From: a virus
Direction: 5' to 3' (one strand)
Length of the DNA stretch: 64,000 nt
Virus record (IMG/VR): IMGVR_UViG_3300026097_000017
Coordinates: 1 to 64,000 of that record
Shown here: positions 1 to 64,000 of the stretch, one piece after another
How the letters are laid out: each line of letters opens with the position of its first letter
Numbering within the stretch: position 1 is the stretch's first letter
The notes under the pieces: generated by a model
The model's input: only the letters and a program-made list of their open reading frames with translations
The model's database searches: none
What the model was told of the DNA's origin: nothing
Program-made: the position numbers and the translations under genes

Positions 1-23
1 AGTTTTACTCCCCCCCCCTACCT

Positions 24-188
24 TTACCGATAGACCCGACGAGCTTCATAGCTATCGACAGGGACTACAAGACGTTCCCAGTTCTTTACCTTACTGAACT
101 GATTGCTAAGGAGCATGAACGCATGTGGCTCATAGTAGAATGTCTCACCACAATCAAACTCAACACGCATTACAGCAGTGTATTTCAT
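24..188 (-). CDS. small hypothetical protein (54 aa, MKYTAVMRVEFDC...)
   Basis: Read manually; ATGA overlap with the upstream ORF, AGGAG RBS. Confidence 0.6.
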   Translation of the reverse strand: MKYTAVMRVEFDCGETFYYEPHAFMLLSNQFSKVKNWERLVVPVDSYEARRVYR

Positions 189-358
189 ACAGCACTCCTT
201 GGTTCCATCGCATTCTCGAAGTCAGTCAGTTGTTGTTCCTTCTCAAGAAAGAGACGCTCAACAGCTTGCTTCATTGCTCGACGCTCATCAGCTGAACCAT
301 CTTCAATGACAGCAGCAATGTTTCGGAGCATTTCCATTTCTGAAATCAATTCATTCAT
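185..358 (-). CDS. small hypothetical protein (57 aa, MNELISEMEM...)
   Basis: Read manually; AAGGAG RBS, coupled to neighbours. Confidence 0.65.
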   Translation of the reverse strand: MNELISEMEMLRNIAAVIEDGSADERRAMKQAVERLFLEKEQQLTDFENAMEPRSAV

Positions 359-630
359 CACACAGTCTCCTTAGTAGCGAACAGCTTTGCCATATTCTCA
401 AACACGACATTATAAGCAGAACACTCATAACCCCATGAATCAAAGAAGTCATCATCAGACTCAAACGGTGTCTCACCAGTGTGAGTAGCCTTGACATAAT
501 CAGACCAAACTTTTTGAATCGATTCCATGCCAGCCAGCAAGTCGCCAGCACCACGTCCTTCAACAATACGGATAGCTTCGTTCAGGTTAAAATCAACAAC
601 GTAGTAATCTAGCACATTAATCATAATCAA
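358..630 (-). CDS. hypothetical early protein
   Basis: ORF directly downstream of the sigma70 promoter at 658-686. Confidence 0.7.
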   Translation of the reverse strand: MIMINVLDYYVVDFNLNEAIRIVEGRGAGDLLAGMESIQKVWSDYVKATHTGETPFESDDDFFDSWGYECSAYNVVFENMAKLFATKETV

Positions 631-657
631 CTCTCTCTTTTCTCAATCAACACATAT

Positions 658-686
658 AGTATGCATTATTGTCAGAAATAAGTCAA
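658..686 (-). promoter_or_regulatory. sigma70-type early promoter TTGACT-N17-CATACT
   Basis: Consensus boxes, 17-bp spacer. Confidence 0.75.
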
Positions 687-1303
687 GCACTTTCACGAAG
701 TTTTTTCATTTTATTTTTTGATTCCAACCACTCAAGAGGAGAGAGGATCTTGGCACGCACACTCATCTTGAGACCCATTGCTTTGAACTCATTCTTCAGT
801 GCCTTGGAAGCATCAACACCCATGAATCGAGAGACCAACTTCACGAGCGTCTGACGGAAAGTCACGTCATGATGCATGCAACCAGCACAGTGAGCCAGTT
901 CATGAAGAATGGTATACTTGGTAGAGTGACGAGGAGCCAACTGAATGGAGCGTCCATACGCACGTCCAGCAGTCGCAGCATGGTAGCCCATATCCTTCAT
1001 CATTTGAACATAGATCTCTTTCCCACCAGCCAACTCTTTCCAGAGCTTTGACTTGGTGACTCGAGACACATACTTGATTGCTTCTATTTCAGTCAGTGGA
1101 GCATCCTGGTCATAAGACGCTTGGAATTTCCACTCAGCTTGATAAACTTTACTCTTCGAGGAATCTTTATTGGCAGTACGACCAGTCTTCTTCTGCTGAC
1201 TCTTACGTTCAACATACTGACCATACTTCACTGCATCATCATAGTCCATGTACTGCTCAGCATCACGGAAGGCTTGCATACCAGTGGAAGAGAAGTAAGG
1301 CAT
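683..1303 (-). CDS. HEXXH zinc metallopeptidase-like (SprT-like) protein
   Basis: TILHELAH...HHDVTF motif. Confidence 0.65.
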   Translation of the reverse strand: MPYFSSTGMQAFRDAEQYMDYDDAVKYGQYVERKSQQKKTGRTANKDSSKSKVYQAEWKFQASYDQDAPLTEIEAIKYVSRVTKSKLWKELAGGKEIYVQMMKDMGYHAATAGRAYGRSIQLAPRHSTKYTILHELAHCAGCMHHDVTFRQTLVKLVSRFMGVDASKALKNEFKAMGLKMSVRAKILSPLEWLESKNKMKKLRESA

Positions 1304-1334
1304 TCACATTTCCTTTTCAATCAACTACAAAGTG

Positions 1335-1364
1335 ATTATACCTTAGATCGATAGAAAAAGTCAA
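1335..1364 (-). promoter_or_regulatory. sigma70-type promoter TTGACT-N18-TATAAT
   Basis: Consensus boxes upstream of 683..1303. Confidence 0.7.
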
Positions 1365-1367
1365 CAC

Positions 1368-1613
1368 TTATTTTTTCATTCTCATAACTTTCTTGTATTC
1401 TCTCCATAGAGTAGAGCGTTGATTGTATAGATCTTCTATTGTTTCCTCACGTGAGTAGATCTCATAGAACACCTCCTCAGTTTGATGCTTCTCATAGTAA
1501 GGCTCAACTTCACGCTCCTTGTGCTCTATCTGTCGAGTGAGGTTCTTCATCTTCCTTGAGAGACCTTCGAGAACTGCAGCTATACCACCATGATCAGGCT
1601 CATCCCAGTCCAT
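1368..1613 (-). CDS. hypothetical coiled-coil protein
   Basis: ORF with AAGGAG RBS. Confidence 0.6.
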   Translation of the reverse strand: MDWDEPDHGGIAAVLEGLSRKMKNLTRQIEHKEREVEPYYEKHQTEEVFYEIYSREETIEDLYNQRSTLWREYKKVMRMKK

Positions 1614-1735
1614 CAGCGACTCCTTTGAGTGTTATTAGTGTATTTAACACACACCTCCACACATCCACATCACTCACGCTCTCTTTCACCATAACCCTTT
1701 TTTAATCCATTTAATAAATGCATTGTTTGTTACAA

Positions 1736-2428
1736 TCACTCTCTAAAAACCACCTGTTCAGAGTACATTTCATCCCTCATTTCATACCATTCATCAGCAT
1801 AGTCAGTGTTCTTATAACCCTCATGCCAAGGTCCACCACAGGTATAGTGTAGAGCTGATTGTTTTCCTTCTTTATATTCTCCAACTAACCAGTTCCACTC
1901 CATTGGAATCACACCAATATCATCATCATGTACCCATTCAAATCGATGTAATGCTTTAGGAGAGAGATCATTTACTTTCTTTGGAGTTAATTGCTTTACA
2001 CTATCATGATTACAATTAAACACCATGAGACTTGACCAATTCTTTCTTGGATATCGATGTTGTACATTCCCATCAAACTTTCGATATGCATTAGGGAGAT
2101 AATCATGCTGTACCACTGACACTGCTTTTTCTTTATCAATACACTGTATCAGTTCATGTATATCATTGAGGAATAGAAAGTCACAATCACAGAATACTGA
2201 ATAACCTTCATAGTCAGAGAGATAAGGAGTGAGGAATCTTGTCATTGTAAACTCAGTTGATGCATCTTTGTCATGCTTTTGATACAGTCCACGATTTCTC
2301 ATTTCTTTACGTTTGATATAATGAATTTCAGTGGGGATTGTCGCATGCTTCTCGATGCTATACGCACACACATCAGCAGCGATGGGTTCACGACTGTCCC
2401 AGCCTATAAAAACTCTAACTGCTTGCAT
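1736..2428 (-). CDS. GT-A fold glycosyltransferase (GT8-related, plant CDI-like)
   Basis: VFIGWDSRE, STEFTMTRFLTPYL, DCDF (DxD), YPRKNWSS, WNWL, HYTCGGPW. Confidence 0.8.
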   Translation of the reverse strand: MQAVRVFIGWDSREPIAADVCAYSIEKHATIPTEIHYIKRKEMRNRGLYQKHDKDASTEFTMTRFLTPYLSDYEGYSVFCDCDFLFLNDIHELIQCIDKEKAVSVVQHDYLPNAYRKFDGNVQHRYPRKNWSSLMVFNCNHDSVKQLTPKKVNDLSPKALHRFEWVHDDDIGVIPMEWNWLVGEYKEGKQSALHYTCGGPWHEGYKNTDYADEWYEMRDEMYSEQVVFRE

Positions 2429-2972
2429 ATGTACTCACCTGTTTGACACGTTGTAATGAGTCAATGTACTGCTTGTCCAGTTCAGGAGAGTGCACTGGAG
2501 CAACACGTGTCTTTCTCACTGGATTGATTTTGTAACGATCAAAGAAATCAAAGTTCAACAGTGTGATCTGACTGTTTGTATACTCATGAAACCAGTATGT
2601 TGCGATTGTTCCTGTCAATGGACGAGGGATGTTCATTCTCTCAGTCATTGTCTTCCATTCTGCTGGATCCCAAAAGAATGTGTGACTCTCCCATTCAGAT
2701 GGATAGTTGCGCTTCATGTTGACACCATCTCGATCACCATTGCCTCGAATGATGAATCGCTCATCCATGCCATTCTGACTTGCTTGGTATTCAAAGTAGT
2801 CAGTGCTGGTGTTGAGAAACCAAATATCACAGTCACCCCAGCGACGACTGGTGTTGAGACGAACAATGACACCATCAAATGAGATTGGCTGATTTGACAG
2901 ATCCACTGCCGCACCAACAATCAGAATGTCACGATCATCAATGTGTTCTTGTATTTGCTTCTTGGTAATCAT
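2415..2972 (-). CDS. sialyltransferase/GT29-like protein
   Basis: ILIVG...IVRLN...RPLTGTIA...LNFDFF...HSPELDK pattern; start revised to MITKK. Confidence 0.5.
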   Translation of the reverse strand: MITKKQIQEHIDDRDILIVGAAVDLSNQPISFDGVIVRLNTSRRWGDCDIWFLNTSTDYFEYQASQNGMDERFIIRGNGDRDGVNMKRNYPSEWESHTFFWDPAEWKTMTERMNIPRPLTGTIATYWFHEYTNSQITLLNFDFFDRYKINPVRKTRVAPVHSPELDKQYIDSLQRVKQVSTYASS

Positions 2973-3387
2973 TGGGATCCCAGTGTTTTCGATTCTTGAC
3001 AAGTATATGAAAATCATTGTTTGACATGTGGATTTTTTCAATGTCATGATGATTCAATGCATGAAGTTGTTCATGTTCAATTAGCGGAAAGTTGATCTCA
3101 CTCCAATATTGTTCAGGATAGCTGATGATGCAGGGGACAGTGTTCAGCCCCAGCTCACGGCAAGCCCAAAAACGCTGACCACCATGTGTGCACTCGTATG
3201 TTCCTCTGTATAGAATGCATAATGGATAAGTCAGACCATTCTGCTGAATGCTTTGTTTCAACTGCTCAAGCACATACTTCCAGCCATCATGACGTTGCTC
3301 ATACCAGTCAGCAGGTCTTTTGTCATAAACAATCTGATCTATGCTCAACTCAGCAAAGGCAACCTTGAACTTTTGATTGTTTTGCAT
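2938..3387 (-). CDS. ParB/Srx-like domain protein
   Basis: LKQSIQQNGLTYPL...HGGQRFWACRELG...VPC. Confidence 0.7.
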   Translation of the reverse strand: MQNNQKFKVAFAELSIDQIVYDKRPADWYEQRHDGWKYVLEQLKQSIQQNGLTYPLCILYRGTYECTHGGQRFWACRELGLNTVPCIISYPEQYWSEINFPLIEHEQLHALNHHDIEKIHMSNNDFHILVKNRKHWDPNDYQEANTRTH

Positions 3388-3398
3388 ACTTGATGTTT

Positions 3399-3650
3399 CT
3401 ATTCTATTAGGTTGCTGTACTTCTTTAGTTTTTTTAGCTTTTCTGGAACTCTCTTTGCAACAGCATTCAGATCAATCACATCATGCATTGATGCAAGCAT
3501 GAGCATCGCAGCAACATCACCAATTTCTTTCTCTAGATTGCTCATGTCTTCATTGTTGAATCGTATCAACTTGGAGCATTCCTGTATCACCTCAGCGCAC
3601 TCTTCAGCAAGAATGATCAGAAGCTCTTTGTACTGTTCATCAGTCATCAT
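3399..3650 (-). CDS. MazG-like NTP pyrophosphohydrolase
   Basis: LAEECAEVIQ...LEKEIGDV. Confidence 0.75.
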   Translation of the reverse strand: MMTDEQYKELLIILAEECAEVIQECSKLIRFNNEDMSNLEKEIGDVAAMLMLASMHDVIDLNAVAKRVPEKLKKLKKYSNLIE

Positions 3651-4015
3651 GAGAGAATGTGTTGTTTCAAATCAGGAGGAGTCCAACCATCAGGCTTCAG
3701 GACTTTGCCATCTGCACGTTTCTTGACTTTCCCTGTTGTAGGATCAATCTTCGCGAAGTTGGTCTTCATCACTTCATTCCACGCATCTTCAGGTTTGACA
3801 CCGAGTGAGTGTAATGCACCAGTTGTAACAACAAGAATGTCAACCAATGCATCCAGTGTTTCAATCTTGTCCTCTGCTCTCAATGCAGCTGAGAGTTCAG
3901 CACATTCCTCAGCAATCAGTTCAACATACAGTGCCAGCTGATTGCCATTGGTCACATCAACTGTTTGATCACATGCTACCATGAACTTCTTTTGATCTTC
4001 AAATATGTTTGTCAT
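3647..4015 (-). CDS. MazG/PRA-PH-like NTP pyrophosphohydrolase
   Basis: LIAEECAEL...DALVDILVV...EVMKTNFAK...DGKVLKPDGW. Confidence 0.8.
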   Translation of the reverse strand: MTNIFEDQKKFMVACDQTVDVTNGNQLALYVELIAEECAELSAALRAEDKIETLDALVDILVVTTGALHSLGVKPEDAWNEVMKTNFAKIDPTTGKVKKRADGKVLKPDGWTPPDLKQHILS

Positions 4016-4293
4016 TTTTTCTTCTCTTTCTCATCATGAATGTGTAGTTGAATCAAAGCATAATGTAATACTTTCATCAAATCTTTTCTTGCGTCTTCAG
4101 CTGATCCTTTGTTCCCATAACGCTGGGCATACTTTAACACATTACCAATACAAAATCCAGTGCCATGTCCACCATCAATAATGAACTCAGTGGCTTGAAA
4201 CTTGTTCTGAGAATAATGCGAAGTGTATGTGCTGTTGACATAATCAGTCAGCTCTTTCAGATTCTTTCCTTCATTGAACTTGTAATCAATCAT
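4012..4293 (-). CDS. DUF3310-like protein
   Basis: TYTSHY...GFCIGNVLKYAQRYG.K...DLMKVLHYA. Confidence 0.75.
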   Translation of the reverse strand: MIDYKFNEGKNLKELTDYVNSTYTSHYSQNKFQATEFIIDGGHGTGFCIGNVLKYAQRYGNKGSAEDARKDLMKVLHYALIQLHIHDEKEKKK

Positions 4294-4312
4294 AAATCTT
4301 GATCCCAATGAT

Positions 4313-4642
4313 TTACCCTTCGCGACTTAAATCCCAGCGCACCTTGTTTGGTGGGGCTGGGCGTGTTTGCTTTTTTACGTTATGAAACACTCCCCATGTG
4401 ATGAACACACAAGCAATCAATGCGATATGCCCGATAATGCTATACCCAATAAAGAGCAGTTCTGCAGTATAAATGCCAAACGCAATGCACCACATACTCG
4501 CAAGCAAGCTCATCAATAAAAACCGATACTCACTCGGCGAATGCTTCAATGCATTCTTCGATCCATCTAATAGACCATAGGCGAACTTGCCTAAGTTAAT
4601 CCAACCCATCATTTTCTTTATCCTCTTGTTCTTTCCTATCAC
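4313..4642 (-). CDS. membrane protein (2 TM)
   Basis: Two hydrophobic segments. Confidence 0.65.
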   Translation of the reverse strand: MIGKNKRIKKMMGWINLGKFAYGLLDGSKNALKHSPSEYRFLLMSLLASMWCIAFGIYTAELLFIGYSIIGHIALIACVFITWGVFHNVKKQTRPAPPNKVRWDLSREG

Positions 4643-4902
4643 TCATCAAACTCATAGGATTCATGATTCACAGAAAAGTAATCAAGAATCAGATCAAATG
4701 CTTCAATGCGACGACTGATTTCAAATGCATCTTCTTCAGCATTATTGACCACAAACACATTATTACTGTGACCAGCCTTTGCATTTTCATATTCGTTGAT
4801 CATTCCTTCACGTGCCTGCTTCAATCCATGGACAGTCAATGAGTCCACAACATCCAATACAGCACCACTCAACGTGTCATCATCGATATTAATATTGATC
4901 AT
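4639..4902 (-). CDS. hypothetical protein
   Basis: Coupled ORF, GAGGTGA RBS. Confidence 0.65.
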   Translation of the reverse strand: MININIDDDTLSGAVLDVVDSLTVHGLKQAREGMINEYENAKAGHSNNVFVVNNAEEDAFEISRRIEAFDLILDYFSVNHESYEFDE

Positions 4903-5173
4903 TACTCACCTCTACAAATACATCTCTTTTAATAAAAAGTCTTTTGATCGGACGTCCATCAATTTCCATTCCGATCGTGATATATGGACCACCACTTGGA
5001 TCATACATTCCAAGATCATTCATGTCCATCTTTTCTTGTCCCTCTTTTCCACCCCATCGAGCATAATTCGGTCCATTACTAGTCATATCAAATCGATAGG
5101 TATTCTCATCAATCACGATCCATGAATACTCATCGCCATATCGATTGGTATATGTCTTTCCTGATTCAAACAT
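4889..5173 (-). CDS. hypothetical protein
   Basis: Coupled ORF. Confidence 0.7.
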   Translation of the reverse strand: MFESGKTYTNRYGDEYSWIVIDENTYRFDMTSNGPNYARWGGKEGQEKMDMNDLGMYDPSGGPYITIGMEIDGRPIKRLFIKRDVFVEVSNDQY

Positions 5174-5510
5174 TCCACTGATCCTCTTCCTCTTTCATCT
5201 TCGCTTGTTCGCTGTGACCGATCGGTGTAACATGATTCTTGACGATTACCGTATCGTCCCACTGACTAAACATAGGTTCGTCTTTGCGATACTGCGCAAT
5301 TGCCTCTTCAAGACTCACTTCACGAGTCGACACGATTGTCTCACCAAGATGGTGTTGTGTAAACTCCTTTGCTTCTTCGCACGTGACCATGTCCATTGCA
5401 TAGTTTTCTGGAGTACAAGGATACTCTCCCTTTTCAACATCATCTGGTACTTCAACAACGTATCTCATTCTAAATTGAGAGATAGTATCTACCATAATAT
5501 ATTTGCTCAT
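5166..5510 (-). CDS. hypothetical protein
   Basis: Coupled ORF. Confidence 0.7.
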   Translation of the reverse strand: MSKYIMVDTISQFRMRYVVEVPDDVEKGEYPCTPENYAMDMVTCEEAKEFTQHHLGETIVSTREVSLEEAIAQYRKDEPMFSQWDDTVIVKNHVTPIGHSEQAKMKEEEDQWNV

Positions 5511-5839
5511 AACTCGACCAACTCTACCATATCACCGAACTCCTCTTTCAGTCGGTTGTATATTCCAGCATTGCTCATTCGCAATCCTTGAGATTCTTTT
5601 AATAAGTTATATGTGCTACCAGTTTCTGTGATTGCTGTTATCCACTCACTGTCAATGTCTATATTAAGTTCCTTTATAGGGCTGCTCATACGCCAACTAT
5701 CACCATCAAGATATCCACCACTCCAGCCACACAGAATCTTTTGAAACTGTTCACCTTCGTAGTTGACTTCTAAGATAACCCAACTGTTCGGAGTAATACC
5801 ATCTTCTCTAGGCATCTGCATTGTTTCATCAATCATCAT
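5507..5839 (-). CDS. conserved phage hypothetical protein
   Basis: WSGGYLDGDSWRMSS motif common in large phages. Confidence 0.7.
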   Translation of the reverse strand: MMIDETMQMPREDGITPNSWVILEVNYEGEQFQKILCGWSGGYLDGDSWRMSSPIKELNIDIDSEWITAITETGSTYNLLKESQGLRMSNAGIYNRLKEEFGDMVELVEL

Positions 5840-6290
5840 TCAACCTCATCACTTCATCAATAAACACTTTTAAAGTTTTATCTTCATCTTGTAAACTATA
5901 CCTTACTTTTTGATCTTTGTCAAGGTATTTTACATACCCACGACCAGATTCATCAATCACCTCAAGACGATTCACTTGACGCATCGCTTGATAGTCTTCA
6001 CCATCACCAATCGCATTGTGTATTGCCATGAAACCGCAGTCCATGCCATTCCTATACATGCCACCATCAAAGCCAAACACATCGTACAATGCCCAACGAT
6101 AGGTGCCACGGTCTTGCAGTTCTGCTTTGTGAATACGCTTACAGACAGCGTAGAATGCCCACTCTCGCTCATCTTCGTGCAAGTTATTCCACCAATCATC
6201 TACTGCGGATTCGTGTAAAATTCTCTGTGTTTCCATTTCCTGACTAAAATCAGACAGTTCTTGTAGCCCCTTTTCAAGTTCTTCGTTCAT
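5829..6290 (-). CDS. hypothetical protein
   Basis: ORF with AAGGAG RBS. Confidence 0.7.
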   Translation of the reverse strand: MNEELEKGLQELSDFSQEMETQRILHESAVDDWWNNLHEDEREWAFYAVCKRIHKAELQDRGTYRWALYDVFGFDGGMYRNGMDCGFMAIHNAIGDGEDYQAMRQVNRLEVIDESGRGYVKYLDKDQKVRYSLQDEDKTLKVFIDEVMRLNDD

Positions 6291-6293
6291 CGA

Positions 6294-6500
6294 CTACTCC
6301 TTGTATGCGATCAGTGCGTTCAATGCTTCCCACTGACCCCAAGTCAAACTGAATCGTTGATCGCCATTTGAGTCAATCATCACATCAACACCCTCACCAT
6401 TACTCCACTCACATACTTCCATGTAGTCATTGTCTTTTGCAGTATGATCATACGGTTTTAGATATGTGAACTTGGCAGTTCTTTCACCAATTTCAATCAT
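6294..6500 (-). CDS. hypothetical protein
   Basis: EVCEWSNGEGVD motif, in operon. Confidence 0.65.
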   Translation of the reverse strand: MIEIGERTAKFTYLKPYDHTAKDNDYMEVCEWSNGEGVDVMIDSNGDQRFSLTWGQWEALNALIAYKE

Positions 6501-6510
6501 TTTCTAATCC

Positions 6511-6744
6511 TCAATATCCAGGAGCTGAGTATTCTGTGGTCTTAGTGTATACGGCAAAGCCATCTGACCCATAGGCTGGACACACCAAGATTTTCTCAGG
6601 CAATCCCACTTGATCTTTTTCACCACCTTCACCACAGATGAAATACCGTCCGCTCTGTTTAGGAGCACTGTGCATCCAAATGTTTTTGAGTCTCTCAAAC
6701 AACTCGTATTCTTTGTCAGTGATCGTTTTCATTCGTCTGCCCAC
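6511..6744 (-). CDS. hypothetical protein
   Basis: In operon; true start may be the later MKTIT. Confidence 0.6.
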   Translation of the reverse strand: MGRRMKTITDKEYELFERLKNIWMHSAPKQSGRYFICGEGGEKDQVGLPEKILVCPAYGSDGFAVYTKTTEYSAPGY

Positions 6745-7034
6745 CGAATTTTTATTCCAGTCTCTTCTTCAAACGTGTCAATCAATTCATGATAGCCATA
6801 CAGTCTTTCTGTTTTAAAATTGTCCAACCAATCGCCGAGTTTGTTCCAGTCTTCACCGTGCATGGGAGCAAGACTGTATTCATTCCAGCCATCATAACCT
6901 TCTTTACTACTGTCACGAATATCAATACGACCTGCTGAATAGTATGTGGTAATTTTGTTATTTTCAACCAACCCACGTTCTTCGAACCATTGCATATTGA
7001 CTGGTCCCATCCAGTTAGTGCTGTAGGTGATCAT
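6729..7034 (-). CDS. hypothetical protein
   Basis: GGAG RBS. Confidence 0.7.
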   Translation of the reverse strand: MITYSTNWMGPVNMQWFEERGLVENNKITTYYSAGRIDIRDSSKEGYDGWNEYSLAPMHGEDWNKLGDWLDNFKTERLYGYHELIDTFEEETGIKIRWADE

Positions 7035-7051
7035 AACTGCTCCATTTCTAC

Positions 7052-7771
7052 TCAGTCACTTCCATGTTCTTGTTCATATTCAAACCGATCTCTCGTTTCT
7101 AACAAAAGATCAGTCCAATCATTACGATTCTCAACAAACACCTGAGGTGTATCACCATCAACTGCAATCATCACAACCAAATTAGGAACAGCGATTCCCG
7201 TTCTTTCTTCAAACATTATACTATAAGCTGCACACTGAAGAAAGTAATTTCCGATCTGACTCTTTTTCTTAGGACGACTGCTCGTTTTGAAGTCAATGAT
7301 TGCGGGATGCTCACTACCAGCATAATGAGCGACGCAGTCAACACGTCCAGCCATGCGTAAATGATCAGAGTACAGTGGTGCTTCTTGCATATAGATTTGA
7401 TTAATGTTCTCATCGATCAGTGGCTTGATGCTTAGGAACATCTGCATATTGATCGGCATCTCTTCATCAACAGGGATCTCAACGTTGTTCAGGTAATCCT
7501 CACAAAGTTTGTGTACCTTCGTACCACGATTACTTGCCTTGGTAGATATCTCATTGGCTTTCTTTTCACCAACACGCTTCCGCCATGCCTTGATCGCTTT
7601 CTTTGTCAGAATAGAAAGTACAGTTGTCGCTGATGGATACTTATTACCATCAGGAGTCAAATAAAGACGTTTGCCGTTTTCGTTGGTTGTTTTCATTTCA
7701 GCGAGATTGTTATCCCACTGCGCATGCTCAAAGTTACCCTTGAGAATCTTTCCATTTTTTAATGATTTCAC
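7052..7771 (-). CDS. Cas4-like PD-(D/E)XK exonuclease
   Basis: YPSATTVL...RGTKVH...AGRVDC...IIDFKTS...QCAAY. Confidence 0.85.
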   Translation of the reverse strand: MKSLKNGKILKGNFEHAQWDNNLAEMKTTNENGKRLYLTPDGNKYPSATTVLSILTKKAIKAWRKRVGEKKANEISTKASNRGTKVHKLCEDYLNNVEIPVDEEMPINMQMFLSIKPLIDENINQIYMQEAPLYSDHLRMAGRVDCVAHYAGSEHPAIIDFKTSSRPKKKSQIGNYFLQCAAYSIMFEERTGIAVPNLVVMIAVDGDTPQVFVENRNDWTDLLLETRDRFEYEQEHGSD

Positions 7772-8027
7772 GTTTCTTCACCGTAGTTGGGTCTTTACGA
7801 CCATATTTTTCAGCAATGGGTGTCGTAGGATTGGCGTCAGCAATGCGTGACATCATATCCTTAAACCCATCGTCATTTCTTAGTCCATTATTACTTACGA
7901 AACCAACAGGCTGTATTACTGTTGTAATGTGGGGATTGGCGTCGAGGAATCCATCGCGCTCAGCAATGGAACAACTTTCTTCCCAGACTTCATCTGTGTT
8001 TGTGTCTTTGAAAACATAGGTGGGCAT
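7734..8027 (-). CDS. FmdB-like small regulatory protein
   Basis: MPTYVFKD.NT.E.WE N-terminus typical of T4-like phages. Confidence 0.65.
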   Translation of the reverse strand: MPTYVFKDTNTDEVWEESCSIAERDGFLDANPHITTVIQPVGFVSNNGLRNDDGFKDMMSRIADANPTTPIAEKYGRKDPTTVKKREIIKKWKDSQG

Positions 8028-8575
8028 TGTTCACTCTCACTATCAAACCATTTAGGAATAGGACGGTTAGTCCACTTCGCAAATCTTTTCTTCTCATTTA
8101 TGTAGTAGAACTTGTATGACTCAACAGAATCAGGACGCTTACAGTAGTCAGGCATCGCAGGAGGTGGATCACTGAACTCACCCTCAGGCATGTTGGTAGG
8201 AACACGATTGAGCACATCTTTCAATTTAGTGAATGTCAAATGCTCACGACCATACCGATGCTCATATTCATAACTCAATGCATACCACAACTCAAGCAAC
8301 CATATGTAATTCTTATCATTTTTCCTTGCCCACACTGCAGACGGATGATTGATATGACTAGCTTTGTATACGACTGCTTCGTCAGACGGATCTGGAAGAG
8401 TCCAACGACGCACACGTCGTCCAGTTTGAGTTCTGCCCTCATATTCTACACCATCGACAATGCGATGCGCAGTAGAAAGGAGTTGGGCATACTCAATCAC
8501 CATCTTGACAACATGCTTATCGCAGTGTTCGCGAGCACATTGCCAAGGATCATTATGTAAATAAAACACGTTCAT
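7916..8575 (-). CDS. pyrimidine-dimer DNA glycosylase (DenV-like family)
   Basis: MNVFYL...HCDKHVVKM..EYAQLLSTAH...HINHPSAVW. Confidence 0.8.
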   Translation of the reverse strand: MNVFYLHNDPWQCAREHCDKHVVKMVIEYAQLLSTAHRIVDGVEYEGRTQTGRRVRRWTLPDPSDEAVVYKASHINHPSAVWARKNDKNYIWLLELWYALSYEYEHRYGREHLTFTKLKDVLNRVPTNMPEGEFSDPPPAMPDYCKRPDSVESYKFYYINEKKRFAKWTNRPIPKWFDSESEQCPPMFSKTQTQMKSGKKVVPLLSAMDSSTPIPTLQQ

Positions 8576-8769
8576 TAGAAAGGTATCTCATCGTTTGGGT
8601 CAAAGTTTGCCTGATCACCAGATTGTTCAGGATCAGGCAAACTTGATTGTAACGTAATTTCCTGATAAATGTCAAGATTATTTTTACCATGCTTTGCAAC
8701 AAACTGTTCCTGAGTCATATTCATGGCATCTTCTTGCATTTCAAAAAACGCATTACCCATCTTACTCAT
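8575..8769 (-). CDS. hypothetical protein with SSB-like acidic DEIPF tail
   Basis: GGAGG-like RBS; C-terminal DEIPF. Confidence 0.6.
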   Translation of the reverse strand: MSKMGNAFFEMQEDAMNMTQEQFVAKHGKNNLDIYQEITLQSSLPDPEQSGDQANFDPNDEIPF

Positions 8770-8969
8770 ATCTCGCCTCCGCAATGTGGACATTTAGGTT
8801 TGATTTCTCTAATCGTGTCACGAAGATCTTTCGCTTCCACAATTAATTTCTTTAAACGTTCTTTTTGTCGATCACTCTTTGCTTTACTCAGTTCTTTCTT
8901 CAAATCATTCTTGAGAAGATTTAAACGCTGCTCAAAAACACCAGCAAAGGCAGTGATCTTTTTAGCCAT
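8766..8969 (-). CDS. hypothetical protein with C-terminal CPHCG
   Basis: Coupled ORF. Confidence 0.65.
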   Translation of the reverse strand: MAKKITAFAGVFEQRLNLLKNDLKKELSKAKSDRQKERLKKLIVEAKDLRDTIREIKPKCPHCGGEI

Positions 8970-9552
8970 TAGTGATAATCCTATGAACTTCTTTCCAATC
9001 CTGAACTCGTGTAACACTCAGATTCATGTTTTCAAAGTCAGCGTTATGACCATGAGCAATCAAAATGCTCTCTAGTCCACGAACAGCACCGACAACAGCA
9101 TTTTCAGGCTTGTCTTCAATCCAGTAGCAACCTGTTCCGCGATACTTATCCAACTCTTTGTCTTTATCAGCACCAGTGTCTAGGCAAATGACACGCTCAA
9201 TGGCAGTACCGAACAACGCACGCAAGTTCTTCTCACGCAACCGATTAGCAGCTTTATCAAGAGTTTGGCTAGTGATCACACGGAAGACATAACCATGTTC
9301 TTCATGCAGCTTCTTAACATACTTTACTGCATCACGGAATGGTGTCAAATGCTCAATCGTTGCGCTCTCATTGAAAGCACGGACGAGCCGACGTTTTTCT
9401 TCAGGAAGGAGATTATACTTCATAGCAATTTCATATTCTTTGACAGCAACATCATCAAGTGTGTACCCATGCTCACACATCCACTGGTGGAAGGCGAACT
9501 CCCAATCAAGGAGAACGCCATCAGCGTCAGTCAAAATAATTTTATCTTTCAC
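8962..9552 (-). CDS. HAD 5'-deoxyribonucleotidase-like protein (T4 gp30.2-like)
   Basis: DADGVLLDW, WIEDKPEN, HGHN. Confidence 0.8.
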   Translation of the reverse strand: MKDKIILTDADGVLLDWEFAFHQWMCEHGYTLDDVAVKEYEIAMKYNLLPEEKRRLVRAFNESATIEHLTPFRDAVKYVKKLHEEHGYVFRVITSQTLDKAANRLREKNLRALFGTAIERVICLDTGADKDKELDKYRGTGCYWIEDKPENAVVGAVRGLESILIAHGHNADFENMNLSVTRVQDWKEVHRIITNG

Positions 9553-9578
9553 GTATTACCTCAATCAATTCAATATTC

Positions 9579-9607
9579 ATTATGAACTATTATGACAAAA
9601 AAAGCAA
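9579..9607 (-). promoter_or_regulatory. sigma70-type promoter TTGCTT-N17-CATAAT
   Basis: Consensus boxes, 17-bp spacer. Confidence 0.7.
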
Positions 9608-9614
9608 GCGTTTT

Positions 9615-9896
9615 TTAACACCCAACAGAATTATTTTCAATTTCCCATTGTGATCTAATTTCTTCAGCTTGCTCTTTAGTAGCAACTGCAACCTGACGAA
9701 CTAAACCACCTTCAGTAGATTGCTCAACGACAACCCAACTGGTATCAGTACCACCTTCAGATAGGTTACTCAAAATTGAAATTACTGATGACATGTCATT
9801 TTCCTCGTGTTTGAAGATGCGATCCCAATTAGCTGAGAACGCATCCGTATTTACTTTTCTGAATGATGAGCCTTTGCCGCCATGCCACTTAGACAT
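9615..9896 (-). CDS. hypothetical protein
   Basis: MSKWHGGKGS...NWDRIF N-terminus. Confidence 0.6.
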   Translation of the reverse strand: MSKWHGGKGSSFRKVNTDAFSANWDRIFKHEENDMSSVISILSNLSEGGTDTSWVVVEQSTEGGLVRQVAVATKEQAEEIRSQWEIENNSVGC

Positions 9897-9990
9897 TCAT
9901 AAACACATTCAGTAGCATCATTCCGAAAACTGACGCTATCGTAACGGCAGCAATATATGCCAATGCTGCAACAGCCCAAAAGCTATTCAT
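9889..9990 (-). CDS. small single-TM peptide (33 aa)
   Basis: Read manually: MNSFWAVAALAYIAAVTIASVFGMMLLNVFMNV. Confidence 0.5.
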   Translation of the reverse strand: MNSFWAVAALAYIAAVTIASVFGMMLLNVFMNV

Positions 9991-9992
9991 AA

Positions 9993-10121
9993 TTAATCCG
10001 CCCTTAATTGCATTATTGTGAGTTTTCTTTCTAATTTTTGTGCCTTTTTTATTTTACCTTTAGTATATGCTTTCAGCATTTTGAAGTAGACTTCTTTGAT
10101 TTTATTGATAGCTTGAGTCAT
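9993..10121 (-). CDS. small basic protein (42 aa)
   Basis: Read manually: MTQAINKIKEVYFKMLKAY...; GAGGAG RBS. Confidence 0.6.
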   Translation of the reverse strand: MTQAINKIKEVYFKMLKAYTKGKIKKAQKLERKLTIMQLRAD

Positions 10122-10130
10122 TTTTACTCC

Positions 10131-10793
10131 TCAATGTTTTAGTAATTCCCATGTTCCATCATGGTGTTCTATTAATGCTGTACAATTAGTTACCCAATCC
10201 CCACAATTCATGTAAGTCTCTTTGATCTTAGGAGAGTGCGTGTGACCAGTGATTGTACAGTCATATCCTTTAACTTTTAAGTATTTCTTAATAGTTCGTT
10301 CTGTTCCGAGCAAGTTATACATTTTATCAGAAAAAGAATTATTTTCTTCTTTATGTGGTATGTAGTCCCATACATGCGCAGCGAAATTGATTACAGGTGT
10401 TGGGATCTTCATAGTAAGATCGAAGTAGTCTCCGTGTGTAACAAATATATTACGACCATCCAAACTTGTATAATCGAAACTATCAACAATCTGACACCGC
10501 CCAAATTGAAAATCATATTTGAAAAAAGGACGAATAAACTCGTCATGGTTACCAGCGACATATATAACATTCATTTTCTCCGAGAGTTTTAAAATTCTAC
10601 GAATTACTTCTGTCTGGGTTTTAGTCCAGTAGTGCCTGCGTCGCAATGCCCATCCATCAATAATGTCTCCGACTAAAAAAAGATTTTCTGCTGTGAATGT
10701 GTCTAGAAACTGATGTAGCTTTTTAGCTTTACATGCTTTAGTGCCAAGATGTACATCGCTAATGAATACTGATCTGTATTCAAGTTTTTCCAT
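10131..10793 (-). CDS. LpxH-like UDP-2,3-diacylglucosamine diphosphatase-family metallophosphoesterase
   Basis: ISDVHLG, GDIIDGW, GNHD, HGD, GHTH, NCGDW. Confidence 0.85.
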   Translation of the reverse strand: MEKLEYRSVFISDVHLGTKACKAKKLHQFLDTFTAENLFLVGDIIDGWALRRRHYWTKTQTEVIRRILKLSEKMNVIYVAGNHDEFIRPFFKYDFQFGRCQIVDSFDYTSLDGRNIFVTHGDYFDLTMKIPTPVINFAAHVWDYIPHKEENNSFSDKMYNLLGTERTIKKYLKVKGYDCTITGHTHSPKIKETYMNCGDWVTNCTALIEHHDGTWELLKH

Positions 10794-11137
10794 CAGTTCC
10801 TTCTCATTTTCGATATATCTTCTGCAGATTTAGAGTCGAAAACTGGCACCATGTTAGACTTATGCATCGTTGCGATACCGAGGAGTTTGTCACCAGTATA
10901 CTGAGGTGACTCTTTCTTATCGGTGTTCCCCCTGCCTATTTCATATCGGCTCGGATAAGTTTTCGACTCTCTAATATATTTAGCTCGAGTCTGCTTCAGA
11001 TCCTTGAACTTGAACTCTACATGTTTGAGTTGGTCAGGGTGTATTCCGAGTTTCTTTAAACGTCTCTCTTCAGCTGCTTGTGCAGCCAATTTAGCACGCT
11101 GTCTCTTCAGGCTTGCTTTGCGCTTTTTTGATGACAT
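10793..11137 (-). CDS. conserved T4-like phage hypothetical protein
   Basis: YTGDKLLGIATMHKSNMVPVF. Confidence 0.75.
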   Translation of the reverse strand: MSSKKRKASLKRQRAKLAAQAAEERRLKKLGIHPDQLKHVEFKFKDLKQTRAKYIRESKTYPSRYEIGRGNTDKKESPQYTGDKLLGIATMHKSNMVPVFDSKSAEDISKMRRN

Positions 11138-11742
11138 AATAAATCCTCTAGCTGATCGTAAAAACAACCAATCACATTGTTAGCAACCACTTGATAAATT
11201 GCTAATTCCATTCTAGGGTATACGAAGATGAACTTAATGTCAAGGTTTTTATTAGCGAACCACTCAAAATATTTCACACGCATTTGTGAAAACACTTTAT
11301 TGGTTCTTGTTTCTGGACCATAATTTTCAGTGCCATCATACATGTTACTCAAACCATAGTCCATATCTAACATAAAATCAAAACCCATTATCCATAGTTC
11401 TTTTTTATCATGGCGAATGGCTTCTTGCATGGCATTCATGCCTGCATTAGAACGATTGCGAGGAGAGAAGCGATACTCTGCAGATTCATAACATTCGTCA
11501 TTGGGAGGGAAAATGACTCGATCTTTCGGGAACGTGCTATTACTGATCTCATTCTTAATGCCATCGTCTATGGCGACAAGATAGTCTGGAAGATCATACT
11601 TTTGTAGATCTCGGTAGATAGCGTTACACCCATAAACAGGTGCAATACTCTTTAACTTAGAGGCATCAAAATCTTTACGACTTTTGCCGTTCCCCAATAT
11701 GAACGCTGTTTTCGAGTTCAGTGTCAAATTGCTCATCATCAT
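11107..11742 (-). CDS. Maf/sialyltransferase-fold (DUF115-like) protein
   Basis: FILGNGKSR...YGCNAIYRD...DYLVAID...MGFDF. Confidence 0.55.
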   Translation of the reverse strand: MMMSNLTLNSKTAFILGNGKSRKDFDASKLKSIAPVYGCNAIYRDLQKYDLPDYLVAIDDGIKNEISNSTFPKDRVIFPPNDECYESAEYRFSPRNRSNAGMNAMQEAIRHDKKELWIMGFDFMLDMDYGLSNMYDGTENYGPETRTNKVFSQMRVKYFEWFANKNLDIKFIFVYPRMELAIYQVVANNVIGCFYDQLEDLLCHQKSAKQA

Positions 11743-11860
11743 CCTCAGTAATATAATCAGCGAACTTTCTTAAGTTAGTCTTGTAATTATTTCTGTGTTC
11801 ATTTTGAACACGTCTAATACGTTTAAATTCATCGGCAACGTATCTTTTAGTCTTTGACAT
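11675..11860 (-). CDS. hypothetical protein
   Basis: Coupled ORF. Confidence 0.55.
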   Translation of the reverse strand: MSKTKRYVADEFKRIRRVQNEHRNNYKTNLRKFADYITEDDDEQFDTELENSVHIGERQKS

Positions 11861-12302
11861 CCCTATTTACCTCAGGATCTTTCTCGAAAGTTTCAGGAAA
11901 TGCTTCTACGGCAAGTTTTTTGGTGATGTTTTTGATCTTAATATCACCGTCTTTAATTTGAATTAACAACTCAGCTTCGTCAGGTGAGACTGCCTCTAGA
12001 ATCTCGATAAACATTTGTTCTCTCTTCACGGACTTTAATCCATTACCCAAAACAAAGTATTGGAATTTCCTAGCTTCAGAAGGAAGTCTGTTATATCCCC
12101 AGTTATCTGGTACATCAAGTTTCCTGTATGGGGGAATGCCTTCAGGCAAATCCCAAACGATGTCACTGCGATAACAAAATTTCAGGCACTTTAAAATAAC
12201 TGGATTATTTTTTGCCTCTCTTCTTAGCGCATTAACTCTATCTTTGTAGGATTTGATATTACCCACTTCATTCAATAGCTCAGGAATATTCTTTGTTGTC
12301 AT
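11847..12302 (-). CDS. conserved T4-like phage protein (DUF6433-like)
   Basis: LPEGIPPY...KREQMFIEILE...EAELL. Confidence 0.75.
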   Translation of the reverse strand: MTTKNIPELLNEVGNIKSYKDRVNALRREAKNNPVILKCLKFCYRSDIVWDLPEGIPPYRKLDVPDNWGYNRLPSEARKFQYFVLGNGLKSVKREQMFIEILEAVSPDEAELLIQIKDGDIKIKNITKKLAVEAFPETFEKDPEVNRDVKD

Positions 12303-12331
12303 AATCGATCCATTTTATTACTAATTCCTAA

Positions 12332-12338
12332 TATTTAT
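12332..12338 (-). promoter_or_regulatory. T4-type late promoter ATAAATA
   Basis: gp55-type box about 30 nt before a start codon. Confidence 0.5.
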
Positions 12339-13330
12339 TTAATGGCTTCCAGTAACCCAACCCACTCCTGAGTTCTCGCCTTCCAGTTGTAGAAAGTATT
12401 GAAGTAAACTCTTTGTAAGTCAAGCAGATCTTGAACTTCATTCTTGTTCAGATTATCGATCGCATGTTTTAAAATACCTGTGAATACATTAGCATGAGCT
12501 TGCTTGTCAGGATGCCAGTTATACATCCAAGCAAAATTAGCACAAGTTTCAGGTAATGCTGCATAGTTGGGGCATACTGTTAAACATCCTGCCGCCATCG
12601 CTTCAATAGCACAAATGCAAGAAGTTTCAGCCCAAGTTGACGGATAGGCAAATATATGTGCCTTAGTAAGAGCACTACGAATAGTAGCATTATCCACAGT
12701 ACCATGATAGTTGATTCCAGGATGTTGCTTACAGAACTCAAAAAGTTCTTGATAAGGTTTGTCGCGCTCAGCCCATCCATAAAGCTCGAAGCTCGAGTAC
12801 ACGTCGAGCTCAATGTCCTGCCTTTCTTCATAAAGTTTGGCGAAAGCCGCAACCAATATGTCAAGACCGCGATGCGGAGTCGAATGGTAAATAAGTCGAA
12901 TTTTATCTTTAGGTTTTTCATGACGCTCAATAGGCTCAATAGCATTTTTTAACACGATACCGTCTTGATATGGAACACCGAGACGATGGAAATATCTTTC
13001 TTGTTGCCAGTTACTGACAAAAACTAATTTAGAAAACTGCTTACGATACTCAGCATCTTTTAAATTCTGCACTTCAGGATCTTCTGCTAAATCATGTAGC
13101 CAAAGAATAGATGGGCGATCAGGATCTATCTCTCGAACGCGAGAACAAATAATCTGAGCCTTGTCCTTCAGGTTTGCTGGTAGCCTGTCATACAGACCAT
13201 ACTTCATCAACTCAGTGCCACCCATGGCATTCTTAGACAACTCATCAGTAGCAACACTTTTAGGTGGTGTTATCTTAAATGAGAATGTGTCGTCAGAACT
13301 AATTGCTCTCGCGCCTGCTTTTACGCTCAT
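12335..13330 (-). CDS. GT4 (group 1) glycosyltransferase
   Basis: GGTE, WLHD, HSTPHRGL, YPSTWAETSCICAIEAMAAG, ALPET. Confidence 0.85.
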   Translation of the reverse strand: MSVKAGARAISSDDTFSFKITPPKSVATDELSKNAMGGTELMKYGLYDRLPANLKDKAQIICSRVREIDPDRPSILWLHDLAEDPEVQNLKDAEYRKQFSKLVFVSNWQQERYFHRLGVPYQDGIVLKNAIEPIERHEKPKDKIRLIYHSTPHRGLDILVAAFAKLYEERQDIELDVYSSFELYGWAERDKPYQELFEFCKQHPGINYHGTVDNATIRSALTKAHIFAYPSTWAETSCICAIEAMAAGCLTVCPNYAALPETCANFAWMYNWHPDKQAHANVFTGILKHAIDNLNKNEVQDLLDLQRVYFNTFYNWKARTQEWVGLLEAIK

Positions 13331-13944
13331 TCTTCTTCCTCTTCATTCGGTTCAACTTCACCATTTGTGACCCAGTCAGACCATTGATCTCTAGCTTCTT
13401 CTAACATGTCCCAATCCATTTCCATGCATTCTTCTTCATCAGGCTCATCAGTTTCTTCATTGATGGGATAAGTCAAATAATTTTCATGGATCAAGTCAGT
13501 ATTATCCAAAAAGTATTCATACTCATTACCATTCAAATACTGAAATCTTCCTACGAAATTATATGCCTCATCATCATGATCCATAATAAGTTCTGAATCA
13601 GGGTCTTCGGCAAAAGCATTTTCATAGATTCTTTTGAATAAATTACGTGGTGGAGACCAAGCGGAATATCCTGAGACGTTAAGAGTTGCTTCTCCACTAT
13701 CTTCCTCAAGATGATAGTCTACATCGTCAATATGACACCATTTAGCACCAACACATTCAATGAAGAAATTGTATTCGTTCTCAACTTCACCTTGATGGTC
13801 ATACAACTCTTTGATGACCTCTATAGGATCAGCTTCAGTAGTACCATCAATATTTGAACTGATCGATGTTAATTTATCAGATATATTCTTCAAGCACTTT
13901 GCTTTAGAATTGACAGTGACATAGTAATAAACATGATTAGCCAT
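13327..13944 (-). CDS. DUF1281/YubB ferredoxin-like protein
   Basis: GAKW...SAWSPP motif. Confidence 0.6.
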   Translation of the reverse strand: MANHVYYYVTVNSKAKCLKNISDKLTSISSNIDGTTEADPIEVIKELYDHQGEVENEYNFFIECVGAKWCHIDDVDYHLEEDSGEATLNVSGYSAWSPPRNLFKRIYENAFAEDPDSELIMDHDDEAYNFVGRFQYLNGNEYEYFLDNTDLIHENYLTYPINEETDEPDEEECMEMDWDMLEEARDQWSDWVTNGEVEPNEEEEE

Positions 13945-14200
13945 ATTTTTTAGTCACCTCAAACGTATTGATCGAATCTACTCTGAACGAACGCCAATCT
14001 TTTTTCTCAAGATCATACACTGCAACAGCTTCTTCATTCTTTTTCTTACTGCTCTTTGACTCAGTTTTAGGCAGTAAGTCTTCACGCAATGTGCAAAGCA
14101 TATCTCTTGCTTCACCGTTAGCTTTTGTAAACGAAACTTTCACAACTTCATTCAACAACGTGTTTAAAATGAAATCTCTAGCGACCATAATATTCTCCAT
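13937..14200 (-). CDS. WYL_2/SH3 beta-barrel protein
   Basis: VSFTKANGEARDMLCTL...VYDLEKKDWRSFR. Confidence 0.75.
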   Translation of the reverse strand: MENIMVARDFILNTLLNEVVKVSFTKANGEARDMLCTLREDLLPKTESKSSKKKNEEAVAVYDLEKKDWRSFRVDSINTFEVTKKYG

Positions 14201-14874
14201 CAGTCATTAACAAATTCTTCCATCATAGGGAAGATAGGTTGTAGTACATTAGCACATTCACGTGCCACTAACATATGTTCTTTTTGAGTACCATTACCCG
14301 ACCTCAAATCAATGTAATGCACCCAAGAACGCAAAGTACCATTCATATATAGACGAGACTTAGTGAGTCCTTCAGGCAGGAGTGCTCGAGCCTGTTCTTT
14401 AGCAATACCCATCTTGATTGCTCTACGATATTCACGGGATGCCATCCACTCAACACGACTCTGAATACGATACCAATCGCGTTCCATTTCTCCATCCTCG
14501 ACTGCTATACTATTCTGTCGATTCTTTAAGCACTGCAGACGTGCTTCACGTTTTTCAAACATCTCATCAAAGTCTTGATCAGGATTAGCATATCGCTGAC
14601 TAAACTCTTGAAATGAGAAAGAACGATGGCGAAGAATCTGCCGAGCAATATCCCGTGTCGTTTCAATCTCTAGACAAGCACTGACCATCTCGAGCGGGGA
14701 CCAGTGTCCATGTTTGACCAAGTATCGTATAAGTTTTTCCGATGTCTCAGTGTTAAGCTGGTTCGATGGATTGGAGACACGGGCTGCATACGCGATGAGC
14801 TCTTGGGCGTTATCGATTCCCTGTGCTGCAAGATCTGCAGGTGGCTGAGACCAGGATATAAGTTTAACATTCAT
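14200..14874 (-). CDS. thyX: FAD-dependent thymidylate synthase
   Basis: GHWSPLE, RQILRHRSFSFQEFSQRY, EQARALLP. Confidence 0.95.
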   Translation of the reverse strand: MNVKLISWSQPPADLAAQGIDNAQELIAYAARVSNPSNQLNTETSEKLIRYLVKHGHWSPLEMVSACLEIETTRDIARQILRHRSFSFQEFSQRYANPDQDFDEMFEKREARLQCLKNRQNSIAVEDGEMERDWYRIQSRVEWMASREYRRAIKMGIAKEQARALLPEGLTKSRLYMNGTLRSWVHYIDLRSGNGTQKEHMLVARECANVLQPIFPMMEEFVND

Positions 14875-15347
14875 TAGATATCTCTTTTAGCGCAACAAAT
14901 TTCAAATGTATCAAACAGAGTTTCAAACTTGATCTGATATAACTTCTCAAGTCCAATTAGTATATTAGCTAATTCATCATCAGTCAACTCTCTTTTATCT
15001 AGATGAGTAGTGTAAATGAGTTTAATATCATCTACAATATTCCAGCAATGCATGATTTCCTGCTCTAAATCAAACCGAGTTTTTGGGCTCTGTCTTTGCC
15101 GCTCCACTTCACGAGTCAAATCAATGAATGCAGAGTTGTATGGACTAGCAGATTTAATTATACCAGTGCACCAATTTTCTGCACAATCTTCAGCATAATT
15201 TACGCTGTGATTTTCCATTGATCTTGTTTCAATTAGCAGATCACCTTCGTACATCTGAACAAAATATGTACCATTACTGATCGCTACTTTCGCGCTTCTT
15301 TTTGGATACTCTGCACTTCCCAGATACTCTGTTAGAATCTCCATCAC
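14874..15347 (-). CDS. hypothetical protein (possibly a fusion of two small phage domains)
   Basis: YAEDCAENW domain plus FDLEQEIMHCW domain. Confidence 0.65.
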   Translation of the reverse strand: MMEILTEYLGSAEYPKRSAKVAISNGTYFVQMYEGDLLIETRSMENHSVNYAEDCAENWCTGIIKSASPYNSAFIDLTREVERQRQSPKTRFDLEQEIMHCWNIVDDIKLIYTTHLDKRELTDDELANILIGLEKLYQIKFETLFDTFEICCAKRDI

Positions 15348-15531
15348 TCTTTTCCACCTTTGGATTTAATTGTATTAATCTCACTTCAAGATGAGCAATG
15401 ACTTCTTCATAACGTTTCGTTAATCCACGATTGCCTCTTGAACGCCAAAACTCGAGGTTGCGCTCAGCAGCTCTAAGAGCATTACTGACGCCACCCCACT
15501 CACGAATAAAATGCTCAACAGCAACGTCCAT
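15274..15531 (-). CDS. hypothetical protein
   Basis: TAATG coupling to the upstream gene. Confidence 0.5.
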   Translation of the reverse strand: MDVAVEHFIREWGGVSNALRAAERNLEFWRSRGNRGLTKRYEEVIAHLEVRLIQLNPKVEKSDGDSNRVSGKCRVSKKKRESSDQ

Positions 15532-16019
15532 TAGCGCACCCGATAACTAACATTAACTGTCACATACGCACCAGGATCGCGATTCATGAACACGGTATAT
15601 TCTTGGTTGTTCATTTCATATCTCACGTTATAACCTTGAACACGCTCTTCATACTGATAGGTTGTTTGAGGAACGCAGTTCTGGACGTTTTTGTAACCGA
15701 CAATCGTACGATTACCACGCTTCGCTTGATCAGCACCCATGATAGCACCGAGGACAGTAGCAGCATCCTTACCTTTACCTTCCCCAACTTGATTACCGAT
15801 CGCTCCGCCAATCACTGCTCCGAGGAAAACATCACCAGTAGAAGCAGTGCTGTCATAAACAGGAACTTGACTAGTTGAACACACTTGAGTTGTTGTAGGA
15901 ACAGCAACTTGCGTCTTGATAGGAATTACCTGAGTAACAGGAGCTTGGAAAGTTTGGTTCTGAGCGAGCGCAGTACCAGAGAAAACGAGAGCCGAAGCCA
16001 AGATCATCAATTTTTTCAT
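15531..16019 (-). CDS. glycine-zipper 2TM envelope protein with signal peptide
   Basis: MKKLMILASAL...ALA; LGAVIGGAIGNQVGEGKGKDAATVLGAIMG. Confidence 0.85.
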   Translation of the reverse strand: MKKLMILASALVFSGTALAQNQTFQAPVTQVIPIKTQVAVPTTTQVCSTSQVPVYDSTASTGDVFLGAVIGGAIGNQVGEGKGKDAATVLGAIMGADQAKRGNRTIVGYKNVQNCVPQTTYQYEERVQGYNVRYEMNNQEYTVFMNRDPGAYVTVNVSYRVR

Positions 16020-16047
16020 TTCATCACCTTTAATCAATTCAGTATTA

Positions 16048-16076
16048 ATTATGCACTATTTATGGAAATAAAGCAA
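16048..16076 (-). promoter_or_regulatory. sigma70 promoter TTGCTT-N17-CATAAT with embedded late box ATAAATA (16057-16063)
   Basis: Both motifs read directly. Confidence 0.7.
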
Positions 16077-16096
16077 GCGTTTTTATGAAAAAAATT
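16070..16096. repeat. 27-bp direct repeat, copy 1 (aaagcaagcgtttttatgaaaaaaatt)
   Basis: Identical to 19565-19591. Confidence 0.85.
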
Positions 16097-16469
16097 CTAA
16101 TAATTTTAGTCCGACTGCAGTAGCAGTGACAGCAGATCCTATCATAATTGCCTTATCGTTCCAGAGACCACCAACATATACCCAGCCAATTGCTGAAATG
16201 AAATAAGAGATAGTCCCGTAAAGTGCAAAAGAACTGCTCATCAAGAATATGCCCATGACACCAGTAATTACTGACATCCATTTTACTATCCAAGAAATAT
16301 CATCTCTGGGGGTAGCTGGAGTCAGAGCATCATTTTCAGCCTGTAAAGCAGTCAGCTCTTCATTCAATCGCTTTTTTTCTTTACTCAGCTCCATTGCGAG
16401 CTGAGCAGCTTTACTCATGACTGCTGGTGAATCCTCTTTAGGAGTTTCTTGATGAGCAGATTTTTCCAT
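16083..16469 (-). CDS. membrane protein (DUF6552-like)
   Basis: WIVKW...GWVYVGGLWNDKAIM; 3 TM. Confidence 0.7.
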   Translation of the reverse strand: MEKSAHQETPKEDSPAVMSKAAQLAMELSKEKKRLNEELTALQAENDALTPATPRDDISWIVKWMSVITGVMGIFLMSSSFALYGTISYFISAIGWVYVGGLWNDKAIMIGSAVTATAVGLKLLEFFS

Positions 16470-16739
16470 TTATGTAATCAATCCTGATGTTGCTTGCCGA
16501 TATGCCTTGACGACATCATCATTAGTGGCAGTATAGAACACATAATTTTGAATGGTGATCTCATCAGGATTGTCTTCGCCTGTCATACAGACTCCGCGAG
16601 CAAACCCCATGTTTCCACCTTCACCGTAAACTAACATGCGTGGGTCATCTAGAGTGATGGCTCCACCGCCTGTGTTATTTAACTTACCTACAAACTCACC
16701 TGCCATTGTGACGACAGAAACTACTTGACCTTTATTCAT
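16470..16739 (-). CDS. Sm-like small protein
   Basis: VVSVVTMAGEFVGK...AYRQATSGLI. Confidence 0.65.
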   Translation of the reverse strand: MNKGQVVSVVTMAGEFVGKLNNTGGGAITLDDPRMLVYGEGGNMGFARGVCMTGEDNPDEITIQNYVFYTATNDDVVKAYRQATSGLIT

Positions 16740-16744
16740 CTTCT

Positions 16745-17278
16745 TTACCTTTTTAGCATTACTCTCAATTCATTGTGTCCATTCTTCAAAGTGTGAACGG
16801 CATGATCATCTATTTTACATCTATCAAGATGTTTAGTCAACTTTTCTAACCACCACTGTGGCTCTTTTATAATTATATGAGTGTTACGTCCATCAGGAAG
16901 TTTCTTTTGTGCTGGGTAACACGCAATGACCATATAAGCATGGCGATCGATCAGTTTATCCATACCTTGAACAATCTCAGCAAGATACTCAAATTCTAGA
17001 TGTTCCATTACATCAAGACAGAACATCATATCATAAGATTGTGTTGGATATTGGTGATACTTTTCTACTGCTGGATCATATCCATCAACTTGGATATCAG
17101 GAAAATCTTCTTTAAGTTTATTAACAAGATTTCCATGAGCGCAACCATAATCTAGAATAGATTTGGGATTATGCTTGGTAACAAAGTTGAATGCATCTTC
17201 ATATTCATTTAAACGTCCAGCAAACATATTACGCTGATGCATCGATGATAACTGCACTTTATAGTTTTCTGAAATCAT
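16745..17278 (-). CDS. class I SAM-dependent methyltransferase
   Basis: ILDYGCAHG, GYDP, DVMEHL; start revised to MISEN because the track extension overlaps RNA genes. Confidence 0.85.
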   Translation of the reverse strand: MISENYKVQLSSMHQRNMFAGRLNEYEDAFNFVTKHNPKSILDYGCAHGNLVNKLKEDFPDIQVDGYDPAVEKYHQYPTQSYDMMFCLDVMEHLEFEYLAEIVQGMDKLIDRHAYMVIACYPAQKKLPDGRNTHIIIKEPQWWLEKLTKHLDRCKIDDHAVHTLKNGHNELRVMLKR

Positions 17279-17293
17279 TACATAATTTCCTAG

Positions 17294-17317
17294 TGGAGCC
17301 AAGGACAGGAATCGAAC
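17294..17317 (-). pseudogene. 3' remnant of a tRNA gene (T-loop, acceptor 3' strand, CCA)
   Basis: GTTCGATTCCTGTCCTTGGCTCCA with no 5' half upstream. Confidence 0.65.
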
Positions 17318-17331
17318 ATTCCAAAAATAAA

Positions 17332-17489
17332 TGGCGGAACGGGGGGAATCGGGTAACCCCCAAGGAGGTACTATCTGATGTACCTTTCCGAATGGACCTC
17401 CTACAACTCGCAACCTCGCTAAAGGTATGGACGCTATCCCTTTGAGTTTACCTTATCCCCCATCAGCGAGAGATATTCGGTCACGTTCC
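17332..17489 (-). ncRNA. 158-nt tRNA-like structured RNA (tRNA-Ser-like ends, no anticodon arm)
   Basis: GGAACG/CGTTCC acceptor plus GCCA, T-arm GGGGG-TT(ACC)CGATT-CCCCC, several internal helices. Confidence 0.75.
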
Positions 17490-17548
17490 TATCGGTGTTG
17501 CAATCACCGAACTCGGTTTGTCTAATGATTATTTCATTAGACTGAAAA

Positions 17549-17624
17549 TGGCTGGGATAGTAGGGCTCGAACCTACGACCGAAGGATTAACAGTCCTTTG
17601 CTCTACCAACTGAGCTATATCCCA
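17549..17624 (-). tRNA. tRNA-Asn(GTT)
   Basis: TGGGATATAGCTCAGTTGGTAGAGC-AAAGGA-CTGTTAA-TCCTT...GGTTCGAGCC...ATCCCAGCCA. Confidence 0.95.
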
Positions 17625-17630
17625 ATAAAT

Positions 17631-17707
17631 TGGCGTCCCCTGCAGGATTCGAACCTGCGACCCACAGCTTAGAAGGCTGTTGCTCTATCCAGCTGAGCTA
17701 AGGGGAC
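17631..17707 (-). tRNA. tRNA-Arg(TCT)
   Basis: GTCCCCTTAGCTCAGCTGGATAGAGC-AACAGC-CTTCTAA-GCTGT...GGTTCGAATCC...GGGGACGCCA. Confidence 0.95.
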
Positions 17708-17713
17708 AAAACT

Positions 17714-17812
17714 TTAAAACTTACAATCACTCTTTGCAATTAAATAGATAGCTGCTACAACGAGAACGCCACCAAGAAGAATCACATCAAGATAGTTTTG
17801 GGTGTATTCCAT
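17714..17812 (-). CDS. small single-TM peptide (32 aa)
   Basis: Read manually: MEYTQNYLDVILLGGVLVVAAIYLIAKSDCKF; GAGG RBS. Confidence 0.6.
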   Translation of the reverse strand: MEYTQNYLDVILLGGVLVVAAIYLIAKSDCKF

Positions 17813-17840
17813 AAAAACCTCATAACAAATCAACTATTCA

Positions 17841-17869
17841 ATTATAAGAGATACTCGCACAAAAAGCAA
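17841..17869 (-). promoter_or_regulatory. sigma70 promoter TTGCTT-N17-TATAAT driving the tRNA cluster
   Basis: Consensus boxes. Confidence 0.8.
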
Positions 17870-17880
17870 GCATTTTTTTT

Positions 17881-17910
17881 AAAAAAGATGGGGGGATTTA
17901 ACCCCCACCC
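17881..17910 (-). terminator. rho-independent terminator after the DUF932 gene
   Basis: G-rich/C-rich stem followed by TCTTTTTT. Confidence 0.6.
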
Positions 17911-17911
17911 A

Positions 17912-18859
17912 TCAAGCTGCCTCAGCGAAATCAATCGCTGTTTCAAGAGCCTTCAACTTAGTCCGCTGGTTAGCACCGAACCAAGCAGAAGTCAGACGAG
18001 TATCAGTACTGCGTCCCAACTCATGGTCAGTCAGATAAGTCACAGCATTAAATGCCTGCCACCAAGAACCTTCCGCAAACTCAGCTCCTGGTTGAGTATG
18101 TAGCACTTCCTTCGCACGCAGAGCATTACGTGACACTTCCTTCTTACCAGAAGTTGGCCAAATCACATTGAAATAGTCATCAATGCTTTGATTGGTGAAA
18201 CGCTTATTACCAAGGAAGAAAGCCATATCCTTGTACTGCTCCATCTTCTCATGCGAGATACCCAGAGTTTCTTTCACCATGTCAGCATTAAATGCACGAC
18301 GGTGATTCACTGAAATCGCATTCAAAGAGTTACTGTTCAGAGAAGCAGTCAACGTATTGTTGCAGACTACACGGATCGGTGTGAACCGAATATTGATCCC
18401 TGAACCAAACTCATGAGGATTAGAGAACAGAAGATATCCTTCCATCTTATCGCCATTGAATAACTCAAATCCTTCATCCTTGAGTTTAGCGAGAACCCAT
18501 ACTAACTTACCCTCACGCAGAGAACCAGCCGTATGCATCTCCATAGAACCTTCATCTACAAACTCACGGAAGAACTCGAATGCTTCGCGGTTTTGTACAG
18601 GGTTCCAAGCATCAGAGATCTGAGACAAGAACTTGCCATCAGAATCACGAACCAATGCTTTCTTACCTGTTTTGACCATCTCGCCACCCAACTCATAAAA
18701 AGTATCGGTAGCATACACATTCCAGTCAAGACCAGATTTCACGAGCATGTCATCTACAGAGATGTCATTATTCACAGCTGTACCCAAGCCATGCCAAGGA
18801 GTTTCACCAGCATAAGCCATTTGGGCTTTCCCATTCACAAATTCTAAATTATGAGCCAT
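17912..18859 (-). CDS. DUF932/DUF945 phage-plasmid protein
   Basis: ETPWHGLG...AGSLREGKLVW...TPIRVVCNNTL...AFNAVTYLTDH. Confidence 0.85.
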   Translation of the reverse strand: MAHNLEFVNGKAQMAYAGETPWHGLGTAVNNDISVDDMLVKSGLDWNVYATDTFYELGGEMVKTGKKALVRDSDGKFLSQISDAWNPVQNREAFEFFREFVDEGSMEMHTAGSLREGKLVWVLAKLKDEGFELFNGDKMEGYLLFSNPHEFGSGINIRFTPIRVVCNNTLTASLNSNSLNAISVNHRRAFNADMVKETLGISHEKMEQYKDMAFFLGNKRFTNQSIDDYFNVIWPTSGKKEVSRNALRAKEVLHTQPGAEFAEGSWWQAFNAVTYLTDHELGRSTDTRLTSAWFGANQRTKLKALETAIDFAEAA

Positions 18860-18890
18860 AATAAAATTTCCTTTTCACAATTGAACATAC

Positions 18891-18919
18891 ATTCTAATTT
18901 ATTCTGACAAAAAAGTCAA
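18891..18919 (-). promoter_or_regulatory. sigma70 promoter TTGACT-N17-TAGAAT
   Basis: Consensus boxes. Confidence 0.75.
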
Positions 18920-19116
18920 GCATTTGGCAAAACTTTTTTTGTAATATTTTCAAATTTTCTACGAGACCGACTGAATGACAGCGGTTTATTGAAGAAGAAT
19001 GGTGCGCTTTCACCCTCACGCTTGAAGGCAACCAGTTTCCCACCCTCATTAAGATAATAAGTGTGTGGGTACAAACCTTCAGTCGTTTCTACTAGCACTT
19101 TGCAGTAGTCACTCAT
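18916..19116 (-). CDS. hypothetical protein
   Basis: FNKPLSFSRSRRKF motif; coupled. Confidence 0.65.
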   Translation of the reverse strand: MSDYCKVLVETTEGLYPHTYYLNEGGKLVAFKREGESAPFFFNKPLSFSRSRRKFENITKKVLPNA

Positions 19117-19511
19117 ACTGTCACCTCCAAGTCAGCATACTCTTCGTATGGAAGAGGCTCGCAATCATCAGGCAAACCTTTCTTCCACTCGGCAGCAAGA
19201 GCCTCAGCTTCTTGCTCTTGCTCAAACTGAAGACGGAGCTGGTAACAGATATTCTCGTAGGTCTGTTCCAGATCCTCAATATCCATTTCGTCCCAAGCAA
19301 GACGCATGCGGCAACCATAGAGGTCTTTCGACGCATCACTGATGCCATTGATCAGCTCATTACGCTTGAAGTCCTCTACAGTGTAGACACCCATCTCAGC
19401 CCAATGACTCAAGTCATCAGTGTACTTAGACATCCACAGTCCAGGTTCCTGCTCCATCATCAGATCAGCTTTAGCATTCAAGGACTCAATGTATTGAAGT
19501 AAACCAGACAT
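19113..19511 (-). CDS. hypothetical early protein
   Basis: GAGG RBS, downstream of a promoter. Confidence 0.7.
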   Translation of the reverse strand: MSGLLQYIESLNAKADLMMEQEPGLWMSKYTDDLSHWAEMGVYTVEDFKRNELINGISDASKDLYGCRMRLAWDEMDIEDLEQTYENICYQLRLQFEQEQEAEALAAEWKKGLPDDCEPLPYEEYADLEVTV

Positions 19512-19542
19512 AATAAAACCTCTTTTTCTCAACAACAAATAT

Positions 19543-19571
19543 AGTATGCATCATTGTGAGAAAAAAAGCAA
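19543..19571 (-). promoter_or_regulatory. sigma70 promoter TTGCTT-N17-CATACT
   Basis: Consensus boxes; leader similar to that at 631-686. Confidence 0.75.
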
Positions 19572-19591
19572 GCGTTTTTATGAAAAAAATT
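19565..19591. repeat. 27-bp direct repeat, copy 2
   Basis: Identical to 16070-16096. Confidence 0.85.
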
Positions 19592-19596
19592 TAATT

Positions 19597-20400
19597 TTAT
19601 TCTATGCCCATTTCTTTACGGATTTTAGTGGCACTGATTTGCTCAATGTCTTCACCTAAATGTTCCTGTTCAATCTTATAGCCGACATCTCTACCATAGG
19701 TGATGTTGACGATATTAGGAACTACCATGATTTTGTATCTACCCTTATAATCCATGTCTAGTGCACGTGTGATCCTTTCTTTTACGAAATTGGGATCAAA
19801 GGGATTGCTGTCATTCCAGCCCTGACAATCACGAATCATGATGACGACTTGCCCATGTTTTGCGAGTGCCTTCTCAAATAGAGTCTGATGTCCTAAATGC
19901 CATGGCTGCCAGCGTCCAAGCATCTGTACAGTTTCTTTGCGATTATCCCACTCATATGGCTGAGTTTTTCCATTGATACGATCAGCAATTATCTCCGCAT
20001 ACTTATCTGCATTTTCTTCAGTCATCTCATATGAAAGTCTGAAATCATAGTTGTCAGGGTTTTTGAACTTTTTATTAGTGTCCTCAAACCTACCCTCATC
20101 AATCGTATCCATCCAAATAATCCAGTCTGGGTTAAACTCAGCTCTCAACAAATGCGTTGGGCAAACAAAATCAGCAATCGCATATTTTGTTGCTGATGTC
20201 TCACACAACTTACGCATTCTAGTTGCTTGACGCAGTCTTCCCAAATCAGAAAAGTCCCAGTCATCATACTTCTCGCGGACTTTGTCAGCATTAAACCACT
20301 CAGCATCGCCCAATATTTTCTGTAGCTTTTCAGCGAAATATGTTTTTCCTGATCCAGGCAAGCCCATGATGAGAATTTTGATTGGTTCAGCTTTGTTCAT
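19597..20400 (-). CDS. adenylyl-sulfate kinase-like domain fused to an HxGH nucleotidyltransferase-like domain
   Basis: GLPGSGKT, NADKVR, DFVCP, EDTN..F..P; C-terminal GRWQPWHLGH, YGRDVGY, ISATKIR. Confidence 0.8.
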   Translation of the reverse strand: MNKAEPIKILIMGLPGSGKTYFAEKLQKILGDAEWFNADKVREKYDDWDFSDLGRLRQATRMRKLCETSATKYAIADFVCPTHLLRAEFNPDWIIWMDTIDEGRFEDTNKKFKNPDNYDFRLSYEMTEENADKYAEIIADRINGKTQPYEWDNRKETVQMLGRWQPWHLGHQTLFEKALAKHGQVVIMIRDCQGWNDSNPFDPNFVKERITRALDMDYKGRYKIMVVPNIVNITYGRDVGYKIEQEHLGEDIEQISATKIRKEMGIE

Positions 20401-20599
20401 GTTTACCCCATTTAATTTTAGCCCAACCACGTTCGTGGTAGTAATACAGAATTATTTTAGTTATGAACTCCAAGGAAGCGATACCTGTTGCTGCCGCAGG
20501 GTTCCCAGTGATCCACCAACTAATTAAGAATGTGCTAGCAGTTGCTATGAATCTCCAACTAGCAGTCTTAGCTATAGATCTTAGTTTGCTTTCCTTCAT
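20387..20599 (-). CDS. DUF2061 membrane protein
   Basis: RSIAKTASWR...YYHERGWAKIKWG. Confidence 0.85.
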   Translation of the reverse strand: MKESKLRSIAKTASWRFIATASTFLISWWITGNPAAATGIASLEFITKIILYYYHERGWAKIKWGKHEQS

Positions 20600-21413
20600 G
20601 AAAATCGCATATGTCCTGATAAATTTCTTCTGGATGAATTGAATTCATCGCATCCTTACAATGCGAGCAATTGATTTGCTTTCCGCAAGGTGTTTCTGGG
20701 TGATCATACACATAATATGTTTGATTACGATTACGATAACCTGTAATATTGGGAGTAATTACACCACCACAAATTACAAAGGCACGTTTATTTCTCGCTG
20801 CAGCAAAGTGATGCATTCCACCCTCTGTTGTTACGATTGCCTTTGACCATTCAGCGATAGCGAATGCATCACGAATATTATCAACCTCAATATTGTATGC
20901 ACCCTCAAGTTCTGGCTCATCGTATTCAACACGTCCTGACACATCAGTGTAGTTTCTAGAGGGAACTAATCTAACCACGTGGTATTTTCTACGAACTAGA
21001 TCACACAGTCGCTGCCACTTATCAAACCCCCAAACCTTATTGTCAGCGAGAGTTGTTCTTTTAGCATCAGGATTTAAAATGACAAATGGTTTATTATCTT
21101 GAATGATTCTGTTCAAAGTCACTATTGACCATAAACTTTCTTCATCAGAGATTGAATATGGTGCTGGGATTGGTTCATAAGGTTGATAGTGAATACAACC
21201 ATTACCCCAACCTTTTATATACCAACGATTGCCGTTGGGCTTTTCAGGAACATAAATCTTTTCACAATCAGTAACAGCGTCATGGTCGACAACCCAATTC
21301 AGATCATCCCAAATGATTGATTTTTTTCGGTTAGCATGCACGACAGAGGTTGGGTTCTTTTCCCAAACTTTCCTTGCCTCACCCAACCACATCAAGTCAT
21401 CACCCCAACCCAT
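20568..21413 (-). CDS. GT9 (heptosyltransferase-like) glycosyltransferase
   Basis: GWGDDLM, KVWGFDKWQ, TTEGGMHHFAAA, Cys-rich C-terminus. Confidence 0.75.
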   Translation of the reverse strand: MGWGDDLMWLGEARKVWEKNPTSVVHANRKKSIIWDDLNWVVDHDAVTDCEKIYVPEKPNGNRWYIKGWGNGCIHYQPYEPIPAPYSISDEESLWSIVTLNRIIQDNKPFVILNPDAKRTTLADNKVWGFDKWQRLCDLVRRKYHVVRLVPSRNYTDVSGRVEYDEPELEGAYNIEVDNIRDAFAIAEWSKAIVTTEGGMHHFAAARNKRAFVICGGVITPNITGYRNRNQTYYVYDHPETPCGKQINCSHCKDAMNSIHPEEIYQDICDFHEGKQTKIYS

Positions 21414-22345
21414 TATACACCTCTCAAGTGTTCCCAGACTTTGCCGTTTTTAAGTTCTTTTTGATGCCATTGCGCATAAGACAAATCATACAACCACTGC
21501 ATACGCTCTTGTTCATTGACCATCTTAGGATCTAACAATGCATCGACGCTAGTGCTACTTATATCATAAGCAAAACTTCCAGGATCACAAGCGATGACAG
21601 GAACACCATTGACTACAGCATCAACTGCATAACCAGAAGAATACGTGAATGCAACCCAGCAATCTTTAAATGAATCCAGCAAGTTTTCCTTTGTTCCAAC
21701 TTCAAATTCGCAACCAAGTTCAATCATACCATCTATGTAACTCTGATCAAATTCACGCTGTAACTGTGGAGTTCTGACCACGATACGTCTTTCTAGTCCT
21801 AGTGTTAATAATATTTCTTTTACATCTTTGGCAGTTTCATATGCCCACTTAGAAATATTAGCACCTCTCAATGAGGCATCTCCTGGAAGTTGTAGAGCGA
21901 TAGTGATTCTATTACCTTCAGTTCGCCATGGCTTGACATCAATCTCCAAGTCTTTTTGTATTTTAGTCCAACGATCACTAGGACTGTTTACATTATTGAA
22001 GTTGCCAGTGTCTGCTAGGAATCCATTGACGCCAATACGATGATACACGTCAGACATAACGTTCTCAACTTTTTTTCTGCCGAGCAATGGTGTCTCAATA
22101 CAAATAAACTTTGCATTTTCACGTTTACAAAATCTAACTACTTCATTTTTAACTCTATGGTGTTCATCATCTCTTGACTTCCATGATCCCCAAATAACAT
22201 GATAATCTGCATAATCAGGAAATATGCTTCCATCAAAATGTAAATCTGCTACATCACCAAACTTATTGATGCTCTTAGCAAAGTCCCAAAGAATATCACG
22301 CTCAGCTTTATTTGGGGTAGAAAGCATATGAACTGCAACTTGCAT
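21413..22345 (-). CDS. KpsC/KpsS-like capsule glycosyltransferase
   Basis: LQLPGDASL, TYSSGYAVDAVVNGVPV, WLYDLSYAQW...G.VW. Confidence 0.65.
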   Translation of the reverse strand: MQVAVHMLSTPNKAERDILWDFAKSINKFGDVADLHFDGSIFPDYADYHVIWGSWKSRDDEHHRVKNEVVRFCKRENAKFICIETPLLGRKKVENVMSDVYHRIGVNGFLADTGNFNNVNSPSDRWTKIQKDLEIDVKPWRTEGNRITIALQLPGDASLRGANISKWAYETAKDVKEILLTLGLERRIVVRTPQLQREFDQSYIDGMIELGCEFEVGTKENLLDSFKDCWVAFTYSSGYAVDAVVNGVPVIACDPGSFAYDISSTSVDALLDPKMVNEQERMQWLYDLSYAQWHQKELKNGKVWEHLRGV

Positions 22346-22346
22346 T

Positions 22347-23084
22347 TTAACGTCCTATAATATTGTAGTCACCAAACTTTTCGTCAGGAATGCGTTTGGT
22401 ATGATCATAACCATTTTCTTCAGCTTCTTTTAGTGTGTCCCAGAACAAGTCTACAACATCTTGACGCGAATGCTGTTCTGGTGTTCCTGTAAACCAAGCA
22501 GGTTGCCATGGTTGGGTAGACATCTTAGTATAATGTAATTGAAAGATACTGTCAAGCGTATAATTTTCACCGTCTAGACAGTTCCACTTAGGATCTAGAT
22601 CTAAAACATATTCGGAACTTCCTGAGAACCGATTGATATTTCTATGGTGTGAATCTTCATTTCGTTTCATTCGTCGGACTGGTTGTAATAATTCACCTGC
22701 TTTCTCACAATCAATTAACATCACACAAAACTCATGCCCACCAAATCTTTGCCCTCTACGTGCAGCGAATGGTTTGCCTTCCATGTCTATGTCAAATAAA
22801 TGAGCAAAGTCAGTAATGTTAATCATATCACAATCAGTATAGATTGCTCTACCTTTAAATTCACAGGCTTCAGGAATAGCCCAACGGAATCCTGAAAATG
22901 GAGTAGACCATCTCCTAGTATCCCAACCACCCCAAATACTATTCTCATTTTGTGTTTGTTTCATCCAATGAATTTCTACTTCACGACTAGCATTCTTACG
23001 AATAGAATATTCATATGCTGTTTCAATTTTAGCGTCTTCACCATTAGCTGAAGTGCCAATAAAAATACGAATAGGATCACTCAT
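22347..23084 (-). CDS. GT8-related glycosyltransferase
   Basis: IRIFIG, STPFSGFRWAIPE, YTDCDM, WNCLDGE, LHYT. Confidence 0.8.
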   Translation of the reverse strand: MSDPIRIFIGTSANGEDAKIETAYEYSIRKNASREVEIHWMKQTQNENSIWGGWDTRRWSTPFSGFRWAIPEACEFKGRAIYTDCDMINITDFAHLFDIDMEGKPFAARRGQRFGGHEFCVMLIDCEKAGELLQPVRRMKRNEDSHHRNINRFSGSSEYVLDLDPKWNCLDGENYTLDSIFQLHYTKMSTQPWQPAWFTGTPEQHSRQDVVDLFWDTLKEAEENGYDHTKRIPDEKFGDYNIIGR

Positions 23085-23629
23085 AGCAAATTTTCCTTAA
23101 CAAATACCATACCTGTCTTTTCTAGCCAAGATTCCTTTCCTCGCTTTTTATCCATAGTAGAGTTCTCTAAAACTTCATCCAATATTTTTTGCGAGAACAC
23201 GAAACCATATTCTTTAAACTTCTCAATCCAATAATCACGCTCTTTGCAATTTACATGCAATGGACCAGGATCCATGTTACAAGTGCAGATTACATAATTA
23301 CATTTATCAAATATCTTCATATAATTATGCATATGCTCTTCAGGGACATGTTCTAGGAACTCTACTGACCAAGCCAAATCAAACGTCTTATCAGTTTCCC
23401 AAGTGCCAACAGTGAAGTCAAGTAAAACATCAGGATTTACCGTGTGATCACCATCAATACCGACTGCTTCTAAACCGATTCTCTTGGCGTGACTGACTTG
23501 CCCTCCTGGACCACAACCAACATCCACCATAGATTTCACACCATAGTTTTTCATCATCCATTTCAAAGAACCACGATCAAACCATGTCTTGTTACTGTGC
23601 CCACCTAAATGTGCTGCTAATTCACTCAT
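23081..23629 (-). CDS. class I SAM-dependent methyltransferase
   Basis: VDVGCGPG, FDLAWSVEFLEHV, HVNC. Confidence 0.85.
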   Translation of the reverse strand: MSELAAHLGGHSNKTWFDRGSLKWMMKNYGVKSMVDVGCGPGGQVSHAKRIGLEAVGIDGDHTVNPDVLLDFTVGTWETDKTFDLAWSVEFLEHVPEEHMHNYMKIFDKCNYVICTCNMDPGPLHVNCKERDYWIEKFKEYGFVFSQKILDEVLENSTMDKKRGKESWLEKTGMVFVKENLL

Positions 23630-24654
23630 TAAAACTTACTCCAAAAATCGTCACTGTTTCTGGGAACATTAATTGCTGTTGCTGACGGATAAGGATTGCT
23701 GCTAGAATAATCATTAATTAATATTCGTTCGCCATGAGGAACATCTAGCATCACATTAAAATTGACGAAACCGTTGTCGATCAAAAAGTCACGAACCTTC
23801 TCTTCAGTATATCCAGGTCTGCTAGATACAAACATAAAGTAAGCACCATCATCATGCATCTGCTTTAGTTTCTTAACCGCATTCGGAATACCAACTATAT
23901 CTTCCTCAATACTGGGATAAAAATACTCTGACTGATGATTGATTAGCGTTCCATCTAAATCACAAAACACTACTGGATATTTTCTTTTGAGATCGTGCCA
24001 CTCTTTTGCCGTTCCCACATCAACGTAGTCATCAACCTCTACTGAAACAAATACTTCTGTTTCTAACAGTTTCTTGACAACATGCGAAACGAATCTTTCG
24101 TCATCCTGATTCAAAGACTCAAACGCATCACAGTATTCACCAGCGTTGTTGAAGCAGTAACCCCCTACAACAATATGATTACTCACCACTGACTTCTCTA
24201 CAATATTGGTGATGATATTTTGTTCGTTGGTGATTACGAAACTCTTTGCTGCAACATTCTGAACTTGTAAATTATTTCTTAGATCTACAGTGCAAATATA
24301 GTTTGCTGCATTAACTCGATCAAACTTGAAATGTGCATCGCAATCTTGAATAAACAATGGTTCCTGATCATTAATATTGATCGCTATCTGATAAACAGTA
24401 TCGGCTGGACCTGTTGTTTCATGATCCAAGATAACTACCTGTACAGCGTCACCAAATGCTTTGTTCAGTGCGTGCTCAGCATTATAGTATTTTGCATGCT
24501 CTCTCAGTATCGGGATGAATATAGTATCCTCACCCAACCACTGTTCTGCTGCGTGCTCAATCATCATTCTACCGTCTGGCATACTGAGTAGATATTTTGG
24601 TCTAGTTCCTGGAAACCTTGAGGATTTTCCAGCGCATGGAATTATTACAGCCAT
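23629..24654 (-). CDS. sugar nucleotidyltransferase fused to a HAD phosphatase
   Basis: IIPCAGKSSRF..RPKYL, DCD, DVGT; C-terminal FCDLDGTL, RILIND. Confidence 0.8.
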   Translation of the reverse strand: MAVIIPCAGKSSRFPGTRPKYLLSMPDGRMMIEHAAEQWLGEDTIFIPILREHAKYYNAEHALNKAFGDAVQVVILDHETTGPADTVYQIAININDQEPLFIQDCDAHFKFDRVNAANYICTVDLRNNLQVQNVAAKSFVITNEQNIITNIVEKSVVSNHIVVGGYCFNNAGEYCDAFESLNQDDERFVSHVVKKLLETEVFVSVEVDDYVDVGTAKEWHDLKRKYPVVFCDLDGTLINHQSEYFYPSIEEDIVGIPNAVKKLKQMHDDGAYFMFVSSRPGYTEEKVRDFLIDNGFVNFNVMLDVPHGERILINDYSSSNPYPSATAINVPRNSDDFWSKF

Positions 24655-25454
24655 ACTTTAGTCAACTCCCTGTTAATCAGAGCTTTATTCTCTTTTTCAA
24701 TACAATATGCTCTTACTCTTAAAAGCATAAAACAATACAATGCCTGATTATTCATTTCACCATATTCTTCTTTCAATGATTTAGAAATTTTATCACAAAC
24801 AATTTTATGATTGACAGTATTAGTTTTCTTTCTTAAGAACCAGTGTCCGTCTAAATCTTGTCTTAGCTTTGCTGCATCAAAAACCCAACTGTTAAATTCT
24901 GTTGGGTTAGGATCTATTAGATAAAACTTACCTTTCTTGTAAATGATATTTTCTAGCGTAAAATCACCATGGATCGGTCCATATGGTAACACTTTGGGTA
25001 ATCGCTCAATTAAATCAGCAGCCAACAATGGAGTCGGATCATCTTCATCAAACGCATTGAATAATCTGCGAATCTTTTCTTCATACAGTTCACTGAAATC
25101 AAATGTCTCAGTTGCGTTTTCTTTAAAAGTATCTAACGACTTTTTCAAAAAAGCAATCAGCTTATCTAATTCTTCTATAGAAGCATACTCTATATAAGTG
25201 TACATGTCAATACCATCAATATGTTCCATGGTATAACAATCGTTAGAAACTTCATATATTTCAGGAGTATTAAATCCTAGATGACGTAAATGATTTTGAA
25301 GTGCCGCAGCATCTTTTAATTTGTTGCTTCCGCATTTTTCAACAGCATATCTGCCGTCAGGATATTGTATTAGTTTCACGACGCACCCCGAGTGTCCAGT
25401 AAAATGCTTAAGAGTGTTGTAAAAGTTTGAGGACAGTTTCCGCAGTTTTGGCAT
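24645..25454 (-). CDS. aminoglycoside-phosphotransferase-like (sugar/choline) kinase
   Basis: GHSG, MEHIDG, HGDFTLENI, YLIDP, DAAKLRQD. Confidence 0.8.
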   Translation of the reverse strand: MPKLRKLSSNFYNTLKHFTGHSGCVVKLIQYPDGRYAVEKCGSNKLKDAAALQNHLRHLGFNTPEIYEVSNDCYTMEHIDGIDMYTYIEYASIEELDKLIAFLKKSLDTFKENATETFDFSELYEEKIRRLFNAFDEDDPTPLLAADLIERLPKVLPYGPIHGDFTLENIIYKKGKFYLIDPNPTEFNSWVFDAAKLRQDLDGHWFLRKKTNTVNHKIVCDKISKSLKEEYGEMNNQALYCFMLLRVRAYCIEKENKALINRELTKVWL

Positions 25455-26508
25455 TTACAATCATGTTTCCATTTTTTGATTTAGGTCTTTCGCTCGATGG
25501 TGGTAAACTCTTTTCTGCCGCAATGGTATGCCAAGTAGCATTATTAACATCACCCAAGTTATTCCAACCACACTCCTCATTCACTTCAAATGCATGATTG
25601 AAGTCAATCACGTTAGGACTATTCGCAAACAACAGATGCGTAAATCCTGCACCAGTCGGACCAACAATATTCTCTGCTCCTGCGAATAAACTGATTTTTT
25701 CACACAATGTAAGACTTGTTAAATTATAACTCTTAAAGTCATATTTTTCAAGCACTTTCATGAGATCATTTTCATTTTCTATATGACGAGCATTAGCATC
25801 AGCTCTAGAAATGTAAATATTTTTAATACTGTACGCATACTCATCAGAAATCATATTCTGCTTCAGATATCTTGCTGCCCACTTAGCTGACTTTCCACGA
25901 TTAGATATTGAAGGATGAGTGAACACGTGTATTTCAGGAGAACGAAATGAACAAGGGATTTCAATTTCAATCATTCGCTCAAGTATGTCAGGGAAAAACT
26001 CAAGTGCCTCTTTCTGCCATGACTTTAGAGGATTGACTATGATCGGATAACTATTTTCTCTAAGTGCACGGATGGTAGGGAGGTCTTCACAAAAGTAATG
26101 CCAATAGTGTCCAGTTGTGGTAAACCACTGATTCACAGGCTCATTGAAAATATGCTGCCGATAATCTTCTATTTTGATATTGAATGATCTAGAATAATTA
26201 TCCCACATAGCTTGATTCGTTCGAAAGGCATTCGCCTGTTTACCAAATCCGCTGTTGTAAATTTTATCACCTTGAATTACTGACTGTAACCCACACTCAT
26301 CAAATCCTGAAGTACCTGATACACCAATAGCATCTTCAAACTTGATGTCGACTAGAGGTGGAGTGGTGTATTCAAAAACCTGTTCAATACACTCATTATC
26401 TTTCCAAATATTTGCTGTGTATTTTCTATGTTCACTTGGTTCAATTACTTTTATTTTGTCTTGATTATGATTGACGTAACCTTCGGTGTCACGCTCTCTG
26501 ACTTCCAT
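25408..26508 (-). CDS. GT61 (DUF563) glycosyltransferase
   Basis: YWHYF.E, IYISRA...RHIENE, IVGPTGAGFT. Confidence 0.8.
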   Translation of the reverse strand: MEVRERDTEGYVNHNQDKIKVIEPSEHRKYTANIWKDNECIEQVFEYTTPPLVDIKFEDAIGVSGTSGFDECGLQSVIQGDKIYNSGFGKQANAFRTNQAMWDNYSRSFNIKIEDYRQHIFNEPVNQWFTTTGHYWHYFCEDLPTIRALRENSYPIIVNPLKSWQKEALEFFPDILERMIEIEIPCSFRSPEIHVFTHPSISNRGKSAKWAARYLKQNMISDEYAYSIKNIYISRADANARHIENENDLMKVLEKYDFKSYNLTSLTLCEKISLFAGAENIVGPTGAGFTHLLFANSPNVIDFNHAFEVNEECGWNNLGDVNNATWHTIAAEKSLPPSSERPKSKNGNMIVNAKTAETVLKLLQHS

Positions 26509-27061
26509 TTTCTAATTCCACTCCAGCTTTACAAATGTAAAACGCATCAATAATATCACCAGACGGATTCCAACTATTTTCTGTCTGCCCTAATAACTCT
26601 TTTAAATTTAATCCAGTTTCCTGAATAAATGTTTCTTGCATCAAGTTTTTGTCAGCATTACCTTTGCCAGTTGCTATTTTCTTGACAGCGGTAGGAGCTA
26701 CGGAATCGTGATCGATACCCTTTTGCCAAAGGCGATCTTTGAGAATAGCTGTATTTTCAGCGATGTGAAATACCCTACCCTTTGAGCCCATACTATATCC
26801 TTCAATGTATACCTTTTCTGCATTGAACATGTGCAGAACATACATCATAACCCAGTCAGCTATATTACTATATCTTTGCTGCTCTGTAAAGTATTCTTGG
26901 TGTTGAACACCTAAAATATTTTTATATTTCCCTTCAAACTTTTTCTTATCTGTCAGGAAATAAAATTTACAATTGTCAAATGTAATGTTTTCTTTATCTA
27001 AACATATACAAATTGCTGGTGATGTTAAAGAATAATCAACACCTGCTACGACTCGCCCCAT
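26489..27061 (-). CDS. RuvC-like nuclease/resolvase
   Basis: AGVDYSLTSP, IEGYS, PTAVKK.ATGKGNADK, DIIDA. Confidence 0.75.
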   Translation of the reverse strand: MGRVVAGVDYSLTSPAICICLDKENITFDNCKFYFLTDKKKFEGKYKNILGVQHQEYFTEQQRYSNIADWVMMYVLHMFNAEKVYIEGYSMGSKGRVFHIAENTAILKDRLWQKGIDHDSVAPTAVKKIATGKGNADKNLMQETFIQETGLNLKELLGQTENSWNPSGDIIDAFYICKAGVELENGSQRA

Positions 27062-27255
27062 TTGTAATCACCATCTGTCTCACCATATTCGTCTACTTCT
27101 ATGTAGTCATCCTCAGTGAGCTCGGCTGAGCAGAAGGGGCATGCCACTAGGGACATGCCTCCTTCGTCAGTATCGGTGAACTTTACAAAAAACCCAGTAT
27201 TACATTCTTCGCAAGTAACGTCAACGACACGAGTATCAGGCTGCATATGCTTCAT
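27046..27255 (-). CDS. small zinc-ribbon protein
   Basis: CEEC...CPFC; typical position after nrdB. Confidence 0.7.
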   Translation of the reverse strand: MKHMQPDTRVVDVTCEECNTGFFVKFTDTDEGGMSLVACPFCSAELTEDDYIEVDEYGETDGDYKWGES

Positions 27256-28477
27256 CCCATGAACCAGTCAATCCTGCAACTTCATACTCCGTCACTCTAT
27301 TTTCAAAGAAGTTGGTGTGATCAGCACCACTCAACACCCACTCCAACCATGGTAAAGGATTTTCCTTAACCTTGAAGTTTGGCTTCAAGCCAAGCTGAAG
27401 CAGACGTCTGTCAGTGATGTAACGAATATACTGCTTGACTTCTGCAGCATCAAGTCCCTCAATCGTTCCTATCTTGTAAGCCAGATCAATGAACTTATCT
27501 TCTAAGTCAACTGCCAGTCTTGACATTTCATAGATCTCTTTCTTAAATTCTTCATCTACGATTCTAGGATGCTCTGAACAGTATGATCTGAACAGCTTTG
27601 AGTTTCCTTCAACATGCATAGATTCATCACGGATTGACCACTCAACAACCTTGCCCATGCCTTTCATCTTACCGAAACGCTGGAAGTTTAACAACATAAC
27701 GAATGATGCAAACAGAGCAACACCCTCATTCATCACAGACTTAGCAAGAGCTAGTCCCAGTCCGCGAACAGTAGAAGGATCGGCATCAGTCATAAACTCA
27801 ACTTTGTCCACCATTTCAGTGTATTCAAGGAATGCGTGATATTCTGACGCTGGTAATCCCAAGGTCTCATTGAGAAGCGCATATGCCCGCTGATGGATTC
27901 CTTCACGTGCAGCAAAAGAGCCAAGCATATTACGCACCTCATTATTTTTAAACTTCGGAATGAACTGATCGTAATAGTTTTGCCCAACTGCAACATCTGA
28001 TTGTGTGAATAATCTCAATATGTTAGTGATGTACTCTTTCTCAACAACACTCATTTTACCTGACTTCCAGTCAGAAACATCTTCTGACAAATCAACCTCA
28101 TCTTCAATCCAATGTGCTTTTTCATGCCGAGTAGTAATCTCGACAGCCCACGGATAATGGAATGGTTTGAATGTAGTAGAGAACTGCGTGAGTCCACCAG
28201 ACTTCTTCTTTAAGATATCTTCAGCTTTACGCATCAACTGATCATAGCCTCCGATATGCTTACCCTCAATAAAGATTTGCGGAACTGAGTTCACTGCTCT
28301 AAACTCAGGACTTTCACCGATAGTATCTTGAATGCCATTAATTTTCTGATAAAATGCTAGACGCTGTTCTTCATCATCCAGCTTAACTTCGGTGTAATTA
28401 AATCCATGTTGTGTCAACCAATCTTTAGCTTTAACGCAGAATGGACAGTTAGACTTTGAATATACTTGAATTTCCAT
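27236..28477 (-). CDS. nrdB: glutaredoxin-fused ribonucleotide reductase beta subunit
   Basis: N-terminal CPFC...VPQIF...IGGY; R2 motifs REGIH, RDESMH, NFFE. Confidence 0.95.
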   Translation of the reverse strand: MEIQVYSKSNCPFCVKAKDWLTQHGFNYTEVKLDDEEQRLAFYQKINGIQDTIGESPEFRAVNSVPQIFIEGKHIGGYDQLMRKAEDILKKKSGGLTQFSTTFKPFHYPWAVEITTRHEKAHWIEDEVDLSEDVSDWKSGKMSVVEKEYITNILRLFTQSDVAVGQNYYDQFIPKFKNNEVRNMLGSFAAREGIHQRAYALLNETLGLPASEYHAFLEYTEMVDKVEFMTDADPSTVRGLGLALAKSVMNEGVALFASFVMLLNFQRFGKMKGMGKVVEWSIRDESMHVEGNSKLFRSYCSEHPRIVDEEFKKEIYEMSRLAVDLEDKFIDLAYKIGTIEGLDAAEVKQYIRYITDRRLLQLGLKPNFKVKENPLPWLEWVLSGADHTNFFENRVTEYEVAGLTGSWDEAYAA

Positions 28478-28485
28478 TTATTTCC

Positions 28486-30255
28486 CTACCCTTGACATGC
28501 AACGCATTCATCTTGCGACTCATTAGTTTCATTGAACTCTACCAATCTATCACGTTCAATTTTCTGAGCCACGTTTTCTGCTCTATTTGAAGTCTCAGTT
28601 CTTAAATAATACAAACCTTTACAACCATACTTCCAAGCATTATAGTGTGCTGTGTGCACATATGACTTTGGTGCACCTGCTGGGAAGAATAGATTTAATG
28701 ATTGCCCTTGGCACAAATACTTCTGCCGAGTACCGCCAAGATAAACAACCCAATCCTGATTAATCTCAATCGCAGTTTTGAATACTGCCTTTTGTTCATC
28801 AGTCAAAAATGCAAGATGCTGCACAGAACCACCATTGGTGATGATTGAACTCCATACATCTTGCGTGCTCTTATCTAGCGATTCTAATAATTGCTCTAGA
28901 TACTTATTCTTGACGAGATGTGAACCTGCTCTTGTTCGGTGCGTGTAAGCATTAGCTTTGATGGGCTCGATACTCGCACTAGTTCCACCAATGATAGAGC
29001 TGTTAGCATTCGGAGCAATCGCAAGTAAGTGTGCGTTGCGTCGACCAGTACCTACCATGTCTGGTGCTTCACCACGTTCCTTACCCATTAACAACGTTTC
29101 TTCAATAGCTTCGCTCTGAATATGCTTGAAAATGCTTTCATTAACTTCACGTGCTTCTTCAGATTCAAAGGCGACCATGTGCTTCTGCAAATATGAATGG
29201 AAGCCCATAGCTCCTAGTCCTAAAGATCTTTCTTGGCTTGCACTATAACGTGCACGTCCGATCTCTTCTCCTGCGTGATCAATGAAATACTGCAGGACGT
29301 TGTCAAGAAAGCGGATAAGATCACGAACAATAGTGGAATCCTTCCACTCATCAAATTTCTCCAAGTTTAATGAAGATAAACAACATACTGCCGTCCGATC
29401 TTCTGATGTTGGTAAATGAATTTCATTACATAAATTACTACCATGAATCTTCAATCCCTTTTTCTTCATGGTTTCTGGTAATGCATTATTAGCGGTGTCA
29501 ATAAAATTCAAATATGGCTCACCTGTACGGAAACGTGTTTCTAAGATTTGTTCCCACAACTTTCGAGCTTTCGCTGTTTCTCTAACTGACTTATCGCTAG
29601 GATCAATCAAATCCCAGTCAGCATCATCTTTAACTGCTTGCATAAATGCATCAGTCAAATTAACAGCATGATGCAGATTCAAACACTTACGATTGACATC
29701 CCCTGTTGGGATACGCATGTTCAGATACTCAATAATATCTGGGTGATCAATGTCGATGTATGCGGCATATGATCCTTTGCGTGTTTTGCCCTGACGATAC
29801 GCTGTCATGTCAGCATCAACTGTGTGCAAAAATGGCATTGGTCCAGGAGCTTTATCTGACACTGAACGCACATTGTTCCAGTGTCCTCCGACACCACCAC
29901 CCTTTACTGAAAGCCAACGCAGTTCGCTCGAGTGCTCAATCAACCCCTCTAGTGAATCTGGAACATATGCCAAAAAGCAAGAGATGGGGAGAGCTTTAAC
30001 CTTCTGTCCAGGCAAAACAGCATTCGATAAAATGGGTGATGAGAACATGAACCAACCCTTTGAGGCTCCGTCGTAGATCCTCTGAGCTAACTTCGTGTCA
30101 CCATAGGAATACGCTACTGCTGCTCTAGCATAAGCCTCCTGAGGAGAGTCTTCCCCATCAATCATGTAATAGTCTTGTAATAGTTTAAGTGCTTGATCTG
30201 TAAGAACTTTGTCTCTCGTTAGATCAATGGTAATACCAAGATGCTCTTTCTGCAT
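28486..30255 (-). CDS. nrdA: class I ribonucleotide reductase alpha subunit (no ATP cone)
   Basis: ISCF, SNLCNEI, VCCLSS, APNA, YYLR, C-terminal CVACQG. Confidence 0.95.
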   Translation of the reverse strand: MQKEHLGITIDLTRDKVLTDQALKLLQDYYMIDGEDSPQEAYARAAVAYSYGDTKLAQRIYDGASKGWFMFSSPILSNAVLPGQKVKALPISCFLAYVPDSLEGLIEHSSELRWLSVKGGGVGGHWNNVRSVSDKAPGPMPFLHTVDADMTAYRQGKTRKGSYAAYIDIDHPDIIEYLNMRIPTGDVNRKCLNLHHAVNLTDAFMQAVKDDADWDLIDPSDKSVRETAKARKLWEQILETRFRTGEPYLNFIDTANNALPETMKKKGLKIHGSNLCNEIHLPTSEDRTAVCCLSSLNLEKFDEWKDSTIVRDLIRFLDNVLQYFIDHAGEEIGRARYSASQERSLGLGAMGFHSYLQKHMVAFESEEAREVNESIFKHIQSEAIEETLLMGKERGEAPDMVGTGRRNAHLLAIAPNANSSIIGGTSASIEPIKANAYTHRTRAGSHLVKNKYLEQLLESLDKSTQDVWSSIITNGGSVQHLAFLTDEQKAVFKTAIEINQDWVVYLGGTRQKYLCQGQSLNLFFPAGAPKSYVHTAHYNAWKYGCKGLYYLRTETSNRAENVAQKIERDRLVEFNETNESQDECVACQG

Positions 30256-30260
30256 TCTTA

Positions 30261-31259
30261 TTAACACCTTTTCCAGACATTCAAAGCCAGCAATGCTGCC
30301 ATCCCTGAATGTGTGTTTTTATCAATTAAAGACTGGATATCTGACGTACTGAAACCTGCCATTATCATATCGTTTATATCTTTAAACGGCATGTAATCTG
30401 GCCAAATACAAACTGAGTAGCCTGATTCGATAGTTTTTTCGATACGTTTAATGATTTCAGAGTTTCTTTTCTCATTGTCAAATACAAATACAGTCTTTCC
30501 CTTGTTTAAGTATGAAAGATTTATGTCGGCTCCTGCCATGGCTATGGCGTTGTACAAGAACATTGAATCGATTGGACCCTCTACAACATAGACAGTCTTA
30601 TTGATATTCAATGTATCCAAACCAAATACTTTTGGAGCTTCCTCATCGAGCATTATCGTAATGTATTTTGCATCACTTTTTGCTAGAGCCCTTCCTTGAA
30701 ACCCGATGAGTTTTTGCCGTTCATCAAAAAACGGTATGATTAATCTCGGCTCTTCTCTTTTTATATTTTTAAATTTTTCAGGGACGACGCTATTGACCCA
30801 CTCGAAAAATTTAGGTGCATAAAAAAGTTTCGCATGATACTTGTTAGGTATCTTGCGGTGTAGTATATATTTCTTTAGTGGATGCTCGTGGCTTAACTGA
30901 GAGACTTTCTGTATATTTTTTAAAGCCCCATGAACTTCATACTGCTTCCTTTTCGGAATCAGTTTATCTTCCTTCCGAGTTCTTCCCTCAGTAAATTTTT
31001 CTAGACTGTACTGGCGATAAAGCTCAGGATCAATGCGCTCAAGTAACTTTGAGAAACTCATGCTCTCATAACAATTGTGACACTTGAACACCAGTCGATC
31101 TTTGAATCGAAATAGGTATCCTCGTGTTTTGCTTTTGTTTTTCTGGGAGTCGCCGCAGATGGGGCAACGGAAGTTATAGAGATCGTTATCTTTTCTGCTG
31201 AACTTCTCTAGTTTAGGCGATAGAAATCCGATGAACTTATGATCAACCCACAACGACAT
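30261..31259 (-). CDS. gp61: DNA primase (T4 gp61)
   Basis: FRCPICGDS...CHNC, VEGPIDS, FDNE, KDINDM. Confidence 0.95.
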   Translation of the reverse strand: MSLWVDHKFIGFLSPKLEKFSRKDNDLYNFRCPICGDSQKNKSKTRGYLFRFKDRLVFKCHNCYESMSFSKLLERIDPELYRQYSLEKFTEGRTRKEDKLIPKRKQYEVHGALKNIQKVSQLSHEHPLKKYILHRKIPNKYHAKLFYAPKFFEWVNSVVPEKFKNIKREEPRLIIPFFDERQKLIGFQGRALAKSDAKYITIMLDEEAPKVFGLDTLNINKTVYVVEGPIDSMFLYNAIAMAGADINLSYLNKGKTVFVFDNEKRNSEIIKRIEKTIESGYSVCIWPDYMPFKDINDMIMAGFSTSDIQSLIDKNTHSGMAALLALNVWKRC

Positions 31260-31286
31260 AATATACTCCAATAATTTAAGGGATCA

Positions 31287-31315
31287 AGTATATACTAAAC
31301 TAATCAAGAAAGCAA
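31287..31315 (-). promoter_or_regulatory. sigma70 promoter TTGCTT-N17-TATACT for the primase/nrd operon
   Basis: Consensus boxes. Confidence 0.75.
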
Positions 31316-31618
31316 GGACTGAACTGCAGGAAGCTGGGCTATGACAAACCCAGCTGCAGTTGCGATACCGATTACAAACCACTTCCACTTTTCAAGTTCG
31401 TTGAGTCTTTTATCCATCTTTTCGTGATGAGTCTTAGACTCTTCTTTCATCTCTTTGATCTCTTTCATGATCTCTTTATGAGATGAGGCAACTTCTTCGT
31501 AAAGTTCGTCTCTCAAGGAACCAATCCTTTTGTGTAATGTTTCGTACTGTTCTTGCGCTTCCACGCGACGAGACTCCAGTAATCGTAGTATGTAATCCTG
31601 TTCCATATTTACCATCAC
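31304..31618 (-). CDS. coiled-coil protein with C-terminal TM (gp61.1-like position)
   Basis: RLNELEKWKWFVIG. Confidence 0.7.
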   Translation of the reverse strand: MMVNMEQDYILRLLESRRVEAQEQYETLHKRIGSLRDELYEEVASSHKEIMKEIKEMKEESKTHHEKMDKRLNELEKWKWFVIGIATAAGFVIAQLPAVQSLLS

Positions 31619-31971
31619 TTTTCGCTAGAAGATTTATTCTTACCTTTTTGCGCAATAGCATCCGCTCCAAAAAATGCTGATACTAATACAGCAATAGATG
31701 CAAAGTATGTTGGAGCAATGTCTGCGATTAATTGAGCAGCAGTATCTAAACCAAAAGCTGAGGTTAGGAATATGCCAATAGGATATAGTAAAAGTCCAAA
31801 TAAAGCAAACCATGCCATCTTACGAATAGCATCACGTTGAGCATCTTGATCTTCTAGTTCTTTGCGCTTAAATTCCAAGTGCATATCCATCTCTTCTTTA
31901 GAGATGTGCCCATCACCGTTAGTGTCAATACCTTCGACGCATGATGCATCAATTGTTTTAGTGTCAGCCAT
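31615..31971 (-). CDS. EF-hand plus 2-TM holin-like protein
   Basis: DTNGDGHISKEE loop, two TM helices, basic C-tail, next to spanins. Confidence 0.65.
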   Translation of the reverse strand: MADTKTIDASCVEGIDTNGDGHISKEEMDMHLEFKRKELEDQDAQRDAIRKMAWFALFGLLLYPIGIFLTSAFGLDTAAQLIADIAPTYFASIAVLVSAFFGADAIAQKGKNKSSSEK

Positions 31972-32035
31972 TAGATTTTCCTTCTTATTATAGATTCAAT
32001 CAGTTCCTATAACAAAGCATAATCTAACTAACTTC

Positions 32036-32042
32036 TATTTAT
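32036..32042 (-). promoter_or_regulatory. late promoter ATAAATA
   Basis: Upstream of the holin-like gene. Confidence 0.45.
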
Positions 32043-32410
32043 TGCAATTTAGTTTCGCTGACAGTAACATCATCAGCATTCGGATTTACCGCATCCTCAT
32101 AGTAAACAATTATCTGTGTTTGTTGATTAATATACCTTCTCAGCTCACCAACGTTTAACGCCAAGTTTTCATAATCTCTGATAGATAATGCGACAAAAGC
32201 CAAATCACCATTTAGCTCTTGAAATTCTAAAATGAACTCTTCCAAGTTTTCTTTATTGACAACATGGATTCGAGTATCAACCAGCTGGACTGGCTTCGGT
32301 CTCTCCACTATCGGGACTTGCGTCTTCTCGATTTTGGTCACTACCTGTACTTTCGGTTCTGGCGTCGGGCTGAACAGGCTGCAACCAGTCAGGAAGAGCA
32401 GAGTCGCCAT
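32039..32410 (-). CDS. o-spanin lipoprotein (Rz1/PseT.2-like)
   Basis: Lipobox LLFLTGC, Pro-rich linker, DYENLALN...YYE; overlaps the i-spanin. Confidence 0.8.
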   Translation of the reverse strand: MATLLFLTGCSLFSPTPEPKVQVVTKIEKTQVPIVERPKPVQLVDTRIHVVNKENLEEFILEFQELNGDLAFVALSIRDYENLALNVGELRRYINQQTQIIVYYEDAVNPNADDVTVSETKLQ

Positions 32411-32783
32411 CGCCACCAGTGTCTTGTTCGATATCACGCCACAATTTTGCCGTTGCACCATTCATCTTACCTTCTAATAATTCTGGCTTAGTCTTAGCCA
32501 ATTCAGTTAAATTATGTCTTCTCAATTTATTTCTAAGTTCATCACCGTATGCCTCAGCCTTTTGAAGCTCACCCTGAAGTTTTCTATTAGATTCAGCAAA
32601 TCGTTCCATGTCATTCTGAAGCGATTTAATGCTATCTTCACTAATAGCGATAGCAGTTTCTAACTTAGCGTTATTTTCTCTGAGTACACCGATACGTTCT
32701 TGTGTGTCATTATAATACCAATAAAACGCACCACCCATAGCAAACATCAATACAGCCATTACAGCCGCAAGTTTCAATCCCAT
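32277..32783 (-). CDS. i-spanin (Rz/PseT.3-like)
   Basis: N-terminal TM plus coiled coil, LAKTKPELLE. Confidence 0.8.
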   Translation of the reverse strand: MGLKLAAVMAVLMFAMGGAFYWYYNDTQERIGVLRENNAKLETAIAISEDSIKSLQNDMERFAESNRKLQGELQKAEAYGDELRNKLRRHNLTELAKTKPELLEGKMNGATAKLWRDIEQDTGGDGDSALPDWLQPVQPDARTESTGSDQNREDASPDSGETEASPAG

Positions 32784-32884
32784 TACTTTTTAAACCTTTT
32801 CACAAAATCAATAATGCCATCAAGTTTCCAGCGAATAACCCATCCTGCGGCAAACCCTACGATAAATCCTAGTGTCATAAACAT
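32783..32884 (-). CDS. small single-TM peptide (33 aa)
   Basis: Read manually: MFMTLGFIVGFAAGWVIRWKLDGIIDFVKRFKK; GAGGAG RBS. Confidence 0.65.
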   Translation of the reverse strand: MFMTLGFIVGFAAGWVIRWKLDGIIDFVKRFKK

Positions 32885-32894
32885 ATTTAACTCC

Positions 32895-33788
32895 TCAAAT
32901 TTTTAATACTTGATTGGGCGTTTTGAAATCCTTTTTTCTCATCACTGTCTTAGCGACCAAATCAATTTCCTGATTATCTGAATCCCAGTTTAAAACGAAA
33001 GGAAGATTCACATCAGTTTGCATATCTTTAATTACTGCCTGCGCATCTGGACCAAGCTGTGCAATCTTTTTACCATACTTCCGATACGTTTGCTTAAACA
33101 AACGAACGAGTTCGGCTGGAGTAATATCTTTAAAGTTGCGAGCGTCATTAACACGGTCAATGAAATGGCGAGTAAATTCAACATCAATACCAACAGCTCT
33201 GAATAATTTGTCAGCATATTGTTCAACCTTCTTTAGATCACCAAGAGTAACCTTTTCCACCAAGTCTGCTTTTTTCTTTCTTCTTAGAATGCTAGAACCA
33301 TCAACGGGACTGCGGAATCTTTTACGATTTCCTTTCATACCCACTTGATATTTTGGTGATCTCCAGTGAACAGGATCATCACCTGTTCCTGCTACTGCAG
33401 CACCAGTAGACATAGTCGGTGCATCTTCTTTTACGCTCTCTGATAAAGTCTGCATATCCTGTTGATCTGCAAACTTCCAAAAATCTTCTTCAAGTGTTTT
33501 TAGAGATGTGTTCTTACCCTCTTTCAGCAAAAACAATGCAGCTGTGTAGCGACCAAGCATCGTTCTACCAAAAGGAACTTTGGCTAGCATCTTTTTTAGA
33601 TTGTTAACTAGAAGATCCATGTGAGTGAATGCTTCTTTTTCTTCACGTGTCTTCAGTTCTCTTCTTTTTCTGAGAACCTTTCCATCAGCATCAATGATTC
33701 CAAGCTGATATGCCTCTGTTTCCTCGAACGGAGTAGACAGTTTCTTGAGGAACTGATACGTGTAGAATGTTTCAAGCGGACTTTTCAT
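32895..33788 (-). CDS. conserved T4-like virion-associated protein
   Basis: YQFLKKLSTPF...AYQLGIID.DG...ALFLLKE; second domain FTRHFIDRVND. Confidence 0.75.
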   Translation of the reverse strand: MKSPLETFYTYQFLKKLSTPFEETEAYQLGIIDADGKVLRKRRELKTREEKEAFTHMDLLVNNLKKMLAKVPFGRTMLGRYTAALFLLKEGKNTSLKTLEEDFWKFADQQDMQTLSESVKEDAPTMSTGAAVAGTGDDPVHWRSPKYQVGMKGNRKRFRSPVDGSSILRRKKKADLVEKVTLGDLKKVEQYADKLFRAVGIDVEFTRHFIDRVNDARNFKDITPAELVRLFKQTYRKYGKKIAQLGPDAQAVIKDMQTDVNLPFVLNWDSDNQEIDLVAKTVMRKKDFKTPNQVLKI

Positions 33789-34185
33789 AGCTCTGTTCCA
33801 ATAACTCTCTTACTGTTTCGTCTTCTTCGATGTCACGCAAATAAATATCATCAGCATTCACGCCAATACCTTCTATTATGTTGACATCAATCCCCAAGAA
33901 CACTAAAAATGCTTTCAAATAACCATGATGTAAAGGATCAATTTTCAAAAACAACATTCTAGTTGCAGGATAATCACCAAAAAGATTGCGTAAAATTGTC
34001 ATATGAGTTATAATCAGTCTTGACTGTAACTCACCCTTATTCATAAAACGATTGAAGAGTCTTCTCAAATACTTGATTCTCTTCAAGTCATCCTGAAACT
34101 CCAACACACTTACACAATCAGGATTCTCATAATGTTTGGCAGCATATAGTTCAAAGTTCAAATCATCTAATCTTTCAAAACTCAT
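33772..34185 (-). CDS. conserved T4-like hypothetical protein
   Basis: NFELYAAKHYENPDC...FQDDLKRIKYL. Confidence 0.8.
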   Translation of the reverse strand: MSFERLDDLNFELYAAKHYENPDCVSVLEFQDDLKRIKYLRRLFNRFMNKGELQSRLIITHMTILRNLFGDYPATRMLFLKIDPLHHGYLKAFLVFLGIDVNIIEGIGVNADDIYLRDIEEDETVRELLEQSYEKSA

Positions 34186-34193
34186 TATAATAG

Positions 34194-34457
34194 TTATTCT
34201 GTCGGCATTTCATCTTCAGGTTCATCTTCTTGGGGATACAAAAGATAATCCCTAGCAGATGAAATTGACTCCTTCGCTCTGCTAATCTTGTTCATCCACC
34301 AACTGGGGAGAACATGATCTTCAGCAGGAATAGACTCTAACTCTTCTAAAATTTCTTCAGCTTCATCTCCGATGATTTCAACCATACGTTTGGCAGAAGC
34401 CAAGTCCATATGCCCGCTTTCGGAAATGGTAGTCAAAAAGTCTTCAAACTTCTTCAT
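34194..34457 (-). CDS. putative internal head protein
   Basis: N-terminal MKKFEDFLTTISE resembles the T4 capsid-targeting sequence; LPSWW.NKI. Confidence 0.65.
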   Translation of the reverse strand: MKKFEDFLTTISESGHMDLASAKRMVEIIGDEAEEILEELESIPAEDHVLPSWWMNKISRAKESISSARDYLLYPQEDEPEDEMPTE

Positions 34458-34458
34458 A

Positions 34459-34860
34459 TTAGAATACCTCTAATGCAACTCTTTTGATTACAGTATTAGA
34501 TACTGCAACATATAGATAGTTTTCATCCCAGAACAACTTGCCATCATGAGCAGCAACTGGTGAACCAAAAACTGTTGTAGCATTATTTGAGGCAGGTGTC
34601 TTGGCTGTATTGATCTGTACATGATCATTATTAGCAATCAACACACCAGTTACAGTTGTGTTTGCCTTAAAGAAGGACTTCGCTTCAATAATCGTATTCG
34701 CAGTAGTTCTCAACGTCCCTACTGCGATCGGATCAAAGAAGTTTTGTACAGTAACCTTCTTATTGGCTGGTGTTCCGCTTGGGTCATTGACCACATGTAC
34801 CAAGTCATCGCTCGATACTGCGGTCAACTCATCAAGCTGAGTGATCTTTTTATCAGCCAT
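34459..34860 (-). CDS. virion structural protein (fibre-like)
   Basis: MADKKITQL.ELT...DDL...NKKVT; WDENYLYVAV..N. Confidence 0.7.
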   Translation of the reverse strand: MADKKITQLDELTAVSSDDLVHVVNDPSGTPANKKVTVQNFFDPIAVGTLRTTANTIIEAKSFFKANTTVTGVLIANNDHVQINTAKTPASNNATTVFGSPVAAHDGKLFWDENYLYVAVSNTVIKRVALEVF

Positions 34861-34870
34861 CAGTTAATCC

Positions 34871-35845
34871 TTATGAATCAGGGAGTTCTACATCACCACT
34901 GTCATCATCACCGTCGCCAGTGATTGTCGACATAGCAACGAGTACTTCTGCTTTCTGACGTGTATTACCATTAGAATCAGTATATTGATCAGTGTAATGC
35001 ACCCATCCAGCGTGAGAAGAACGCTCAGAATCTCTTGCTTCTACAGTAGCAGTAGCAGTTGAACCTGAACCACCAGCTCCACCGAATGTTACAGCAGGTG
35101 CTGAAGTGTAGCCATATCCCGCTTCAGTGATTGTGATAGTAGAACCAACTCCGATTGTCAAATCCACAGTCAAAGCGTCATCGCCCGAACCATCAATCTT
35201 AGTTGTGGTTGCTTCATCAAGAGTAGGCAATACAGTATAAGAACCGCCATCTACGATAGTTAATGCTGTCACAACACCTGACGCATCAGTAGTGACTGTC
35301 GCGTTTGCTGATGTACCAGTTCCACCATCAACTTCAATCGAATCACCGTTAGCGTATCCAGATCCACCAGCATCACCAACTGCCATTGTGATTACAGTAC
35401 CTACCGCTGTAGCAGTAGCAGTTGTTCCACTAGTTGGTGCAGCAAGTGTTACAGTTGGACGAGCAGTGTATCCTGTACCTGCAGCAGTCAAAGTGATTGC
35501 AGTAACCTTGCCTTCATTTACACCCATTTCCGCTACAGAAACGCCATAAACTTGGTCACCATCAATTGACGTGTCGCCATCAATAACATATGCAGGCTTT
35601 TCACTTACAGTGTATGCCTTACCAGTCAATGTACCAGTAGTCAGTTCAGTGTTTGATACTAAAGTCATTGATGTTGCATTAGTGATTGCAGAAATCACTG
35701 CTTCCCCGCCAGCGTCAGCAATAGCGATGACATCACCTGCTGCATAGTTGTTAGCAAAAAATGTATCTGTTCCAGTAACAGTCAATCCGCTCAAAGCAAC
35801 TGTTCCTGGTGACGCAATATCGTCTTTATTTCCCCAGAGTGACAT
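34871..35845 (-). CDS. virion structural protein with GxGYT-x-P-x-V repeats
   Basis: MSLWG N-terminus, four GxGY-type repeats, HAGWV...EVLVAM C-terminus. Confidence 0.75.
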   Translation of the reverse strand: MSLWGNKDDIASPGTVALSGLTVTGTDTFFANNYAAGDVIAIADAGGEAVISAITNATSMTLVSNTELTTGTLTGKAYTVSEKPAYVIDGDTSIDGDQVYGVSVAEMGVNEGKVTAITLTAAGTGYTARPTVTLAAPTSGTTATATAVGTVITMAVGDAGGSGYANGDSIEVDGGTGTSANATVTTDASGVVTALTIVDGGSYTVLPTLDEATTTKIDGSGDDALTVDLTIGVGSTITITEAGYGYTSAPAVTFGGAGGSGSTATATVEARDSERSSHAGWVHYTDQYTDSNGNTRQKAEVLVAMSTITGDGDDDSGDVELPDS

Positions 35846-35871
35846 GTTTAGTCTCCTTTAATTAGTATTAT

Positions 35872-35878
35872 TATTTAT
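35872..35878 (-). promoter_or_regulatory. late promoter ATAAATA
   Basis: About 27 nt upstream of a start with AAGGAG RBS. Confidence 0.6.
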
Positions 35879-36507
35879 TTCTTTTCTTTAGCAAGCATAT
35901 CAGCAACTTTCTTATATGTTGCAATATCTTTCTTGCTGAGACCATAATCATTTGCTTTTCTTTCCAGATCAGCTATTCCTGGACCTTTGCCTTCGGAATG
36001 CGTACCACAAGAACCTTCGTGCACTTTACCACATTTTTCGCACATAGCTTCCATAGTTTCCCCAAACATAGACTTACGCAATTGATCTAGTTTCTTTGGA
36101 GAAACACCAAACTTAGCAATCGCATCTTTCTTAGACATGCCATCAAGCATTGCCTTCATTGCCGCAACTGCTTTTTTATCTTGCACACCTTCGTCTATTT
36201 CTACTTCAGGATTGACTTCTACTTTGTCTTCCTTTTTCTTTTCACTATCTTTGCCCATTGCTTCAGTCACTTTGTCTGGGTCCAGCTTGATTGTTACAGG
36301 AAACGTTTTTCCGCCAAACTCAAACTCTTTTTTCCCAGCCTTTTTGGCAGCTGCAGCCTTTACGATAAAGTCCTGAGCTGATTCAGTAGAAATTTCTTTT
36401 GGGATCTCTACTTTGATGCCATTTTTCTCAAAAACTTTCGTGCCAGTCATGACATTTTTAACAGCTTCTAGCATACCGCTAGAATAACTAAATTTAGAAC
36501 CGTACAT
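35875..36507 (-). CDS. putative internal head protein
   Basis: Lys/Glu-rich modules bounded by hydrophobic-x-E; GKKEFEFGGKTFPV. Confidence 0.7.
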   Translation of the reverse strand: MYGSKFSYSSGMLEAVKNVMTGTKVFEKNGIKVEIPKEISTESAQDFIVKAAAAKKAGKKEFEFGGKTFPVTIKLDPDKVTEAMGKDSEKKKEDKVEVNPEVEIDEGVQDKKAVAAMKAMLDGMSKKDAIAKFGVSPKKLDQLRKSMFGETMEAMCEKCGKVHEGSCGTHSEGKGPGIADLERKANDYGLSKKDIATYKKVADMLAKEKK

Positions 36508-36802
36508 ATTTTTCTCCTATGAAATCCCGTTCTGTTATCTTTACGATTAAATTCGTAGTACCTTTAATAACCCGATGAAAGTCGTATGCCTTCACCAAAA
36601 TAGTCATACCCTCTTCTAACTCAAAGGGAACTTTATTGTCATACTGAAACTTCCATCCTGCACCACCCATAATTTCAATAATACGATCTTTTTTATCACG
36701 GTGCCAAATAAATTCGCTGTTAGACAAATTTACTGAAAATTCTCTCAAGAAGGATTTACTACCTTCTTCTCTCCAATCTTTGTATGGTATAGATTCACTC
36801 AT
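36494..36802 (-). CDS. cupin-like protein
   Basis: WHRDKKDR...GWKFQYDN..P...HRVIKG. Confidence 0.7.
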   Translation of the reverse strand: MSESIPYKDWREEGSKSFLREFSVNLSNSEFIWHRDKKDRIIEIMGGAGWKFQYDNKVPFELEEGMTILVKAYDFHRVIKGTTNLIVKITERDFIGEKYVRF

Positions 36803-36816
36803 TGCATTCTCCAGTA

Positions 36817-37581
36817 TCACCAAAAAAAGCTACCACCGCCTTCTAATCCCAACTCTTTAGCATAGTAAGGAAGACGACATGCCCAATATCCAGGCTTGGT
36901 ATTATCTTTCTTTTGATCGCACTTATGTCGAGCATTGAAAGATTTCCTAGCAGCAGGATCATTGAGTTTGACCTTCAATCCAGAAGTATCACCAAACTGC
37001 ACTTTAATGACATTACCCTTGTCATTTTTAACATACACATAGAACTTCTTGTCACCACCACGTTTGGGGCTGTTTAGTTCTACATCTCTTCCTTTATATT
37101 CAGCCTCAATTAACGGAATATCTAACGGAACTTCTTCACCTTCATAAATGCCGAGTTCTCCCGCATTTGATTCTAACAACATGCGATCAAAAGCATCATC
37201 GGTTTCTAACTTTCCTTCCTTCCACAATCTGCGACACTCTCTAAAAAACTCATAGTATGCCTCACTATGTGGACGGAATATATTTTCTTTAATTGACAAA
37301 TTATATTCAGTATGGTAATCGATGGCTTCAGAAATACTGTCATACCCTTCCACCATTGATGCTAGATCACGTGCATCCACACCTTGAAACTGTTTAGCAA
37401 TCTGCGCAGCATAATACTCGATACTATGTTGCAGTTTACCTTCTTTGCGCTTTTTGTTAACTACTTGTTGTAAAATATCTTTAGCAACTTTATATGTGCG
37501 AGGCTTGGTCACATAGCGTCTCATCAGCTTTGTGAACCAATCCTCCTCAAGTTGTTTATCAAATTGCTTAAAACTTAGCAT
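36817..37581 (-). CDS. virion-associated protein (DUF6321-like C-terminus)
   Basis: MLSFKQF..LEE; ARKSFNARHKC...GYWAC. Confidence 0.75.
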   Translation of the reverse strand: MLSFKQFDKQLEEDWFTKLMRRYVTKPRTYKVAKDILQQVVNKKRKEGKLQHSIEYYAAQIAKQFQGVDARDLASMVEGYDSISEAIDYHTEYNLSIKENIFRPHSEAYYEFFRECRRLWKEGKLETDDAFDRMLLESNAGELGIYEGEEVPLDIPLIEAEYKGRDVELNSPKRGGDKKFYVYVKNDKGNVIKVQFGDTSGLKVKLNDPAARKSFNARHKCDQKKDNTKPGYWACRLPYYAKELGLEGGGSFFW

Positions 37582-40500
37582 TACTTACCTGTCGCCAATT
37601 TAAGTGCATTCATAAAGTCTTTCTTGCTTCTACCCATCATCTGCTGAAGAGCTTGCTTCTGAATTGGCTTAGCAAGTGCTTGGTGAAGATTCATCAGTAA
37701 TTTTGCATCTTTCGGGTCAATCTTCATGGTAGAACCATCAGCAAATTGTACTGGCTTCATACCTCTTAGATCAACAACTTTACGCAGCTGCATTACGATA
37801 TTTTCTTCTTCCTCTTCCTTTGGCTTACGACCTTCTTCAATATCTGACTTGACCATGTCTTTGACAGTATTCAAGTGTCCTTGATGATAGTCGTGCCCCA
37901 TTAAGCCTGCTTCTTTGATCTTGGCTTTGGCAATTTCAATACGACGAGTAATTTCATCAACATCACCTTGAGTAGCAAACCCACGATCTATCGCTTTACC
38001 TTCAATCTCAAGATACTGGTCAACAGCTTTCATTGCAGTTCTAACTTTAGGAACGTCGCCAACCTTTTCTAAGTCTTTCTTAAACTGCTCAACAGCAGCA
38101 GGACATAAATCCATGTATTCATATGTTTGCCCAGCTATTTCTACTTCTTCATTCATATTTTTCATGATATCATGTTGAGTTGCTGGCTTGATACCATAAT
38201 CATTAAATGCTTTCTTGATGTCAGCATCAGAAAACTTTTTGTCGTTACCACTCTTGAAGTTGAACTTTTTAGCTAGATCAGAAATGAACTTTGGATTGCC
38301 ACGCATCCAGTTAGCTTTGGTCAATGCCTTGTTGACATCATTCCAAGAATACTTTTCATCAAGTTCAAAGATTTCTTCTTCTGTCACTTCATCAAAAGAT
38401 GCTACTCGCTTCTCTTCCATCAAACCATTTTTCTTAAGAATACGGAATACAACTTCACGAACATCAGTATCCATATCCATTACGATTTTATTGAGTTGAT
38501 TCAGTAAGTCGCCTGAGTTGATCAGAGAAACCTTACCGAGCCGATCTAGGATAATAGCCAGCTTCTTCAGATTCGCACCCTCAATCGGATCCTTCACTGA
38601 ACGGAGTTCTTTAGATGCTCTTGAATATGCCTTAGAATCTTTTGATTCTTTCATCTTTATGCCACGCTTCGCAAGTTGTCTTGCTCTAGACATCCCTGAA
38701 GTCTTCGTTCCATCACTATTTCTTGGCGTCTTTTTAGGTTTGGGATCAGGATCGAAAGGTGGTTTTCCTTTAGCAGATTCCATCAAACCAGCCTTCTTTA
38801 ATGCTTTATCAAGTTCATCTTTAATATCTTTATTTTTAGCGAGGAGACCATAATCTTTATTCACACTAGCAATAAATCCACTAGCTTGTAAAATGTTAGG
38901 ACTCTTCGCAAGAGCTTCCATGTTTCTAATCATGTCATTAAAGGTCGCTTTCATATCTTTGGAAATCTGTAGACGGGAAACTTGCTTGACTCCTTCAGCA
39001 CCTTTCTTCCAGTTGGCAGAAATTTTTGCTGCCTCATCCAGTTCAACTTCTTCACGAATATCTGATACCATATGCAACTTATTATACATATCAACTTCCA
39101 CATTAGTGCCGTCTTTCGCTGTACCGAACAGAACAGCGTTGGCAACTTTATCGACAGTATATTGCTTGCCTTGATACTTGAACGTGTTACCTTTCCTGAA
39201 TGGCTCTCTGATCTTTATTTCTTCTAGATCAGCTTCTTCATTCTTTGGCTTTTCACCTTTCTCTTTCTTGGCAATGGCAATCGCTGCCTGTTGAGCAGGA
39301 CTTACTGCTTCTTTCTTGTCAGGAAGCCCCTTATGCTTCGTGCTAGCAAAATCTTCTAAATCCTTTTCTGACATAGAACCTGCCAGTTCTTTAACTTCAT
39401 CTGATACTTCATCATCACTCAGCTCACCACGCTTATATTGAAGCGCAAGTGCCATCAACTTTTGTTGAGCTACTGAAGTTGCCTTCTCTTCTAGTTCTAT
39501 GAACTCTTCAAAAATTCTGTCTAAAGATTCCACTGTAAATTCCTCTTTCTTAGCTTTTTTGGCCTTCGCCCATAAGTCTGCGTCAGCAGTTGTTCTAGTC
39601 TTTCCACCGACAATGAATGAATTGACGCGAGCAAATGCCCACTGATGTTGTGTTGCTCCAGGACGATGTCCTGTCTTCCAAGCTGCCATCCCTCTATCGT
39701 ACACTTTTTTCAGAATACCATAAGGAATGCCTGATTTTTTGGATTTTTTCTTCAGCCCTTCGATTTGTTTCTCAGTTACCAACTCAATCTCTTCGTTGAA
39801 TGCTTTCTCTTGCCACTCATAAGATCTATCATCTTTGGTGATTGGACCACCAGATGCCCAAGTGTCGCACGAACGCTTAGAATGACACTTGAAGTGATGC
39901 ATCCAGCAATAGCCCAACTCACCTGCACCCTCTGATACTTCTCCTGGCATACAATCTTTCATTCTTGGTGAAATATCAAATGCTACGCAACTTCCACAAT
40001 TAGATTTTTTAGCAGCATCAACAGTGGTGTTCCACTTATCTGCCAGTTTATTCCAGTAATCTCCTGGCTCGCTCACATTGAGAGGTCCATACATATGATT
40101 TCTGCGAGTTAAATTACGGTTTTTAGTATTAACATCTACATTTTGAGTTGCTGTAGGGCATGCAACTTCTTGCTCAACCATAGGTATTAATTGTATTTTT
40201 TCTTTGACGCAATTGGGCACAGGTTTTCCTCCCTTACCTTTCTTCATACCAACCTGCTTGTATCCATCCCAGCAAGGATCTTCATCTTCGCCATACATTT
40301 GCTTGTACTTCTTTGTATACTTACTTGGTTTAGTTTCTGCGTCAGCATCTCCAGGAGCAGGCTTATATGACTTAGGATCGTCATCAGGCAACTTGGCTCC
40401 ACGCTTGAACTGTTGCGCTCTACTTTTGGCAGTCTTTTTCTTCATACCTTTATAGTATTGAGCAGGCTGATCGCCTTTTACATCAGGCATTACATCTTCA

Positions 40501-41039
40501 GTCAGACGCATACCTTTACGGACTTTCATAAAAACCTCTTCTGCTCTTTTCTGGAGTGCTTTAGGTAATCCTAGTGTGAAACTTTTTAAATCACCATTCG
40601 CAGCAAGTTCTCTCATCTTTGAAGCTGACATACCTGACACGTCTTCAGCATCAGGATCTCTTGCTCCTGCCGAAACAACTTCAATACTGTCAAAAGTATA
40701 CTCTTTTTGATTGTAGTTGTTAAGCAGTTTATCAAATTTTTGCACACGATCTGAACCAACAACCATAATTACGTTGTCATATTCTTTATCGAGTTCTTTT
40801 AAAACTTCAATGACAGTGCGTGCTTTAGACACCTTGACAATTGGACCGAACGCAACTTTAGCGTAACGAACTTTGTCAAGATATGGGAGAGGATTCTTTT
40901 TAGGATCCTGCGACTGCGACAAATAAATTGCTACATCAGCACGTTTACGCAACGCAGTTTTTTTGAGTTTACTGACCAATAATTCATGACCAGTGGTTGG
41001 TGGATTGAGCCTACCAAATGTAAATACAATAGTTTTCAT
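37581..41039 (-). CDS. cytidylyltransferase-like domain-led multidomain head polyprotein
   Basis: FGRLNPPTTGH, VGSDR, MSASKMR; later DUF5824-like, DUF3008-like and Cys-rich modules. Confidence 0.85.
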   Translation of the reverse strand: MKTIVFTFGRLNPPTTGHELLVSKLKKTALRKRADVAIYLSQSQDPKKNPLPYLDKVRYAKVAFGPIVKVSKARTVIEVLKELDKEYDNVIMVVGSDRVQKFDKLLNNYNQKEYTFDSIEVVSAGARDPDAEDVSGMSASKMRELAANGDLKSFTLGLPKALQKRAEEVFMKVRKGMRLTEDVMPDVKGDQPAQYYKGMKKKTAKSRAQQFKRGAKLPDDDPKSYKPAPGDADAETKPSKYTKKYKQMYGEDEDPCWDGYKQVGMKKGKGGKPVPNCVKEKIQLIPMVEQEVACPTATQNVDVNTKNRNLTRRNHMYGPLNVSEPGDYWNKLADKWNTTVDAAKKSNCGSCVAFDISPRMKDCMPGEVSEGAGELGYCWMHHFKCHSKRSCDTWASGGPITKDDRSYEWQEKAFNEEIELVTEKQIEGLKKKSKKSGIPYGILKKVYDRGMAAWKTGHRPGATQHQWAFARVNSFIVGGKTRTTADADLWAKAKKAKKEEFTVESLDRIFEEFIELEEKATSVAQQKLMALALQYKRGELSDDEVSDEVKELAGSMSEKDLEDFASTKHKGLPDKKEAVSPAQQAAIAIAKKEKGEKPKNEEADLEEIKIREPFRKGNTFKYQGKQYTVDKVANAVLFGTAKDGTNVEVDMYNKLHMVSDIREEVELDEAAKISANWKKGAEGVKQVSRLQISKDMKATFNDMIRNMEALAKSPNILQASGFIASVNKDYGLLAKNKDIKDELDKALKKAGLMESAKGKPPFDPDPKPKKTPRNSDGTKTSGMSRARQLAKRGIKMKESKDSKAYSRASKELRSVKDPIEGANLKKLAIILDRLGKVSLINSGDLLNQLNKIVMDMDTDVREVVFRILKKNGLMEEKRVASFDEVTEEEIFELDEKYSWNDVNKALTKANWMRGNPKFISDLAKKFNFKSGNDKKFSDADIKKAFNDYGIKPATQHDIMKNMNEEVEIAGQTYEYMDLCPAAVEQFKKDLEKVGDVPKVRTAMKAVDQYLEIEGKAIDRGFATQGDVDEITRRIEIAKAKIKEAGLMGHDYHQGHLNTVKDMVKSDIEEGRKPKEEEEENIVMQLRKVVDLRGMKPVQFADGSTMKIDPKDAKLLMNLHQALAKPIQKQALQQMMGRSKKDFMNALKLATGK

Positions 41040-41081
41040 CCAGGTTTCCCGAAGTGCTAACTGGTTAATTAATTATGAATA

Positions 41082-41088
41082 TATTTAG
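41082..41088 (-). promoter_or_regulatory. late promoter CTAAATA
   Basis: Intergenic, upstream of the polyprotein. Confidence 0.65.
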
Positions 41089-41091
41089 TAA

Positions 41092-41817
41092 TTAGGATCT
41101 TTGACCTGTTCCTTCGTCATCTATCAATATACCTTCCCCAAATACACCATATTCCTGCGTGCCTGCGCTGGCTTTGCCCTGAAACTGAATATCTGTTTTT
41201 TCGCTATATGCAAAGGGATAATATCTTTGAATATTCATCTGTTCTAGGAATGAAGTTTCTGCAACATTAAACTCTACTCCCGCTGGCGTGACAGCTCTAT
41301 TTCTGAAAAATAATATACGATTGTTTAATGCTGCAGTAGCACTAAATGCGTCAATACGATTTAAATGGAAACTATGTCCAGCAGGAACTGTGAAAATTGA
41401 GGCTTGATTTCTACCAACTCTTGGATTTATTTGGCCATAGACTGTACTACCACCAGTTAATGTGATAGTGCCATTGGCTGTATTACCAGCAATAGTAATT
41501 AAATCATTGATTCTAAAAAACTCATTGGATAGAACGGTATTCGCTGTACCATCTACAGTGACATTTTCTGAAATGATTTCATAGTTAGAATCTAAACCAA
41601 CCACTCTAACTGTACAGCTATCAGTCCCATCATCACTAGTCATTCCCATAGCTGTATTCGCAGTGGGATAAGTGTATACAGTGTTATTTTCCCAAAGAGG
41701 AATATAGCTGGCACCTAGTGATGAATTGAAACCAAAAATGTTTCTGACACTAGCATTACGAACAAGTCCTCTAGCAACTGAAAGTCTTTCTTCATCTAAA
41801 TATCTTAAATACGGCAT
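41092..41817 (-). CDS. putative virion structural protein
   Basis: NIFGFN...PLWE...VVGLDSNY...FFRIN; beta-rich. Confidence 0.7.
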   Translation of the reverse strand: MPYLRYLDEERLSVARGLVRNASVRNIFGFNSSLGASYIPLWENNTVYTYPTANTAMGMTSDDGTDSCTVRVVGLDSNYEIISENVTVDGTANTVLSNEFFRINDLITIAGNTANGTITLTGGSTVYGQINPRVGRNQASIFTVPAGHSFHLNRIDAFSATAALNNRILFFRNRAVTPAGVEFNVAETSFLEQMNIQRYYPFAYSEKTDIQFQGKASAGTQEYGVFGEGILIDDEGTGQRS

Positions 41818-43046
41818 TATCGTTGCCAACCTTTCTTAATATTCGGAGAGAAGTTATTGTAAGAAAACTCCATCCGATCAACGAGTTTCACTGCATCACC
41901 CTTTAGTTTGTCAATGGCGACGAAGCCTTCCTGTCCTGTCACTTTGTACCCATCATCAGTCAATACGAAAGTGCTCAGGCTCTTTACCTTATTTAGTTTT
42001 CCAATTAAAACCTGTTTAGCATCGACAAGGAGGTTCTGAAGTTCGAAGATCTTTTCAAGATTTTTCTTGTTGGTGTTCGAGAAAAAGCGCATGACCTGAG
42101 CTTTCTTGGCTCTGGGACCTGCCTTTCCTCTTTCGGTTTTTCGTTTTGATTCTTCTGCACCGTAGTACTCCAATATGTAATCGATTAATTCGTTGACATG
42201 ACGTTTCACATTCTTAACACGCTCGCCACTTCTCACCTTAGTATTATTGAACGTCTTTACTCGGAGTAATAACTCATCATCTGCAGATATGCCGTTGAGC
42301 GTCTTAGGATCTAGAGATTGAAATATTTTTCCAGCCTGTGACAATATCTTATTGACTTCAGTTGTTTCTGCCTTAGTCATTGTCGCTGCACCTGAGACAT
42401 CTTTGTACTCAGCATCAGTAGAAAATACAGCAGAACTATCTCTCAGAGTATCAGCAATATTCTTACCGAATGATGCTCTCATATTCTCAAATGACTCACC
42501 GTCATAGTTCGTGTGCCAAACAACTCCAATTTTAGATGACAGTATCTGCCGAGCAAGTTTAGACTTCGCAGGAACTGCGTAGACAATCGTGTTTGGATGG
42601 AACGTAATATATTCCTCACCATCAATCGTTGTTTTATCTACTGTATCATTAGAGAACAAAAAATCACCCTGAATCACGTTGGTAATTCCAAGATCAGGGA
42701 AATGCTTCAATGCCAAAATTAATTTATTTTGGAGATCTCCTGAAGTATCTGCTTTAACTTCTGCTTCTGTCTTGTAGATCTTAGGCTCTTTATTGAAAAT
42801 TCCTTTCTTGGCAACAAAAAACTTGCCGTCACGAGGATCGATACCAGCAAAAACGGCAGGAGCACCGTCCCACTTGACGGAAATATTAACTTTTGAATCA
42901 CTAGTACCAGCAAGCATGTCACGTACAGCTCTAAGAAAATTAATAGCTTCCCTAGCCCCTGCAACTCCTCCATTTAGGACGAGATCTTCCACATGTTCCA
43001 TATGAAGATTTTTAGATTCTTCGAGATATGATTCAAAATTCTTCAA
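41817..43046 (-). CDS. DUF6267-like conserved T4-like protein
   Basis: KNLHMEHVED...KWDGAPA...QGD...EGFVA...VKLVDR.EFS.NNF; CTS-like MKNFESYLEE. Confidence 0.8.
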   Translation of the reverse strand: MKNFESYLEESKNLHMEHVEDLVLNGGVAGAREAINFLRAVRDMLAGTSDSKVNISVKWDGAPAVFAGIDPRDGKFFVAKKGIFNKEPKIYKTEAEVKADTSGDLQNKLILALKHFPDLGITNVIQGDFLFSNDTVDKTTIDGEEYITFHPNTIVYAVPAKSKLARQILSSKIGVVWHTNYDGESFENMRASFGKNIADTLRDSSAVFSTDAEYKDVSGAATMTKAETTEVNKILSQAGKIFQSLDPKTLNGISADDELLLRVKTFNNTKVRSGERVKNVKRHVNELIDYILEYYGAEESKRKTERGKAGPRAKKAQVMRFFSNTNKKNLEKIFELQNLLVDAKQVLIGKLNKVKSLSTFVLTDDGYKVTGQEGFVAIDKLKGDAVKLVDRMEFSYNNFSPNIKKGWQR

Positions 43047-44254
43047 GGTTGTAATCCTACTTTATCCGATGCCCGATTGGTTGAGTTTTTACTACGGAAT
43101 ACTACTTTCTTCACGCTGTCCTGTAACTCTGACATAATAACTGAAAAGTCACCAATCGGATTTGAATTGCCAATACTGTATTTAACGTATATCACCAGTC
43201 CTGAAGTTGCATCCTTAAAAATATTTGTAGGATTCGCATCTTTGTTTGCTTTAGCAATAATATACTTTTCAGTGTAATAAAAGATTTCGCCGATCTTTGG
43301 CTGTCCCTTTAAGTTTGGGATGTTGATTAAGTCAATTAGATCAGCGAACAATTCGTAATCATAGTTTGTTTTTTGAAAATCAGAAAACTTTATTTTACTT
43401 GCTGCCTGCAATGCTTTATTTGATAAAACATTCTTTCCTTCTATAGCATTGATTGCCTGAAAAGGAAACTGTACTGTAGAGTATTGAGTGATCATCTCAA
43501 GAATCTTTTTGACTGTAGAAGTATTGTATTTTCTCAAAAGATTTTTCTGCTCAAGTAATGTGATCACGTCAGCAGGTTTTAGTGTATTCGTAGTTGAACC
43601 ACTCTTAGCTGAAATACTGTAACGAACCTTAGAACTGTCTTGGATATAGTAGTCAACGATCGGCTCATTACCTCTGAGCGGAAAGACCAGTGTTGGGTTG
43701 GTAGATAACTTAATTTGAGGAGAAAGTATTTTGTGCTTCACACAAGCGATTGCTCCTAGCATCTCACCATAGTCTTTCTGTATTTCATTGACACCACGGA
43801 AGTCGCCGAATGTTTTACGAACATCTGCCGCAGTTGTATTGTCAATCTTAGCCCAATATTTGGTCAATGCGATTAAGTATGTTTTCAGATCGGCTTCTAA
43901 GTCTTGCCGTTCTTCAATCTCATCAATTAACCCTTTAGCAAGTTCATCTGCTTTAAGTGATTCTTTTTTGAGAAGTTTAAAATCTTGTGGTTTTAATTTG
44001 ATACCAGAAACCAGTTTACTCTTTGGCTTCTGGACATTATTGAATGTGACGTAGTATTTTTTGTCGCGATACTGAATCGGGCATTTTTCATTGTAGGTAT
44101 CGGTTGCCAGGAAAACGATTGGGGAACCAGCTTCAATATTACCAACGTTGCGCAATTGCTCATCAAGCAAAGGCGACTTCTTCTTCATTACGGTTTCAAT
44201 GTCACCTTTGCCTTTGAAGTGTTTTTCCCAAGCGTCTTTACCTGTCGATGCCAT
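43043..44254 (-). CDS. putative PD-(D/E)XK restriction-like endonuclease
   Basis: DYGEMLG...NEPIVDY...ISAKS. Confidence 0.5.
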   Translation of the reverse strand: MASTGKDAWEKHFKGKGDIETVMKKKSPLLDEQLRNVGNIEAGSPIVFLATDTYNEKCPIQYRDKKYYVTFNNVQKPKSKLVSGIKLKPQDFKLLKKESLKADELAKGLIDEIEERQDLEADLKTYLIALTKYWAKIDNTTAADVRKTFGDFRGVNEIQKDYGEMLGAIACVKHKILSPQIKLSTNPTLVFPLRGNEPIVDYYIQDSSKVRYSISAKSGSTTNTLKPADVITLLEQKNLLRKYNTSTVKKILEMITQYSTVQFPFQAINAIEGKNVLSNKALQAASKIKFSDFQKTNYDYELFADLIDLINIPNLKGQPKIGEIFYYTEKYIIAKANKDANPTNIFKDATSGLVIYVKYSIGNSNPIGDFSVIMSELQDSVKKVVFRSKNSTNRASDKVGLQP

Positions 44255-44451
44255 TATTCGTTATCTGTTTGACCTTCTTCGTCTGCTTCAATGTTTTTAT
44301 CAGCATCAAATAATGATGACGCAATCTCAGCTCGTTTGGTATCCATTGCCAAACTAATACGCTGTAAGACTTCGTCCTCAAATGCTGATTTGAACGCAGA
44401 TGCTTGTTTGTTTTGGGCTGCATCAACCATTTTATTTAAATTCTCTGACAT
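44254..44451 (-). CDS. gp67-like prohead core small protein
   Basis: FKSAF.....RI..A.D.KR.EIASSLF plus acidic tail. Confidence 0.6.
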   Translation of the reverse strand: MSENLNKMVDAAQNKQASAFKSAFEDEVLQRISLAMDTKRAEIASSLFDADKNIEADEEGQTDNE

Positions 44452-44476
44452 AGTATATCCTCCTCATAGATAGAAA

Positions 44477-44483
44477 TATTTAG
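44477..44483 (-). promoter_or_regulatory. late promoter CTAAATA heading the head-protein operon
   Basis: About 26 nt upstream of ATG with GAGGAGG RBS. Confidence 0.65.
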
Positions 44484-44869
44484 GCACACACCGTAGCGAG
44501 TTCTTTCTCTTTAGAGTATGCCTCTTTCTCCCAAGGAAGTTCGTAGTATGGTACATTGTATTCCTTACCGTACCAGAGACGACCGTCCTCACTCAACTCT
44601 TGTTTAATGTACTGTTTAGCGTGGACTAGTTCGTGAGCCAAATGACAACGTAATTCCGCATCAGTGAAATCTTCTTTAGCGATTTCAATAATGATGTCGT
44701 CGTAATCAGTATCTGTACCACAGAAACCACCCATCTCACCGTCGACTGATTTGCTACCAATAATAGTAACTTCGCCTTCAGTTACGTCTAACGCAGAAAG
44801 AACTCGGTAAGCAAAGTCACCGAGTTCTGCGTTTTTCTTTCTACCGAAACCTTTTACTTCAACAAACAT
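44480..44869 (-). CDS. HEXXH metallopeptidase-like protein
   Basis: LAHELVHAKQY...PWEKEAY. Confidence 0.75.
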   Translation of the reverse strand: MFVEVKGFGRKKNAELGDFAYRVLSALDVTEGEVTIIGSKSVDGEMGGFCGTDTDYDDIIIEIAKEDFTDAELRCHLAHELVHAKQYIKQELSEDGRLWYGKEYNVPYYELPWEKEAYSKEKELATVCA

Positions 44870-44895
44870 TAACTTCTCTCTCAACCTATACATAT

Positions 44896-44924
44896 ATTGT
44901 AGTTTATTTCTGAGAAAAAGTCAA
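44896..44924 (-). promoter_or_regulatory. sigma70 promoter TTGACT-N17-TACAAT
   Basis: Consensus boxes. Confidence 0.75.
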
Positions 44925-44927
44925 GCA

Positions 44928-45308
44928 TTATTTTTCACTTGGTTTCAACTTTGTTGTTGTTGCACCATAAGTGTCACTGAGATTGATCGTCAAAGCATCA
45001 GTATCTGAATCACCAATACCACTGATAGTGTATTCAAATGGATCGATGTCTGCATGATAACTTCCACCAGCACCATCAAAAACGAAATCTACTTCGCTAG
45101 AATCATATGAATTGATTTCATTCAAGGTGATCGGATCATCATACTGATCATCTCTAACTAAATCAAAATATTCTTCTTGATCAATAACGAACCCTGATGC
45201 CAACATGAATGTGCGGAACTCACTCACAATGTCCACCATGCTCTCAGCTTCAAATGTGATACTTGTACTTCTATCTTCATTGTACACAGAAAATGTATAA
45301 CTAGCCAT
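44928..45308 (-). CDS. hypothetical acidic protein
   Basis: FEAE....IV.EF..F.LASGF. Confidence 0.7.
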   Translation of the reverse strand: MASYTFSVYNEDRSTSITFEAESMVDIVSEFRTFMLASGFVIDQEEYFDLVRDDQYDDPITLNEINSYDSSEVDFVFDGAGGSYHADIDPFEYTISGIGDSDTDALTINLSDTYGATTTKLKPSEK

Positions 45309-45317
45309 ATTAAATCC

Positions 45318-46715
45318 TTATGTAATCCATCCAGAAAAATCTTTAACCGTATTCTTTACACTCTTCCCAAAGTCAGAGTTATCAAATACAGGCACATCTT
45401 GACCGCTGTCAATGATATCATCTTGAGCGGTTTGCTCTACATCATACAAGCGCATCTTAGAACGATCAATGCCAACTACGAAACGTTTGTTCATCGTTGG
45501 ATCATTATAACGATTCTTCAACTGCTTGATCATGATTTGGTTTAAACTCTCCATCTCTTCAGTGGAGATCATTGCAAACATAAAGTCAGCTGTCGCTGGC
45601 AGACCGAATGATTCAGATGTATCTTCAAGTCCGATATCGCTCGACACATATCCTGAGCGAGTCGTCTGAGTAGCTGATACAACGGGAAGATTAAACTCTA
45701 CCGCTAGTCCACGCAGTTCCTCAGCGATTGACTTGATGAGTGTGTAGGAGTTTACTGATCCACCCATCCGAATCCTTGAGGAAGAACAAATATTCAGATA
45801 ATCAATATAAATGATATCAGGAACAAAGTTCCGCTTCAAGTTCAGCTCATTCAATAAATGACGGAAGTGATTCACTGATGCTGACGCAGTAGGATATTCC
45901 TTCACGATCAGCTTTCCGCTTGTTTGCTTGTTAATTTTATCAATCTTGCTTTGATAAAGTTGCTCAGGCAAGTTGTACAAATCATTCAAAGAAACGTTCA
46001 TCAAGTTTGCGTCAATACGTTCAGCAATCTTTTCTTCAGCCATCTCCATCGTAATGTACAAAACATTGCGTCCCAACATTAAATTATTAGCAGCACAATG
46101 ACACATGAACAACGATTTACCGACACCTGTACCTGCCAGCGCAATATTCAATGATTTGCGGGACAACCCACCTTTAGTGATAGTATTCAGAAGTTCTATA
46201 TCAAACGGAATCTTATCTTCCTTCGTATGATAGAAAGCATATCGTTCAGCAGAATCTTCAATGAAATCGTGACCAACGTTTGTATCAAAGGCAACTGCCA
46301 AAGCATCCTGCAGAAGTTTAGGAATATGCCCCTTGTCATGGTTTTTGTCACGCCCATCAAGAATTTGAATTGAATCCATCACAGCATTGTAGACTGCTTT
46401 TTCTTGACAGTATTTTTCAGTTGAATCAATCAACCACTGATGATTAGGTTCATCCTCTACTGAACTAACTTCACCAAGCAGATCATTAATTTGTTTAAAC
46501 TCTTCTTCACGGAGATTGCTTAGATTATCAATCTCGATCTGTAGAGCTTCTTTAGTTGGAAGATTGTTATATTTTTCTACAAACGACTGTATTTCTTCAA
46601 ACAGTATTTTCTCAGCCCGACTATTAAAATAATCAGGCTGAATGAATGGTAGAACTTTTCTAGTGTATTCCTCATCAAACAGTAGATGACGAAGAATTAC
46701 TGTTTCAATCCTCAA
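45318..46715 (-). CDS. gp41: replicative DNA helicase (T4 gp41)
   Basis: AGTGVGKS, KEYPT, IDYLNI, SATQTTR, SESFGLPATAD, QLKNRY; TTG start inferred. Confidence 0.95.
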   Translation of the reverse strand: MRIETVILRHLLFDEEYTRKVLPFIQPDYFNSRAEKILFEEIQSFVEKYNNLPTKEALQIEIDNLSNLREEEFKQINDLLGEVSSVEDEPNHQWLIDSTEKYCQEKAVYNAVMDSIQILDGRDKNHDKGHIPKLLQDALAVAFDTNVGHDFIEDSAERYAFYHTKEDKIPFDIELLNTITKGGLSRKSLNIALAGTGVGKSLFMCHCAANNLMLGRNVLYITMEMAEEKIAERIDANLMNVSLNDLYNLPEQLYQSKIDKINKQTSGKLIVKEYPTASASVNHFRHLLNELNLKRNFVPDIIYIDYLNICSSSRIRMGGSVNSYTLIKSIAEELRGLAVEFNLPVVSATQTTRSGYVSSDIGLEDTSESFGLPATADFMFAMISTEEMESLNQIMIKQLKNRYNDPTMNKRFVVGIDRSKMRLYDVEQTAQDDIIDSGQDVPVFDNSDFGKSVKNTVKDFSGWIT

Positions 46716-47043
46716 CCTTATCTCCTTCAGCAACGACAGTTTCTGCATACGATGTAACAATATCTACCAGAATATCGCCCATATTATTTCTCAGTTCCGA
46801 GAATGGTTCTGGAGGAATATTGTCAACATCATACTCAAAGTCATCAGGAACTTCATGAATTTGATAACTGAATTTCAAATCACAAGAACCATCTTCATGC
46901 TCATCGCCGACTGAGATTTCACCATAAGAATATTTCAAACCCTTAAAGTTTCCATCTATAATTTCTACTATCGCTGTATTAGAAGTTTCTGAAATCACAT
47001 CAGAAACTTTGTACAGTTTACCCTCAAGTTCATACATCTTCAT
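46705..47043 (-). CDS. gp40-like head vertex assembly chaperone
   Basis: Position between uvsX and gp41; YSYG...LKFSY...GDILVDI. Confidence 0.55.
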   Translation of the reverse strand: MKMYELEGKLYKVSDVISETSNTAIVEIIDGNFKGLKYSYGEISVGDEHEDGSCDLKFSYQIHEVPDDFEYDVDNIPPEPFSELRNNMGDILVDIVTSYAETVVAEGDKVED

Positions 47044-47182
47044 TTTCCTTAGATTCTTTGGACCATGAATAGGTTTCTGTCAAAACTAAAACCGTTCCTG
47101 CTATTAGTAGCCAAACATTATTATAAAAGAAACCTGACAAAAAAGCAAGGTGTCCGATAAAAACACCGAGTCTATGACTCAT
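47030..47182 (-). CDS. small membrane peptide (50 aa) overlapping a promoter
   Basis: Read manually: MSHRLGVFIGHLAFLSGFFYNNVWLLIAGTVLVL...; overlaps both flanking genes. Confidence 0.45.
   Translation of the reverse strand: MSHRLGVFIGHLAFLSGFFYNNVWLLIAGTVLVLTETYSWSKESKENEDV
47120..47148 (-). promoter_or_regulatory. sigma70 promoter TTGCTT-N17-TATAAT for gp40/gp41
   Basis: Consensus boxes. Confidence 0.75.
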
Positions 47183-48224
47183 CTTCAACTACCTCAGGCT
47201 CAACTTCCTCATTACCATAAGTGAACTCAGCTTGAGCAGCTAGATCTAGTTGATGCAGTAAGTCTTCAGTAAAGTATTTTTCAGGATTCTTATAGATCTC
47301 TTTACCAAACACTTTCGTACCATCAGGCATTTCATATCGAGTAGAAACCTTCTTGATGATATCATATTTCTCAGCAAGTTCAAGTAACCCATAATACCGA
47401 TCAAGTCCATTCGCATAAGACAGGCGAACCTCTACCTGACTATTTTCCTTTGTTAAACGCGACTTATGGAGTTTAGCTTTGATGATATTGCCTACGATAT
47501 CTGTACCTTCTTTGTCCTTTTTCTTAGAAAGATAAACGATTGTAGAAGCAGTATATTTTAACCCTGAACCACCAGACATTTCTTTCATAGGAATATACGA
47601 ACCGACCACATCATAAACATGGTTGGTTACAAGCAATGGTACTTGAATCTTAGCCAATGCTAGGTTAAGTACACGGAACGTTGCCTTGAGTACCTGAGAC
47701 TTGGTCATGTCTCTAGTTTCTTTACCGTCTGCAGTATCTTCAATCTCTTTAGTCGAAGATAACTGACCCAGAGAATCTAGCACCATCATCATTGGTTTGC
47801 GTGAATCTTCAGGCTGGTTTTTATACGTCTCGATGATTTTTAGCGCAGTATGACGAAACTTCTGAATTGTATCTGGTTCTGACACCGCAACTCTTGTAGT
47901 ATCAATACCACGCGACTCCATCATTTCTTTAGTGACTGCAGCCTCAGTATCAAAATAAATGACACCCCCTTCAGGATTATCCTTTAGAAACTGTTGCATC
48001 ACGCCAAGAACAAAGAATGTTTTACCAGTCGCTGATTCACCAGCAAATGTTGTAACTTTATTATTAGGAACACCACCATAGATTGTTCCTGACAACGCAG
48101 CATTTAGGATATATGAACCTGTATCAATATACCCACTAAACTCACCAGACGATTTGCCATCTGCTGCAATATTAGTATCTTCATCTTTAATTTGTGTGAC
48201 AATATCACGGAAAAAATCTGACAT
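47172..48224 (-). CDS. uvsX: RecA-like recombinase UvsX
   Basis: AGESATGKT, FDTE, DSLG, TNH, SGGSGLKY, KSR. Confidence 0.95.
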   Translation of the reverse strand: MSDFFRDIVTQIKDEDTNIAADGKSSGEFSGYIDTGSYILNAALSGTIYGGVPNNKVTTFAGESATGKTFFVLGVMQQFLKDNPEGGVIYFDTEAAVTKEMMESRGIDTTRVAVSEPDTIQKFRHTALKIIETYKNQPEDSRKPMMMVLDSLGQLSSTKEIEDTADGKETRDMTKSQVLKATFRVLNLALAKIQVPLLVTNHVYDVVGSYIPMKEMSGGSGLKYTASTIVYLSKKKDKEGTDIVGNIIKAKLHKSRLTKENSQVEVRLSYANGLDRYYGLLELAEKYDIIKKVSTRYEMPDGTKVFGKEIYKNPEKYFTEDLLHQLDLAAQAEFTYGNEEVEPEVVEDES

Positions 48225-49012
48225 TAAAAAAATCCTTCAAGTGTTGCTGTTTCTTCCTGACGACGATCTTTGAGCCGCAGTTCCGCATGCCCTGTAGTTT
48301 CTCTAATATACATCGTACAAAGTTCAGGAAACATTTTGGCGATCCTACTGATTGAGTCATACACATACTCTTTGGTACGCACCTCTTGAAGACCACCTTC
48401 TTCTTTGTAATAATTACTTTTCACAGTATAGTTATCTAATCGGCAAAGCACGTCATTCTTGACATACTGACGGAGACTGTACTCATAGTCCTCACCATGA
48501 TTTGTCACTCTTGCCAAATAATCATCATGCTCTACGATCACACCGAACATCGATGCAATCACATAGCAGAGTTTAGTGTAAACACGATCTTTCATAAAGA
48601 ACGCATTTGAAGCTGCATAGATGCCGAACGTTTTAGCACCAACCTGCTCAGCTTCAGTGAACCCTCTTATTATAATCTCTTTTTCCAAATTGTCAATAGG
48701 TTCCAGCTTTTTATCATTCTTTCTTTGAACTTCTTGAACGTCATCATCAAACATCATCAAATATGTGCCTTCTGGATAATACCGTTCAATCCAGTTTCTT
48801 TGGGCTCCGATTGTAGGAACACCCTTTACAATATTTTGCCCATAAGGATTATCTTTTAGCGCATTTGAATATGTTTCAAACTCTTTATCATCAGCCACAA
48901 ATACAGTGACACGCTCTGGATCAATATTATGGTGTTCAAATACTTTGAACGTCTTTTCTTGAATTGTTTTCGTACGCTTATAGGATGGCACTGCAATTTT
49001 ATAATCAATCAT
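48224..49012 (-). CDS. TET-associated (TAGT/GREB1-like) GT-A glycosyltransferase
   Basis: IAVPSYKR, QRNWI, MFDDD, GEDYE, GGLQ..R; coupled to the TET/JBP gene. Confidence 0.8.
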   Translation of the reverse strand: MIDYKIAVPSYKRTKTIQEKTFKVFEHHNIDPERVTVFVADDKEFETYSNALKDNPYGQNIVKGVPTIGAQRNWIERYYPEGTYLMMFDDDVQEVQRKNDKKLEPIDNLEKEIIIRGFTEAEQVGAKTFGIYAASNAFFMKDRVYTKLCYVIASMFGVIVEHDDYLARVTNHGEDYEYSLRQYVKNDVLCRLDNYTVKSNYYKEEGGLQEVRTKEYVYDSISRIAKMFPELCTMYIRETTGHAELRLKDRRQEETATLEGFF

Positions 49013-50442
49013 TAAAAAAATCCTTCTAGACTCGCTTTTTCTTCAACTGCTTCAGGATGATATTTTGCTAGTGTATCACGTCCACCGTGATGCTCTAGAT
49101 ATTGATACCATTCTTTAGAATCCCACATTCCTGGACTCACACCGTTCCAGTATGGACGCCATAGTACATGGTGCTCATTCAAACGACGATCATCAACAAA
49201 CTGTCTTCGCAGTTTTTCATAATCATAAGAACCAAGCTGTAACATATCCTCGCGGAAATAAAACACCAAAGACATACGGAGGAAATCATCTTCACCTGAA
49301 TCAGGTGCTTCAATCGGAGTGTTCGCATGAATCACTCGCATATTATCAATCAGCAACAAATCCCCTGGACGAACATTGATTGCCGCACGAACTTCAGGAG
49401 CAACCAAATAACCACCTTTCCAACTCTTGCCTTCTTTAGTGACAACAGTCAGATTAGAGTATCCCTCATTCAAAGAACCTGCATCACGATGACTTGCCAT
49501 TCGTGCATTACGATCTTTAGTTGTAGTATTTACAGTAATTGTAGTCAGCGTAGTATCTTCGCCTATCAGGAATTTGTTGTCAATCGAGTCGGCACATTTT
49601 TTCTGCAACGCATAACGTTCAGGGAGCATCCGAGCAAACTCTTTATCAAGTTTCCTAGCAAATGGATAGCACTTTTCAAACTTCTCTAAGTTGTGTTCAG
49701 TGTAAGAAGTTGCTCGCCCATAAGGAATCCGAGGATATCTACCATAATACCCAGCGATACCTGACCAAATGGGAGTCGCATAAGAGGTTGCCGAGATCAT
49801 AGTCTTAGCAATTTTCAAAGCATACTTAGCTGCGTCATCTACTGACATTTCAGCGAGTCGTTTCATCGCCTCATCGAAAAAGCCTGTGTAGTTTTCAAAC
49901 TCGGCTTCTACCTTCGTACGCAACCAAACACCGCCACGTGTTTCATACTTTTCAGTTTTATGACGCTCTACAATTTCTTCTATCGGATCAGAGCCATCGA
50001 TATTTTGAGGTGAGCCATCAATGTAATAATCAAGAATATCTTGTTGAAAAGGTGTCACCCAATCACGATTACCTGACTGCTCTGATCTTGGTCCAGCGGC
50101 AAGTCCTCGGTTATTAGATTCAACTGCTGCATCAAACAATCCTTCATACGCACCTTTCTGTTCTTCTTCGGTGAATACGTTTTTACGGAACTTGAATGCA
50201 ATTTGCTGTTCACCTAGACAACCAATACATTGCCCATTACAATCTGTAGATTTGACTAAATCACAATCAGGTGGAAGATAAAAATCTGCATCATTGTCGA
50301 TTAGAATATCGTAATCATTCTCGTCTACATATTTACCGAGAAGATCTTCTTTGTTGTCAGCGAACAAGGCAATATAAACGTCTTGACCTTCGTCACCTTT
50401 ATACTTCTGCCAAGATCTGCCGCCAATGGTTACTGTTTCCAT
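49012..50442 (-). CDS. TET/JBP-family 2OG-Fe(II) DNA base dioxygenase
   Basis: TTITVN...HRDAG, GGYLV.PE, RPGDLLL, IHANT, RMSLVFYFRE. Confidence 0.85.
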   Translation of the reverse strand: METVTIGGRSWQKYKGDEGQDVYIALFADNKEDLLGKYVDENDYDILIDNDADFYLPPDCDLVKSTDCNGQCIGCLGEQQIAFKFRKNVFTEEEQKGAYEGLFDAAVESNNRGLAAGPRSEQSGNRDWVTPFQQDILDYYIDGSPQNIDGSDPIEEIVERHKTEKYETRGGVWLRTKVEAEFENYTGFFDEAMKRLAEMSVDDAAKYALKIAKTMISATSYATPIWSGIAGYYGRYPRIPYGRATSYTEHNLEKFEKCYPFARKLDKEFARMLPERYALQKKCADSIDNKFLIGEDTTLTTITVNTTTKDRNARMASHRDAGSLNEGYSNLTVVTKEGKSWKGGYLVAPEVRAAINVRPGDLLLIDNMRVIHANTPIEAPDSGEDDFLRMSLVFYFREDMLQLGSYDYEKLRRQFVDDRRLNEHHVLWRPYWNGVSPGMWDSKEWYQYLEHHGGRDTLAKYHPEAVEEKASLEGFF

Positions 50443-50465
50443 ATAAGTTCTCCATGTATGCAATC

Positions 50466-50494
50466 ATTATAACTTATTTACACAAACTTATCAA
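50466..50494 (-). promoter_or_regulatory. sigma70 promoter TTGATA-N17-TATAAT for TET/GT/uvsX
   Basis: Consensus boxes. Confidence 0.7.
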
Positions 50495-51314
50495 GCAGTT
50501 TTTTCTTTTCTACTTTAGGTGGACGTCCACGCTTTTTAGGTTTGTGTTGTTCAATCAACTGTTGAGTTCTCACTTTTTTACGCTGTTCCTTCAGCGATAT
50601 ACTAGCAGCTATCACAAGCAGCACTGCTAATGGATCAAATACAAAAATAATAATCAGAATGACAAATCGTACTGCCTTCTCTAAAACTTGCTGATCAGGA
50701 TTGTCACCAAATATCAATTCTGCAATGAACGCAAGAGGACCGACTTCCGCTTTAAAAGCTGACACTTGAAGCTGAATCTGTGCCAACTCGTCTTGAAGCG
50801 AGATGATCTTATTGGACGCTTGATTGATGGATTCCTGGATTTTCTCACGTTCCTCAGTCTGACTTTCTCTTGCCTCAAGTCCCTTAGAAACTGCCCCAAG
50901 CTCGATATATCTTTGTAATGCATCATCAAGCTGTTCCAGAATGGCTTCATTCCGCTCGATTTCCCGATTCTCTCTCTGAATTCTGGTTTCAATCTGTGTC
51001 GCTTTGATGGTAGACTCATTTAAACCTGCTCCCTGATCAATATGTGCTTTCGATAAAAATCCAAAGATACCCATTGATGTGATAAACATCAACAGCACAA
51101 CTGCACCAGTGAGATAATATTTCAATGCTCTAGGTGCAACTTCCCAGTTTTGATGCAGCCATGCCGCAGTCAAAAGTTTACCTGCTTCCAACACGATACC
51201 CATGATCACAATCGCAGTAAAACTCGCAGCGAATATAGCTGTCAATCCAATGATTGAGTAATACGCAGCTACAGTAGCAATAGCAATCGCTGTAATTAAA
51301 GTTGCTATAACCAT
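50478..51314 (-). CDS. membrane protein (3 TM, coiled coil, 1 TM)
   Basis: AAYYSIIGL...LEAGKL...TSMGIFGFLSKAH...EVGP...VFDPLAV. Confidence 0.75.
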   Translation of the reverse strand: MVIATLITAIAIATVAAYYSIIGLTAIFAASFTAIVIMGIVLEAGKLLTAAWLHQNWEVAPRALKYYLTGAVVLLMFITSMGIFGFLSKAHIDQGAGLNESTIKATQIETRIQRENREIERNEAILEQLDDALQRYIELGAVSKGLEARESQTEEREKIQESINQASNKIISLQDELAQIQLQVSAFKAEVGPLAFIAELIFGDNPDQQVLEKAVRFVILIIIFVFDPLAVLLVIAASISLKEQRKKVRTQQLIEQHKPKKRGRPPKVEKKKLLDKFV

Positions 51315-51616
51315 TAACTTTCGCTTCTTGTGATTGCTAAGATATCCTCGATCTTCTCTTCAATAATTTGTTTACGTCCTGGCCAATAAATGTATTCTTT
51401 GTCAGATGTGTTTAGCAGATTGACTAACAAAGGCATTATCATTTGTTCAACCATTTGTAGTTTTTCGGCAGCAGATCTTTCTAAAGTATTGCGAACGCTG
51501 TCAACAACTTCTTCAATCTTGGTGTCAGTAGCAGCATTGTATTCTGCTTCACTAACTGCACTAAAACCAAAATCGTTATCATTTGACAAATATTCCTGTG
51601 GTATTTTAATAGCCAT
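51314..51616 (-). CDS. conserved hypothetical protein
   Basis: DFGFSAV...PLL.NL....KEYIYWP.R. Confidence 0.75.
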   Translation of the reverse strand: MAIKIPQEYLSNDNDFGFSAVSEAEYNAATDTKIEEVVDSVRNTLERSAAEKLQMVEQMIMPLLVNLLNTSDKEYIYWPGRKQIIEEKIEDILAITRSES

Positions 51617-54090
51617 TAGAAAAAGCTCTCCAGTGTACTTTGTTTCTCTACATCCCAACCAATCTTAGAGGTGATCACCTTTAGTGGTTCTAGGAATGAC
51701 TTTTCGAATTGTGTATCATAATCAATATACTTATTTAAGTCAAGCTCTTCTGGCATGTTAGACAGAATAGAGATGACATTTTCACCGATACTATTTGGCG
51801 TTTTCAAATAACAGAATTTAATTTTCTCGCCTTCTTGGATCGGCTGATATTTTTTAGTCAATCCTTTTTTGTCAAGAAGATGATTAAACAGCAACGCACC
51901 TCTAACATGAATCGGTGTTCCTGATGAGTAGATATCTGAAGAATCAGCATACTTTGCTAATCCTTTAACTCCTCTCGGGAAAGCCACATCTTCAAACGGC
52001 ATCTTTTTAAACTTCTCACGGCTATCGGTAACAAACTGATGAAGTAATGATTCGTCGCCCTCCATAATAAGTTGCAGTGCTTCTTTAATCATTTCACGGC
52101 AAGCATATGGAGTTGAAGATTTTACAGCCTCAATACCCATCATCTTGAGTTTCGGTTCATTATACCTCACACCCTCAGAATCATGAACATTCAGAATGTA
52201 TCTTTTCTTAGCAGTCCAGATACCTTTATCAGCAATAACTTCTCGAGCCATCACCATCTTGTTCTGATAGGCTCCCATATAATTCGCAAGCTCTTCATAG
52301 GACTCAGTAATAAATTTCTCAAATCTTTCTTCACAAACAGTATTCAAAAAATCGACTGGACTTTTAGGATTGAACTTTTTGACCAACTCATCCATGCGGA
52401 CATAGATAGAATCAGTATCAATCGCAATCACATAATCTTCATCAGTGCCCAGCAACTTGTTCATGTACTGGTTTACTTTCTTTTCAATCCATCTGATTGA
52501 GAGTTGTCCTGAGATGGTGATTGCTTCTCCGAGTTTGACGTCGAAGAATCTGAAGTATTTGTTTCCGATTGCTCCATAGGCTGAGTTGAGGGAGATTTTT
52601 TTTGCCATCTGGATGTTATGGTATTTAGATATTGAGTTGCGTAGGCGAATCTTCTCCTTCTCATCAGCTGTACCTTTCTTGCTTTCCAGTTCCTTCTGCG
52701 CATTGATCATTTCCTTCTTATAGAAAACACGATCATTGTACATCTTCTGCATCAATTCAGGCAAGAACCCTTGGAAGTCCTTGCGGAAATAGTGACCATT
52801 TGCCGCCAAGCAGTATTCAGTTTCATTAGGATATTGTTCAGTCAAAAGTTTATTAACAGAGGTGTCAATATGTTTGCCTTCTACCAAAGTATCAGGCGAA
52901 ATATTATACTGCATCATTAAGTGAGGATACAGACTATTTAGGTCAAAGGAGACAACCCAGTCGTGCATTCCGACTTGCGGTTCTTTTACATAAGCACCTT
53001 CAATCTGACCATCTTTATCCCGATCCTCCATTTGAGGAACAACAACATTTTTAGAAAGTAGATGGTTATGAATGATTGTGTCCCACATCCGAACCTGTGT
53101 CATCACATCATTTAAATTCACCTTTGCGTCATACGCAAGAGCAAGCGCAAGTTCAATCAGCTTCAGCTTATCGTCTAGTTTCTGAACCAACTCAACGTCT
53201 TTGATGTTGTATTCAATAAACTTCTGATAGTCTTCTTTGTATAACTGGTGAAGAGAGTTGTATTCAGAATAATCAATCTTCTTTTCACCGAGCTCTACGA
53301 AAGCGATATTATCCAACCGATATGATTCTTGCTGAGTATAAGTAAACTTCTTATACATTTCAAGATAATCCAAACTAACGATGCCGCAAAGAACATACGC
53401 ATAGTTCTGCCTGTTCATCAGTCTCACGATGCGCTCTTCAACCTGCCCCCAAGGAGAAAGTTTTTTAGCCATGCGTTCATCAAACTTCTTTTCAATGCGA
53501 CGATACAGATAAGGAATATCAAAGAACTGAGTGTTCCAGCCTGTGATGATATCGACATCCATTTTCTGCCACATATCAAGGAATTTGAGTAACAGATCAT
53601 TCTCATTATTACAACGAATGTAACGGACATCTTCCCTATGCTGCTTGTATTCGCCTATACCGAGAACCCAATAAACTCCTTTAAAGTATATCGTGATTGC
53701 AGTGATCGGCTCAGCAACGTCCGCAGGATCAGGGAAACCAGACTCAGAGCCAACCTCAATATCAATATTGGCGACTCTAATTAAGTTTACATCGTAATCA
53801 ACTTTAGGATATTGTTCATTGATAAAACAATATTCATATTTGTTAGACCCATAGATTTCAAAGTTTTGTATATCACCATATTTGGCAATAAATTCTTTGG
53901 CATCTGAAATGGTGCCTTGTTTGACAGGTTCAACAGGAATACCTTTAACTGTTTTGAAGTTAGAAGGTTTGTTGGTCGGGATGTAGAGTGTTGGTGAGTA
54001 AGGAACACGTTCGTGGAACCGCTTTCCGTTGCGATAACCACGAACGTAGATTTTATCACCTCTACGAAGAAAGTTCGTATAAAATTCCAT
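51616..54090 (-). CDS. gp43: B-family DNA polymerase (T4 gp43)
   Basis: DIEV, FDIPY, SFDLNSLYP, KISLNSAYG, IDTDS, KKRY; no intein or intron. Confidence 0.97.
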   Translation of the reverse strand: MEFYTNFLRRGDKIYVRGYRNGKRFHERVPYSPTLYIPTNKPSNFKTVKGIPVEPVKQGTISDAKEFIAKYGDIQNFEIYGSNKYEYCFINEQYPKVDYDVNLIRVANIDIEVGSESGFPDPADVAEPITAITIYFKGVYWVLGIGEYKQHREDVRYIRCNNENDLLLKFLDMWQKMDVDIITGWNTQFFDIPYLYRRIEKKFDERMAKKLSPWGQVEERIVRLMNRQNYAYVLCGIVSLDYLEMYKKFTYTQQESYRLDNIAFVELGEKKIDYSEYNSLHQLYKEDYQKFIEYNIKDVELVQKLDDKLKLIELALALAYDAKVNLNDVMTQVRMWDTIIHNHLLSKNVVVPQMEDRDKDGQIEGAYVKEPQVGMHDWVVSFDLNSLYPHLMMQYNISPDTLVEGKHIDTSVNKLLTEQYPNETEYCLAANGHYFRKDFQGFLPELMQKMYNDRVFYKKEMINAQKELESKKGTADEKEKIRLRNSISKYHNIQMAKKISLNSAYGAIGNKYFRFFDVKLGEAITISGQLSIRWIEKKVNQYMNKLLGTDEDYVIAIDTDSIYVRMDELVKKFNPKSPVDFLNTVCEERFEKFITESYEELANYMGAYQNKMVMAREVIADKGIWTAKKRYILNVHDSEGVRYNEPKLKMMGIEAVKSSTPYACREMIKEALQLIMEGDESLLHQFVTDSREKFKKMPFEDVAFPRGVKGLAKYADSSDIYSSGTPIHVRGALLFNHLLDKKGLTKKYQPIQEGEKIKFCYLKTPNSIGENVISILSNMPEELDLNKYIDYDTQFEKSFLEPLKVITSKIGWDVEKQSTLESFF

Positions 54091-54097
54091 GATGTAA

Positions 54098-54126
54098 ATT
54101 ATAACTCAGTTGAAGAATGAAAGCAA
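54098..54126 (-). promoter_or_regulatory. sigma70 promoter TTGCTT-N17-TATAAT (probably leaderless gp43 mRNA)
   Basis: The -10 box ends 7 nt before the ATG. Confidence 0.75.
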
Positions 54127-54131
54127 GGACT

Positions 54132-54566
54132 TTAACTATTTTCTTCCCTGTATGCATCCAAAGTCTTCTTGAATTTATTTGCGTGAGATCTTTCTGCTTT
54201 TGCTAGAGTCTCAAACCAATCAGCAATTTCATCATAACCTTCATCACGAGCAGTCTTAGCCATTCCTGGATACATGTCTGTATACTCATGAGTTTCACCT
54301 GCAATAGCAGACTCAAGAGCCTCTTCAACAGTTTTAGCTGGCAATCCAGTTTCAGGATCTCCTGCTCCACCGTCGATGAGATATTCCATATGTCCATGCG
54401 CATGACCAGTTTCGCCTTCCGCAGTATTACGGAAAACGTTCGCTACATCTGGTGCACCTTGTACGTCAGCTTCATTAGCAAAGTACAGGTAGCGACGGTT
54501 GGCTTTAGACTCACCTGCGAATGCATCTTTCAATGCTTGTTCAGTTTTAGTACCTTTCAAACTCAT
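54132..54566 (-). CDS. rubrerythrin (ferritin-like domain only)
   Basis: AFAGESKANRRY, ETGHA, AIAGETHEYTDMYP, AERSHA. Confidence 0.9.
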   Translation of the reverse strand: MSLKGTKTEQALKDAFAGESKANRRYLYFANEADVQGAPDVANVFRNTAEGETGHAHGHMEYLIDGGAGDPETGLPAKTVEEALESAIAGETHEYTDMYPGMAKTARDEGYDEIADWFETLAKAERSHANKFKKTLDAYREENS

Positions 54567-54591
54567 AATATTTCCTTATGTTAAAGTAGAA

Positions 54592-55056
54592 TTAAGCGTT
54601 AATCCCTTCACTATATTGCGTCTTTCCGTCTACGCGAGAGGCTGTGAGAATAGACTTTCGATTATCCCCATCAGCTTTATACGATACATGTACCCAACCA
54701 CTATCAGGGATACCAGGAGTATAAAACTCGAGAATGAGCTGATCAAAGTCAAGATTATCTCTAATCCACTCAGCAAGCTCCGCATTAGGAGTCCCTGGGA
54801 CTTCAATATCTGCCGCTTCACCCTTGCAATGCTGAGATCGAGAAGATCCCCCCACAGCATCATTAAGGTCGGGAGAGCGATAACCACTATTAATAACAGT
54901 TGGACCAAAATGGTCACGAACTTTTTGAACGACGTTTTCAAATAATGCAACAGCTGCATCCATGTGTTCTCCTTGTGGAGTATTATCAATACCTTTGCGC
55001 TCAGCAGTTTGAGACTTAGTAAATTCAGCGAGTGAAAAATTTTCAGAAAGTTTCAT
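54592..55056 (-). CDS. peptidase M15A endolysin-like protein
   Basis: SGYRSP.LN.AVGG...SQH.KGEAAD...WVHVS. Confidence 0.9.
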   Translation of the reverse strand: MKLSENFSLAEFTKSQTAERKGIDNTPQGEHMDAAVALFENVVQKVRDHFGPTVINSGYRSPDLNDAVGGSSRSQHCKGEAADIEVPGTPNAELAEWIRDNLDFDQLILEFYTPGIPDSGWVHVSYKADGDNRKSILTASRVDGKTQYSEGINA

Positions 55057-55072
55057 ATCTTCTCCTGTAAAT

Positions 55073-55092
55073 GGGAGTCCCGAAGGACTCCC
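55073..55092 (-). terminator. UUCG-loop hairpin after hsp20 (terminator or stabiliser)
   Basis: GGGAGTCC-TTCG-GGACTCCC followed only by ATTT. Confidence 0.65.
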
Positions 55093-55109
55093 TATTAGTT
55101 AACCAAAAA

Positions 55110-55541
55110 CTATTTGATTTCTACAGTTTTGGGTTTCTTAGCTTCTGGAATAATACGCTCCAAAGCAATCTTTAGCATGCCGTTGAGCATTTCCGCATTT
55201 TGAACCTCGACAGCATCGTTCAAATTGAACGTGCGAGTAAATGGACGGAAAGCCAGACCTTGATATAAAAATTCGTTTTTGTCATCCTGCGCAGCATTAC
55301 CTTTGACAGTTAGCTTATCGCCTGCTACATTGATTTCAATATCAGTCTTTCCGAAACCAGCAACAGCCATTTCAATGACATATGTGTTTTCATCAGTTTT
55401 CTTGATATTGTATGGTGGATAGTTGGGAATGTTTTTAGACATGTTGTCATGAAACTCATTGAGTTTGTTAAAAACATCGTCATAACCAATTAGAAACTTA
55501 TCAAGATCTTTATGCGTAAATGTTGGAAGTAATGTTGTCAT
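55110..55541 (-). CDS. small heat-shock protein Hsp20 (IbpA-like)
   Basis: NYPPYNI, IEMAVAGF, F.R.F.L, NGML.I.L....PE.KKP. Confidence 0.92.
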   Translation of the reverse strand: MTTLLPTFTHKDLDKFLIGYDDVFNKLNEFHDNMSKNIPNYPPYNIKKTDENTYVIEMAVAGFGKTDIEINVAGDKLTVKGNAAQDDKNEFLYQGLAFRPFTRTFNLNDAVEVQNAEMLNGMLKIALERIIPEAKKPKTVEIK

Positions 55542-55547
55542 ACTCTT

Positions 55548-55592
55548 CTCCTTTTCAGCGAGTTAACAATTAAGAGTCCCATTAGGCGACTC
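55548..55592 (-). promoter_or_regulatory. ROSE-like RNA thermometer in the hsp20 5' UTR
   Basis: CUC-G-CU-GAAA-AG-GAG hairpin over the SD, plus an upstream hairpin. Confidence 0.6.
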
Positions 55593-55597
55593 AATTT

Positions 55598-55604
55598 TAT
55601 TTAG
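55598..55604 (-). promoter_or_regulatory. late promoter CTAAATA for hsp20
   Basis: Immediately upstream of the UTR hairpins. Confidence 0.55.
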
Positions 55605-55831
55605 GCTGCTTTAGCCAATTCAACCTGTTGTTCAACTTTATCGTCATTAACAGGTGTTTTGTCTAACCATACAGGATGTTCCTCATCCATAATGGCTTGG
55701 ACTAGTTCGCTGTAAGACCAGTGCTTAAAATCACTATTATATGCCTTTAAATGTTCAGCGAGTCTAAATGCGGCTTGTAATTTGCGCGCATGAATTATGG
55801 AATCATAGATTCCACGAAAAAAGTTCAGCAT
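55601..55831 (-). CDS. hypothetical protein
   Basis: AGGAG RBS before MLNFF. Confidence 0.65.
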   Translation of the reverse strand: MLNFFRGIYDSIIHARKLQAAFRLAEHLKAYNSDFKHWSYSELVQAIMDEEHPVWLDKTPVNDDKVEQQVELAKAA

Positions 55832-55844
55832 TGTGTGCTCCTGT

Positions 55845-56249
55845 TTACTTTTTCTTGCCAATATTGTACTTGGCAACTAAATTCCACTCTTCACGTTCCT
55901 TGTAAGGAAGGATTTTAATTTGTGAGAGTGGGCTCGTTGGTGTAGCCGTTTTTGACGGATCCACCAAATCAATCAACTCCCATTCGGCGAGAAGATTGAT
56001 TACAGTATTCCGTCTGGCCATGTCATCTTCATTTGGCCAGTTAGTTGGTTTACCATCGAGAGCAAACAGTTCTTTAAAATGAACTATAAAATATCTGCCT
56101 TGCTTGTGTAGAATATGACAAGATTGAAATAATGTCTTATCTTTCTTTGAAGCAATGCCGATGCGAGTCAAAGTCTCTCGCACTTTCAAAAAGTCATCCT
56201 GTTCTTTTAATTTTATCTCAATCATTGAAGACATATCAAAGATTGTCAT
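55845..56249 (-). CDS. regA: translational repressor RegA
   Basis: DDFLKVRETLTRIGIAS...QSCHILHKQGRYFIVHFKELF.LDG. Confidence 0.95.
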   Translation of the reverse strand: MTIFDMSSMIEIKLKEQDDFLKVRETLTRIGIASKKDKTLFQSCHILHKQGRYFIVHFKELFALDGKPTNWPNEDDMARRNTVINLLAEWELIDLVDPSKTATPTSPLSQIKILPYKEREEWNLVAKYNIGKKK

Positions 56250-56620
56250 TTCATTCCACCTTTATCAAGTTTTGTTTTTATTAATTTTATTTGTTCTTTG
56301 GTGAGAACTTTCTCAGCGTCACATGCCTTAGTGTAAGAATAATTATAATATTCCATAAGCATTTCTACTGTGGCAGACTTACTTTTTTTATGCCATCCGA
56401 AACGTTTTCTTTTACGAACAGTATTTAGTAAAAACTCATATTGTAATTTATTGTCAATATGGTGGTAGAAATTCATCTCATTGCCATGATGCACAGTATC
56501 AATATGCATTGACATGGCACGATTAACAAGGAAGGAAGAATATTCTTTCTCCGCTTGCTTGTCAGTCATCAAATCCTTTTTACTTTCATTGATAGAATTT
56601 ACAAAATCAAATGGATTCAT
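56246..56620 (-). CDS. gp62: clamp loader small subunit (gp62)
   Basis: FDFVNSIN, VNRAMS, RKRKRF.W, KGG. Confidence 0.9.
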   Translation of the reverse strand: MNPFDFVNSINESKKDLMTDKQAEKEYSSFLVNRAMSMHIDTVHHGNEMNFYHHIDNKLQYEFLLNTVRKRKRFGWHKKSKSATVEMLMEYYNYSYTKACDAEKVLTKEQIKLIKTKLDKGGMK

Positions 56621-56787
56621 AATCCCAATAATCCCCAACCGTGATTGGCTACAGCATTTAGGATAATAAAAATCCCAACAAAAAGCTCGAACACCACAAT
56701 AATAGTACGAACGATTGCAACTCTGTCAGCTTTACTGTCATCATCATATGCCTTAGATCCTAATGCTTTAGCCCAAATATTCCACAT
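56617..56787 (-). CDS. small membrane protein
   Basis: WNIWAKALGSKA..DD.KAD.VA.VRT. Confidence 0.7.
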   Translation of the reverse strand: MWNIWAKALGSKAYDDDSKADRVAIVRTIIVVFELFVGIFIILNAVANHGWGLLGL

Positions 56788-57725
56788 TATTGAAACGCAC
56801 ATTCTGACATAATTTCAGTCAGACATGCTACGAGATTAACTTCTTGATCCGCAACGAATGCAGACTTGTAAGAATACTCAGCGACTATCAAGACCAAAGA
56901 TGGTACTGATTCAGGTTTCATGTAATCAGTTGCGGAGTCATATAGTTTACGATACATCATGACAGGATCATTGTCAATATTTTCCACAACCCATTTACGA
57001 ACTTCTTTGAAGTTCCTTTCTTTCATGTGTTGTATTAGACTTTTGATAGATACATCTACTAAATTTACTAGAATACCTGTGTCTATCTTTCCTGACACTG
57101 AATACCGCTGTAATTCATTCAGCACCCGACGGAAGTCAGGGAAGTGCTTCATGATTACCTGAGCAACAACCTTTTCTTCATACTCAATATGTTCTTGAGA
57201 AAGAATCCCATGAATACGCTTCATCAGCTGAGCTGCTAATTTTGGCTTTTCATTGTTAGGAATCTTGAACTCTATTACTGAGCACCTTGAATGGAGAGGA
57301 GATATAATGCGGTTAGCAAAATTACAAGTAAGTATAAACCCACAATTATTACTAAACTCCTCCATAAAGTTGCGAAGAGCAGGCTGAGTAGATTGGGGAT
57401 TGAGATAATCAGCCTCATCAAGGATGACATACTTACGACCACCATCAAAACTGACAGTGCTAGCAAAATTACGAATGTCATTCCGAAGAGTATCGATGTT
57501 TCCATTCATTGAACCATTGATAATAATATAATCACAACCGAGTTCTTCTAGCATGGCGCGAGCAACTGTAGTTTTGCCCATACCTGCTCCACCTGTGAGA
57601 AGAAGGTTAGGAACGTTTCCCTGTTTAATGAACTCTTTAAACGTTTCCTTCATCTCAGGTGAGAGAATCGTATCATCCACTGTGCGTGGGCGATACTTCT
57701 CTACCCATAAAAAATCATCTCTCAT
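56787..57725 (-). CDS. gp44: clamp loader large subunit (gp44)
   Basis: WVEKYRP, GMGKTT, DEAD, PLHSRC. Confidence 0.95.
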   Translation of the reverse strand: MRDDFLWVEKYRPRTVDDTILSPEMKETFKEFIKQGNVPNLLLTGGAGMGKTTVARAMLEELGCDYIIINGSMNGNIDTLRNDIRNFASTVSFDGGRKYVILDEADYLNPQSTQPALRNFMEEFSNNCGFILTCNFANRIISPLHSRCSVIEFKIPNNEKPKLAAQLMKRIHGILSQEHIEYEEKVVAQVIMKHFPDFRRVLNELQRYSVSGKIDTGILVNLVDVSIKSLIQHMKERNFKEVRKWVVENIDNDPVMMYRKLYDSATDYMKPESVPSLVLIVAEYSYKSAFVADQEVNLVACLTEIMSECAFQ

Positions 57726-57742
57726 AATATAGACCTCAAAAA

Positions 57743-58414
57743 TTAAGAATTATACTGGGAATTAGATTCTAAAGCAATCCAGTATTCTAAATTTGCATCA
57801 ACTGATTTAAAATGCGAGATACCCTTTGAAGAGATCTGTACATTATAATCACCGTTGATCAGTTTGAGGTTTTCAGTTTTAAAGATCATGCGGAACTCAG
57901 CATCAGTTTCACCAACTGTCATGGAGAATGTGTCACTTGAGTCATTCTTAACATCAAGAGCAGTCAACTTGATAGTTTCACCATCACCCACTACAGCGAT
58001 TTCAGGCAAACTCATCACACCACAAGCACGTTGTACTTTCTGCAAAATATCATGACTCAGCTGGAACTGAATCTCTGCCTCAGGGAAGTTGGGACTCTTC
58101 TCTGGTGGCTTAGTGATGATAGATTCATCAGCATAACCATAGCGAGTCTTTTGCCCATTGTTATCTACAATCTCTAGACTAGTGTCATTCACATTCACTT
58201 CTGGCTCTTCGAACAAGTCAAGAACAGAAATGAAACGATTTAGTTCGTAGATACCAAAGTTGCGTTCAAAGTTCTCATCAACCTGCGCTTTGGCTAGAAT
58301 ATTTTTTCTAGGAGAAACTGTTGCCAGCGTATTTCCTTCTTTGAACATCATACTAGAATTAATAGTAGAAAAGTTCTTCAGGATGTTAATTGTATTTTCA
58401 CTAATTTTCATCAT
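57743..58414 (-). CDS. gp45: sliding clamp (gp45)
   Basis: ILKNFSTIN, FGIYEL, YWIALE. Confidence 0.95.
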   Translation of the reverse strand: MMKISENTINILKNFSTINSSMMFKEGNTLATVSPRKNILAKAQVDENFERNFGIYELNRFISVLDLFEEPEVNVNDTSLEIVDNNGQKTRYGYADESIITKPPEKSPNFPEAEIQFQLSHDILQKVQRACGVMSLPEIAVVGDGETIKLTALDVKNDSSDTFSMTVGETDAEFRMIFKTENLKLINGDYNVQISSKGISHFKSVDANLEYWIALESNSQYNS

Positions 58415-58418
58415 TACC

Positions 58419-59276
58419 TCACTTCTTCATTTTTTCAATCATATTTTGATCAGCTGTAGGAGATGCCCCAACAGCAGCCAATGCTTGTAGTGTTCCACCA
58501 AAAATGTACATACCTACATGCTTCAGTTCCATCCAAGGCAGATACCAAACTTTGGAATCTGATTCCCTCGCATATTGACAGAACATGTAATCTTCAGAAA
58601 GATAACGTTTAGTTTTGTCATCAATCAATGCTTGGAAGTACATCATGATTTCACGAGAGCCATCAAAGTTTTTCGTACGAACATGGTCAGGTTTGTATGA
58701 ATAGTCTGGCCATTTTTCAGCAAACCGATTAAACACCTTCTTCTTAATCATCATGAATCCTGTACCACCCTCAAGCACTTCGACAGGTTCATTCAGTTTA
58801 ATTTCAGTAGTTCCTGGAACTGGGTTGAAAACATAATCCCCAACAAAAGCATCTAGTGCTGAGGGATTGTCATCAGCATACCCCTTATCGACAGCTTTAG
58901 CAACCTTTTCCCATGCGATAGTTTTCTTAGGATATGGACCACAGAGAACATCATATTCATTATTCTCATCTTCATCATCCATCATTGCTGCCATGGTTAG
59001 GATATAGTTCGGATCAAATCCGATGTCACTATCAATAAACATGAGATGAGTACAGTCAGAACGAATGAACTCATCAACCAAATAGTTGCGAGCACGTGTA
59101 ATCAGTGACTCATTAAACAAGTAGAAAAACCGCACATCAATACCATACTTGGCTGCCAACGTAGCAAGTTCTGTACACGATTTAGTGTAAACCCCAGCAC
59201 ATTGTCCACCATACATTGGTGTCGCAACGAAGATTTTTTTCTTTCTCAACTCATCAACAGAAATTTCAACTTCCAT
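58419..59276 (-). CDS. GT2-like glycosyltransferase
   Basis: VATPMYGG, ESLITRARN, FIDSD, GTGFM, LSEDY.FC. Confidence 0.75.
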   Translation of the reverse strand: MEVEISVDELRKKKIFVATPMYGGQCAGVYTKSCTELATLAAKYGIDVRFFYLFNESLITRARNYLVDEFIRSDCTHLMFIDSDIGFDPNYILTMAAMMDDEDENNEYDVLCGPYPKKTIAWEKVAKAVDKGYADDNPSALDAFVGDYVFNPVPGTTEIKLNEPVEVLEGGTGFMMIKKKVFNRFAEKWPDYSYKPDHVRTKNFDGSREIMMYFQALIDDKTKRYLSEDYMFCQYARESDSKVWYLPWMELKHVGMYIFGGTLQALAAVGASPTADQNMIEKMKK

Positions 59277-59277
59277 A

Positions 59278-59781
59278 CTATTTCCTTTTCAATTTTTTAG
59301 CTTGACGTACAGCTCTATCTAAATGAATTTTATTGGCTCTTTGTTTAAACACGATTCCATCTAAATGATCATACTCGTGCTGAAAGATTCTAGCAGTCAA
59401 GCCAGAGAACTTTTCTGTATGTGTCTCACCATTCGCATCTCGGAAACGCACACGGATTCCCAAAGGTCTTTTAATTTTAACCCATAATTGTTTAAAAGTC
59501 AAGCATCCTTCTTCATAATAATCAGTTTCTTCGCTGAAGTCGACTATCCTAGGATTAAACACTGGAATTATGGATTCAGGTTGGTCAGGATTACCTATGA
59601 TAAACACTCTAAGTGGAATCCCTGCTTGAATAGCAGATAGACCAATACCTTTGTTTGCACACATAGTATCAGTTAAGTTCTGAATTAACTCTTTAGGATC
59701 TGTTTGTGGATTATCAAAATCAAACATTTCAGAAACAGATTTTATTTTAGGATCTGTATCTGGTATCAAATCAAGTATCAT
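59278..59781 (-). CDS. def: peptide deformylase
   Basis: GIGLSAIQ, EGCL, QHEYDHLDG. Confidence 0.92.
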   Translation of the reverse strand: MILDLIPDTDPKIKSVSEMFDFDNPQTDPKELIQNLTDTMCANKGIGLSAIQAGIPLRVFIIGNPDQPESIIPVFNPRIVDFSEETDYYEEGCLTFKQLWVKIKRPLGIRVRFRDANGETHTEKFSGLTARIFQHEYDHLDGIVFKQRANKIHLDRAVRQAKKLKRK

Positions 59782-61499
59782 TATGCCACCATCTTACTAT
59801 AATTACCTTTCTTCTCAAATCGAATCACATCATTGAACCGATCCTGAAGAACATCACCTTTATGACTGATCACGAAGACATTAGTTTCTTCACCAAACGC
59901 ACGAAGAATCTTCATGAAATCTTCAGTACCATTCCCATCCAAACTACTGTCAAAGACTTCGTCTAGAATTAGTAGATTTGTACTCACTGAGTTTTTGAGC
60001 TTTGCGACGGATCTCCAAGTAAATAGGAGAGATAGATCAATCCGCATTTTTTCACCTTCTGAGAAGGAAGCATAACTAAACTCATTCCGATATCGACTGT
60101 TAATTGTTTCACTGAAGTTCTCATCAAGTTCAAAGTTGATATAGAAGTCCATTGAAGCCAAGTATTTATTCACCAACTTGTTAATAATAGGCACATACTG
60201 CTTAATAATTTTAGTTTTAATTCCTGAGTCTTTCAACATCATAGCAGCGAGATTCATCACTTCCCTTTCTTCTGACAAAACTGACTTGGTTCTCATCAGT
60301 CCTGTACCTTCTTCTACTAGAGCTTGCAATTTATCTTGCTCAGGTTGTACACCAGTATCATCATTCGTTGATAGAGATTGTATCTGTTTTTGAACCTGCC
60401 CGATGAAATGATTTTTCGAAGATATTTCAACATTATACTCCGAAATATTTTTTTGTAAAGTATTAATTTCATCAAGTATCTTTTGACGTTCATCTAGTTT
60501 CTCCGCAAGTTCAGTGATTTTTTTCTGTAACTCTTTATCAGCTTTATCCAACTCAGATATTTTATTTTCGTTGGTCTCGATAATTTCTTGCTTAAACTCA
60601 GATTGAATCTCTTGCTTACAACTTGGACAGTTATCATTTTCAGCATAGAACTTTTTCTCTTTCTTAGCTTGTTTGATTTTCTGCTTCAGATCAAAATCTA
60701 TTTCATTAGCTTTGCCTAGTCTGGTTTCCACTTCTCGAAAGTTGTCGGTACTTTTCCCAAGTTTCTCAATTTGTTGTTGAACCTTATTCGTTTTGCCCTC
60801 AAGAGCACTAATTTCTTTTTCAGTGTCTGATATGACTTTCTCATACTCTTTTTTCTTTTTCTCGTTATCATTCTTTAGAGTTTTGATATAGTCCTTTTGT
60901 AGCTTCACCTTCTCTTCAGTCAATGCGATTGCATTTTCATTTTGAGTTGTTCGCTCTTTTAGATCGGCAACTTTTTGCTTCAGAACTACATTCATCCTTG
61001 AAAAGATTTCAATATCAAGTAGATCTTCAATCACTTCACGACGATGCCCTGCTGGCAACTGCATGAATGGTACGAATGCTGATGAACCAAGTATTACAAT
61101 CTGAGTAAATGTTTTGAAGTTTAACTTCAGTATGTTTTTCTCAAGATATTCCTGCTGATCTCTCATAGCAGCTTGTTGATTCAATAATTCACCATTGATA
61201 TAAATCTCAAAGATGACAGGCTTCAAACCACGTATGACTTTGTAATCACGATTACCGATACGAAACTCAATTTCAGTAACCATGTCTCGATTGTTTGATG
61301 TATTCATCAACTGTGGTTTGTTAATCTTTCGGAATGGCTTACCAAACAAACTGAATGTCAAAGCATCCAGCATAGTTGATTTACCAGCACCATTTTGCCC
61401 CACAACTAAACAGCTTGGTTTATCGTCTAATTGTAGTTCCGTGAATGTATTTCCTGTTGAAAGAAAGTTCTTCCATCTAATCGTCTTGAAGTGTATCAC
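59781..61499 (-). CDS. gp46: recombination ATPase gp46 (SbcC/Rad50-like)
   Basis: GQNGAGKS, CPSC hook, FSEGE, LDE, SH. Confidence 0.95.
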   Translation of the reverse strand: MIHFKTIRWKNFLSTGNTFTELQLDDKPSCLVVGQNGAGKSTMLDALTFSLFGKPFRKINKPQLMNTSNNRDMVTEIEFRIGNRDYKVIRGLKPVIFEIYINGELLNQQAAMRDQQEYLEKNILKLNFKTFTQIVILGSSAFVPFMQLPAGHRREVIEDLLDIEIFSRMNVVLKQKVADLKERTTQNENAIALTEEKVKLQKDYIKTLKNDNEKKKKEYEKVISDTEKEISALEGKTNKVQQQIEKLGKSTDNFREVETRLGKANEIDFDLKQKIKQAKKEKKFYAENDNCPSCKQEIQSEFKQEIIETNENKISELDKADKELQKKITELAEKLDERQKILDEINTLQKNISEYNVEISSKNHFIGQVQKQIQSLSTNDDTGVQPEQDKLQALVEEGTGLMRTKSVLSEEREVMNLAAMMLKDSGIKTKIIKQYVPIINKLVNKYLASMDFYINFELDENFSETINSRYRNEFSYASFSEGEKMRIDLSLLFTWRSVAKLKNSVSTNLLILDEVFDSSLDGNGTEDFMKILRAFGEETNVFVISHKGDVLQDRFNDVIRFEKKGNYSKMVA

Positions 61500-62542
61500 T
61501 CGAGATCTAGTGCCTCATGGTATAAGTTTATCAATAATCCTTCTAACTTTTTCTGATTAGAAGTTTGCACACCGCTGACATATTTCTTCAAAATAGTCAT
61601 CGTATCTTCAGCTTCATTTACCAAATCATCATCATTGGTCTGATCAATATTCATATGGTCGTCCACCACTGCAACATCATAAACTCCACTACGATATAAC
61701 TTATCAAGGAAAATGTCAAACGCTGTGGGATCTTTTTTTGTTCGGACGATAACTTTCACAAAACACCCTTCATACAAATCGTATTCATGCTTTTGTGGTT
61801 TGCTGTCATCATAAATGATTTTGTAGAATAACCGATGAGGATTACGAACTTCCACCAAGTCTCCTGTATCAGTGTCAAAAATATGAAACCCACGCCAGTC
61901 ATTATAGTCTGACCATGTCATTTCATAAGGAGAGCCAAGATAAGTGAGATTGTCTCGAGACGATTTGTGATGAAAATGACCAGAAAATACTCTGTCGAAT
62001 TTACTGAATACATTAGTTTGTAGTCCATGATGATTTACCGATCCTCTATACATTTCAAACCCTTGCACTTCTAAATGACCAAATGCATACTTAGCATCAG
62101 TCTTGTTCAAAAGCTCAAAAGTTTCTTCTTCATTTTCAGGGCAGATCCAAGGAATCATCATCAATTTAGTATTGTCAATCGTGACTTCCTGTGGATCCAT
62201 TACTAGATTAAAACCATACTCAGATTTAGAATACAGTTCACGCAAAGCATTTACATGTATCGTGTTCTTGTAATATGAGTCATGATTTCCCACAATAAAA
62301 TGCGCTTCGATACCACGTTCATGGATCGGAAGCATCATATCATCTTCTAAATTTCTGGCAGTAACATAATTGATTTGTTTTCTTTTGTCAACTAGATCAC
62401 CAAGATGAATTAAATGTTTAATATTATGCTTGTCAAGATATGGGAAAAAGAACTCATGGTAGAACTTCTTCATATGATTCGCAAACACAATATTATCATT
62501 GCGCACACCAAAGTGTGTATCAGTAATTAAAGCAACTTTCAC
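61496..62542 (-). CDS. gp47: recombination nuclease gp47 (SbcD/Mre11-like)
   Basis: DTHFG, LGD, GNHD, GH, SGHFH. Confidence 0.95.
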   Translation of the reverse strand: MKVALITDTHFGVRNDNIVFANHMKKFYHEFFFPYLDKHNIKHLIHLGDLVDKRKQINYVTARNLEDDMMLPIHERGIEAHFIVGNHDSYYKNTIHVNALRELYSKSEYGFNLVMDPQEVTIDNTKLMMIPWICPENEEETFELLNKTDAKYAFGHLEVQGFEMYRGSVNHHGLQTNVFSKFDRVFSGHFHHKSSRDNLTYLGSPYEMTWSDYNDWRGFHIFDTDTGDLVEVRNPHRLFYKIIYDDSKPQKHEYDLYEGCFVKVIVRTKKDPTAFDIFLDKLYRSGVYDVAVVDDHMNIDQTNDDDLVNEAEDTMTILKKYVSGVQTSNQKKLEGLLINLYHEALDLE

Positions 62543-63093
62543 TCTGCGTCATCCTCGATGAAGTTTTCTATTCCTACTTTCTTTTTCGCCTTTTTACGCT
62601 TTTCAAGATTAGACTCAAATGTTACCATAAAGTCATCCATATATTCCTGAGCATAATCATTATGAAATGGGCGATTCATTTCTGGAGTTGCTTCTTCAGC
62701 CTGAACCATCTCCATAATTGTAATATTCTTAGTGGAACTGTATTTGACGTAGAGCTGTTTCTTTTCTTTTTGAATCCTGCGTAAAAATGCATAATAGATT
62801 ATCTGCGTGAAATACGCAAAAGGATTACTACTTTTGTCAGGATTAAAATTATTGATGTATTGAACACAGTTCTCCACACCATCAGAGATCATATCTTCTC
62901 TAAATTGATAGCTTATGAAGTTTGGCTTGGTGGATAATCTTCGAGCGATCATCAAAAAACATTCACCCACATAATTGGGAATGATTGGTTTTTCCTTGCC
63001 TTCTTTTTCAGCCTGTTTTACTTTTTCTCGATACTCGATGAGTGAGTTGAGAAACTCTTTGTTGTTGATATAATGAGTTGATTTTCGTGCCAC
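62539..63093 (-). CDS. gp55: late-transcription sigma factor gp55
   Basis: HYINNK, DMISDG.ENC, NPFAYFTQI.YYAFLRRIQKEKKQ. Confidence 0.95.
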   Translation of the reverse strand: MARKSTHYINNKEFLNSLIEYREKVKQAEKEGKEKPIIPNYVGECFLMIARRLSTKPNFISYQFREDMISDGVENCVQYINNFNPDKSSNPFAYFTQIIYYAFLRRIQKEKKQLYVKYSSTKNITIMEMVQAEEATPEMNRPFHNDYAQEYMDDFMVTFESNLEKRKKAKKKVGIENFIEDDAE

Positions 63094-63105
63094 TTAAAAA
63101 ACCTC

Positions 63106-63134
63106 TTGACTTTTTAGTTAATAGTCGGTATAAT
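63106..63134 (+). promoter_or_regulatory. antisense sigma70 promoter TTGACT-N17-TATAAT
   Basis: Near-perfect consensus on the + strand, divergent from gp55. Confidence 0.75.
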
Positions 63135-63160
63135 TCTATATGCGGTTTTTAATAATAATA

Positions 63161-63577
63161 TTAATGCATAAAGTTATCGTTATTTCCAGAAGGTTGCCAT
63201 GCTTCTAACAACTTCTTATAAGATTCCTCATTCATTTTAGGGTGTTTCATAAGTTTGGTATTGGTTGCAAGGCTTTCCTCTTTCGAACTATTATACTCCT
63301 CATTACTCAAAATGTCAAACTCTTCAACGCATTCATTGTACAGTTCTTCTAGTTCTGAACTTATTCCACTTACTGTAATTAATTGACTATTGAATATTGG
63401 ATGAAAAGACCAAGTGCTTCGGGGCAGCCATGGGGTGAGCGAAAGAATTTTCTCACCATCTTCGAAATAAGATAAGACCTGCATGGGATCACTAACAAAC
63501 ATAAAACCACTTTCTTCAGTATCTACAATTTTAGCAACAATGTCTTCACCATTCGACAATTTCAAATATCTGATCAT
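63161..63577 (-). CDS. Sm-like domain protein (uvsW-gp55 interval)
   Basis: LKLSNGEDIVA...PW; conserved position. Confidence 0.7.
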   Translation of the reverse strand: MIRYLKLSNGEDIVAKIVDTEESGFMFVSDPMQVLSYFEDGEKILSLTPWLPRSTWSFHPIFNSQLITVSGISSELEELYNECVEEFDILSNEEYNSSKEESLATNTKLMKHPKMNEESYKKLLEAWQPSGNNDNFMH

Positions 63578-64000
63578 TGTTGTTCTCCCATCTTGATATT
63601 ATATATTCTGTACACAAACTTCTCTTGATTGTATATTTTCATTCGCTCAATAAAATGATTCAGTGTATAGTTATGGTTATCTCTATAACTCAAATCATCA
63701 ACAATGTCATATAAAGTTGCAACTTCTTTATTCTCACCCAACCGCAAAGCTCGACCAATCGATTGTAAAACTCTAACTTTAGATTTAGATGGGCTAGCAA
63801 AAATTATGTTGTGTAGATTGCGTATGTTAATCCCAGTAGAAAAAGTACCAAAGGAAGCAATAATAATGCCATCCGCTTCCTTCTCTGTGAACGATCTAAC
63901 TTCTTCGCGATCTGAAGAAGCGACTCCTCCGTGAATAAAGCTAACGGATCTTGATCCTGCTCGATTTTTGATGTCTTCATATAAGACTGCCCCATGACGA
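63574..64000 (-). CDS. uvsW: UvsW RNA-DNA helicase (C-terminal part; runs off the window)
   Basis: Read manually: ASFGTFSTGINIRNLHNIIFASPSKSKVRVLQSIGR...LYDIVDD. Confidence 0.92.
   Translation of the reverse strand, partial: RHGAVLYEDIKNRAGSRSVSFIHGGVASSDREEVRSFTEKEADGIIIASFGTFSTGINIRNLHNIIFASPSKSKVRVLQSIGRALRLGENKEVATLYDIVDDLSYRDNHNYTLNHFIERMKIYNQEKFVYRIYNIKMGEQQ

Follow-up and report, generated by a model that had tools for sequence, protein, structure and literature searches.

A reduced, divergent manA-type RNA in a tRNA operon of an uncultured T4-like phage

The minus strand at 17510-17332 of a 64,000-nt stretch of viral DNA (positions 1 to 64,000 of IMG/VR record IMGVR_UViG_3300026097_000017, hereafter the window) encodes a reduced, divergent manA RNA of approximately 180 nt, which comprises a 5' hairpin (P0) and a 154-nt core closed by helix P1. 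Weinberg et al. (2010, PMC2864571) introduced this family as a candidate riboswitch from marine metagenomes, from T4-like cyanophages, and from two gamma-proteobacteria. The stretch at 17489-17332 was read from the minus strand exactly as quoted in the original prediction, which took it for an anticodon-less RNA resembling tRNA-Ser, and the manA match extends it by the 5' hairpin at 17510-17492. In a permissive scan, the Rfam manA model (RF01745) matched 17510-17332 over its full length (model positions 1-192, 18 of them deleted in the alignment) with 49.8 bits and an E-value of 1.1e-11, a score below the gathering cut-off of 55.2 bits. The same lone manA match was obtained from the whole 80-kb record (E 2.7e-13).

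Relatives were gathered from IMG/VR by two pattern scans on the invariant strings GUGACYGAAUA...UAAGGU(A), which returned approximately 200 loci. About 94 of these are classical cyanophage manA RNAs (GGGAGUGACUGAAUAA...GGUGGUGC...) and the remainder form a variant group, in which 22 distinct sequences are close to the RNA of the window (the focal RNA). The distinct relatives recovered from viral contigs number 64. A covariance model built from only 23 close relatives of the focal RNA (R1) scored the latter at 214.9 bits and recovered classical cyanophage manA RNAs with E-values of 1e-5 to 1e-8. Furthermore, variant RNAs of other subgroups clear the RF01745 cut-off (55.9-65.7 bits), while the close subfamily of the focal RNA stays below it. 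Membership in manA is therefore anchored from both sides, since the Rfam model accepts the other subgroups and R1 finds the classical members. Two junction strings, GUGACYGAAUA and UAAGGU, do not vary across 52 sequences, and the focal RNA carries both (GUGACCGAAUA at 17484-17474 and UAAGGUA at 17455-17449); the first of them had been likened to the 5' end of tRNA-Ser and is instead an invariant junction signature of manA. We consider it very likely that the focal RNA belongs to the manA family in the evolutionary sense. A pattern scan of genome contigs gave 120 loci, nearly all of them chance matches; among the 80 loci listed, R1 gave a single weak match, on a contig of a Saccharibacteria MAG (L252, 19.7 bits).

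The elements of the RNA are as follows.

17492-17510, minus strand: P0, UCGGUG-AUUGCAA-CACCGA, a 5' hairpin lying beyond the originally predicted RNA (RF01745, R1); all 6 pairs covary
17336-17489, minus strand: core of the reduced manA-type RNA (RF01745, R1, covariation)
17489-17484 with 17341-17336, minus strand: P1
17484-17474, minus strand: junction string GUGACCGAAUA
17481-17480 with 17451-17450, minus strand: P2a
17473-17468 with 17461-17456, minus strand: P2b
17455-17449, minus strand: UAAGGUA string
17448-17444 with 17409-17405, minus strand: P3
17439-17437 with 17431-17429, minus strand: P3a
17426-17423 with 17416-17413, minus strand: P3b
17402-17396 with 17369-17363, minus strand: P4
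17361-17357 with 17346-17342, minus strand: P5
17462-17466, minus strand: PK1, pairing of CUGAU in the P2b loop with AUCAG (17379-17375) of the P4 loop (5 bp, covariation)
17381-17384, minus strand: PK2, probable pairing of the P4-loop string GGUA with the P5-loop string UACC (17355-17352) (sequence complementarity)

All nine helices are backed by covariation. The tested model, consisting of P0, P1, P2a, P2b, P3, P3a, P3b, P4, P5, and the two loop-loop pairings, was evaluated on alignment A2, a MAFFT alignment of the 23 close relatives made from sequence only. Here 95.3% of cells were paired, 33 of 53 pairs showed compensatory changes, and none of 500 shuffles was as good; when the registers were slid, pairing fell to 43-54%. 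In the model-guided alignment of 64 distinct sequences, which leans towards the model, the corresponding values were 94.4% of cells and 38 of 43 pairs. The 3' strand of P1 follows directly after P5 and both helices covary, P1 being 100% paired among the 23 close relatives. As judged from these alignments, the RNA adopts a multi-helix junction fold in which P1 stacks straight onto the last hairpin, P5. The 6 bp of P1 and the 5 bp of P5, with no spacer between them, give an 11-bp stack, compared with 12 bp for the counterpart in tRNA. Minimum free energy folding found the region unremarkable (z = -0.65) and returned a structure different from the one supported by covariation. Support for the RNA is thus comparative, as folding energy by itself does not single out the region.

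This structure retains part of the tRNA-like architecture that had been proposed. The 6-bp acceptor GGAACG/CGUUCC is P1, with four of its six pairs changed on both sides among the close relatives, the GGGGG/CCCCC stem of the proposed T-arm is P5, and the small hairpin GGA-UAGCG-UCC is P3a, which covaries in relatives. The loop of the T-arm fared differently: read as a canonical UUCGAUU loop with an ACC insertion, it is a family-typical pairing loop of 10 nt, whose length varies from 8 to 13 nt among 61 relatives and is 7 nt in none. Three further helices, namely the domain-closing CCGAAU/AUUCGG, UCUCGCUGA/UUAGCGAGG within that domain, and the variable-arm hairpin AGGUAC/GUACCU, had 0 compensatory changes in the 23 relatives, and 177 of 500 column shuffles reached their observed pairing. 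They can be drawn in one sequence and compete with the covarying helices; in each, one strand is an invariant family string (e.g., GACCGAAUA or GAAAGGUAC) and the partner drifts freely. The original prediction is therefore partly confirmed: the RNA is real and so are two tRNA-like helices, and the rest is not.

Hairpin loops are tied together as well. As covariation shows, the P2b loop pairs with the 26-nt P4 loop over 5 bp (PK1). This pairing is 100% complete in close relatives, with compensatory changes in three of the five pairs, and occurs there as CAGAU/AUCUG, CUGAA/UUCAG, CUCAU/AUGAG, CACAU/AUGUG, and CCGAA/UUCGG. Across 62 distinct sequences, more than 20 different complementary duplexes of 4-6 bp were found, including GGCAU/AUGCC in classical manA, and the best duplex averaged 4.74 bp versus 3.22 for shuffled loops. 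The P4 loop probably also pairs with the P5 loop over 4 bp (PK2). GGUA/UACC is invariant within the close subfamily and gives way to AGGA/UCCU, AUAGG/CCUAU, and UACUU/AAGUA in other subgroups and to CUGUA/UACAG in classical manA; we grade PK2 as probable rather than proven because its shuffle control was weak (4.19 versus 3.77). Covariation is blind to whether such loops pair within one molecule or between two. Two further candidates were rejected. A third pairing, AUUCGG of the P4 loop with CCGAAU of the P5 loop, reaches 6 bp in three loci (L198, L124, and L148) and is lost in relatives that have AUGUAG or AAGAUG, and a pairing of the UAGCG loops with CGCU of the P2b loop does not covary (L126 has CACACAU and keeps AGCG). 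For the near-invariant (U)UAGCG loops of the two small hairpins, no covarying partner was found in the alignment.

The focal RNA shares most of its architecture with classical manA: P0, P1 abutting the last hairpin, GUGACYGAAUA and UAAGGU, P2b, a long P4, and complementarity both between the P2b and P4 loops and between the P4 and P5 loops (GGCAU/AUGCC and CUGUA/UACAG in classical members). Both occur in marine T4-like phages, and their covariance-model matches are reciprocal. The differences lie in size, sub-domain, and setting. The core measures approximately 154 nt in the focal RNA and approximately 170 nt in classical manA. The classical sub-domain consists of three small hairpins with the loops GUGGUG, GNRA, and ACCA, whereas the focal RNA has only two, both with (U)UAGCG loops in place of GUGGUG and GNRA, and lacks the third (loop ACCA in classical manA; P7 in the numbering used below for the solved assemblies). 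Finally, classical manA lies between a promoter, which it directly follows, and metabolic genes, while the variant is found mostly inside tRNA arrays (35 of 61 non-redundant RNAs with a same-strand tRNA within 300 nt, versus 10 of 92 classical manA RNAs, by ARAGORN).

The source genome is that of an uncultured T4-like myovirus, which encodes a gp43 polymerase, a gp41-type helicase, a gp46-type nuclease, and NrdAB. No sequenced phage has a gp43 polymerase more than 54% identical to the one encoded here, and the nearest ones are those of cyanomyoviruses. A blastn search in distant mode with 17250-17560 against 50,697 phage records gave no match, and hence no cultured phage in this set carries a close copy of the RNA. 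On the minus strand, the locus reads in the order of a terminator-like hairpin, a promoter, a 32-codon ORF, tRNA-Arg, tRNA-Asn, a spacer hairpin, the focal RNA, and a methyltransferase gene.

17910-17886, minus strand: terminator-like hairpin of the preceding gene (terminator scan)
17841-17869, minus strand: putative sigma-70-like operon promoter, TTGCTT (17869-17864), 17-nt spacer, TATAAT (17846-17841), read from the sequence
17714-17812, minus strand: 32-codon ORF with a GAGG ribosome-binding site, predicted to encode a small hydrophobic peptide, first cistron of the unit (read from the sequence)
17631-17707, minus strand: tRNA-Arg, anticodon tct (ARAGORN; Rfam tRNA 71.2 bits)
17549-17624, minus strand: tRNA-Asn, anticodon gtt, with encoded CCA (ARAGORN; Rfam tRNA 74.1 bits)
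17520-17542, minus strand: extra 9-bp spacer hairpin between tRNA-Asn and the RNA, GUCUAAUGA-AAUAA-UCAUUAGAC (read from the sequence)
17319-17335, minus strand: 3' tail, GCCA (17335-17332) followed by UUUAUUUUUGGAA, a candidate termination or 3'-end zone
16745-17278, minus strand: next gene in the 3' direction, a SAM-dependent methyltransferase of 177 aa (Pfam Methyltransf_23 4.1e-09; PHROG methyltransferase 1.1e-21)

The promoter scanner demands four of six matches in the -35 hexamer, so the TTGCTT site is unlisted. The focal RNA lies on the same strand as tRNA-Asn(gtt), 59 nt 3' of it according to ARAGORN. The spacer hairpin at 17542-17520 is peculiar to this phage; in relatives just 4-5 nt separate the CCA of the tRNA from P0. 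That a structured non-coding RNA is co-oriented with tRNA genes here, as originally claimed, is borne out by the covarying helices and by the recurrence of the arrangement among the variant RNAs.

The 3' end bears on the idea that the RNA is an anticodon-less tRNA mimic, in which the P1-P5 stack would imitate the acceptor/T-arm minihelix, be cut by RNase P, carry or receive CCA, and serve for aminoacylation with serine or as a decoy for tRNA-targeting defence nucleases. Such a role would draw on the abutment of P1 and P5, whose stack comes near to the 12 bp of tRNA, on the tRNA slot that the focal RNA fills in the array, and on its GCCA end. It also speaks for a mimic that a tRNA gene can lack an encoded CCA and that minihelices are substrates of both RNase P and the CCA-adding enzyme. 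The G discriminator and encoded CCA are indeed present in the focal sequence, but an NCCA end occurs in only two of 61 distinct relatives, the focal RNA and one classical manA. In the family consensus, GC and then a U-rich tract come after P1; 21 of the 23 close relatives have 5 U or more within 8 nt (GCCUUUU..., GCUUUUAUUU..., GCACUUUAUUUU...), and we take the encoded CCA to be a chance variant of this tract. Moreover, the P5 loop is never 7 nt long and probably pairs with that of P4, neither the variable-arm hairpin nor the domain-closing helix covaries, and most classical manA RNAs sit away from tRNAs, those inspected starting their transcripts at a promoter. The expected absence of a standard tRNA match was observed: ARAGORN and the Rfam tRNA model call only the two neighbouring tRNAs, and no match of the tRNA clan reaches E 10 at 17332-17510. 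What the RNA has in common with tRNA is thus a closing helix stacked on the terminal 3' hairpin and a place in a tRNA operon, and it differs by having no cloverleaf, no D or anticodon arm, no 7-nt T-loop, and no conserved CCA. Since the sequence matches a known family, which the original prediction itself had named as grounds for its refutation, and the CCA is not conserved, mimicry of tRNA-Ser, serylation, and the decoy function are abandoned here, and we regard the mimic as very improbable. This correction also means that charging by SerRS need not come first experimentally.

The genomic context of the relatives argues instead for a stable RNA released from a tRNA operon transcript. A same-strand tRNA lies upstream in 32 of 61 variant RNAs, typically with 25-31 nt between its end and P1, or 4-5 nt between its end and P0. 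Downstream, a same-strand tRNA is found in 15 of 61 and starts within 50 nt in nine. A phage tmRNA gene occurs near three variant loci, in one of which it ends 11 nt 5' of the manA-type RNA. For several RNAs that lack a nearby upstream tRNA, among them the listed classical ones, the start lies approximately 7 nt after a TTGACA-N17-TATAAT promoter. These promoter and tRNA spacings suggest that P0 forms the 5' end of the transcript or, after 3' processing of the upstream tRNA, of the remaining fragment. The originally proposed processed, discrete RNA is accordingly plausible as far as the tRNA spacing goes. In the literature searched, no paper ties manA to tRNA clusters.

Alternatively, the RNA could be a cis-regulatory, riboswitch-like leader that senses a ligand or condition, with P1 and the U-rich tract controlling whether the methyltransferase gene, 55 nt downstream, is reached by read-through or is translated. 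Indeed, manA was initially listed as a candidate riboswitch of 5' UTRs (PMC2864571), the U-rich tract stands right behind P1 in nearly all close relatives, and the complex, strongly conserved core contains single-stranded strings that are invariant. An ORF starts 9-57 nt downstream at the focal locus and in many close relatives (in most of the latter, ORFs with ribosome-binding sites), which is compatible with a leader function too. Nevertheless, what the first downstream ORFs encode (a methyltransferase, a gp44 clamp loader, IMPDH/GMP reductase, a 2OG-Fe(II) oxygenase, a cell-wall hydrolase, and small unknown proteins) is unrelated and belongs to no common pathway, and a modular stable-RNA gene fits this better than a switch with a regulon. 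In the nine RNAs noted above, a tRNA rather than an ORF follows within 50 nt, and about half of the variants directly follow a tRNA. The alignments show no conserved alternative pairing fit for an expression platform, the terminator scanner called no canonical terminator at 17332, and the literature searched, reviews included, reports no manA ligand. Family members also make defined oligomers in vitro (10.64898/2026.07.01.735769). The leader is therefore an unlikely explanation in our judgement, and on balance we take the focal RNA to be free-standing.

Public metatranscriptomes give a weak hint that the manA-type RNA family is transcribed. Contigs at least 90% identical to 17329-17518 were found in four runs from three studies (salt marsh and marine), and their differences match known relatives, e.g., a compensatory change from U-A to C-G in P3b (17423/17416). 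RNA libraries can contain DNA, and the contigs show no ends. Over 17200-17800, contigs from the four runs cover 17329-17518 and the tRNAs and leave out the flanks; we rejected this pattern and the apparent stop at 17329 as evidence for an end, because flanks vary among relatives and contigs show neither ends, strand, nor level. In relatives, the contigs continue 40-65 nt beyond the 3' end of P1 and so show no discrete 3' end, a point against the free-standing RNA.

A free-standing RNA could be produced and act as follows. One transcription unit, read from the early-type promoter, would comprise the small ORF, tRNA-Arg, tRNA-Asn, and the manA-type RNA, the last of which would most likely be released as a free-standing stable RNA. 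Its 5' side may be fixed by the cuts that mature the 3' end of the upstream tRNA, and its 3' side may be generated at the U-rich tract behind P1, where transcription would terminate or the RNA be trimmed, or in relatives by the RNase P cut at the next tRNA. The RNA would then work by its shape and by RNA-RNA association, including self-association into oligomers, and neither as a gene switch nor as an amino-acid acceptor. We propose association because the loops of PK1 and PK2, as mapped below, make contacts between copies in manA assemblies seen by cryo-EM. As a whole, the explanation we favour, with moderate confidence, is that the tRNA operon transcript releases a free-standing RNA that may self-assemble.

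In a 2026 preprint, manA RNAs were found by cryo-EM to form RNA-only assemblies in vitro, namely a 60-subunit icosahedral cage, decamers, and an octamer (10.64898/2026.07.01.735769). The assemblies are made of pentamers that are held by kissing loops between subunits; one RNA uses L5-L7' and L8-L9', and another uses L6-P6', L5-L7', and L3-L8' (10.64898/2026.07.01.735769). That work is in vitro, concerns other members of the family, contains no in vivo biology, and never mentions tRNA (10.64898/2026.07.01.735769). Its text leaves the helix numbers undefined, and we infer the mapping to be P1 for the closing helix, P2 for the short helix, P3 for the first hairpin, P4 for the sub-domain stem, P5 to P7 for the three small hairpins, P8 for the long hairpin, and P9 for the last hairpin. 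This agrees with the GNRA loop of the sixth helix and with the classical complementary pairs UGGU/ACCA, CUGUA/UACAG, and GGCAU/AUGCC. By this mapping, PK1 would correspond to L3-L8 and PK2 to L8-L9, loops that form the contacts between copies in the preprint. As P7 is missing, the L5-L7' interface, used in both solved pentamers, should not be able to form in the focal RNA, and any assembly of it would have to differ from those of the solved members. That the focal RNA self-associates like the solved members is conceivable by analogy, a suggestion we make tentatively and with some doubt. More speculative still, and rather unlikely, is a scenario in which the P1-P5 stack lets host tRNA processing (RNase P, 3' trimming, and perhaps CCA addition) excise the RNA, which would then multimerise in the infected cell through L3-L8 and L8-L9 into an RNA-only particle that binds or sequesters a partner from translation or the tRNA world through the invariant UAGCG loops. 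If such an excised, multimerising particle exists, manA can no longer be labelled cis-regulatory, and the cages seen in vitro gain a biological context.

The manA family itself has been known since 2010 as an orphan riboswitch candidate; what the focal locus and approximately 60 relatives show is a reduced branch of it. This branch behaves like a stable-RNA gene, taking the place of a tRNA in the arrays of uncultured marine T4-like phages, and this place, some tmRNA neighbours, and the unrelated downstream genes argue that it is not a gene switch. At approximately 155-180 nt, it offers a compact object for asking whether the loop contacts that form cages are used in vivo, and for what.

GOLLD and ROOL often adjoin tRNA genes in phages. 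Together with OLE, they are structured phage or bacterial RNAs of unknown function that are described as RNA-only homo-oligomers (PMC12286853). All three reach lengths of several hundred nucleotides, their sequences are unrelated to that of the focal RNA, and none has an Rfam match in the window. T4 rnaC and rnaD are small stable-RNA genes of a T4-type genome that lie directly after tRNA genes, like the focal RNA, and are presumably released by tRNA-processing enzymes; in T4, rnaD and rnaC directly follow tRNA-Arg. Kinship with these RNAs (species 1 and 2 RNAs) would account for the same kind of place in a T4-like phage, directly 3' of tRNA genes, and function is unknown for both. However, the Rfam manA model has no match on rnaC/rnaD, and R1 with filters off reached at best 3.8 bits, on the opposite strand, in the rnaC/rnaD region (L322 1800-2300). 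In an alignment of T4, PG7, AS6, and COW86c, rnaC folds like a derivative of tRNA, having a UUCGAAU T-loop and one long arm that covaries. Homology is thus scarcely credible, and the likeness is one of position only. The string GUAGCG, which occurs twice in T4 rnaC and recalls the UAGCG loops, was rejected as a chance resemblance; it lies in a covarying stem when aligned with PG7, AS6, and COW86c. In Rfam, T4 rnaC gives just a weak match resembling tRNA-Sec, and the PG7 record annotates its rnaC relative as tRNA-Met.

The transcription unit that carries two tRNAs and the manA-type RNA is headed by a 32-codon ORF, whose product appears to be a small peptide that spans the membrane once. This ORF and the smaller elements within and around the RNA are as follows.

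17714-17812, minus strand: 32-codon ORF MEYTQNYLDVILLGGVLVVAAIYLIAKSDCKF, with a GAGG ribosome-binding site
17520-17542, minus strand: perfect 9-bp hairpin between tRNA-Asn and the 5' hairpin of the manA-type RNA (P0)
17417-17422 and 17432-17436, minus strand: (U)UAGCG loops of two neighbouring small hairpins
17290-17318, minus strand: GGAAU-GUUCG-AUUCC, then ...GGCUCCA, immediately past the U-rich stretch of the manA-type RNA

Between tRNA-Asn and P0, relatives have only 4-5 nt, in contrast to the 9-bp hairpin of the window, and this hairpin is therefore an insertion particular to the window phage, where it perhaps serves as a processing or stabilising element. Classical cyanophage manA RNAs start approximately 7 nt past consensus TTGACA-N17-TATAAT promoters (L004, L006, L022, L024, L028, L030, L043, and L104), and in these RNAs P0 is thus the very start of the transcript. 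Within the RNA of the window, the (U)UAGCG loops of both small hairpins are near-invariant throughout the variant family (reduced manA-type RNAs from viral contigs). No covarying partner for these loops was found across the family, and they are candidate contact points with another molecule. The segment past the U-rich stretch resembles a remnant of a decayed tRNA, namely its T-arm and 3' end; ARAGORN called no tRNA there, and at the matching place two relatives (L159 and L018) have another hairpin, common to both.

Phage-encoded tmRNA genes (Rfam alpha_tmRNA or tmRNA_permuted) lie near manA-type RNAs at three retrieved loci.

L125:921-1446: stretch with a tmRNA gene 11 nt upstream of the manA-type RNA
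L191:1-591: stretch with a tmRNA gene about 220 nt from the manA-type RNA
L094:1452-3384: stretch with a tmRNA gene about 1.6 kb from the manA-type RNA

Among 80 bacterial or archaeal loci listed with the sequence pattern, the family model, built from 23 close relatives of the window RNA, matched only one, and weakly (L252:4262-4402, minus strand; 19.7 bits, E = 6e-4), on a contig from the MAG of an uncultured member of Saccharibacteria.

T4 rnaC (L322:1909-2047, minus strand) and its Karamvirus relatives (L323-L325) adopt a tRNA-derived fold, in which a canonical T arm is combined with a long arm that covaries and with a 5' extension domain. In the PG7 record, 95 nt of rnaC are annotated as tRNA-Met.

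Follow-up and report, generated by a model that had tools for sequence, protein, structure and literature searches.

The window analyzed here (64,000 nucleotides of the IMG/VR viral record IMGVR_UViG_3300026097_000017, an 80-kb contig with an estimated completeness of ~44%) contains a T4-like phage replication and recombination region, in which a putative DNA modification gene pair is located between the DNA polymerase gene and uvsX (Table 1), as a preliminary description of this DNA had pointed out. That description also stated that T4 keeps gp42 and beta-gt in the same interval, and the T4 record agrees, listing imm, gene 42, beta-gt and segA between gp43 and uvsX. Here, the polymerase gene is followed by two ORFs without annotation (278 aa and 114 aa). 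The dioxygenase ORF of the pair spans 49012..50463(-), and its conserved ATG at 50442, with a GGAG ~7 nt ahead of it, gives a protein of 476 aa. As claimed earlier, its stop codon and the start codon of the glycosyltransferase gene have one base in common (TAATG, at 49012), and the same one-base overlap recurs at the glycosyltransferase/uvsX junction (48224), placing overlaps of the translational coupling type on both sides of the glycosyltransferase gene.

The sigma-70 promoter that had been attributed to the pair corresponds to a promoter-like site upstream of the dioxygenase gene, overlapping the 3' end of the preceding 278-aa ORF. Since the region as a whole shows no excess of promoter-like sites over shuffled sequences (28 versus 24 +/- 4.6), this site counts by its quality and position alone. 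The hairpin and T-run found after uvsX possibly mark the end of the transcription unit.

Table 1. Positions, on the window, of the genes and sequence features discussed in the text
Feature	Position	Strand	Characteristics
ThyX thymidylate synthase	14200..14874	-	PF02511, 143.9 bits
Terminator-like hairpin and T-run, 3' of uvsX	47149..47167	-	Pattern match only
UvsX-like recombinase	47172..48224	-	Third gene in the coupled string
TAGT-family (GT-A type) DNA glycosyltransferase, 262 aa (P0002)	48224..49012	-	Pfam TAGT and PHROG 842
Glycosyltransferase tail T-L-E-G-F-F, residues 257-262	48227..48244	-	Putative clamp-binding peptide
D89-D90-D91 metal/nucleotide-sugar motif of the glycosyltransferase	48740..48748	-	Invariant in the alignment
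TET/JBP-family (5mYOX) 2OG/Fe(II) dioxygenase, 476 aa (P0001)	49012..50442	-	Pfam Tet_JBP
Dioxygenase tail S-L-E-G-F-F, residues 471-476	49015..49032	-	Putative gp45 clamp-binding peptide
Catalytic double-stranded beta-helix core, residues 242-398	49249..49719	-	H318-x-D320, H372, R389, S391
Sigma-70-type promoter-like site	50466..50494	-	TTGATA-17-TATAAT, 11/12 positions match
Family-B DNA polymerase, gp43 homologue, 824 aa	51616..54090	-	Ends ...EKQSTLESFF
Polymerase tail T-L-E-S-F-F	51619..51636	-	Reference clamp-binding peptide (RB69/T4 epitope likeness)
gp45-type sliding clamp	57743..58414	-	PHROG 223, E 3.9e-78; proposed docking partner
gp55-type late sigma factor	62539..63093	-	Hydrophobic/acidic C-terminus ...GIENFIEDDAE

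The TET/JBP dioxygenase and the TAGT glycosyltransferase

Profile searches against the TET/JBP and TAGT families, suggested in the preliminary description, place both proteins above the family cut-offs. The Tet_JBP profile (PF12851) matches residues 242-398 of the dioxygenase with 53.6 bits (cut-off 34.9), and the residues of the HRD...H...R.S signature that had been read from the sequence are all there (H318-R319-D320, H372 and R389-x-S391). Across 117 diverse homologues, H318, D320 and H372 are invariant, and the 2OG-binding arginine R389 is kept in at least 90% of them. The AF2 model of the protein (pLDDT 94.6) found CcTet, NgTET1, TET2 and CMD1 as the best solved folds in Foldseek searches (E 5e-9 to 3e-7, probability 1.0); the top matches are DNA-base dioxygenases only, although the extra domains of this enzyme keep the TM-scores modest (0.3-0.5). 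A profile of the dioxygenase family also matches TET2 (8.5e-8). Besides Tet_JBP and a weak TauD match, Pfam detected no J-DNA-binding domain and no SNF2 domain in the dioxygenase; the term "base J-like" used earlier consequently fits the mode of action proposed for the pair, not its membership, as the enzyme lacks the extra domains of JBP. Some of its relatives are labelled "SNF2 DNA repair protein" in GenBank, with no SNF2 domain behind these labels. No ParB-like gene was found in the neighbourhood of the dioxygenase gene, the sole ParB_N gene being ~45 kb away (2938..3387), and none was found in the three complete relatives C48C1, DLP6 and Cr30.

The glycosyltransferase matches the TAGT profile (PF20691) with 61.9 bits (cut-off 27.5) over model positions 1-205 of 205, in line with the earlier claim of a TAGT-like GT-A protein, and it matches PHROG 842 (beta-glucosyl-HMC alpha-glucosyltransferase). 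It carries the R...DDD...EDY/F active-site motifs described for phage DNA GT-A enzymes (bioRxiv 10.1101/2023.12.21.572611), with the R in GAQRN, D89-D91, and E-D-Y in NHGEDYEY. The TAGT family is itself defined by its TET linkage and includes the T-even beta-glucosyl-HMC alpha-glucosyltransferase (bioRxiv 10.64898/2025.12.06.692756).

Both 2OG oxygenases and GT-A enzymes are versatile, many non-DNA 2OG oxygenases are found in T4-like cyanophages, and the dioxygenase has weak side matches to TauD and clavaminate synthase, so one may wonder whether the pair acts elsewhere than on DNA, for example by hydroxylating RNA or a protein and glycosylating a protein or the cell envelope. We regard this as very improbable, considering the Tet_JBP score and the folds retrieved, the definition and content of the TAGT family, and the placement of the two genes in a replication and recombination cluster; moreover, none of the three other 2OG-FeII_Oxy_5 oxygenases in the loci compared below bears the C-terminal tail of this enzyme.

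Thymine or 5-methylcytosine as substrate

The preliminary description saw no C5-cytosine methyltransferase or dCMP hydroxymethylase in the window, and extending the scan beyond it gave the same picture: no C5-methyltransferase (PF00145) is encoded in the 80-kb contig (at its ~44% completeness), in any of 45 ortholog-bearing contigs or in C48C1, DLP6 and Cr30, and no ThyA-family dCMP hydroxymethylase (PF00303) in the contig, C48C1 or DLP6. The thyX gene reported earlier is present, and its product would provide dTMP, hence thymine in phage DNA. Orthologs of the dioxygenase (44-74% identity) are mostly found within a thymidine-hypermodification kit, their commonest neighbours being an amino acid:DNA transferase (28 loci), a GATase (26), P-loop nucleotide kinase 3 (23) and a GNAT protein (21); their neighbourhoods also hold GT1, and an epimerase with Glf. 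The amino acid:DNA transferase/GATase/P-loop kinase kit has been linked to thymine-oxidizing 5mYOXs (PMC13229309) and to 5hmU-derived hypermodification (PMC5889632, PMC8989533), and the genomic context of the present enzyme matches the signature seen with published phage thymine dioxygenases (PMC13229309). Phage DLP6, which encodes a TAGT protein, a sugar-activating enzyme and the dioxygenase, has DNA listed as restriction-enzyme resistant (PMC8228603).

This context indicates that the 476-aa protein is probably a thymine dioxygenase acting on DNA. It partly supports, short of proof, the earlier proposal that thymine, and not 5mC, is oxidized and then glycosylated: the lack of a methyltransferase and the company of the orthologs speak for it, while substrate and product are read from that context. 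Alternatively, the dioxygenase might act on 5mC supplied by a methyltransferase of the host or of the phage itself (the unsequenced part of whose genome might hold an unlinked gene, the contig being ~44% complete), and the glycosyltransferase would then make glycosyl-5hmC. The characterized phage enzymes of clades A and B oxidize 5mC, and GT-A partners glycosylate 5hmC (PMC8256090; bioRxiv 10.1101/2023.12.21.572611), the closest solved folds are 5mC enzymes, and certain thymine dioxygenases oxidize 5mC too (PMC13229309). However, the published pathways have their methyltransferase next door, contrary to the 45 ortholog contigs and three complete relatives searched here, the orthologs accompany a 5hmU-acting kit, and modification at a few host-methylated sites would give little protection. 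We consequently judge a 5mC substrate improbable.

A polymerase-like C-terminal tail on both enzymes

The dioxygenase (...ASLEGFF) and the glycosyltransferase (...ATLEGFF) end almost as the DNA polymerase does (...STLESFF), and these three are the only tail bearers among 117 ORFs of the 80-kb contig. The polymerase C-terminus is colinear in the alignment with the end of the RB69 polymerase (...EKKASLFD), and T4 gp43 ends in EEKASLDFLFG, to be compared with EEKASLEGFF for the dioxygenase. In T4, gp55, which ends in SPSLDFLYEAND, is a known second ligand of the clamp. The gp45-binding role of the gp43 C-terminal epitope has been reviewed, the RB69 peptide has been co-crystallized with the clamp, and C-terminal gp45-binding epitopes of T4 can be swapped between proteins (PMC2988020).

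Counting distinct proteins over 48 loci, the tail is found on 33/34 dioxygenases, 7/8 polymerases, 20/23 amino acid:DNA transferases, 17/18 GNAT-like proteins, 3/3 GT-B and 3-5/5 TAGT proteins, compared with 9 of the 471 remaining ORFs, and it occurs on at least six unrelated folds; these nine ORFs correspond to six distinct proteins, including four gp55 homologues and one truncated GNAT-like copy. No sugar-nucleotide enzyme or further replication protein bears it in these loci, and the ~300-aa relatives of the dioxygenase lack it as well. P-loop kinases, which act on DNA too, mostly lack it (1/17 with a tail), showing that an enzyme can act on DNA without being marked in this way. TAGT orthologs end in SLENFFA or SLTAFF, that of DLP6 in DLSSFFN and the TAGT-like protein of Cr30 in DLSKLF, the unusual L-F ending of the latter being common to the Cr30 polymerase, TAGT-like protein and dioxygenase.

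Could the tail serve another purpose on DNA-modifying enzymes? It might be a by-product of translational coupling, since its E-G codons (GAAGGA) lie 9 nt 5' of the next ATG at both junctions, as a possible ribosome-binding site, and most ortholog genes overlap the next gene by 1 or 4 bases; or it might be recognized by a protein other than the clamp (a chaperone, a protease or a different component of the replisome, for instance). The T4 glucosyltransferases, which have no tail, showed no gp45 binding in pull-downs (alpha-GT and beta-GT; bioRxiv 10.64898/2025.12.06.692756). Yet a ribosome-binding site would not need the conserved leucine and two aromatic residues (L472 and F475 of the dioxygenase are invariant in 21 orthologs), the codons of which differ synonymously among orthologs, and the tail is kept even at distances of 67 and 903 nt from the following gene. 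The polymerase moreover ends in the same peptide, homologous to the RB69/T4 epitope, gp55 homologues make up four of the six other distinct tail-bearing proteins, and unrelated folds share the feature. Such non-clamp explanations of the tail appear unlikely to us, although less so than a 5mC substrate.

Altogether, we lean towards a two-enzyme, post-replicative thymine hypermodification module that is tethered to the clamp of a T4-like phage through a shared tail. The dioxygenase would first hydroxylate thymine in phage DNA at its 5-methyl group, giving 5-hydroxymethyluracil; the TAGT-family GT-A enzyme would then move a sugar from a host nucleotide-sugar to the 5hmU hydroxyl, giving a base-J-like glycosyl-5hmU that would shield the DNA against host nucleases. 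As both enzymes end in the same peptide as that expected to bind gp45 in the polymerase, we infer that they are probably recruited, via [ST]-L-E-G-F-F-COOH, to gp45 clamps on newly replicated DNA, which would couple modification to replication. More tentatively, gp45 may be a platform for an interchangeable toolbox of tailed post-replicative enzymes (thymine dioxygenase, GT-A and GT-B glycosyltransferases, amino acid:DNA transferase and GNAT-type enzymes), taking the role that a ParB-like clamp has for ParB-dependent thymine dioxygenases. If gp45 were even a required activator, this would account for the inactivity of ParB-less relatives expressed on their own in E. coli, where some ParB-less clade C1 and D enzymes showed no activity on either T or 5mC (PMC8256090, PMC13229309); otherwise, this inactivity weighs against the main reading.

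Comparison with known modification systems

The novelty implied in the preliminary description was too strong: phage thymine dioxygenases and TET-linked GT-A enzymes were published from 2021 to 2026, including methyltransferase-less pathways with predicted 5hmU derivatives, and to this pathway type the locus adds only a T4-like, long-form member. In our opinion, the locus is most interesting for the clamp tail that both enzymes share with the polymerase, a feature that the preliminary description does not mention and that looks new on DNA-modifying enzymes, no earlier report having been found in the literature searched. The tail offers a concrete, testable mechanism for a post-replicative hypermodification that keeps pace with replication, in pathways whose rationale has been termed a mystery (PMC13229309), and it gives new life, now in a cleaner system, to the contested proposal that gp45 carries the T4 glucosyltransferases. 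The tail is also a simple sequence mark for likely DNA-acting enzymes within variable modification cassettes, and the cultured phages DLP6, Cr30 and C48C1 make both chemistry and tethering testable.

Like the characterized phage thymine dioxygenases (5mYOX clades C1 and C2, O'Toole et al. 2026, PMC13229309; TET89, Burke et al. 2021, PMC8256090), the present enzyme has a Tet_JBP core (HxD...H...R), no adjacent C5-methyltransferase and an inferred post-replicative action. It shares a glycosyltransferase neighbour with clade C2 and, in its orthologs, GATase, P-loop kinase and amino acid:DNA transferase neighbours with clade C1. This likeness is one of motif and context, the enzyme having 476 aa instead of ~290-300 aa, with a much enlarged insertion separating the NRG-AAG motif from the core and with extensions at both ends, the C-terminal one being helical; it also differs by its clamp tail and by the lack of a ParB partner. 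The phage TET/C5-MT/GT pathways similarly combine a TET-type oxidase with a GT-A enzyme carrying R...DDD...EDY, from the same Pfam families, and their authors already proposed 5hmU for versions without a methyltransferase (PMC8256090; bioRxiv 10.1101/2023.12.21.572611). The present pair stands apart by its missing methyltransferase, its T4-like replisome setting and the clamp tails of both enzymes.

In the kinetoplastid base J system (JBP1/JBP2 and JGT), the same two steps would apply, from thymine to 5hmU and then glycosylation by a GT-A-like enzyme, JGT being a structural homologue of phage GT-A enzymes (bioRxiv 10.1101/2023.12.21.572611). In contrast to JBPs, the phage dioxygenase has neither a J-binding nor a SNF2 domain, and the modification would likely protect the whole genome instead of being an epigenetic mark. 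T4 hmC glucosylation (gene 42, alpha-gt and beta-gt) occupies the same slot between gp43 and uvsX and leads to the same predicted end result, a glycosylated hydroxymethylpyrimidine, and PF20691 takes in the T-even secondary glucosyltransferase. Unlike what we propose here, the T4 hydroxymethyl base is a cytosine derivative formed on the nucleotide, ahead of replication, and the T4 glucosyltransferases belong to a different fold family. Finally, the tails resemble the T4/RB69 gp43, gp55 and gp33 epitopes in being hydrophobic/acidic peptides that follow a variable linker and form the very end of the protein, with the difference that they are carried by DNA-modifying enzymes and that their binding to the clamp is predicted.

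Organisation of the dioxygenase–glycosyltransferase locus

The contig, an 80-kb viral record estimated to be 44% complete of which the window covers 64 kb, originates from a T4-like phage: Pfam and PHROG searches identified gp55, gp47, gp46, the clamp, the clamp loader, RegA, the polymerase, UvsX and a gp41-like helicase among the replication and expression genes of the window. By megablast, no cultured phage proved closely related to the region, in which all genes lie on the minus strand. The stop codon of the dioxygenase gene and the start codon of the glycosyltransferase gene overlap by one base (TAATG at 49012), which bears out the translational coupling described earlier, and an identical one-base TAATG overlap joins the glycosyltransferase gene to uvsX at 48224, so that these three genes make up a single coupled string. 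The promoter previously attributed to the pair was also recovered as a pattern match.

Features of the dioxygenase–glycosyltransferase region and of a distant ParB_N gene
Feature	Position	Strand	Identification and context
Family-B DNA polymerase	51616..54090	-	Upstream of the pair; two unannotated ORFs between
Unannotated ORF, 114 aa		-	Between polymerase and dioxygenase
Unannotated ORF, 278 aa	50478..51314	-	Between polymerase and dioxygenase
Promoter-like TTGATA-17-TATAAT, then GGAG	50494..50466	-	Pattern match only; 5' of the coupled string
Dioxygenase P0001, 476 aa	ORF 49012..50463, conserved ATG at 50442	-	Pfam Tet_JBP
Glycosyltransferase P0002, 262 aa	ORF 48224..49012	-	Pfam TAGT, PHROG 842
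Promoter-like TTGACA-16-TATAAT, perfect 12/12	48669-48696	-	Within the glycosyltransferase gene; uvsX begins ~445 nt downstream
Hairpin and T-run	47167..47149	-	Pattern match only; 3' of uvsX
ParB_N-domain protein, 149 aa	2938-3387	-	31.8 bits; ~45 kb from the dioxygenase

The proposed analogy with the position of T4 beta-gt is correct, the gp43-uvsX interval of the T4 record containing imm, gene 42, beta-gt and segA. The slot of the 278-aa protein is similar to that of T4 imm; this protein, for which no family match was found, is predicted to have four hydrophobic segments and carries a coiled coil at its centre and a basic C-terminus (KKKLLDKFV). The LLDKFV ending of this membrane/coiled-coil protein, which we did not count as a member of the module, is loosely similar to the tails described below. 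The perfect promoter-like site inside the glycosyltransferase gene might give rise to a separate uvsX transcript.

Both enzyme assignments of the preliminary description were confirmed. In P0001, residues 242-398 matched Pfam Tet_JBP with 53.6 bits (cut-off 34.9), and the 21 orthologs compared (46-73% identity) all retain H318, D320, H372, R389 and S391; across 117 diverse homologues, H318, D320 and H372 are still invariant and R389 nearly so. P0002 matched the whole Pfam TAGT model with 61.9 bits (cut-off 27.5) as well as PHROG 842 (beta-glucosyl-HMC alpha-glucosyltransferase), and a PDB sequence search returned no solved relative of it. Searching 1.84 billion representatives with a profile yielded 1719 relatives of the dioxygenase at E <= 1e-3, which include about two dozen 50%-identity clusters of a long form (430-480 aa). 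Most of the others are ~300 aa long, with a match confined to the core and the N-terminal NRG-AAG segment; the long form has in addition an N-terminal extension, a helical C-terminal extension and a much enlarged insertion, located where a "variable insertion" domain was described (PMC13229309). In the ESM Atlas, the leads for residues 1-240 were all Tet_JBP and all below threshold; NCBIfam returned nothing useful. Many of the ~300-aa relatives (P0063, P0066, P0090, P0115, P0125, P0134, P0135, P0140 and P0150) end with a basic stretch and a G-D-P-L-Y-like motif, which may form a partner-binding tail of another kind and could correspond to the C-terminal extension linked to ParB-dependent enzymes in PMC13229309.

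A first AlphaFold2 model, from the 21 close orthologs, had a poor catalytic core (pLDDT 67) and was discarded for one built from the 117-sequence alignment (pLDDT 94.6, pTM 0.90). The best solved matches of this model are all DNA-base dioxygenases (CcTet, NgTET1, human TET2 and CMD1), with FTO well behind, and the family profile matched TET2 at the sequence level (8.5e-8). These results argue against a closest relationship with a non-DNA oxygenase, a possibility that had been raised for this protein.

Predicted substrate of the dioxygenase

In characterised phage 5mC pathways, a C5-methyltransferase is an immediate neighbour (PMC8256090). We found no C5-methyltransferase in the contig, in the 45 ortholog-bearing viral contigs or in the complete genomes of the cultured relatives C48C1 (66% identity), DLP6 (51%) and Cr30 (40%). 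A ThyA-family pre-replicative hydroxymethylase is likewise missing from the contig, C48C1 and DLP6, while Cr30 has one ThyA-family gene. The window does encode ThyX, in line with the earlier observation.

The ORFs flanking the orthologs at 48 loci were clustered, and cluster representatives were annotated with Pfam. An amino acid:DNA transferase (PF18724) was the most frequent neighbour, found at 28 loci and usually directly adjoining the dioxygenase gene, followed by a GATase (26 loci), a P-loop nucleotide kinase 3 (PF18751; 23 loci) and a GNAT-like protein (21 loci), a kit that is known from 5hmU-derived thymidine hypermodification (PMC5889632, PMC8989533) and that adjoins thymine-oxidising 5mYOXs, which are TET/JBP-family dioxygenases (PMC13229309). 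Other cassettes contain a TAGT, a GT-B glycosyltransferase, an epimerase with a UDP-galactopyranose mutase, or sugar-1-phosphate nucleotidyltransferases. DLP6 has the order TAGT, nucleotidyltransferase/kinase fusion, dioxygenase, and its DNA is listed as resistant to restriction enzymes (PMC8228603; 18-enzyme panel in PMC5349666); Cr30 combines the dioxygenase with an amino acid:DNA transferase and a TAGT-like gene. Considering the missing methyltransferase and hydroxymethylase, the ortholog neighbours, these cassettes and the resistance of DLP6 DNA, thymine is the likelier predicted substrate over 5mC, and glycosyl-5hmU the likelier predicted product in the window. The conversion of thymine into glycosyl-hmU that had been suggested is partly supported, the thymine route being likely, yet unproven.

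In C48C1 (L001:8416-10448) and at L010:10263-13103, the dioxygenase is followed by a 344-349-aa unannotated protein without clamp tail and a UDP-galactopyranose mutase, with an NAD-dependent epimerase as well at L010, which hints at a galactofuranose-containing DNA modification. Some cassettes (L013:6200-7600 region, L018:4319-5698 and a 462-aa ORF of L010) encode a protein of 455-462 aa that weakly matches GmrSD_N (DUF262, ParB-like) and adjoins an AAA_5 ATPase and a ~720-740-aa protein; a modification-dependent nuclease is one possible role for this set, some other accessory system another.

Clamp-like C-terminal tails

When the C-termini of all 117 ORFs of the contig were listed and compared, the polymerase (...EKQSTLESFF), the dioxygenase (...EEKASLEGFF) and the glycosyltransferase (...EETATLEGFF) were found to share an ending that no other ORF has. 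T4 gp43 ends with EEKASLDFLFG and T4 gp55 with SPSLDFLYEAND; an ending of this kind is missing from the T4 alpha- and beta-glucosyltransferases. In T4 and RB69, the hydrophobic/acidic C-termini of gp43, gp55 and gp33 are interchangeable epitopes that bind the gp45 sliding clamp, one of which was co-crystallised with it (PMC2988020), and the window polymerase aligns colinearly with that of RB69 up to the clamp-binding peptide.

Counting distinct proteins across the 48 loci, the tail was present on 33/34 dioxygenases, 7/8 DNA polymerases, 20/23 amino acid:DNA transferases, 17/18 GNAT-like proteins, 3/3 GT-B glycosyltransferases, 3/5 TAGTs (5/5 with a looser pattern), 3/3 HNH endonucleases and 1/1 methyltransferase-like protein. 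It was found on 1/17 P-loop kinases, 0/22 GATases and 9/471 other ORFs, these nine cases corresponding to six distinct proteins that include four gp55 homologues and one truncated GNAT-like gene. None of the sugar-nucleotide enzymes, gp41, gp44, gp45, gp46, gp47, UvsX, peptide deformylases or a second 2OG oxygenase type carried it, nor did the ~300-aa dioxygenase relatives from other phage types. In Cr30, the deviant ending of the polymerase (...DLSSLFD) is mirrored by the TAGT-like protein (...DLSKLF) and the dioxygenase (...ATLF). The tail-bearing HNH endonucleases (159-162 aa, ending STLEEFLA) lie at L031:8887-9375, L033:4451-4939 and L049:6544-7023, and the GATase_6 proteins of L016-L049 (e.g. 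L049:2336-3007) have another conserved ending (…EDLQC, …NDLQ or …IQDQQP).

Since the motif occurs on at least six unrelated folds, common descent cannot account for it. GAAGGA inside the tail may double as the ribosome-binding site of the next gene; we rejected such a site, or a coupling artefact, as the sole cause, since the Leu, Glu and Phe codons of the tail vary synonymously and the tail is retained where the next gene is not close, arguing for selection on the peptide. From these sequences, we infer that the tail-bearing enzymes are putative gp45 ligands that would dock on the clamp at freshly replicated DNA. Among the weak points of this reading, the DNA kinase is mostly tail-less, and in a 2025 preprint T4 alpha-GT and beta-GT, which have no tail and were C-terminally tagged, gave no gp45 binding (10.64898/2025.12.06.692756).

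Comparison with known modification systems

Published work already covers phage TET-like enzymes, the GT-A enzymes that accompany them and subclasses that oxidise thymine, and it includes the suggestion that methyltransferase-less pathways make 5hmU derivatives (PMC8256090; bioRxiv 10.1101/2023.12.21.572611; PMC13229309). The type of pathway found in the window is therefore not new, and its novelty had been overstated. In our literature searches, no phage DNA-modifying enzyme was described as having a clamp-binding tail, and PMC13229309 mentions clamps solely in connection with ParB. Phage thymine dioxygenases include a subclass that is activated by ParB-like proteins; on genomic context, we rejected such a dependence for the window dioxygenase. 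A link with the distant ParB_N-domain protein is doubtful, since no ParB_N gene is found in C48C1, DLP6 or Cr30.

The window pair would resemble base J synthesis in its predicted mode of action; the dioxygenase has neither a J-binding nor an SNF2 domain according to Pfam and is hence no JBP. The GenBank label "SNF2 DNA repair protein" on its relatives is unfounded. Compared with the published phage TET, GT-A and thymine pathways, the window module has no ParB partner and differs by its long architecture and its clamp tail. We regard it as the combination of a long-form phage dioxygenase, likely thymine-oxidising, and a DNA glycosyltransferase, both probably clamp-tethered.
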